From positions 4,200,001-4,232,000 of the forward strand of contig NZ_CP011304.1 of NCBI RefSeq assembly GCF_000981785.2: DNA of 32,000 bases, read 5' to 3'. Source of the DNA: Microcystis aeruginosa NIES-2549 (GTDB taxonomy: Bacteria; Cyanobacteriota; Cyanobacteriia; Cyanobacteriales; Microcystaceae). Both the position numbers and the translations under genes were made by a program. Below the pieces are notes generated by a model. The model saw only the letters and a program-made list of their open reading frames with translations. It searched no databases and was not told the origin of the DNA. This document shows positions 1-32,000 of this stretch, in pieces (within the stretch, counting starts at the first letter, position 1; each line of letters opens with the position of its first letter).

Positions 1-36
1 TTTCTCCTGACTCCTGACTACTGACTACTGACTCCT
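1..36. repeat. Heptanucleotide tandem repeat (CTGACTC/CTGACTA units)
   Basis: Direct reading: ctcctgactcctgactactgactactgactcct. The reverse complement (TAGTCAG/TAGTTAG) recurs at 27342-27376. Confidence 0.8.
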
Positions 37-72
37 AATCAACTGGAATAATTTTTGATTTTTACAAGAGGT

Positions 73-390
73 CTAATGACTTAGCCATTGGGCTGTAGTC
101 ACCACAAAAATTCCGCCGGCTTTTTTTAAAAAAGGCTGAATTTTATCGATTAGACGACCGAGTTGTTCGTCACTATTACAAACCGTCATAATGTAGCTAC
201 CACTGTAATCACAATCCAAGTCATCACAGGATAAACCTCGATCACCTTTTCCCGAAGTACTGCCAAAGACGGTATAACCGGAAACTCCAACAACATCAAG
301 AACGCTTAAGGTTTCTTCCAGAAGAGCATGACTAACAATTATATCTACTTTTTTGACAGTTTGTAGGGAAGGATGCGGGGATTCAAGCAT
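73..390 (-). CDS. PII-like signal-transduction protein paired with an SbtA-family permease (SbtB-like)
   Basis: The ORF 73..414 begins with TTG. The first ATG is at 390 (MLESPHPS...). The pattern KVDIIV..LEE..L..GVSGYTV....GKGDRG, then a C-terminal GGIFVV, resembles the GlnB/PII fold. It lies immediately downstream of the SbtA-like gene on the same strand. Confidence 0.6.
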   Translation of the reverse strand: MLESPHPSLQTVKKVDIIVSHALLEETLSVLDVVGVSGYTVFGSTSGKGDRGLSCDDLDCDYSGSYIMTVCNSDEQLGRLIDKIQPFLKKAGGIFVVTTAQWLSH

Positions 391-463
391 GGTAGTTAAA
401 TAAAAAAGGGACAAGTGAAAGAGAAAACTTTTGACAGGAATTATTTAAAAACCGCCGGGCCTT

Positions 464-1444
464 TTAGACTCCGCAGCCAATAATTTTGATCATCTCTAGG
501 TAAAGAGGAATACCGATGATGATATTGAAAGGAAAAGTTAAAGCCAAGGCCATAGAAACATATAAACTAGGATTCGCTTCGGGAACAGTCATTCTCATGG
601 CCGCAGGAACAGCAATATACGAGGCACTGGCACACAAAACAGCGAATAATAAAGCATTGCCCTGTTCAAATCCGAGAACCTTAGCGATGACAATGCCCAC
701 CATAGCATTGATGACGGGAATAAATACCGAGAAACCGATGAGAAAAGGACCAGTTTTGCCTAATTCGCGAATTCTTTTCGCCGCCACTAATCCCATATCC
801 AGGAGAAAGAAAGTTAAAGCACCATAAAAAATCTCTTGGGTGAAAGGTTCTAATTTTTCCCAGCCTTTTTCCCCCGTCAGCATACCAATAATAACACTAC
901 CGACTAAGAGAAATACCGAGCCATTTAAAAAGGCTTCATGTAGAACCTTTGACCAAGAAAACGCTTCTTCTTGGCCATTTTTCTCTTGAAAGACTCGCAC
1001 CAGGATTAAACCCACTACAATCGCCGGCGATTCCATTAAAGCTAAGGCCGCTACCATGTGACCGCCATAGGAAATATGAATTTTTTCTAAAAAAGAACTG
1101 GCGGTGATGAAAGTAACGGCACTAATGGAACCATAGGCAGCGGCGATGGCCGCTGCATTGGCACTATCGAGTTTAATTTTCAGGATAAAGAAAGTGTAAA
1201 TGGGAACGATACAAGCCATAACCACAGAGGCAATCAAAGTTAAAGCGATTTGGTTATTGATGCCACTTTCCGCTAGTTCATAACCTCCCTTGAAACCAAT
1301 CGCCATCAAAAGATAGAGAGAAAAGAGTTTAGGCAGTGGTTGGGGAATCTCTAGGTCGGATTTAAAAAATACTGCCAGCATTCCCAAGAAAAAGAACAAA
1401 ACCGGCGGATTGAGAATGTTGAACAGGATTAAGCTGCCATCCAT
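464..1444 (-). CDS. SbtA-family (DUF897-type) sodium-dependent bicarbonate transporter-like permease, short 326-aa form
   Basis: Polytopic membrane protein with two-fold internal symmetry. The C-terminal segment ASASYIAVPAAMRMTVPEANPSLYVSMALALTFPFNIIIGIPLY resembles the SSDISGPPTLRAGIPSANPSAYIGSSTAIGTPIAIG region of SbtA as I recall it. It lacks the long cytosolic loop of canonical SbtA. Confidence 0.7.
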   Translation of the reverse strand: MDGSLILFNILNPPVLFFFLGMLAVFFKSDLEIPQPLPKLFSLYLLMAIGFKGGYELAESGINNQIALTLIASVVMACIVPIYTFFILKIKLDSANAAAIAAAYGSISAVTFITASSFLEKIHISYGGHMVAALALMESPAIVVGLILVRVFQEKNGQEEAFSWSKVLHEAFLNGSVFLLVGSVIIGMLTGEKGWEKLEPFTQEIFYGALTFFLLDMGLVAAKRIRELGKTGPFLIGFSVFIPVINAMVGIVIAKVLGFEQGNALLFAVLCASASYIAVPAAMRMTVPEANPSLYVSMALALTFPFNIIIGIPLYLEMIKIIGCGV

Positions 1445-2011
1445 AGGTTTGTGTACATTGAGTTATTCCAATCTATACTATTCGATTTTGAGAATACTGG
1501 GAAAATGTTAAGAACCCGATTAAAACGCTTAACGATGGCCGCCCAAAAAAATTAAGATGGACGATGTTTCAGTGATCGGTGATCAGTTATCTTGAAACCG
1601 TCAGCTTTTCTCCCCTCTCCCCCTCTACAATAATTACTCGCAGCCAGGAATCACTTGGGTTATTATCATACTTTGTGCTTTTTGTCAAAAAAACTTTTTT
1701 TTTGCAATAAAACTACACAAAAAAAAGATCATCGTTGTGGGTGAAATTGACTGATTTAACCGTCTTAATTAGGATCACCTTCTAGGTGTGGCAAGGGTTT
1801 CAACCCTTGCTGCCCAAAAAAGCACAAAATAGCCCATTATGAAATTCTATCAAATGGCTGTAACCGTGATAACATCGTTGTTAAATAAAAATCTTTCTCA
1901 ATTAATTTTTAAGAATTTGTAAATATTGCGGAATGTTAATTTAAATATTCTCAAGTTTTTGCGGTAAATAAATAATTTTTACTTATCTTTGTCGAACATT
2001 GAGTTAGAAGT

Positions 2012-2116
2012 CAGTTATCAGTTATCAGTTATCAGTTATCAGTTATCAGTTCACTGAGAAAACTCCCCACACCCCACACCCCACACCCCACACCCTCTCC
2101 CCCTCTCCCCTTCCCC
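2012..2116. repeat. Three abutting heptamer tandem arrays: (CAGTTAT)n, (CCCCACA)n, (CTCTCCC)n
   Basis: 2012-2051 holds about 5.7 copies of cagttat. 2065-2096 is ccccaca repeated. 2097-2116 is ctctccc-like. The block lies directly upstream of rimI. Confidence 0.9.
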
Positions 2117-2121
2117 GATCA

Positions 2122-2700
2122 ATGGCAAAAATCCAGCTTAAAACCCCAAAATCCGCACATCTTGCCGCCATGGTGTCCCTCGATAGCACCAGTCTCGGCG
2201 GTATTTGGACCCTATCCGGTTATGAACGGGAATTAAACAGCCCCAACAGTGAATTATTAATTCTTACCCTCGACCAGAAGGACGAAACCCTAATCGGATT
2301 GGCTTGTTTTTGGGCAATTCTCGAAGAAGCGCATATTACTCTCCTGGCAATTTATCCCGACTATCAAAGACAAGGATTAGGAAAACTGCTTCTCTACAAA
2401 CTTCTTGAAAAGGCTGTACAAAGACAACTGGAAAGGGCTACGCTAGAGGTGAGGGTGTCGAACCAGTCAGCGATCGCACTCTACGAGCATTTTGGCTTCC
2501 GCATCGCTGGAGAGCGTAAAAATTATTATCCGCAAACTGGCGAATCAGCCCTAATTTTCTGGCGCAACGATCTACAAACGGCCGCTTTTCGGGAACAATT
2601 AAACCAGTGGCGACAAGAAATCCTTTCCAGACTGGCGCGGGGAGAGTGGCAATTAGAGGAAGAAACCAGAGCCAAAATAGATATCATGGGGATGCAATGA
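2122..2700 (+). CDS. rimI: GNAT acetyltransferase, RimI-like ribosomal-protein-alanine N-acetyltransferase
   Basis: GNAT core LLAIYPDYQRQGLGKLLL (Q/RxxGxG acetyl-CoA motif), then ATLEVRVSNQSAIALYEHFGF. Size and layout are typical of RimI. Confidence 0.7.
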   Translation: MAKIQLKTPKSAHLAAMVSLDSTSLGGIWTLSGYERELNSPNSELLILTLDQKDETLIGLACFWAILEEAHITLLAIYPDYQRQGLGKLLLYKLLEKAVQRQLERATLEVRVSNQSAIALYEHFGFRIAGERKNYYPQTGESALIFWRNDLQTAAFREQLNQWRQEILSRLARGEWQLEEETRAKIDIMGMQ

Positions 2701-2738
2701 TTACTTACCAGCTTAAATCAGGTCGAGGTTAGGGAAAA

Positions 2739-3929
2739 ATGAGGATTTTAGTCTTGGCGTGGGAATTTCCACCGCGATTAGTGGGCGGTATCGCCCGTCA
2801 TGTTGCCGAACTCTATCCCGAAATCGTCAAACTCGGTCATGAAGTCCATTTAATCACGATCGAATTCGGTCAGGCCCCCAGTTACGAACTGGTGGAAGGT
2901 ATTCACATCCACCGCGTCCCCGTACTCCCCGGCAATGACTTTTTCCATTGGGTGGTCAACATGAATAACAGCATGGGGCAACAGGGCGGCAAAATAATCG
3001 CCGAATACGGAAAATTTGACCTTGTTCATGCCCACGATTGGTTAGTAGGGGATGCGGCCATCGCCTTGAAACATCTCTTTAAAATACCCCTGATTGCCAC
3101 GATTCACGCCACGGAATACGGACGTTATAACGGACTGCACACCGACACCCAACGCTATATCGCCAGCAAAGAGGGGACCCTCGTTTATAATGCTTGGCGC
3201 GTTATCGTCTGTACCAGCTATATGCGTCATGAAGTCCATCGGGCCTTGGGCGCACCCTGGGATAAAATCGATGTGGTTTATAACGGTATTCGGGCCGAGA
3301 AAAAGCAAAGAGACCCTAACTTTGATTACCAAGCTTTTCGTCGTCAATATGCTGAAGATCACGAAAAAATCGTCTATTACGTCGGGCGCATGACCTTTGA
3401 AAAGGGGGTTTCGGTGTTACTTAACGCCGCCCCAAAAGTCCTCACCCAAACCGAGGCTAAAACTAAATTTGTTATTATCGGTGGCGGCAATACCGACAAA
3501 CTCAAACAACAGGCCTGGCATCTCGGTATCTGGCATCATTGTTATTTTACGGGCTTTATGTCCGATGAAAACCTCGATCGCTTCCAAACCGTGGCCGATT
3601 GTGCCGTTTTTCCCAGTCTTTACGAACCTTTTGGTATTGTCGCCCTAGAAAGTTTCGCCGCTAGGGTTCCCGTGGTAGTTTCCGATACCTGCGGTTTTCC
3701 CGAAGTTGTCCGTCATGGACAAACGGGAATTGTCACCCGCGTCAATAATCCTGATTCCCTCGCTTGGGGCATTTTAGAGGTTTTAAATAATCCCGAATAC
3801 GCTCAAAAATTAGTTAATAACGCCTATGAAGACCTAGAAAAACGCTTTCATTGGGCGAATTTAGCCCGTCAAACCGAGACAGTATATGGTTTGGTCGTCC
3901 AAGAACGACAACTGGTGGAATGGCGTTAA
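2739..3929 (+). CDS. Family 4 (GT-B) glycosyltransferase
   Basis: N-terminal MRILVLAWEFPPRLVGGIARHV. The C-terminal EX7E-type region is PSLYEPFGIVALESFAARVPVVVSDTCGFPEVV..GQTG. Confidence 0.85.
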   Translation: MRILVLAWEFPPRLVGGIARHVAELYPEIVKLGHEVHLITIEFGQAPSYELVEGIHIHRVPVLPGNDFFHWVVNMNNSMGQQGGKIIAEYGKFDLVHAHDWLVGDAAIALKHLFKIPLIATIHATEYGRYNGLHTDTQRYIASKEGTLVYNAWRVIVCTSYMRHEVHRALGAPWDKIDVVYNGIRAEKKQRDPNFDYQAFRRQYAEDHEKIVYYVGRMTFEKGVSVLLNAAPKVLTQTEAKTKFVIIGGGNTDKLKQQAWHLGIWHHCYFTGFMSDENLDRFQTVADCAVFPSLYEPFGIVALESFAARVPVVVSDTCGFPEVVRHGQTGIVTRVNNPDSLAWGILEVLNNPEYAQKLVNNAYEDLEKRFHWANLARQTETVYGLVVQERQLVEWR

Positions 3930-4073
3930 TAGGGGATCAGTTTTTTGTCCGTCAGCCGTCAGTATTCGTTTCGCACCGGTAATTAAAGGTGATTTGCTCG
4001 GTGTTATCTCTGTTAGTGACATCCTCCATAAAGGTAACGCCGTCGAAAAGCCCCACAGTCTTGATTTAGAAGT

Positions 4074-4850
4074 ATGGATTATCAAAACTTATCAGATGAA
4101 CAATTCAAACGCCGTTTCGGTGTGTATAAACAAACATATAGAAAGATGGTAGAATCAGTAAAAAGTGTTGAAGCTGAATCTAATTCAGTATCTAAAAGGA
4201 GGCCGAAACCTAAACTATCTATAGAAGAACAAGTTTTAGTAACGTTAGAATATTGGCGAGAATATAGAACATATTTTCACATTGGTACAAGCTGGGAACT
4301 ATCAGAATCAACTATATGTCGGATTGTAAATAAGACGGAAAAAATACTTTTACAATCGGGAAACTTCCGTTTAAAAGGAAAAAAAGCTTTACTCAATCAA
4401 GCAGAGATACCGGTCGTAACGGTAATGGATGTAACGGAAACTACCATTGAACGCCCCAAAAAGAAACAGAAAGATTTTTTGGGGGGTAAAAGAGGTTATC
4501 ATACTTTAAAATCCGAATTAGTAGCTGATCAAAATACCGAGGAAATTATCTGTGTCTTTTGTGGGAAAGGTAGAGGTCATGATTTTAGTTTATTTAAAAA
4601 AAGTCGAGTCCGTTTTCATCCTTTAACTACCAGCATAGAAGACAATGGTTATCAGGGAATAGCTGCATACCATAGTAATAGTTATACACCGAAAAAGAAA
4701 CCGAAAAATAGAAACTTAACAGAGTTAGAAAAAGAGTATAACAAGGCTTTAGCCAAAGAAAGGATTATCATTGAACATATAAATAGGAAACTCAAAATCT
4801 TTAAAATCTTATCCTGTAAATATCGGAATGGGAGCATCCCAGATATGTAA
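4074..4850 (+). CDS. IS5-family-like DDE transposase, C-terminus apparently truncated after KYRN
   Basis: N-terminal HTH-like region, with DDE candidates in VMDVTE, DNGYQG and ERIIIEHINRKLKIFKIL. Relatives as I recall them continue ...YRNRRKRFGLR.NLI..IYN.EL, whereas this ORF diverges to GSIPDM-stop. Confidence 0.7.
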   Translation: MDYQNLSDEQFKRRFGVYKQTYRKMVESVKSVEAESNSVSKRRPKPKLSIEEQVLVTLEYWREYRTYFHIGTSWELSESTICRIVNKTEKILLQSGNFRLKGKKALLNQAEIPVVTVMDVTETTIERPKKKQKDFLGGKRGYHTLKSELVADQNTEEIICVFCGKGRGHDFSLFKKSRVRFHPLTTSIEDNGYQGIAAYHSNSYTPKKKPKNRNLTELEKEYNKALAKERIIIEHINRKLKIFKILSCKYRNGSIPDM

Positions 4851-4929
4851 TGAGTATAAATGCTGATGGCTAGGAAGAGGGAGATAGAGGATAATTAGCC
4901 CTAAACTAACCATACCAGATGTAGGCATC

Positions 4930-5501
4930 ATGAATGCTCAAGAAGAACTGCAATTACAAGAACATCTGCAAGCTATCGGCAAAATCCTTGTCAGAAATAC
5001 TCCTCAAGAACAGTTGAAAGACTTTGAAGCTATTGAATTGGCCGTTAGAGAACATCTGCTTACTACAGTCTCGCCGGCCATCAGCAGTATTTTTTTGCCG
5101 AAGCTACGCGAACAACGGCAGGTAGAACCCGAAAAATCAACAGTATCTTGGGAAAAGTAGAAATAACGGAACGGCAGTCCGAAAAACTAGCCCTAGAGAA
5201 AAATAGTCGCCTCAGCCCCTTTCTAGAGAAATGCTGTCTGCGGCTAGTGGCCAACGAATCCTTTGAGAATGCAGAAAAAGATATAGAAATGATGACAGGG
5301 ATAAAAGTATCGGGAAGTAGTCAACACAGATTGGTACAAAGATACGAATTTGCTCCCGTCGAGGTGAAAGGGGCAGTGACCGCTTTAAGCATTGATGGGG
5401 GCTTGTCCCTAGTTTCTCTTTTTCTTTTTAGGGCGCGTAGCGTCCTTCAGGATCTGATAACTGAAAAATCCCCTATCCCCCAAGAACTAAAGGAAAGATA
5501 A
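4930..5501 (+). pseudogene. Frameshifted, 3'-truncated transposase remnant (ISKra4-like N-terminal part)
   Basis: Two overlapping ORFs in different frames (4930..5160 and 5148..5501) read as one N-terminal transposase region (..SRLSPFLEKCCLRLVANESFENAEKDIEMMTGIKVSGSSQHRLVQR..). Protein-like sequence stops near 5405 and there is no DDE domain. The family assignment is from memory only. Confidence 0.45.
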
Positions 5502-5620
5502 AGTTATCGATCGCCCTCTGGAGCCAGTGTCAGAATAAAAGAAGGGAGATGACCAAGGAAAACCCATAACTCTCCATCTTTTTCCCGTCATCGCCCCTAA
5601 AATTTATTTGGTTCAGATTT

Positions 5621-6130
5621 ATGCAAACTGCCAATCCTCCTCAAACGGAGAAAAAAGAGCGTCCCAGTGGCGATAAACGCTTCAAAGTCCTCGACATCAC
5701 CATGAAGCGGGCAGGATATAATCAATCAGCCCTGATTGAAGTCCTGCACAAAGCTCAAGAAGCCTTTGGATTCCTAGAAGAAGATGTTCTCCTCTACGTT
5801 GCCCGGGCGCTAAAACTGCCCCTCAGTCACGTCTATGGGGTAGCAACCTTCTACCATCTCTTTTCCCTGAAACCGGCGGGAAAACACACCTGTATCATCT
5901 GTATGGGGACTGCTTGTTATGTCAAAGGCAGCGGCAAAATCCTCGAAGACATCGAAAACGCCTTTGATGTCAAAGTGGGAGAAACCACCGCCGATGGAGA
6001 AATTTCCCTAGTGTCGGCCCGTTGTATCGGGGCCTGTGGGATTGCGCCGGCTGTGGTCTTCGATGGAGTCGTGGCCCCTAAACAAGATTCGCAAACTGTC
6101 TTAGCAAAACTAAAGAGTTTCTCCCAGTAA
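5621..6130 (+). CDS. hoxE: Bidirectional NiFe-hydrogenase diaphorase subunit HoxE (NuoE-like 2Fe-2S)
   Basis: NuoE-type motifs CIICMGTAC and [11 protein letters not shown]. Lies immediately upstream of hoxF. Confidence 0.9.
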
Positions 6131-6158
6131 TTTTTCACTCTAGTGGATTGAGAAAAAT

Positions 6159-7766
6159 ATGGACTTACAAGAATTGTTGGCAGTGGCCGAAAAAGAAAAA
6201 GCTAGACAAAAAAGCATCCGCGTGCATTGTTGCACTTCCACCGGTTGCCAAGCTGCTAACTCCCTCCAAATCGAAAAAAACCTCGCCACTGCCGTCAAAG
6301 AGGCACACCTAGAGGATACAGTCGAAGTGGTCGGGGTCGGTTGTATGGGTTTTTGTGGTCGCGGTCCGTTGGTGGAAGTGGATCCCCAGGATCTCCTATA
6401 CGAAGAAGTCACCCCAGAAAGTGCGGCCAGCATTATTGCAGCCTTAAACGGCGGCAAAACCGAGGTGCAATTAGGGGACTCAAAACATCCCTTTTTCTCC
6501 CATCAAGTCAAAATTGTCCGGGAAAATAGCGGTAAAATAGATCCCGATCGCATTGAGGAATATATCGCCGTCGGTGGCTATCAATCTCTCTACAAGGCCC
6601 TCTACGAGATGACTCCGGCCCAGGTGGTGGAGGAAATCAGCAAAAGCGGTTTGCGCGGCCGGGGCGGTGCGGGTTATCCCACTGGTTTAAAATGGGCGAC
6701 GGTGGCTAAACAACCGGGTAAACAAAAATACGTTATCTGTAATGCCGATGAAGGGGATCCCGGGGCGTTTATGGACCGCAGCGTCTTAGAAAGTGACCCC
6801 CATTTAGTCCTGGAAGGAATGGCGATCGCTGCCTATGCCGTGGGGGCCGATCATGGTTATATCTATATTAGAGCCGAATATCCCCTAGCGATCGATCGTC
6901 TGCAAAAAGCGATTAATCAGGCCAAAAAATTCGGTTTAATGGGTTCCCAAGTCTTCGAGTCCACTTTCGATTTTAAGCTGGATATCCGCATCGGGGCGGG
7001 GGCTTTTGTCTGTGGAGAGGAAACCGCTCTCATCCATTCTATCGAAGGCGGCCGCGGCACTCCCCGCACCCGTCCCCCCTATCCGGCCCAATCGGGCCTC
7101 GATGGTTGTCCCACCCTGATTAATAACGTGGAGTCCTACGCTAATATCGCCGCTATTATCCGCGAGGGGGCCGCTTGGTATGCCAATATCGGTACTGCCA
7201 GCAGTAAAGGCACAAAAATCTTCGCTTTAACGGGAAAAATCCGCAATAATGGGCTGATTGAAGTGCCGATGGGTATTACTCTCCGGGAAATTGTCGAGGA
7301 GATGGGGGGTGGTATTCCCGATGGTCAGGTGAAAGCGGTACAAACCGGCGGCCCCTCCGGGGGTTGTATTCCCGCTAATTTACTCGATACTCCCGTGGAT
7401 TACGAATCCTTAGCCAAACTCGGTTCGATGATGGGATCTGGGGGTATGGTGGTTATGGATGATACCACCAGCATGGTGGAAGTGGCGAAATTCTATATGG
7501 AATTCTGTCGCGAGGAGTCCTGTGGTAAATGTATCCCCTGTCGCACGGGAACAGTACAAATGTTTGAATTATTGGCCAAAATTATCGATCGAAAGGCCGA
7601 TATTCACGACCTCGAAAACCTAGAACATCTCTGTCAAATGGTTAAAGAAACCAGTCTTTGCGGTCTTGGTCAAAGCGCCCCCAATCCGATTTTAAGTACC
7701 CTAAAGTATTTTAAGGAGGAATATCTGGCTCTGTTACAGGAAATCAAGCACCCCGTCTCTGTTTGA
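6159..7766 (+). CDS. hoxF: Bidirectional NiFe-hydrogenase diaphorase subunit HoxF (NuoF-like, FMN/NAD-binding)
   Basis: N-terminal thioredoxin-like 2Fe-2S domain ([18 protein letters not shown]). FMN/NADH motifs [13 protein letters not shown] and [12 protein letters not shown]. 4Fe-4S motif [12 protein letters not shown]...CGLG. Confidence 0.95.
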
Positions 7767-7950
7767 GATTGACATCCTCACCGCCGGGGCCGGACGGTGA
7801 TGACCGGCAGATCAAACAAACTTAATTGAACGATCTTCGGATGGGTTGACGCTTCACAGGATGATGCTACCTTATCGGTAGTCTTACACTTTCCTCCACG
7901 TCCGTTTTTTGAGGTCTCCGATTGCCCACCGGCGACCTTGATATTAATTG
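7767..7950 (-). ncRNA. Predicted omega-RNA (reRNA) scaffold overlapping the tnpB 3' end and right end
   Basis: By analogy with characterised TnpB systems, the guide RNA derives from the tnpB 3' end plus the right end. The region contains the strong hairpin tcaccgccggggccggacggtga. The extent is not determined. Confidence 0.35.
7778..7800. other. GC-rich hairpin (candidate IS right-end subterminal palindrome)
   Basis: In tcaccgccggggccggacggtga, the outer stem TCACCG/CGGTGA encloses an inner CCGG/CCGG pairing. The tnpB stop codon (7778-7780) lies in the stem. Confidence 0.6.
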
Positions 7951-9022
7951 CAGCGTTTACATCCCTATCATGAAAAGTCCCACAGAAAAGACATTCCCAC
8001 TCACGGATATTTAACGCTTTTTTTCCGCCAATATTCCCACAACAGGAACACCTTTGAGACGTTGGCTCCCATCGGAAAATTATCCGAAAATCACGACCAT
8101 ATTTATCAGATTTTGCTGATAGCATATCTCGGAAAGAACGCCATCCTAAGTCTGATATGGCACGGGATAACTTACGATTTTTAACCATTCCCGATGTGTT
8201 TAAATCCTCTAAAATTATCGTTTGATTTTCACGAACAACTCTAGTGGATAGTTTATGCAAGAAATCAGTACGAGTGTCCTTAATCTTTGCGTGGATTTTA
8301 GCTACTCGTTTCCTAGCTTTTTCCCGTCGTTTACTTCCTTTCTGTTTTCTAGAAAGGTTTTTCTGTGCCTTTCTTAGTCGTTTTAATCGTTTCTTTAACG
8401 GTTTAGGAGCGTCTATCTTTTCCCCTGTTGAGAGGGTAGCAAAGGTAGCAATCCCTAGATCAATTCCCACTGACTCCCCATTATTAGGAAGTATTTCGGG
8501 CTGAACCTCGACGACAAAACTAAGAAAATAGCGATCCGCCGCGTCTTTAATCACGGTGACACTAGAAGGTTTAGAAGGTAATGGACGACTCCAAACGATT
8601 CTTAAATCACCGATTTTGGCTAAAGTAACGTGATATTGATTGATGGTAAAACCATTGTCAGTAAATCTTGCCGATTGTTTAGATTTACGTTTTTTAAACT
8701 TGGGAGGTTTGACTTTCTTTCCTTTTCTCTCTCCCTTGCAAGATGCAAAAAAGTTAGAATAGGCTGTCTCTAAGTCTCTCAAAGACTGTTGTAAAGGGAT
8801 AGAAGAAACCTCGGTCAGCCAGACTTTTTCTGTCGTCTTTTTAATTTGAGTTAGTCTTTTAGATAACTCGGTATATTTTGGCTTTTTCTCTCCTTGTCGA
8901 CAGAGTTCTTGACAGTAAGCTAAGGTATCGTTCCAGACAACGCGCACACACCCGAACAATTGAGACAAAAGCCTCTTTTGTTGGTCTGTTGGGTAAATAC
9001 GGTATTGATACCTTGCTTTCAT
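7778..9022 (-). CDS. tnpB: TnpB (OrfB_IS605) RNA-guided endonuclease, catalytic residues intact
   Basis: RuvC-I is VGIDLGIATF, RuvC-II is IILEDLN, and RuvC-III is HDRDVNAAINI. The zinc ribbon is CSCCGN...CLFCGTFHDRD. The N-terminal MKARYQYRIYPTDQQK is typical of the family. Confidence 0.9.
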   Translation of the reverse strand: MKARYQYRIYPTDQQKRLLSQLFGCVRVVWNDTLAYCQELCRQGEKKPKYTELSKRLTQIKKTTEKVWLTEVSSIPLQQSLRDLETAYSNFFASCKGERKGKKVKPPKFKKRKSKQSARFTDNGFTINQYHVTLAKIGDLRIVWSRPLPSKPSSVTVIKDAADRYFLSFVVEVQPEILPNNGESVGIDLGIATFATLSTGEKIDAPKPLKKRLKRLRKAQKNLSRKQKGSKRREKARKRVAKIHAKIKDTRTDFLHKLSTRVVRENQTIILEDLNTSGMVKNRKLSRAISDLGWRSFRDMLSAKSDKYGRDFRIIFRWEPTSQRCSCCGNIGGKKALNIREWECLFCGTFHDRDVNAAINIKVAGGQSETSKNGRGGKCKTTDKVASSCEASTHPKIVQLSLFDLPVITVRPRR

Positions 9023-9084
9023 TGGGTTAAGATATGTGTGTCTGTATTTATTTTAACTAGGTCTGTCAATAATGCCAAGTCGGT

Positions 9085-9325
9085 TAGTAATCAGTGATCA
9101 GTAATCAGTAATCAGTAAAAAGACAGTAGGAAACTTCTAAGTACCTAAGCAAAATTAATTACACATATCTAACCACCTCTTGCCTCTTGTCTCTTGCCTC
9201 TTGCCTATCTTCACTAGGAAATTAATTTTGCACGACTACTTATTTAATACTGCACACTTAAAAACTCACATCTGATAACTGATAACTTACCCACTGATAA
9301 CTGATAACTGATAACTGATAACTGA
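9085..9325. repeat. Composite quasi-palindromic repeat block: (CAGTAAT)n ... (CTCTTGC)n ... (CTGATAA)n
   Basis: Arrays lie at 9085-9117, 9177-9206 and 9272-9325. The outer arrays are in inverted orientation. An inner inverted repeat, gcaaaattaatt / aattaattttgc, flanks the central array. Confidence 0.85.
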
Positions 9326-9370
9326 GAGGTGCGCCACTGGAAGTTCTTAAGTGCTACATTAAAAATCAGG

Positions 9371-9398
9371 AAAAGCCGTCGTAAAACGACGGGGTTTT
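9371..9398. terminator. Intrinsic-terminator-like hairpin with A-tract and T-tract (bidirectional type)
   Basis: aaaag-CCGTCGT-aaa-ACGACGG-gg-tttt: a perfect 7-bp stem and 3-nt loop, flanked by A4 and T4. Confidence 0.45.
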
Positions 9399-9422
9399 AA
9401 CCCAAATTTTCGATAACTCGCC

Positions 9423-9458
9423 CGAGGCCTAACAATGTTCGGCCTCGATCAATTTTTT
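9423..9458 (+). terminator. Second terminator-like hairpin followed by T6
   Basis: CGAGGCC-taacaatgttc-GGCCTCG, then atcaatttttt. It lies 75 nt upstream of the Tic20-like start. Confidence 0.35.
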
Positions 9459-9532
9459 CGGTTACGCGAAGTCTGGTGGGCTGCCGGGTTATCTTGGAGA
9501 GAGTTAGCAGTAGTCTCAGGAGACAATAGATT

Positions 9533-10018
9533 ATGACTTGGCGCGGCTCAACCGATACAAAAGATCGCATTTTTGCAGCTTTAGTATATCTTTTACCCTT
9601 ATATTCGGCGGCTTCCGACTTCGGTGACTCTATCTTCCGGCAAATCCCTTTTTTAAAAGAGGCCTTAGCAATAGTTTTAACTCCCTTAGCTTTTCTCTAT
9701 AGTTCTCTGGGAAGCTTTGGCAGTTTAATTATCTTTTTCGTCCTCTTTTTCGCCGTGGTACGCAATCCCCGCATTAGTCATTTTATCCGGTTTAACACCA
9801 TGCAGGCGATTTTAATCGATATTTTGGTGTATTTATTGGGATTGGTCTTAGGTTTCGTCGCTAGGGGTGGAGCGAATTTAGTGGTAGAAACTCTTTTTAA
9901 CGTCGTCTTTTTAGGCGCATTTGCCGCCTGTGTTTACAGCATTATACAGTCGGTTATCGGCAAATACGCCGATATTCCCACAATTTCCGAGGCGGCCTAT
10001 TCTCAAGTGGGAGGTTAG
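9533..10018 (+). CDS. Tic20/Ycf60-like membrane protein
   Basis: Four predicted TM helices. DRIFAALVYLLPL near the N-terminus and FIRFNTMQAILIDI in the middle are typical of cyanobacterial Tic20 homologs as I recall them. Confidence 0.6.
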   Translation: MTWRGSTDTKDRIFAALVYLLPLYSAASDFGDSIFRQIPFLKEALAIVLTPLAFLYSSLGSFGSLIIFFVLFFAVVRNPRISHFIRFNTMQAILIDILVYLLGLVLGFVARGGANLVVETLFNVVFLGAFAACVYSIIQSVIGKYADIPTISEAAYSQVGG

Positions 10019-10091
10019 GTTAACTTGAGTTTGTCCCCTTTTTCGGCTACAGTCTCTCCAGAATCAATGCGTTCGCTGCCAGGCCACATCT

Positions 10092-11465
10092 ATGAGTCCA
10101 TTTAAACAGACGCTACGGGAACTCAACGCTCAGAAGGGGAAAATAGCCGCTTCTGTGGGCAGAAAAACTCCTAAACGAGTTAATCGTTGGTTTAAATGGC
10201 TTTCTCCCGGTCTTTTTGTCAAACGCTGGCTTTTAATCAGTTTAACCGGCGTTTTTCTCACCTCCTTCGGTTTGGCTATTTGGGTAAAATTAACCCCAGT
10301 TAATCGCTTTTTAGAGTTTGTTTCCCAAGCATTAGAAACGATCGCCCGTTTGGTCCCTAATTCTGTTTCTGGGCCGCTGGCGGTTTTGTTGGGTGTCTTT
10401 TTGTTATTCTGGGGTCAGAGTCGCACCGTGGAAACGATTACAGAAGCACTACAACCGGACGCATCGGAGGAATTAGTTGATCTCCTACGCACCCATCGTC
10501 GTCTCCATCGCGGCCCGAAAATTGTGGCCATCGGTGGCGGTACGGGTTTATCGACGCTTTTACGCGGTTTAAAACAGTATAGTTCTAATATCACCGCTAT
10601 TGTCACTGTAGCTGATGATGGCGGTTCTTCGGGCCGATTACGTCGGGAAATGGGCATTTTACCCCCGGGGGATATTCGCAATTGTATCGCCGCTTTAGCC
10701 GATGAGGAAAAGTTATTAACGGAATTGTTTCAATATCGCTTTCATGCCGGGGATGGTTTATCGGGCCACAGTTTTGGTAATTTATTTATCAGCGCTATGA
10801 CCGAGATTACCGGCGATCTGGAACAGGCGATCGATGCTAGTGCCAAAGTTTTGGCAATTCGCGGTAAAGTGCTACCTGCTACCCTTACCGATGTTAGTCT
10901 CTGGGCTAAGTTAGCCGATGGGCGCATTATTGAGGGAGAATCGAAGATAACCGAAGCTATGGGCCAAATTCGTCAGATTGGCTGTCATCCTGCCGATCCC
11001 GTCGCTTTACCGGCGGCTTTAGCGGCGATCAGGGATGCAGATTATATTATCATCGGGCCGGGTAGTCTTTATACCAGTATTATCCCTAATTTGTTGGTTC
11101 CCGCCATTCGTCAGGCCCTGGCACAGGTGACAGTCCCCCGTGTCTATGTTTGTAATATTATGACCCAGCCGGGGGAAACGGATAATTATTCGGTGGCTGA
11201 TCATCTGCGCGCAATTGAAGGAGTCTGTGAAGAACGCATCTTTGATGCGGTTTTGGCCCAAAGAACTGCACCATCGCCCCAATCTCTGCAATTATACGCC
11301 CAAGAGCATAGTCATCCTGTGTTTTTAGATCGCGAGGAGGTGGGGAAAATGGGTTATCGCATTGTTTTAGCGAATGTAATGGCAGAAGATGAAGTTACTG
11401 GCAAAGTTAGTCACGATCCCCAACGTTTAGCCCGAGTTTTATGGCGTTGGTATGCTAAAAAGTGA
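10092..11465 (+). CDS. YvcK/CofD-like (UPF0052) gluconeogenesis-factor family protein with N-terminal TM extension
   Basis: [43 protein letters not shown] and [17 protein letters not shown] are hallmark YvcK/CofD motifs. Confidence 0.85.
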
Positions 11466-11521
11466 AACAATGCCTACTTTTCTGTTTTGCTTACGGCAGT
11501 TATCTTAATGGTGAGAGTCGT

Positions 11522-11598
11522 CAGTTATCAGTTATCAGTTATTAGGTTTGAGTTTTTAGTTGTGAGTTTTCAGTTCACTGTTTACTGTTTACTGTTCA
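11522..11598. repeat. Heptamer arrays (CAGTTAT)n and (ACTGTTT)n flanking a GGTTTGAGTTTTT module
   Basis: 11522-11542 is cagttat x3. 11545-11557 is ggtttgagttttt. 11576-11598 is cactgtttactgtttactgttca. Confidence 0.85.
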
Positions 11599-11617
11599 AT
11601 GAAAAAATCTCCCCCCA

Positions 11618-11975
11618 GGTGCATCTCACATTTACAGGAATACCGACAATCAGCAATTATCAGTGACTCTTAAATGATTACATATATAGCGTTTTTCAGT
11701 CTGCTGAGGTACAAAAGTTATGGTTTTTAGGCAAAAGGCAAGAGGCAAAAGTCAAAAGGGAAGAAAAATAGGTGTACCTCACTAGCTTAGGAAACGCTAT
11801 ATATCAGCAGCTGCCTGTAAGCATCCCACCGAAAAACTAATGCGCTCCAGGGTTTGAGGAGCAGAAACCCTCAAAAGCTGGGATTGAGTCATAGAATCGG
11901 AAGTAATGCTCAATTTTAGCCGAGAGTTTCCCCGTAAAAATCCCAATTGGTAGATTTACAAAAATGAGATGCACC
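11618..11975. mobile_element. MITE-like non-coding element (358 bp) with 11-bp perfect terminal inverted repeats
   Basis: GGTGCATCTCA at 11618-11628 and TGAGATGCACC at 11965-11975. The internal long inverted repeat is atatatagcgttt...gaggtaca / tgtacctc...aaacgctatatat, around a GGCAAAAGGCAAGAGGCAAAAG core. There is no ORF. Confidence 0.5.
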
Positions 11976-11990
11976 CGATGGGAGCGTCAA

Positions 11991-12281
11991 CTAAACTATG
12001 GTCTGAATTAACACAAAAGGTTGCACGATTAGTGTATTAAAAAGGTTATCGGGATGGGAATTCCAATCGCTTAACTGCTCTTGTGTCGGTTTTTCCAGTA
12101 GTTTTTCCCCGATCCAATTCTGCACTTGAGCAACCTGATCACCGGCGATCGCTTCTGCCACTTCGATTAAATTGAGGGAATCGGAAACTAGGATCAGCGC
12201 ATCCCTTTGAGCATGGGGGATCAAGTCACTCCACTCCACTTCGGCTAATTCCTCTAATAACTGCTCGTGAATATTACCCAT
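11991..12281 (-). CDS. DUF2288-like small conserved protein
   Basis: 96-aa acidic protein. The overall pattern (EWSDLIPHAQRDALILV...NWI..G.L..P...Q...W) matches my recollection of DUF2288. Confidence 0.5.
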   Translation of the reverse strand: MGNIHEQLLEELAEVEWSDLIPHAQRDALILVSDSLNLIEVAEAIAGDQVAQVQNWIGEKLLEKPTQEQLSDWNSHPDNLFNTLIVQPFVLIQTIV

Positions 12282-12395
12282 ACTGTCAATCCTTGCGAAA
12301 AAGCTCGCTCAATAACGAATTAGCCCCTTCTTCTAGCATACAGGCAAAGGGACGACCGATTTCCCCATCTATAGTAATGTTAAGCTAAAATATAA

Positions 12396-12405
12396 CGAAC
12401 GTTCG
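12396..12405. promoter_or_regulatory. Candidate TetR operator: perfect 10-bp palindrome CGAACGTTCG in an AT-rich context
   Basis: aaatataaCGAACGTTCGatattaaactt ends 11 nt upstream of the TetR ATG at 12417. Confidence 0.4.
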
Positions 12406-12416
12406 ATATTAAACTT

Positions 12417-12989
12417 ATGCCTAAGATAGTAGATGTAGAACAATACCGAAAAGAACTCCTCTTAAAAAGTGCCGAACTCTTTGCCGAGAAAGGCTATGCT
12501 AACATGACGACGAGAGAATTAGCGCAAGGATTGGGAGTGTCCACGGGAACGCTGTACCACTACTTTCCCAGTAAAGCGGCACTTTTCGAGCAATTAGTCG
12601 AGGAGATGTGCCGGCAGGATGTTTTATTAGCTAAAGTCGAGATCGATCGAGGAAAAACCCTGACAGAAAAGCTAAAAATTCTCGGAAAATTTATGACTAA
12701 TCGCGAGGATTCCTGCATCAAACAATTATTCTTATGGATTGATTATTCTCAATACCAAGGACGAGAAGAACTGCGTCGTAGTCAATTTTTTGAGCGCGTT
12801 GATTGCCGCTATCATCAGGCAGTAATCGAGATTTTAGGTATTAGCGATCCGAGTGTAGCTTGGTTAGTTGTCAGCGTTATTAATGGACTGATATTAGAGC
12901 GCCTGTGGTGCAATGAACAGATTGTGATCGATGAACAAATGGAATTATTAGGTAAAATTCTTACTACTTATTTGCAGAAAAACTGTTAA
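12417..12989 (+). CDS. TetR-family transcriptional regulator
   Basis: N-terminal HTH: FAEKGYANMTTRELAQGLGVSTGTLYHYFPSKAALF. Confidence 0.88.
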   Translation: MPKIVDVEQYRKELLLKSAELFAEKGYANMTTRELAQGLGVSTGTLYHYFPSKAALFEQLVEEMCRQDVLLAKVEIDRGKTLTEKLKILGKFMTNREDSCIKQLFLWIDYSQYQGREELRRSQFFERVDCRYHQAVIEILGISDPSVAWLVVSVINGLILERLWCNEQIVIDEQMELLGKILTTYLQKNC

Positions 12990-13020
12990 CCCGCAACAAT
13001 CACTTATTAACTAAAAAAAT

Positions 13021-14304
13021 ATGAAAGGTAAAACTTTTGTGAAACCAAATCAAAAGTTAATGATCGGGTTAATAGTATTAGGCACAGGATTATTAGGAAT
13101 AACCACCTTTTATAGTCTTTCCCAATTCGCCAGCAAACCCGAAACCAAAACCCCTGTAATTGCGTCACCCGTACCGCAAAAAATCACCGCTTTAGGCAGA
13201 ATTGAACCGAGGACAGAAATTATCAGCATATCTGCCCCGATGTTGCTTGATTCCGATCGAGTCATGCAATTATTAGTCGATGAAGGAGATAGCGTCAAAA
13301 CGGGACAAATAATCGCCATTCTCGAAAGTCAGGAAAGATTAGAGGATAACCTGCGACAGGCACAAGAACAGGTGAAAGTAGCCGCAGCCAAACTAGAACA
13401 GGTGAAAGCTGGGGCAAAAGTCGGCGAAATCGATGCTAATGCCGCTAACGTGCGAAAAATCGAGGCACAATGGGTAGGGGATCAAGCAAACCAACGGACA
13501 ACTATCCAAAGATTAACAGCGCAATTAGAAGGGGATATAGCCGCCCAAAAAGCGACAATTGGCAAATTAGAAGCAGAATATCGCAATGCCAAAGCTGAAT
13601 TCGATCGCTACGAAAAACTCTATCAAGAAGGGGCAATTTCCGCCTCTAGTTTTGATAGTAAAAGACTAAATTTAGAAACCAGTAATCAACAACTCACAGA
13701 AGCAAAAGTTACCCTAGAGAGAATTGAAAGCACCGGTAAACAAGAGATACAAGAAGCCAAGACTACCCTAGTCCGGATTGAATCCACCGGTCAACAGCAG
13801 CTCAAAGAGGCCAGATCCACTTTAAATCAAGTCTCGGAAGTGCGGGGAGTCGATGTGCAGGCAGCCCAAGCGGAGGTAAATGCTGCCCTAGTTGCCGTTA
13901 AAAAAGCCCAAACCGAGTTAAATCAGGCCTATATTCGATCGCCAATTACCGGCAAAGTGATTAAAGTCAATACCCGTATCGGGGAACAAATCAGCGATCA
14001 AGGAATTGTTGACCTTGCTGAAACCGAGCGCATGGAAGTAATTGCCGAAATCTATCAAAGCGATATCGGGAAAATTCGCTCTGGACAAACTGCCACGATT
14101 ACCGGATCGGCGTTTAAGGGCGAAGTTAGCGGAAAAGTGCGCTTAATTGCTTTAAAAGTTGACCAACAAAATATCTTCAGCAATCAACCGGGAGAAAACT
14201 TTGATCGCAAAGTTATCTCTGTCCGCATTGCCTTAGATCGCAAAAACAGTGAAAAAGTGGCAGGTTTAACCAATTCCCAAGTAACTGTAACTATCAATGA
14301 GTAG
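13021..14304 (+). CDS. devB: DevB-family membrane fusion protein (HlyD-like) of an ABC exporter
   Basis: N-terminal TM helix, a long coiled-coil region and a C-terminal beta-barrel (IRSPITGKVIKV). Followed by devC and devA homologs. Confidence 0.8.
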   Translation: MKGKTFVKPNQKLMIGLIVLGTGLLGITTFYSLSQFASKPETKTPVIASPVPQKITALGRIEPRTEIISISAPMLLDSDRVMQLLVDEGDSVKTGQIIAILESQERLEDNLRQAQEQVKVAAAKLEQVKAGAKVGEIDANAANVRKIEAQWVGDQANQRTTIQRLTAQLEGDIAAQKATIGKLEAEYRNAKAEFDRYEKLYQEGAISASSFDSKRLNLETSNQQLTEAKVTLERIESTGKQEIQEAKTTLVRIESTGQQQLKEARSTLNQVSEVRGVDVQAAQAEVNAALVAVKKAQTELNQAYIRSPITGKVIKVNTRIGEQISDQGIVDLAETERMEVIAEIYQSDIGKIRSGQTATITGSAFKGEVSGKVRLIALKVDQQNIFSNQPGENFDRKVISVRIALDRKNSEKVAGLTNSQVTVTINE

Positions 14305-15484
14305 GTTTTCCATGAAACTAACCCATCTATTCAAAAAAACGCCCCTATCTTGGTTACAGGTGACGCGAGAGAAAACCCGTTTGATCGTGGCTATTGCCGG
14401 GATTGCCTTTGCTGACTTCTTAATTTTCACACAGTTGGGGTTTCGGGATGCCTTATTTGATGCTTCCGTTAAACCCCATTATGTCCTCGATGCGGATTTA
14501 GTCCTGATTAACCCCCAATTCGACACCCTCTTTGCTGTGAAAAGTTTCTCACGCGATCGCTTGTACCAAGCTCAAAGAGTCGAGGGCATTCAATCTTTAG
14601 CCTCAGTTTATATTGCTTCGGCCCAGTGGCGCAATCCCGAAACTGCCCTAGAAAGAACTACTTTAGTCTTTGGTTTTGATCCCAGTCAACGGGTTTTTAC
14701 CCTCCCGGAAGTCAATCAAAAATCTAGTGATCTAAAGATGTTAAATCGCGTCTTGTACGATCAAGCAGGAAGACCAGAATTCGGTCCAATTGCCGATTTA
14801 CTCCAGAAAAACCCCGATTTGACAGTTCAGTTAAATAAAAAAGAGGTACAGGTAGCGGGAATTTTTACCCTTGGTGCCTCCTTTGCTGCCGATAGTAACG
14901 TCATTAGCAGTGATTCTACCTTTTTAAGGCTCTTTCCCGAACGTCAACCCCACGAAATCGATATAGGACTGGTGAAACTGCAAGCGGGGGCAAATATCGA
15001 AGCAGTTAAGGTCAATTTACAGGCACTTTTTCCTAAAAATGAAGTAATTGTCCTTACTTTAAAAGAATTTGCTGAAAGGGAAAAAACCTATTGGGCAAAT
15101 GGTACAGCCATTGGTTTTATCTTTGGTTTAGGTACAGTAGTCGGTTTTATCGTCGGTATCGTCATTGTCTATCAGATTCTCTATTCCGATGTCACCGATC
15201 ACTTACCCGAATACGCTACCCTAAAAGCTATGGGTTACGGTGATTGGTATTTAGTCGGGGTTTTGATGCAAGAGGCCTTATTACTAGCGGTTTTGGGGTA
15301 TATACCCGGCTTTATCGTCTCTCTCGGTGTTTATAATCTCGCTTCCTCCGCTACACTTTTACCGATAGTGATGACTACCGCTAGGGCGATCGAAGTTTTA
15401 ATCCTAACAGTTATTATGTGTATTGCCTCTGGAATTGTCGCCATGGGGAAATTAAGGACAGCAGATCCAGCCGATATTTTTTAA
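14297..15484 (+). CDS. devC: DevC-family ABC exporter permease (FtsX-like)
   Basis: N-terminal TM helix, a large periplasmic domain and a C-terminal FtsX-type 3-TM domain (YATLKAMGY). Overlaps the devB stop by 8 nt. Confidence 0.8.
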   Translation: MSRFSMKLTHLFKKTPLSWLQVTREKTRLIVAIAGIAFADFLIFTQLGFRDALFDASVKPHYVLDADLVLINPQFDTLFAVKSFSRDRLYQAQRVEGIQSLASVYIASAQWRNPETALERTTLVFGFDPSQRVFTLPEVNQKSSDLKMLNRVLYDQAGRPEFGPIADLLQKNPDLTVQLNKKEVQVAGIFTLGASFAADSNVISSDSTFLRLFPERQPHEIDIGLVKLQAGANIEAVKVNLQALFPKNEVIVLTLKEFAEREKTYWANGTAIGFIFGLGTVVGFIVGIVIVYQILYSDVTDHLPEYATLKAMGYGDWYLVGVLMQEALLLAVLGYIPGFIVSLGVYNLASSATLLPIVMTTARAIEVLILTVIMCIASGIVAMGKLRTADPADIF

Positions 15485-15502
15485 ACTATCAAGGGTGAAA
15501 TA

Positions 15503-16222
15503 ATGCCGATTTTTCAAAAAGAGCGAGAATTAGTCGATTTTAGCCCTAATGAACCCGTAATTGCTATTAAAGGCTTAAATCACTATTTTGGCACGGGGGA
15601 ATTAAAAAAACAGGTTTTATACGATATCGATCTGGAAATTAAAGCGGGGGAAGTAGTGATTATGACTGGTCCTTCGGGATCGGGGAAAACTACTTTATTG
15701 AGTTTAATGGGAGGTTTGCGATCGGCACAAGCGGGCAGTTTAAAAATTCTCGGCCAAGAAATGTTAGGAATTAGTAAGGGCAAAATGCTGAAAATTCGCC
15801 GACAAATTGGCTATATTTTTCAAGCACATAATTTACTAAAATTCCTGACAGCGAAACAAAACGTTAGGATGTCTTTGGAACTGCACGAGGAGTTTTTAGA
15901 ACAAGATCTCGATCAAAAAGCCACGGCAATTTTGGAATCGGTGGGTTTAGGGGACCGCGTTGATTATTATCCCCACGATCTATCGGGGGGACAAAAACAA
16001 CGGGTTGCGATCGCTCGCGCCCTCGTCAGTCATCCCAAATTAGTCCTCGCCGATGAACCGACCGCGGCCTTAGATAAACAATCCGGGCGCGATGTGGTGG
16101 AAATCATGCAGAAATTGGCAAAAGAACAAGGTTGCACGATTTTACTCGTCACCCACGATAACCGGATTCTCGACATCGCTGATCGCATTGTCAACATGGA
16201 GGATGGTCGTTTAGGCGATTAA
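15503..16222 (+). CDS. devA: DevA-family ABC exporter ATP-binding protein
   Basis: Walker A GPSGSGKTT, signature LSGGQKQRVAIARAL, Walker B LVLADEPTAALD, H-loop VTHD. Confidence 0.88.
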   Translation: MPIFQKERELVDFSPNEPVIAIKGLNHYFGTGELKKQVLYDIDLEIKAGEVVIMTGPSGSGKTTLLSLMGGLRSAQAGSLKILGQEMLGISKGKMLKIRRQIGYIFQAHNLLKFLTAKQNVRMSLELHEEFLEQDLDQKATAILESVGLGDRVDYYPHDLSGGQKQRVAIARALVSHPKLVLADEPTAALDKQSGRDVVEIMQKLAKEQGCTILLVTHDNRILDIADRIVNMEDGRLGD

Positions 16223-16283
16223 CCGCCCAAAAATTACTTGCCAAAAATCGGCCTTTCATGTTAGACTAAGATAATGTCATCGT

Positions 16284-16375
16284 GGAGAGGTGGCAGAGTG
16301 GTCGAATGCGGCAGATTGCTAATCTGTTGTACGAATCGTAAGACCGTACCGAGGGTTCGAATCCCTCCCTCTCCG
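16284..16375 (+). tRNA. tRNA-Ser (anticodon GCU)
   Basis: The acceptor stem is GGAGAGG/CCTCTCC plus discriminator G. The anticodon loop is TTGCTAA. The variable arm is long (GTAC...GTAC). The T-arm is GAGGG-TTCGAAT-CCCTC. Confidence 0.92.
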
Positions 16376-16578
16376 TATTCTTTCGTTAGGTTCGATAACT
16401 GCTCGCCATGATTATTTCTGCTCCGTATATAGTCCGGCGGTATTGACCCCCTCACTTGCCCCGACGGAATGGAGATTCTCAAACCGGTAGAGGGTGAAAT
16501 ATTGGCAATTTGGGCGGAAAAAATGGCAACGGCCACGGTAATTGCCGTGCGCTGTGTCCAGCGTACCGCCACAGGTCT

Positions 16579-18501
16579 CTAAGGCTTCGGCTGGGGTTTT
16601 TCTTCTTTCGGCTTCACATTAAAATAAGCCTCCATTACCTGACGTACCATAGGTGCGGCCACTTTACCGCCACCACCGCCGGAATGTTCCGCAAAGGCGA
16701 CCACGACAATTTCGGGCTTGTCGAAGGGTTTACCCTGAGCTACGTCGAAGGGTTTACCCTGAGCTACGTCGAAGGGGGCGAAAGCTCCAAACCAAGCGTG
16801 GGACTTGCCTGGAGGTGCTTCTGCTGTGCCGCTTTTGCCCGCCACAGGCGGTAAAGCGGGGTCTGATAGGGCCCGACCCGTTCCTTCCGCTACCACGGCT
16901 CTCAGGGACTTTCTCAGGGTGTCTAGGGTGCTAGGTTTCATGTTCAAAGACTTGCGCCATTCCTTAACATCCCGGGCATCCTGTAAAAGGTGCGGTTTCA
17001 CCAAAAAACCGCCGTTAGCGGGGACGGCAAACATCACGGCTACCTGTAGGGGAGTCGCTAGGGTAAATCCTTGACCGATCGACATATTAATCGTATCCCC
17101 CACGGACCAATCCCAGTTTTTAAAATTACGCAGTTTCCAATCGCGATCGGCAATTAACCCCGGGGTTTCTTCCGCTAATTCTATCCCGGTTTTCTGACCG
17201 AAACCGTAGCGCCGAGCCATGGCAATTAAAGCCGGCCCCCCCACTCCGCGACCAATTTGACCGTGAAAAGTGTTACTACTCATGGCCATGGCCCGGACAA
17301 AACCCATCGGACCAAAACCGGCGCGATTCCATTCCCCGAAAGCTGTCCCCCCCACATAAAGGGCGGCAAAGGTATTTAAGACCGTATTGGGGGGAAATTT
17401 ACCCGATTCCATGCCGGCAGTGGCAGTGACGACTTTAAAGGTGGAAGCGGGGGGGAATCCTTGCAGAGCGCGGTTAACAAACGGGTTGCCCTCCGCTTGT
17501 AGTTTTTTCCAAGTGGCGGTGGTAATTGGGGCCGAGAAAACATTGGGATCAAAACTAGGATAACTGACCATGGCCCGCACGGAACCATCCCGGGGATCGA
17601 TCGCCACGATCGCACCTTTGCGTTTTCCTAAAGCGGCCTCGGCGGCTTTTTGGAGTTTTAAATCTAGTGTCAGGGTGACATCTTGCCCGGGTTTAGCAAT
17701 TTTTTGTCCGAGAATTTGGATTACCTGTCCCGATCCGTTGACCTCTAACTGCATTCCCCCCCATTCTCCCCGCAATTTTGACTCGTAGGCGGCTTCTACA
17801 CCCATTTTACCGACGACATCTCCCAATCGGTAGCCCTGTCGTCTTTTGGCTTGATATTCCTCCGGGGTTAGTTCCCCAGTATAACCGAGAATATGCGCCC
17901 CGATTTTACCATTGGGATAGTAGCGCACTGATTCCACGTCCACTTCAATGCCGGTTAATTCGTCTTTGTATTCCTCTAGGGCGATAATTTGGGAGGGAGT
18001 TAAACCCCTAGCGATCCGGATCAGGGTGGAGGGGTTTTCGTCCGCTTCGTTAATGCGTTTTTCTAGATCGCTTCTGGGAATTGCTAAAATACTGGCTAAA
18101 CGGTCAAGATTGAGTTTTTGGGCGGGATTACGCTGGGATTTTGGCCAAATATAGGCCGCATGGGTTAAGCGGGCCGTAGCCAAAACTTTGCCATTGCGAT
18201 CGAATAAGTTGCCCCGGACTGGGGGTTTGGGAATAATGCGAATCCGGTTATTTTCTGCCCTTTCTCGGTTAATTTGTCCTTGCTGCAGTTGTAAATAGGC
18301 CAATCGTGAGCCGACTCCTCCTAGCAGGACAATGCTAATTAATCCCATAATTAGCCATGACTGACGCTGACGACCGACTAGACGCTCCTTATCTTTGATT
18401 TTATTCTGTAATTTATTCGGCGCTGGCCGCGTCGGCGCGGTGAGCGTTTTTTTCCGTTTCAGTTTGACTTTGGTTTTTGAGAGGAGTCCGCTATTACGCA
18501 T
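16579..18501 (-). CDS. mrdA: Penicillin-binding protein 2 (elongation transpeptidase)
   Basis: N-terminal TM anchor plus dimerisation domain. Transpeptidase motifs STFK, SSN and KSGTAE are present. Confidence 0.9.
   Translation of the reverse strand: MRNSGLLSKTKVKLKRKKTLTAPTRPAPNKLQNKIKDKERLVGRQRQSWLIMGLISIVLLGGVGSRLAYLQLQQGQINRERAENNRIRIIPKPPVRGNLFDRNGKVLATARLTHAAYIWPKSQRNPAQKLNLDRLASILAIPRSDLEKRINEADENPSTLIRIARGLTPSQIIALEEYKDELTGIEVDVESVRYYPNGKIGAHILGYTGELTPEEYQAKRRQGYRLGDVVGKMGVEAAYESKLRGEWGGMQLEVNGSGQVIQILGQKIAKPGQDVTLTLDLKLQKAAEAALGKRKGAIVAIDPRDGSVRAMVSYPSFDPNVFSAPITTATWKKLQAEGNPFVNRALQGFPPASTFKVVTATAGMESGKFPPNTVLNTFAALYVGGTAFGEWNRAGFGPMGFVRAMAMSSNTFHGQIGRGVGGPALIAMARRYGFGQKTGIELAEETPGLIADRDWKLRNFKNWDWSVGDTINMSIGQGFTLATPLQVAVMFAVPANGGFLVKPHLLQDARDVKEWRKSLNMKPSTLDTLRKSLRAVVAEGTGRALSDPALPPVAGKSGTAEAPPGKSHAWFGAFAPFDVAQGKPFDVAQGKPFDKPEIVVVAFAEHSGGGGGKVAAPMVRQVMEAYFNVKPKEEKPQPKP
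16720..16776. repeat. 24-bp perfect tandem repeat (2.4 copies) inside mrdA
   Basis: gtcgaagggtttaccctgagctac occurs at 16720-16743 and 16744-16767, then gtcgaaggg. It is in frame and encodes PFDVAQGK-PFDVAQGK-PFD. Confidence 0.95.
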
Positions 18502-18535
18502 TTGCTTAAAGTTAAAAATTTAAAAGTTATTAGGG

Positions 18536-18691
18536 CAGTTATCAGTTATCAGTTATCAGTTATCAGTTATCAGTCATCAATCATCAGTTATGAGATTTGA
18601 GTTTTAAGTAAGAAGTATTAAGTGAGTAGTTTTAAATAGCACTTGCCTGATGTCTTTTCACTGATCACTGGTTACTGATCACTGGTTACTG
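18536..18691. repeat. Heptamer array (CAGTTAT)n, GATTTGAGTTTTA module and a 14-bp tandem repeat (ACTGATCACTGGTT x2)
   Basis: 18536-18592 is the cagttat array with variants. The module is at 18594-18606. 18659-18691 is cactgatcactggttactgatcactggttactg. Confidence 0.85.
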
Positions 18692-18920
18692 AAAAGGACG
18701 CAATACTAGGTGATTTAGCTCCTCTGTTTACTAAAGTTAAGGGAATCAGTAACATATCTTAACAAAATAGCAGTAAATGCTCCGATAAATTTTAACTTTT
18801 GTTAACTTGCCTTGATTTTTCAAAAATACTCAGCAAGAATCTGTCAGAGAGCTTTGATAGGAATTGCTAATAGTTCCGATTAAAAGTTCTGTAGTCCCTC
18901 TCCTGTTATCTACTGCCGAC

Positions 18921-19358
18921 ATGATGTTAGAAGCTTTTGTCCTTTCCCCCCGCTACTCTCTCGATGCAGCCAATTGGTTAGAAGGAATCGATCCTTCCCG
19001 TCATTACTGGTTATGGGTGAATGGAGATCCACAGCTGCCGGTGATTATCCCCGGTTTGATAGTTTCTAGCATAGAGGAATTAAGAACAGTTATCGGTCAG
19101 TTTCGATCACTACAGCCCGGAGAAAGCCTAAAATTAACAAGAATCGTCGGCAGCTGCAAGATTCATTGTGTGAGCAGTAATTGTTATGCGATCGAAGCAA
19201 GGGTGGACAGCGCTCTAGTCTGGCATTTATTCGATCGCGAAACCATGGAAAGTCTCCTCATGGCTGCCCATCCCGATTGGCTCCCCGGGGAAAAAGATCT
19301 AGAATTGGGCAGAAAAGCTTTAATGCGCTCCTTGAATCAACCCGTGTACGTTCCCTAG
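18921..19358 (+). CDS. Hypothetical protein
   Basis: The ORF 18864..19358 begins with TTG and the first ATG is at 18921 (MMLEAF...). No motif recognised. Its end overlaps the convergent neighbour by 4 nt. Confidence 0.45.
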   Translation: MMLEAFVLSPRYSLDAANWLEGIDPSRHYWLWVNGDPQLPVIIPGLIVSSIEELRTVIGQFRSLQPGESLKLTRIVGSCKIHCVSSNCYAIEARVDSALVWHLFDRETMESLLMAAHPDWLPGEKDLELGRKALMRSLNQPVYVP

Positions 19359-19768
19359 GCAAATTGGCGCAAATTGATTAATTCTCGGGGAGAAGCCAAG
19401 AGTTTTACCTCCACAGCGGCAATTTCTCCCGAATTAGTTAGTTGAAATTGCCAGCGCACATTGACTTTAAACAAAGGGGTTTGTACTTGGCCGGTGATGG
19501 TAATCCGGGTGGATTGATCATCTAGGGTTTCTAAGCTTCCCTGACTGGGAAAAGCGGTTAATCCTGGCGCTTCTTCACGGAGATAATTAGCGATCGCCTG
19601 TCGGCCGCGCACTCCCTCCTCGAAAGGTGCGATTAAAATGCCATCTTCGGCGAATAATCTGGCAGTTTCGGCAAATTCGCCCGCGTTTAGCCTTTGAAAA
19701 TAGCGGTAGATAATTGGTTCCGTGATACCAGCGATCGAGATTTGGGGACAGGAAACTGGCGCAGACAT
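19355..19768 (-). CDS. NTF2-fold protein, homolog of the orange carotenoid protein C-terminal domain (CTDH-like)
   Basis: YFQRLNAGEFAETARLFAEDGILIAPFEEGVRGRQAI..YLREE...ITITGQVQTPLF..NVRWQF.L...GEI..VEVKLLASPRELINL parallels the OCP CTD as I recall it (..NLNANDFDTLIELFTSDGALQPPFQRPIVGKENV..FFREE..IKVTGKVQTPWFG.NV..AWRFLLNPEGKI..VAIDLLASPKELLNF). Confidence 0.65.
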   Translation of the reverse strand: MSAPVSCPQISIAGITEPIIYRYFQRLNAGEFAETARLFAEDGILIAPFEEGVRGRQAIANYLREEAPGLTAFPSQGSLETLDDQSTRITITGQVQTPLFKVNVRWQFQLTNSGEIAAVEVKLLASPRELINLRQFA

Positions 19769-19823
19769 ATAGTTAAGAGTCTTTTGTCAAGTATTTCTTA
19801 ACCCAATGTAACATTATCCCTGC

Positions 19824-20936
<1,113 letters not shown>

Positions 20937-21015
20937 CTAAAAGGAATAGGTTTTTTCTGGTAGAATACCATTAAACTAGGTTATTATAGCTAATAAATAA
21001 CAATTATCATGATTA

Positions 21016-21110
21016 TTTCGGCTTTTCTTTACTATCTCACCCTGATTTGTCCTGAAAAGCTCAAAAGTACGAGAGTTTTTGTCTAGAATTGCCTAGTCTG
21101 AGAGCGGGAA
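21016..21110 (+). repeat. Direct repeat copy A (about 95 bp) of the SpoIID leader region
   Basis: By hand alignment, about 83 of 95 positions are identical to 22184-22277, including the run gagtttttgtctagaattgcc. It is followed by a 16-codon mini-ORF at 21114-21164. Confidence 0.85.
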
Positions 21111-21205
21111 ATCATGGCTACAGCAGAGAGCAGCAGGAAAATCCTTCCTAGAACTGAATTTTAGCGATTTAGGTTGTCCTAACCAACTCGTTCTCTGCTA
21201 TACAT

Positions 21206-21304
21206 ATCATACTAAATCTGGTTATTAAAGACTGATTATCTATTGCTCCTTTTGCTTTTTGCCTGTCCTGATATGTAGCCCATACTCAACGGATTTAGTA
21301 TGAT
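21206..21304. repeat. Hairpin-type repeat element: 13-bp perfect inverted repeat around a CTCCTTTTGCTTTTTGCC core
   Basis: ATCATACTAAATC is at 21206-21218 and GATTTAGTATGAT at 21292-21304. The right 45 bp (21261-21305) recurs at 27264-27308 with 43/45 identity. Confidence 0.75.
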
Positions 21305-21400
21305 TTAGAGCAGTTAATACTATCAGTAACCGATATTTTGCTTGGTTAAATTAAAAATAGCAAATTACCATTAACGTAAGTGTTAATTAAAGAGGTAAAT

Positions 21401-22033
21401 ATGGTTCAAATTTTACAAGCAAAAGAAGTCACTCTCAGAGATTTAATTAATCATTTTCAACTAGAGTTTGTAGAAGATGAGCATTTTTTTGGGGAATGGC
21501 AGCAAGACCTAAAAGCAATCTCTGAACAGGAAAAAGAATTGTTAGATAAAATCAAAACAGGTTATTTTAACTTATTAAATTATCCTCCCTTTTTAGAAAC
21601 TTCGGTGAGGATGACGGTTTTAGATTTATTATTATTTATTGGTAACTTTTATCTATTTCCCTTTCAGATTAAAGCGGAAGAGTCTGTTGAAATCATTACA
21701 GAAGAGCAAGATTTAATAATTAAAGGAAGGTTAGATACTTTAATTCTAAAAGAGCAATTATGGGTAATGATTATTGAATCAAAACGGGTTATTTATTCCG
21801 TTGAAGTAGGTTTACCGCAATTATTAGCTTATTTAATAGTCAATCCTCATCCAAACCGTCCTAATTATGGAATGTTGACCAATGGTTCCGAGTTTTTATT
21901 TGTTAAATTATTATGGGACGGTAAACCTTTATACGGAACCTCTCGTTTATTTGCCATGAGAAATCCGGGGGATTTATATGAAGTTCTCAAAATCCTGAAA
22001 CATCTCTGTCAGTCTAGCGAGGGGGTGGAATGA
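21401..22033 (+). CDS. PD-(D/E)XK-like nuclease-fold protein (HsdR N-terminal-domain-like), function unknown
   Basis: The ORF starts with GTG at 21380. The ATG at 21401 follows aaagagg. The candidate motif is GRLDTLIL...WVMIIESKR (D...ExK), followed by LTNGSEFLFVKL. Confidence 0.5.
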   Translation: MVQILQAKEVTLRDLINHFQLEFVEDEHFFGEWQQDLKAISEQEKELLDKIKTGYFNLLNYPPFLETSVRMTVLDLLLFIGNFYLFPFQIKAEESVEIITEEQDLIIKGRLDTLILKEQLWVMIIESKRVIYSVEVGLPQLLAYLIVNPHPNRPNYGMLTNGSEFLFVKLLWDGKPLYGTSRLFAMRNPGDLYEVLKILKHLCQSSEGVE

Positions 22034-22183
22034 ACCACAGAGACACAAAGGACACAAAGATCGATCGCTTCTATGGTAAGTTAAGCTGGTCGCAACGCGC
22101 TCGCTACGCGAGATCACACAGAACCTAGAAGAGCCTGGATTAGAGGAGATTCAGCTAATCTAAGGATGGGTGGTTAAGAATTT

Positions 22184-22277
22184 TTTCGGCTTTTCTTGAT
22201 TATTTCAGCCTGATTTATCCTGACAAGCTCAAAAATACAAGAGTTTTTGTCTAGAATTGCCCGGCCTGAGAGGGGAA
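22184..22277 (+). repeat. Direct repeat copy B, forming the leader of the SpoIID-domain gene
   Basis: See copy A. It ends at gagaggggaATG, the probable SpoIID start. Confidence 0.85.
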
Positions 22278-23407
22278 TGATAAAGTTAGATAAGAAAATT
22301 AAAGATGGTGTGATTAAAGTGAAATTTGCTGCTAGTACCTATTTTTCCCTGCTGCGCCATTGTGCCGTTCCTTTGTTGTCGATCGCTACTTTTACGCCAA
22401 TTCTCCTAACTTATTTAGCCAAGGAAAAACCAGAAACCCCGCAACCGCAGGCAAATCTAGAGACTGCTGCCTCCCCTGCTCCTATTATCCCATCTCCGAT
22501 CGCCCCCTTAACCGCGCCATCACCGAAACTATCCCCCTCTCCCCAATCTTCCCCCTTGGCACCGAAAAAATTAGCACCATCGGTTCAAACTTCCCCTAAT
22601 ACTTCCCCTAATACTGCCCCCGCTGCCGCGGTTAAACCGGTAACTAGACAACCCTTATTGGTTCCCGCTAATTATACGCCGCCGGTCCTAGAAATTCGCG
22701 TGGCGATCAAAAGGGATGTGGCCAGTGTTTTGATTGGAGTTAACGGACCTGCGGTGATCACCGATCGCCAAGGTCGTGGTTTAAAAACGATTGCCACTAA
22801 CGAGGGTTTACCGGTCATTCCAGATGCCAAGGGCTTAAAAATGGGCGATTTATCGCTGCCAGAGGTGATTTTTGTGCAGCCCACCAGTGCCGATGGTTTA
22901 GTTTATGTGGATGATAGTTGGTATCGGGGCAAAGTGCTGCTGGTTGCTCAAGGCGATCGCTTGTTAGTGGTCAATCATGTTAATTTAGAGGCCTATCTCT
23001 ATAGTGTAGTGGGTAGTGAAATGCACTCCACTGCGCCAATGCACGCTTTAAAGGCACAGGCGATCGCCGCCCGTTCCTATGCCCTAGTACATATAATCCG
23101 CCCCGCTAATGCTTGGTTTCATCTGGGCAATACCCAGCGCTGGCAGGTATATAAAGGCATTCGCTCGGAGTATCAATCGACTCACCAGGCGGTTAATGCC
23201 ACTGCTGGGCAGATTCTCAGCTATAAAGGGGGTGTGGTCGAGTCTCTTTATGCTGCCACCGATGAAATTGTCGCTTGGGCCCACGGTGGTCGCGGTATGA
23301 GTCAAACTGGGGCTTATAAATTAGCGGAAAAAGGCCTAGATTATCAACAAATTCTCGGTAATTATTATCCCGGAGTTGGTTTAGCCCGTCTAGTTCTACA
23401 AAATTAG
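22277..23407 (+). CDS. SpoIID/LytB-domain protein with N-terminal TM helix and Pro/Ser-rich linker
   Basis: LEAYLYSVVGSEMHSTAPMHALKAQAIAARSYAL and the C-terminal GMSQTGA are typical of the SpoIID domain. The ORF track starts at TTG 22247. ATG 22277 is preferred because it is preceded by gagagggg. Confidence 0.82.
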   Translation: MIKLDKKIKDGVIKVKFAASTYFSLLRHCAVPLLSIATFTPILLTYLAKEKPETPQPQANLETAASPAPIIPSPIAPLTAPSPKLSPSPQSSPLAPKKLAPSVQTSPNTSPNTAPAAAVKPVTRQPLLVPANYTPPVLEIRVAIKRDVASVLIGVNGPAVITDRQGRGLKTIATNEGLPVIPDAKGLKMGDLSLPEVIFVQPTSADGLVYVDDSWYRGKVLLVAQGDRLLVVNHVNLEAYLYSVVGSEMHSTAPMHALKAQAIAARSYALVHIIRPANAWFHLGNTQRWQVYKGIRSEYQSTHQAVNATAGQILSYKGGVVESLYAATDEIVAWAHGGRGMSQTGAYKLAEKGLDYQQILGNYYPGVGLARLVLQN

Positions 23408-23426
23408 ATTGATAGGCTTTCTCGAC

Positions 23427-23471
23427 TGAAAACTCAAATCTGATAACTGATAACTGATCACTGATAACTGA
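23427..23471. repeat. Reverse-orientation copy of the GATTTGAGTTTTCA module plus a (CTGATAA)n heptamer array
   Basis: tgaaaactcaaatc (23427-23440) is followed by ctgataactgataactgatcactgataactga. Confidence 0.85.
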
Positions 23472-23545
23472 AATGCCGACCATAGCAGATTTCTAGTAAC
23501 TGTATTACAATAAACTTTCAAAATGCTATAGCAGTAAATCTCTCT

Positions 23546-26500
23546 ATGAATAGCCCCTTTCTTGACTACCTCAACGGTCCAAAGCATCCCGTCCTCGTCT
23601 TTGATGGGGCGATGGGAACTTCCCTACAAAGCCAAAATCTGACGGCCGAGGACTTTGGTGGGGCAGAATACGAAGGTTGTAACGAGTATCTTGTCCATAC
23701 TAAACCTAGCGCCGTAGCGAAAGTCCACGAAGCCTTTTTAGCCGTGGGTGCGGATGTGATTGAAACCGACACCTTTGGGGGAACCTCGATAGTTTTAGCC
23801 GAGTACGATTTAGCCGACCAAGCCTATTATCTCAACAAAACCGCCGCCGAACTGGCCAAGGCTTGCGCTAATAAATACTCTACCCCCGAAAAACCCCGTT
23901 TTGTGGCGGGTTCCATGGGGCCGGGGACAAAACTGCCCACTTTGGGTCATATTGACTTTGATACCCTCAAAAATGCCTATGTGGAACAGGTAGAGGGCCT
24001 GTACGATGGCGGGGCAGATTTATTATTAGTAGAAACCTGTCAGGATGTCCTGCAAATTAAAGCGGCTTTAAATGCTATTGAAGAAGTATTTCAGAAAAAA
24101 GGTCAACGATTGCCCCTGATGGTTTCGGTGACGATGGAAACCATGGGAACGATGTTAGTAGGAACGGAAATTAACGCCGTTGTCTCTATTTTACAACCCT
24201 ATAAAATCGATATTTTGGGACTTAACTGCGCCACTGGTCCAGATTTAATGAAACCCCATATTAAATATCTCTCGGAAAATTCCCCTTTTATTGTTTCTTG
24301 TATTCCTAACGCTGGTTTACCAGAAAATGTCGGCGGTCAAGCGCACTATCGCCTCACTCCCGTAGAATTAAAAATGGCTTTAATGCACTTTATCGAAGAT
24401 TTGGGAGTACAAATTATCGGCGGTTGTTGTGGTACTCGTCCCGACCATATTCAAGCTTTAGCGGAACTAAGTCAGGGTTTAACTCCGAAATCTCGTCATT
24501 ATCATTATGAACCCTCCGCCGCTTCTATTTATAGTACCCAACCCTATATTCAAGATAATTCTTTCCTGATTGTCGGGGAAAAATTAAACGCCAGTGGTTC
24601 TAAAAAATGTCGGGAACTGCTCAATGTTGAAGACTGGGATAGTTTAGTATCGATGGCGAAAGCTCAGGTAAAAGAAGGAGCGCATATTCTCGATGTCAAC
24701 GTCGATTATGTGGGCCGGGATGGGGTGCGCGATATGCACCAATTAGCCTCTCGTTTAGTTAATAATGTCACCCTACCTTTAATGTTAGATTCCACCGAAT
24801 GGGAAAAAATGGAAGCGGGGTTAAAAGTAGCGGGGGGTAAATGTATCCTCAACTCTACTAACTACGAAGACGGGGAATCGCGTTTTTATCAAGTCTTGGA
24901 TTTAGCGAAAAAATACGGCGCGGGGGTAGTAATTGGAACCATTGATGAAGAAGGAATGGGCCGCACGGCCGAGAAAAAATTCCAGATAGCTAAACGGGCC
25001 TATTATGCAGCGATAGAATACGGAATTAATCCCTACGAAATCTTTTTTGATCCTCTAGCTTTACCGATTTCTACCGGTATCGAAGAAGACCGAGAAAATG
25101 GCAAGGCTACTATCGAAGCAATGCGTCGAATTCGCCAAGAACTGCCCGAATGTCATATTCTTTTAGGTGTGTCTAATATCTCTTTTGGGTTGAATCCGGC
25201 AGCGCGTCAGGTATTAAATTCTGTCTTCCTCCACGAAGCGATGCAGGTGGGTATGGATGGCGCAATCGTCAGCGCTAATAAGATTCTTCCTCTGGCAAAA
25301 ATTGAACCAGAATATCAGCAAGTTTGTCGGGATTTAATCTATGATAATCGTCGTTTTGATGGCGATATATGTGTTTATGATCCCCTGACCAAATTAACCG
25401 AATTATTTGCGGGGAAAACTACTAAAAAAGACCCCTCTAGTAATGCTAATTTACCCGTGGAGGAACGCTTAAAACAGCATATTATTGATGGGGAAAGATT
25501 GGGACTGGAAGAGGCTTTAAAGCAAGCTTTACAGGACTATCCACCCCTAGATATTATTAATATTTTCCTCCTGGATGGGATGAAGGTAGTGGGTGAATTA
25601 TTTGGTTCGGGGCAAATGCAGTTACCTTTTGTTCTCCAATCTGCCCAAACTATGAAAGCGGCCGTTGCCTTTTTAGAACCCTTTATGGAGAAAAAAGAGG
25701 GGGATAATAATGCCAAAGGGACTTTTATTATCGCAACGGTTAAAGGGGATGTTCACGATATTGGTAAAAATCTAGTTGATATTATCTTGACCAATAACGG
25801 CTATAGGGTGATTAACTTGGGCATTAAACAACCGGTGGAAAATATCATCGAAGCCTACAAAGAACATAAAGCCGATTGTATCGCCATGAGCGGTTTATTG
25901 GTGAAATCGACGGCTTTTATGAAGGAAAATCTAGAGGTTTTTAATGAAAAAGGAATCACTGTTCCTGTGATCCTTGGCGGGGCAGCTTTAACTCCCAAAT
26001 TTGTCCATGATGACTGCCAAAAAACCTACAAGGGACAGGTTATCTATGGAAAAGATGCCTTCTCTGACCTGCATTTTATGGATAAATTAATGCCCGCTAA
26101 AGCTGGGGGTCAATGGGATGATAGTAAAGGCTTTTTAGCGGAGTTTGCCGAGGCAGAAAAAACCCCGGTTGTCGCAGAAGAATTAGAGGTTAATCCCGAT
26201 ACTATTTTTACCGATGGAACCCTAGACAAAGAATTAGTTATTGATACCCGTCGCTCGGAAGCGGTGGAAGTTGATATTCCCCGACCAACACCGCCCTTCT
26301 GGGGTACTAAAATATTAACAGCAGCAGAAATTCCCATCGAGGAGGTTTTCTGGTATTTGGACCTACAAGCTTTATTTGTCGGTCAATGGCAATTCCGCAA
26401 ACCCAAAAGTCAATCTAAGCAAGAATACGACCAGTTTTTACAGGAAAAAGTTCATCCAATTCTGACAGCATGGAAAGAGAAAATTGTCAAGGAAAATTTA

Positions 26501-27109
26501 CTAAACCCCACATTAATTTATGGTTATTTTCCCTGTCAGTCGTCCGGTAATTCCCTGTTAATTTACGATCCCGAATCGATACAAGCAGGCGAAAAACCCG
26601 AAAATCTGCAACCGATCGCCATTTTTGAGTTTCCTCGCCAGAAATCCGGTCGTCGTCTTTGTATTGCTGACTTTTTCGCCCCGCAGGAATCCGGTATTAT
26701 CGATGTTTTCCCGATGCAAGCGGTGACGGTGGGGGAAATCGCCACGGAATACGCTAAATCTCTCTTTGATGCCAACGAATATACGGAATACCTCTATTAT
26801 CACGGCATGGCTGTCCAAACCGCCGAAGCCATGGCCGAATGGACCCACACCCGCATCCGTCGCGAGTTAGGTTTTGCAGAGTTCGATCCCGATAATATCC
26901 GCGATATACTACAACAGCGTTACCAGGGTTCTCGCTATAGTTTCGGCTATCCCGCTTGTCCTAATATTCAGGACCAATACAAGCAATTAGCTCTGTTAGG
27001 ATGCGATCGCATTGGGATGTATATGGACGAAAGCGAACAATTGTACCCAGAACAATCCACCACCGCCATTATTACCTATCACCCCACCGCTAAATACTTT
27101 AGTACCTAA
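23546..27109 (+). CDS. metH: Cobalamin-dependent methionine synthase
   Basis: All four modules are present: the Hcy-binding module (GGCCGT), the pterin-binding module, the B12-binding module (GDVHDIGKN) and the C-terminal AdoMet-activation domain. Confidence 0.97.
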
Positions 27110-27111
27110 TC

Positions 27112-27147
27112 GGTGATCAGTTATCAGTGATCAGATTTGAGTTTTCA
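27112..27147. repeat. Heptamer array plus GATTTGAGTTTTCA module directly after the metH stop
   Basis: ggtgatcagttatcagtgatcag, then gatttgagttttca (27134-27147). Confidence 0.85.
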
Positions 27148-27219
27148 TTTCAATTATTGCGGTTGTTTAGGAGTCAGTCCCGATGCAACAAGTTACACCG
27201 CCAAACATGAAAATATTCT

Positions 27220-27376
27220 GATTGATAAATTTGCGTTATTTCAGCTTCTATTTTCCAGTCAGTGCCTCTCCTGATATGTAGCCTATACTCAACGGATTTA
27301 GTATGATTGACGAATTTGCGTTATTTCAGCCTCTATTTTCTAGTCAGTAGTTAGTAGTTAGTAGTCAGTAGTCAGG
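27220..27376. repeat. 85-bp-period duplication (44-bp arms) enclosing a 45-bp dispersed repeat, then a (TAGTCAG/TAGTTAG)n heptamer array
   Basis: 27220-27263 matches 27305-27348 with 4 mismatches. 27264-27308 matches 21261-21305. The heptamer array is at 27342-27376. Confidence 0.85.
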
Positions 27377-27416
27377 AGAATTAAGTAGGTAGGCGTTAAA
27401 AATTATCAGACACCAC

Positions 27417-27465
27417 CCTTATCAAGGGTAGGGTTGATTCATGAATCAACCCTACCTTATCAAGG
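27417..27465. repeat. 30-bp perfect palindrome bracketed by 11-bp direct repeats
   Basis: GGTAGGGTTGATTCATGAATCAACCCTACC lies at 27427-27456. CCTTATCAAGG occurs at 27417-27427 and again at 27455-27465. Confidence 0.9.
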
Positions 27466-27536
27466 GGAGCAGGGGGGATCGAACCTAAAATCCATTTTTA
27501 ATTTAATTATAACGAGCTACTTAAGAATAAATTTAA

Positions 27537-27570
27537 CCACTTGACAAAGTGGCCACAGCAGTGGTATTAA
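27537..27570 (+). promoter_or_regulatory. Near-consensus sigma70-type promoter with overlapping small palindromes
   Basis: TTGACA (27541-27546), an 18-nt spacer, then TATTAA (27565-27570). CCACTT-gaca-AAGTGG (27537-27552) and CCAC-agca-GTGG (27553-27564) overlap the -35 element and the spacer. This is about 110 nt upstream of ATG 27680. Confidence 0.45.
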
Positions 27571-27679
27571 TTTAGGATAGGAAGTTTTCGGGAGTCAGTC
27601 GTCGGTCGTTCATACCAAATTAGCCTACACTTCATCTTGATAAGAAAGGCTAGATTTTTTGCAGCTTCTTAGGGAAATT

Positions 27680-28279
27680 ATGACCACTAATCCTCTTAAC
27701 TCGCTCATTTTAGAGCAGATTAGTCATATCTGTGAGCAATACTCGATCGAAAGTCGTATTCTCGAAGATTTTGCCGATTTTGTCATCAAAAACCACCGTA
27801 AAAAGTCTCCCAAACCATCGTTAACTAAATCAAAAACTACAGCGACCACTACAGTTAAAAAAGTTAAACCTTTAACTCTAACGCAACTTAAACAGGCAGT
27901 TTATGCCTATTTTGAGGTTAACAATACCACAGAACTAAAAAAATCGAGTATGTTTCAAATGGCTACTAGAGCCTTTGATAATATCAATTTATCTCAGCGA
28001 GAAAGTTGGGAGGTTATCTACAGGAAATATATCGGTATTCTTCCCGAAGAAGATTACGAACAGGGGAAAGATTGTATCAACGGTATCAATATTTTTAAAT
28101 ATTTTCGTCCCTATCGTGTTTTCGATCTTGATCCAAATACTGCCAGCAAGGAAGACATTAAAAATGCCTATTATCGTCTTTCTAAGATCTATCATCCCGA
28201 TAACCAAGAAACAGGAAACTCTCACATCTTTGATCGTTTGACTGTGATGTATAAATCTATCACCACGGAGATAAAATAA
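27680..28279 (+). CDS. Protein with C-terminal J-domain (HPD motif) and an unrecognised N-terminal region
   Basis: YRVFDLDPNTASKEDIKNAYYRLSKIYHPDNQETGNSHIFDRLTVMYKSI matches J-domain helices I-III with an intact HPD. The ORF track starts at TTG 27659, and ATG 27680 follows tagggaaatt. Confidence 0.7.
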   Translation: MTTNPLNSLILEQISHICEQYSIESRILEDFADFVIKNHRKKSPKPSLTKSKTTATTTVKKVKPLTLTQLKQAVYAYFEVNNTTELKKSSMFQMATRAFDNINLSQRESWEVIYRKYIGILPEEDYEQGKDCINGINIFKYFRPYRVFDLDPNTASKEDIKNAYYRLSKIYHPDNQETGNSHIFDRLTVMYKSITTEIK

Positions 28280-28281
28280 TC

Positions 28282-29283
28282 ATGCCTCAGAAAGCAAATA
28301 CCTTCCTGATCCGGGATACCGAATTAGCTCAATGGTTTTCTATTACTCTTGAAAAACTAGAAAAAATTGTTGATATTTTTGATGCTGATCCTAATGATGA
28401 TTGGGATTTAGTTGAAGGTGTCGATTATCAATTTGTCAACAAAAAAGATAAAGTTAGAGTGTTTTCTTTTGAAGGTGCTTTAAAAATTGCTTCCTATATC
28501 GAGAAGAATGAAAAGCGAGGAATTATATACAGATTTAGAGAATTTTTTACTAAGCACGATCAAAAAATTCGTCGCTCCTTAGCACGAAAATTAATTTTTG
28601 CTGAACTCACTGACTCCGGCGAAATTCAAGTTTATAAAGGACGGCCTATGATTCATAAACAGAGTTTGCGGCGAATTTTAAAAACTAATGGAACCAAGCT
28701 AAATAAAACCGTGAATCATCTTCAGCAAAGAACTGATAAACCTCTAGAATTAGGAGTAGATTTTTACGAAGATGAAAAAAGAGAGTTTTGGTTCTCTGAA
28801 AGTGGAATAGTGATGATTTCTAAATCCATGAGTGAAACTTTGACGAATAAATCGCGCCAAGAAATGTGTAAAATGATTGCAATGGAGTTTCCTCTTGCCT
28901 TTAAAGAAATTCAGGAAAATCTAGATGACGATACCAAACAAAAAATCGAGATTGAAAAGGCTAAAAAACGAGCTAAAACTAGAGATAAAAACACTTGTCA
29001 GGTGACAGGGCAAAAACCGGATAGAAATAATAAATTTAATCTCGCTGTCCATCATCTTTACTCTGCCCAGAAATATCCCCATCTAGCGACATTAGATCTG
29101 AATTTGGTGACTATTAAAGAAGAAATTCACCAAGAATTCCACGGTAACTTAGGGGGATTTCATCAACCTTGTACCATCGAGGATTTTATCGAATTCTTGC
29201 ACGTTTACTATCCCGAACATCATGGTAATTTAGCCTTAAAACTTCAGAAAACTAAGAAAAAACTGGAAAAATTAGCTAAATAA
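28282..29283 (+). CDS. HNH (beta-beta-alpha-Me) nuclease-domain protein with a large N-terminal region, possibly two Bro-N/KilA-N-like DNA-binding repeats
   Basis: The C-terminal sequence is CQVTGQKPDRNNKFNLAVHHLYSAQKYPHLATLDLNLVTIKEEIHQEFH (C..TG...HH...N...H..FH). Two N-terminal segments end similarly (VRVFSFEGALKIASYI and FWFSESGIVMISKSM). The start is 2 nt after the J-domain gene stop. Confidence 0.7.
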   Translation: MPQKANTFLIRDTELAQWFSITLEKLEKIVDIFDADPNDDWDLVEGVDYQFVNKKDKVRVFSFEGALKIASYIEKNEKRGIIYRFREFFTKHDQKIRRSLARKLIFAELTDSGEIQVYKGRPMIHKQSLRRILKTNGTKLNKTVNHLQQRTDKPLELGVDFYEDEKREFWFSESGIVMISKSMSETLTNKSRQEMCKMIAMEFPLAFKEIQENLDDDTKQKIEIEKAKKRAKTRDKNTCQVTGQKPDRNNKFNLAVHHLYSAQKYPHLATLDLNLVTIKEEIHQEFHGNLGGFHQPCTIEDFIEFLHVYYPEHHGNLALKLQKTKKKLEKLAK

Positions 29284-29515
29284 TCATTCAATTTCGGGGG
29301 GTGAATAGCTCCAAAGTGATTATCCATTTTTTGAGGGAAAGAACGACCACATCTCATCATGAGCGATAATTAATTTATTGAAAATTTGGGTTAAAACTCC
29401 TATCTCACGAGGGACAGCCGCATCTAAATCATTGGCAACTATTGTCAACTCCGCCCATAGTATATATGATAGTTGAACTCTAATTTAGGATCTAGCTGGG
29501 TCTAGAGAGGATAAT

Positions 29516-30574
29516 ATGGATAAGATCAAGGTAGGATTGTTGTTTGGTGGTCGATCGGGAGAACACGAGGTATCTATCAATTCGGCTCGATCGATCCTGC
29601 AAGCTTTTAATTATCCCGAAAATCTTGACAAATACGCCGTTATCCCCTTCTATATCGATAAAAATGGCTGTTGGCATTCGGCAGCAACTGCTAGACAAAT
29701 TTTAACCTCTGGGCAACCCCTAGCTATTGAGAGTGATATAAAAGTCAATATCTGGCAATTTCCCCCAGAAGTGAGCGAAATTGAGGTTTGGTTTCCAATT
29801 CTCCACGGACCGAATGGAGAAGATGGCACTTTACAAGGATTACTCACTCTCATGCGGGTTGCTTTTGTGGGTAGTGGGGTCCTGGGTTCATGCCTAGGCA
29901 TGGATAAAATTGCCATGAAAACTGCTTTTGCAGCCGCTGGATTACCCCAAGTTAAGTATAAGGCTATAACCCGCTCGCAAGTGTGGTCAAATGCCTGTGT
30001 TTTTCCGCAATTGTGCGATCAAATCGCCGAGGAAATAGGTTATCCTTGTTTTATTAAACCGGCTAATTTAGGTTCTTCGGTGGGTATTAGTAAAGCTCGC
30101 AACCGGCAAGAATTAGAGGCTGCTTTAGATAGTGCTGCTAGTTATGATCGACGGATTATTGTTGAAGCAGGAGTAACCGCAAGGGAGATCGAATGTGCGG
30201 TTTTAGGTAATGATAATCCCCAAGCTTCTTTGGTGGGAGAAATTACTTTTGATAGTGATTTTTATGACTATGAAACTAAATATACTGACGGGCGATCGAG
30301 TATGGTGATTCCCGCTAATATTCCCGATAAAATTGCTAATCAAGTGCGAGAAATGGCTGTAGAAGCATTTAAAGCTGTGGATGCTGCGGGATTGTCGCGG
30401 GTGGATTTTTTCTATGTGGAAAAGACTGGGGAAGTGTTCCTCAATGAAATTAATACTCTGCCGGGGTTTACTAATTTTAGTATGTATCCCCAACTCTGGA
30501 AAGCCACCGGTTTAGAGTTTGATAAATTGGTCGATAAGTTGGTACAATTAGCCTTAGAAAGACAGGAAAAATAA
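29516..30574 (+). CDS. ddl: D-alanine--D-alanine ligase
   Basis: [36 protein letters not shown], and the ATP-grasp C-terminus [20 protein letters not shown]. Confidence 0.95.
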
Positions 30575-30631
30575 GGTTAAATTACCACCATTTCTAGGAT
30601 AGGAATTACCTATCCTAGAGATATTTATCAA

Positions 30632-31375
30632 TTAGATAGTTTCGGGATCAATGCCCAATTCTCGTAATTTTTGGGCTAATTTTTCCTTCTCCAAGATAGC
30701 TTGTTCTTTTTCTAAAATAGCCTGTTCTTTTGCCTTTCGTTCCTGTTCCTTTTCTAAAAAAATCTGTTCCTTTGCTTGTCTTTGCTCTAATTCAGCTTCT
30801 TGGGGAGTGGGAACCAATTGACCATCGACGGTAAAATAACGCAATTTACGGTCAAATATGCCTAAATATAGTTCTAATTGTTCACTCCATAAATAGCCGT
30901 TTTCATTAGCAGCAATAGCCTGATATTGTCCAGCAATTAATCTAAATCCTTGCAGTTCTAAACTTTCAGGATCAAACCAGAAATAGTTAGGAGTCCGAAA
31001 GGTATTTTGATAGAGATTTTTCTTTTTATTGCGGTCAATATTGGCCGTAGAATCGGAAAGAATCTCCACGATCACATTGGGATATTTACCCCCTTCTCCC
31101 CAGACTACCCAACTTTTACGCGGATGTTTTTCCGTATCTAAGACGACAAAAAAATCAGGACCACAAAAATCACGTTTTTTTAGTTGTTCTTCGTTATAGT
31201 AGATGGTAAGATTGCCCGAAGCATAGTAATTACTTCTTTCTTGCCATAACCTTTCTAAACAACCGATCAGAATTGTAATTTGTTGTAGATGTAGATCACT
31301 TTCCAAAGGTGGTTCATCACTCCATAAATCGGTGGGGGGACAGGTAACTTCCGGTAAAATGTCGAGAGTTGTCAT
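30632..31375 (-). CDS. Uma2-family (DUF820) putative restriction-endonuclease-fold protein with a repetitive coiled-coil tail
   Basis: PDFFVV...VIVEILSDSTANIDRNKKKNLYQN..TPNYFWFDP matches the Uma2 PD-(D/E)XK core. The C-terminal tail is KEQIFLEKEQERKAKEQAILEKEQAILEKEK. Confidence 0.85.
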   Translation of the reverse strand: MTTLDILPEVTCPPTDLWSDEPPLESDLHLQQITILIGCLERLWQERSNYYASGNLTIYYNEEQLKKRDFCGPDFFVVLDTEKHPRKSWVVWGEGGKYPNVIVEILSDSTANIDRNKKKNLYQNTFRTPNYFWFDPESLELQGFRLIAGQYQAIAANENGYLWSEQLELYLGIFDRKLRYFTVDGQLVPTPQEAELEQRQAKEQIFLEKEQERKAKEQAILEKEQAILEKEKLAQKLRELGIDPETI

Positions 31376-31441
31376 AGTTTTTCCCCGTTATACTAGCTTT
31401 GTTTAATTATAACTGTTACGCTCTTTTCTGGTCATAAAAAA

Positions 31442-32000
31442 CTAATTTTTTGTTGAATCACGAGTAAAACTGTAGATAATTTGGGTAGCTAATTGTGGTA
31501 ATTGTGATAAATCTTCATTGGACATTTTTTGACGATCTAGTTTCATTTGTAATCCCGTCATCGAATCGTCTCCGTCGGAAATTAAAAATTCTAAGCGTTC
31601 AATTTCCGACCAATCTTTAATGTCATTTAATATCTTGTCAATAACCAGAAGATAAGGATGGGAAGGATTTTTATACCAATTACTGCTGACACCCTGACGA
31701 ATATCTAAACCTAAATGTACGATCAAAGGGGCGCGATCAAAAAGGGCATTGGCTACCGGTCGGGTTTCTTCTTGGAGAGATAATTGATTAGCGCGACTTA
31801 ACTCGCGTAATTTCTCTAATTGATGATATCTTTGCGAAATTGACGGCGGATTTTCCCCCCAACTGAGAGCGATGGTGACTAGATAGGTTTGTAGGAATAG
31901 ATGCCCTAACTTTTCCGCTTTTGTGGCCAGATAATTGGAATTATAATCATTAGCCTCGATCAGCAAAGGTACTCGCTCGACTATTTGCAAACCATAGCCT
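31442..32000 (-). CDS. Hypothetical protein, probably N-terminally incomplete at the window edge
   Basis: The reading frame stays open to position 32000, and the tracked start at 31990 is a TTG. No motif recognised. Confidence 0.3.
   Translation of the reverse strand, partial: GYGLQIVERVPLLIEANDYNSNYLATKAEKLGHLFLQTYLVTIALSWGENPPSISQRYHQLEKLRELSRANQLSLQEETRPVANALFDRAPLIVHLGLDIRQGVSSNWYKNPSHPYLLVIDKILNDIKDWSEIERLEFLISDGDDSMTGLQMKLDRQKMSNEDLSQLPQLATQIIYSFTRDSTKN

Follow-up and report, generated by a model that had tools for sequence, protein, structure and literature searches.

Dedicated J-domain proteins of class C (type III) are exemplified by HscB-IscU and by the product of the E. coli cbpA-cbpM operon. 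Chaperones also enter small toxin-antitoxin loci: in the chaperone-dependent toxin-antitoxin (TAC) systems, HigB1-HigA1 is combined with a SecB-like chaperone. TAC systems receive a mention in PMC12619734. In immunity, the anti-phage protein bNACHT25 requires host DnaJ for phage sensing (PMC12169576), and phage RB43 encodes a J-domain protein of its own, Rki (Perrody et al., 2012, as cited in PMC12619734).

Here we analyse a two-gene Microcystis cassette in which a J-domain protein gene is followed by the gene of a predicted HNH nuclease. The original prediction, made from the sequence, knew of no described defence or addiction system that pairs a J-domain partner with an HNH effector. Neither PADLOC nor the literature gave a match, and we found no published description of a J-protein paired with an HNH nuclease; the pairing is, as far as these sources go, one that has not been described.

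Results

The features of the cassette are collected in Table 1; coordinates refer to the window, the whole 32,000-nt stretch of DNA that was analysed. The start of gene 1 at ATG 27680 is backed by the family alignment and by the NCBI record. Its product is identical to AKE66575.1/WP_046663497.1, named 'J domain-containing protein' by NCBI, and that of gene 2 is identical to AKE66576.1 (MYAER_4254), named 'hypothetical protein'.

Table 1. Features of the cassette, with positions in the 32,000-nt window and residues of the encoded proteins.
Feature	Position (nt)	Residues	Strand	Remarks
Left boundary	27533-27536		+	Conserved Microcystis cassette; blastn homology onset at 27533
Palindrome 1	27537-27552		.	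CCACTT-GACA-AAGTGG; overlaps -35 hexamer
Putative promoter	27541-27570		+	-35 TTGACA 27541-27546, 18-nt spacer, TGn 27562-27564, -10 TATTAA 27565-27570
Palindrome 2	27553-27564		.	CCAC-AGCA-GTGG; inside promoter spacer
5' leader	27571-27679		+	About 109 nt; conserved within Microcystis (alignment)
Gene 1	27680-28279		+	ORF; alternative upstream start 27659; 199-aa J-domain protein, class-C-like
Gene 1, N-terminal helical hairpin		8-38
Gene 1, disordered K/T-rich linker		42-58
Gene 1, conserved middle domain		63-140
Gene 1, J-domain helices I-III		144-195
Gene 1, J-domain	28109-28261	144-194	+	Pfam DnaJ match; HPD at 28193-28201
Coupling junction	28267-28284		+	GGAG 28267-28270 within gene-1 3' end, TAA 28277-28279, 2-nt gap, ATG 28282
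Gene 2	28282-29283		+	ORF; 333-aa predicted DNA-binding HNH nuclease
Gene 2, module 1	28303-28509	8-76	+	Beta-alpha-alpha-beta-beta-alpha, winged-helix-like; AF2 secondary structure
Gene 2, module 2	28624-28839	115-186	+	Fold as in module 1; AF2
Gene 2, long helix	28849-28983	190-234	+	Joins DNA-binding half to nuclease; AF2
Gene 2, HNH / His-Me finger domain	28984-29175	235-298	+	C239, H257-H258, N274, H283, H287, C297
Right boundary zone	29284-29310		+	Microcystis loci from other contexts: homology stops at 29288 (L010) or 29310 (L008)

In the window, the cassette is intergenic and has sharp edges between the housekeeping genes metH and ddl. Whatever lies upstream, seven other Microcystis loci become homologous from position 27533 on, and the Microcystis unit is discrete, about 1.76 kb long (27533 to ~29290) and present in at least three genomic contexts. 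Its ends carry no terminal inverted or direct repeats, only 7-9-nt matches at chance level, and we found no integrase or terminal repeats that would account for mobility. The 2-nt gap proposed between the gene-1 stop and the gene-2 ATG is present, and exactly this spacing (stop-NN-ATG) recurs in 53 of 77 loci; in nearly all of the others the gap is 0-4 nt or the genes overlap. A GGAG-like motif upstream of the gene-2 ATG is likewise recurrent across loci. Judged from these sequence features, the two genes appear to form a real, translationally coupled unit with an upstream region of its own.

The J-domain that had been recognised in gene 1 is C-terminal and intact. Pfam DnaJ (PF00226) matches residues 144-194 with 34.2 bits (cut-off 27.8), Foldseek superimposes the protein on solved J-domains with an rmsd of 1.2-2.2 Å (probability 1.0), and the HPD tripeptide (H172-P173-D174) is invariant in 33 homologues. 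Helix IV of the J-domain is missing because the protein stops at residue 199. The N-terminal region, described earlier as unrecognisable, indeed has no match in Pfam, NCBIfam or PDB over its ~140 residues. As in class C proteins, Pfam, NCBIfam and PDB profiles recognise nothing but the J-domain, and G/F, zinc-finger and C-terminal DnaJ domains are absent. Gene 1 is best explained as encoding a putative client-specific co-chaperone of the class C type. The locus has the small, tightly coupled genes and the would-be protective gene in first position that are seen in type II toxin-antitoxin systems, an arrangement that is not specific to them. The predicted DNA-binding modules sit in gene 2, not in an autoregulatory antitoxin, and because Pfam and Foldseek find no recognisable DNA-binding domain in gene 1, its product falls outside the classical type II antitoxins.

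The HNH core (HH..N..H) assigned to gene 2 proved complete. C239, H257, H258, N274, H283 and H287 are invariant among 40 family members and include the conserved catalytic His, structural Asn and metal-binding His of the HNH fold, whose beta-beta-alpha elements (E254-258, E275-279, H280-289) are present in the AF2 model (pLDDT 91.7). Foldseek comparison of the structure models, suggested at the outset as a check, led from gene 1 to J-domains and from gene 2 to phage HNH nucleases in BFVD (probability 1.0, rmsd 1.4-2.7 Å). The gene-2 protein of the window matches no Pfam family, HNH included; 13 of the 40 relatives match Pfam HNH_2 weakly (best E 6e-4), and the best PHROG HNH family match has an E-value of 1e-4. 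The HNH part aligns motif by motif with the En domain of a group II intron maturase at a non-significant E-value. Profiles of the whole protein and of the HNH part alone retrieved nothing significant from PDB, and Foldseek matches of the whole model to PDB, HNH structures among them, are confined to E>0.6, weak because the protein is multi-domain.

The first reading also saw tandem Bro-N/KilA-N-type modules ahead of the nuclease. Two modules are there, and they are mutually homologous (hhalign probability 96%, E=4.5e-9), but Pfam does not bear out the label: Bro-N (PF02498) and KilA-N (PF04383) give no Pfam match to the window protein at E<=1 and are absent among the first 25 of the 31 Pfam families matched by the 40 members (E<=0.1). 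BFVD offers weak matches to a KilA-N protein (probability 0.63) and a Bro-N protein (probability 0.90, rmsd 5.6 Å), and module 1 has weak PDB matches to the DNA-binding domains of DtxR, PrfA, MerR and pSK1 Par. Module 1 is the most divergent segment among Microcystis alleles of gene 2; in these alleles the DNA-binding half is far more divergent than the nuclease half (77% against 96%), as expected of a specificity domain. This variable half is a possible source of new sequence specificities. With the build of a site-reading endonuclease and a complete catalytic centre in its predicted structure, gene 2 is best explained as encoding a nuclease that is presumably active.

DNA-binding modules joined to an HNH domain resemble phage homing and NUMOD-type HNH nucleases, and divergence accumulates faster in the DNA-binding half than in the nuclease. 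Together with a compact intergenic cassette that has its own promoter-like site, this is consistent with a free-standing selfish element of the homing-endonuclease kind. The HNH nuclease would cut a specific intergenic target in genomes without the cassette, repair would copy the cassette in, and the J-protein would aid folding or turnover on tightly bound product. The cassette lies outside any intron or intein, however, and we know of no homing endonuclease that requires a J-protein.

A near-consensus promoter overlapped by CCAC/GTGG palindromes had been proposed upstream of gene 1. TTGACA-18-TATTAA is indeed present and occurs once in the 32 kb (0.03 expected by chance), with a TGn extended -10 and a -10 hexamer that lacks the usual final T; a generic promoter scan missed the site on account of the A at position 6 of the -10. 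The promoter hexamers differ among Microcystis strains. The arms of palindrome 1 are conserved in eight Microcystis loci, and palindrome 2 appears as its reverse complement, CCACTGCTGTGG, in L006 and L010. The window holds four CCAC-N-GTGG palindromes (0.98 expected). On the minus strand, palindrome 1 also scores as a terminator-like hairpin. The leader has no Rfam family and its folding is not unusual (z = +1.16); for both reasons a riboswitch or thermometer was dropped as a candidate.

Autoregulation would agree with the tandem winged-helix-like modules in gene 2 and with the paired palindromes that overlie the promoter. The pair could perform a lineage-specific housekeeping task in DNA metabolism or regulation, with gene 2 as a repair nickase or as a repressor on the CCAC-N-GTGG palindromes, and DnaK and a dedicated J-protein managing its assembly or removal. 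The cbpA-cbpM operon is a precedent for a dedicated J-protein and partner. Against this, the palindromes are not conserved outside Microcystis, so they do not define a family-wide operator.

Co-conservation, on which the original prediction had staked itself, is strict in both directions. Gene 2 lies directly downstream of gene 1 in 80 of 80 cyanobacterial genome loci found via gene 1, and gene 1 lies upstream in 28 of 28 informative metagenome loci found via gene 2 with a tighter subfamily alignment. The pair spans many cyanobacterial orders and occurs in cyanobacteria only. 'Orphan', the term first applied to it, holds in the sense of stand-alone but not of unique, as over 100 loci carry the pair. 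Pairwise distances among the gene-1 proteins correlate with those among the gene-2 proteins (r=0.80, Mantel p=0.001), which shared history alone would already lead one to expect. Domain by domain, the correlation of divergence is highest between the gene-1 middle domain and module 2 (r=0.75); an interaction surface drawn from this value was discarded because shared phylogeny confounds it. Among longer family members there are no gene-1/gene-2 fusions, the extra length being unrelated C-terminal extensions.

In Microcystis, purifying selection acts on both genes (dN/dS 0.21 for gene 1 and 0.39 for gene 2), and the pair is usually single-copy. Some clades follow taxonomy, namely Microcystis with Crocosphaera and a Leptolyngbyaceae cluster, which would fit a housekeeping role. 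The gene tree as a whole is incongruent with taxonomy: gene 2 is 37% identical between two Nostoc species, whereas that of Nostoc parmelioides is 73-76% identical to Phormidium or Coleofasciculaceae sequences. Several divergent subfamilies span orders, Prochloron has two copies that are 26% identical, and in Crocosphaera an IS66 element interrupts gene 2 and leaves gene 1 intact. The distribution is also patchy, by an estimate that sets the 105 species-level genomes detected in a pattern-limited scan against an approximate count of the cyanobacterial species in the collection; no classical model strain is among the 80 listed loci or the named protein matches. This scatter, the IS disruption and the relocation within one genus argue against housekeeping, which we regard as an unlikely account of the pair.

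Patchiness and incongruence would be at home in a homing element, yet the three or more contexts occupied inside a single genus, in place of one cognate site, fit such an element poorly. So does the absence of the cassette from GenBank phages (tblastn with both proteins against 50,697 records) and from PLSDB plasmids (tblastn with gene 2), and we doubt that homing explains the locus. Apparent frameshifts in gene 2 (L020, L035, L038, L078) are not taken as loss of a toxin, because some of these loci are long-read (L035, and by assembly name L038 and L078) and because the loci were ascertained via gene 1; those in long-read MAGs may be sequencing errors.

The neighbours of the pair are mostly housekeeping genes, again in keeping with a housekeeping role. 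No third partner recurs, and no Pfam family appears more than five times among 267 flanking ORFs. In PADLOC-DB v2, gene 2 has no match and gene 1 none below E 0.02. PADLOC hits on the 138 nearest-neighbour ORFs are scattered (two PtuB-like, one Cmr6, one PD-T4-6), and Pfam on the 267 flanking ORFs adds the defence-type families PIN (two) and Uma2 (five). The enrichment in defence islands that had been suggested as a check was not observed, nor was enrichment in mobile elements, beside the pair in these 267 ORFs.

A decaying prophage remnant or moron, functionless in its host, would agree with the resemblance of the gene-2 fold to phage HNH and regulatory proteins. It would also agree with two predicted phage contigs, bearing terminase and portal genes, whose proteins are 40-43% identical to the middle domain and J-domain of gene 1. 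Both contigs lack gene 2, and the phage link concerns the gene-1 core only. About 75 contexts show no phage genes beside the pair, and none of the GenBank phage records matches either protein; occurrence solely within prophages, which the original prediction had named as a danger to itself, is not what we find. Purifying selection and a junction conserved across the phylum favour function, and we consider the remnant highly improbable.

Discussion

We propose that the locus is a mobile accessory cassette whose J-protein couples the HNH nuclease to host DnaK, with a role related to genetic conflict. We give this reading a probability of roughly 0.45. Of the first reading as a whole, the coupled unit, the intact domains and the co-conservation stand, and the defence-island setting offered as a check and the Bro-N/KilA-N assignment are not supported.

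In the proposed mechanism, promoter, leader and two coupled genes would spread or persist as a unit. The tandem winged-helix-like modules of gene 2 would bind DNA, its long helices could mediate dimerisation, and the HNH domain would cut. The J-domain of gene 1 is expected to engage host DnaK/Hsp70 and set off ATP hydrolysis, and the family-specific N-terminal and middle parts of the protein most likely contact the gene-2 product or its complex with DNA. DnaK would then fold, hold, release or switch the nuclease. Tight coupling, through stop-NN-ATG and the internal GGAG, would fix how much of one protein is made relative to the other. We infer a physical partnership, dependence on DnaK and nuclease activity, and a defensive or addictive role is plausible. 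Most likely the cassette would serve in restriction-like defence, abortive infection or addiction, with the supply of free chaperone gating its nuclease.

In a bolder version, which we put forward tentatively and hold to be somewhat unlikely, the cassette would represent a novel class of immunity or addiction modules gated by a chaperone. Its own J-protein would hold the sequence-reading HNH nuclease under DnaK control, and titration or hijacking of DnaK by phage or proteotoxic stress would release or activate the nuclease, so that Hsp70 status served as the danger signal. That gene 1 might serve as a sensor of DnaK status or as an antitoxin-like adaptor is conjecture.

Should the nuclease indeed be coupled to DnaK through the J-protein, no earlier bacterial cassette would be known to bring along an Hsp70 adaptor for an effector that cuts DNA. 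Such a finding would add to recent evidence for an input of DnaK/DnaJ into the sensing of phages, and it would provide a function for a 'hypothetical' pair in bloom-forming Microcystis and in roughly a hundred further species of cyanobacteria. Being small, with the HPD and H258 as clear point-mutant controls, the pair is easily tested.

Among known nucleases, gene 2 shares the beta-beta-alpha-metal HNH with invariant H, N and H, and an N-terminal DNA-binding region before a C-terminal HNH, with McrA-like type IV restriction enzymes, PtuB of Septu and retrons, CBASS Cap5 and phage HNH homing endonucleases. Unlike these, the cassette has no ATPase, cyclase, retron or methylase partner, the similarity of gene 2 in sequence is below significance, and the first zinc-knuckle CxxC is a single Cys. 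Phage J-proteins such as Rki are small proteins from mobile genetic elements that are reported to engage host DnaK, and two phage contigs carry the core of gene 1; the cassette version differs from them in being chromosomal, in its extra N-terminal hairpin and in being always paired with a nuclease.

In bNACHT25, as may be the case here, the Hsp70 co-chaperone system is tied to the activation of a DNA-degrading defence effector. That system relies on housekeeping DnaJ and a NACHT sensor, whereas the cassette has its own J-protein and no NTPase sensor. Like TAC, the cassette would have a chaperone link inside a small operon with a potentially toxic enzyme, and its upstream gene is tightly coupled to the effector. 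It differs in having two genes, not three, a J-domain instead of a SecB-like chaperone, no antitoxin-type DNA-binding domain in gene 1, and a hypothetical toxicity of gene 2. Compared with HscB-IscU and cbpA-cbpM, the cassette has an HNH nuclease as the partner and a C-terminal J-domain without helix IV, and the regions outside this domain match nothing described. As in those systems, an HPD-bearing J-domain is joined to a family-specific region that would bind the client, without G/F or zinc-finger segments, and the J-protein is probably co-transcribed with a specific partner.

Results

Scanning one genome per species, we found relatives of gene 1, the J-domain gene, in 105 species; the 80 listed are all cyanobacteria and span many orders. 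In 80/80 listed loci, a homologue of gene 2, the HNH nuclease-like gene, lies directly downstream on the same strand. A reverse scan of metagenomes with a gene 2 subfamily alignment gave 30 loci, and gene 1 was present in all 28 with upstream sequence. The synteny on which the original prediction depends is conserved in both directions. In 53 of 77 loci exactly 2 nt separate the gene 1 stop from the gene 2 ATG; in nearly all others the gap is 0-4 nt or the genes overlap. The 2-nt spacing noted for the window is confirmed (table). Pairwise identities of the two proteins are correlated (r=0.80, Mantel p=0.001), a pattern that shared ancestry would also produce. A Prochloron MAG carries two complete, highly divergent cassettes (L055 and L060; gene 2 26% identical), and in the former a metH homologue on the opposite strand lies <3 kb upstream.

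Features of the cassette, its flanks and related phage loci
Feature	Position	Remarks
metH	23546-27109	upstream neighbour
50-nt direct repeats	27214-27263, 27299-27348	85 nt apart; in 375-nt segment
TAGTCAG/TAGTTAG heptamer runs	27341-27375	in 375-nt segment
Perfect 30-nt palindrome	27427-27456	in 375-nt segment
Promoter-like TTGACA-18-TATTAA	27541-27570	single occurrence in window, 0.03 expected
Gene 1 ORF	27659/27680-28279	between metH and ddl; same strand as gene 2
GGAG	28267-28270	within 3' end of gene 1
Gene 1 TAA stop	28277-28279	
Gene 2 ATG	28282	2-nt gap after gene 1 stop
Gene 2 ORF	28282-29283	between metH and ddl; same strand as gene 1
ddl	29516-30574	downstream neighbour
Gene 1 helical hairpin	residues 8-38	
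Gene 1 linker		between hairpin and middle domain; disordered, K/T-rich
Gene 1 middle domain	residues 63-140	well conserved
L085 (IMG/VR phage contig)	7725-9856	two tandem J-domain genes; gene 1 middle + J-domain core, no HNH partner
L086 (IMG/VR phage contig)	7131-8519	gene 1 core fused to 285-aa low-complexity N-terminus; no HNH partner

The products are identical to AKE66575.1 ('J domain-containing protein') and AKE66576.1 (MYAER_4254; 'hypothetical protein') of M. aeruginosa NIES-2549. Both the alignment of the family and the NCBI entry point to ATG 27680 as the gene 1 start, giving 199 aa. Residues 144-194 match Pfam DnaJ (34.2 bits; cut-off 27.8), a profile of 33 homologues matches only J-domains in the PDB, and solved J-domains fit the AlphaFold model (pLDDT 85.8) with an rmsd of 1.2-2.2 A. 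HPD is invariant across these homologues. The predicted J-domain core is intact; the protein ends directly after helix III. The hairpin, linker and middle domain match no known family, and each is conserved throughout this one (mean identity of the middle domain, 62%).

Gene 2 has only 200 relatives at E up to 0.001 among 1.84 billion cluster representatives, roughly 60 of them full-length as judged by eye from the match list. The window protein has no Pfam match; 13 of 40 relatives match HNH_2, and PHROG HNH families match gene 2 at E=1e-4. The predicted catalytic core is borne out by these 40 relatives, which all share C239, H257, H258, N274, H283 and H287, with C297 nearly invariant. Its HH-16-N-9-H-4-H spacing is, we presume, that of colicin-type HNH centres. 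The C-terminal part of the confident AlphaFold model (pLDDT 91.7) resembles phage HNH and NinG nucleases in BFVD (prob 1.0, rmsd 1.4-2.7 A) and, more weakly, Cap5, Cas5-HNH and PtuB in the PDB. The motifs also align one-to-one with the En domain of a group II intron maturase, at a non-significant E-value.

The N-terminal 190 residues form two mutually homologous modules (beta-alpha-alpha-beta-beta-alpha; hhalign prob 96%, E=4.5e-9). The tandem arrangement originally proposed stands. Its Bro-N/KilA-N identity is not supported by Pfam: neither family matches gene 2 or is among the families listed for its 40 relatives. BFVD gives weak structural neighbours (phage 'regulatory' proteins, a KilA-N protein and a Bro-N protein), as does the PDB (winged-helix regulators). 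For these reasons we call the modules putatively DNA-binding and winged-helix-like, and nothing more specific. Gene 2 has 354 rather than 333 aa in two Microcystis genomes (L009 2732-3823, L010 6576-7667); in L010, profile positions 132-155 are hit twice, showing an internal duplication of ~21 residues where module 2 begins. Relatives P0274, P0290, P0300 and P0278 have C-terminal extensions, three sharing a ~60-90-aa tail (...GKILAIA...ICFQV...GIWI.ES.L) and the fourth having an unrelated 120-aa tail.

The candidate promoter has an extended -10 TGn, and a generic scan skipped it because the -10 hexamer is without its final T. Two abutting CCAC-N-GTGG palindromes overlie this site as predicted; they are not conserved beyond Microcystis in the upstream regions compared. 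The 12-mer CCACAGCAGTGG (27553-27564) occurs as its exact reverse complement, CCACTGCTGTGG, upstream in Microcystis loci L006 and L010, as though a flip of the central 4 nt had left the arms unchanged. In one subfamily (L051, L057, L061, L063, L067, L070, L073, L074, L079, L082) a TATAAT consensus lies 30-40 nt 5' of the gene 1 ATG, followed by a recurrent (A)TGTGGTGGTA-like leader motif, an arrangement different from that in Microcystis. The Microcystis leader matches no Rfam family and has no unusual fold.

Homology begins at 27533 in eight Microcystis loci, whatever lies upstream, and ends 5-27 nt past the gene 2 stop. These edges define a ~1.76-kb unit, found in at least three Microcystis contexts: the metH/ddl interval, beside ddl with another upstream flank, and two unrelated places. 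Between metH and the cassette lies a repeat-rich 375-nt segment (27158-27532), missing from the otherwise collinear L006 and L012, which looks like a small non-autonomous, MITE-like insertion.

Discussion

The anatomy of the two genes and their co-occurrence are firmly established, and from these we infer that the proteins act as a pair. Most economically, gene 1 would be a client-specific J-protein delivering the nuclease, or a nuclease-DNA complex, to DnaK.

We tentatively favour an accessory, conflict-type module over a housekeeping role, because five features point that way. Its distribution is patchy and incongruent: several deep subfamilies cross taxonomic lines, and gene 2 of Nostoc parmelioides shares 37% identity with its counterpart in Nostoc CHAB 5844 and 73-76% with those from Phormidium, a Synechococcales MAG and Coleofasciculaceae. 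The cassette has relocated within one genus. The putative DNA-binding half of gene 2 evolves fast, its first 150 residues forming distinct Microcystis alleles (77% identity, high dS) and the remainder being ~96% identical. In Microcystis, dN/dS values are 0.39 (gene 2) and 0.21 (gene 1), compared with 0.10 (ddl) and 0.07 (metH). In Crocosphaera chwakensis CCY0110 (L001 6587-9109), an IS66-family transposase gene splits gene 2 and leaves gene 1 whole. Finally, gene 1 has phage relatives: proteins on two IMG/VR contigs, which also bear terminase and portal genes, match its residues 65-198 at 40-43% identity.

Those contigs carry no gene 2, and neither protein was found in 50,697 GenBank phage records, nor gene 2 in PLSDB plasmids. 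Among 267 flanking ORFs (two nearest per side, ~75 non-redundant loci), no integrase or phage module recurs; the pair is not confined to prophages, and a prophage remnant is unlikely.

Against a conflict-type module counts the absence of defence-island context. Enrichment was not seen: flanking genes are mainly housekeeping, defence-type matches are sporadic, and no third gene recurs (at most 5 occurrences of any Pfam family). A homing-like selfish element and a lineage-specific role in DNA metabolism or regulation are both live alternatives. The commonest flanking family is Uma2, abundant in cyanobacteria generally and the commonest second neighbour at other loci (5/129); a 247-aa Uma2-family putative restriction endonuclease lies just past ddl (30632-31375, - strand; Pfam E=2e-21).

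The defence-system profiles of PADLOC include no model for either protein, and our literature search found no mention of a J-protein paired with an HNH nuclease, in keeping with the original prediction, which knew of no defence or addiction system with such a pairing. The nearest precedent that we found for chaperone-coupled defence is bNACHT25, which requires host DnaJ (PMC12169576).
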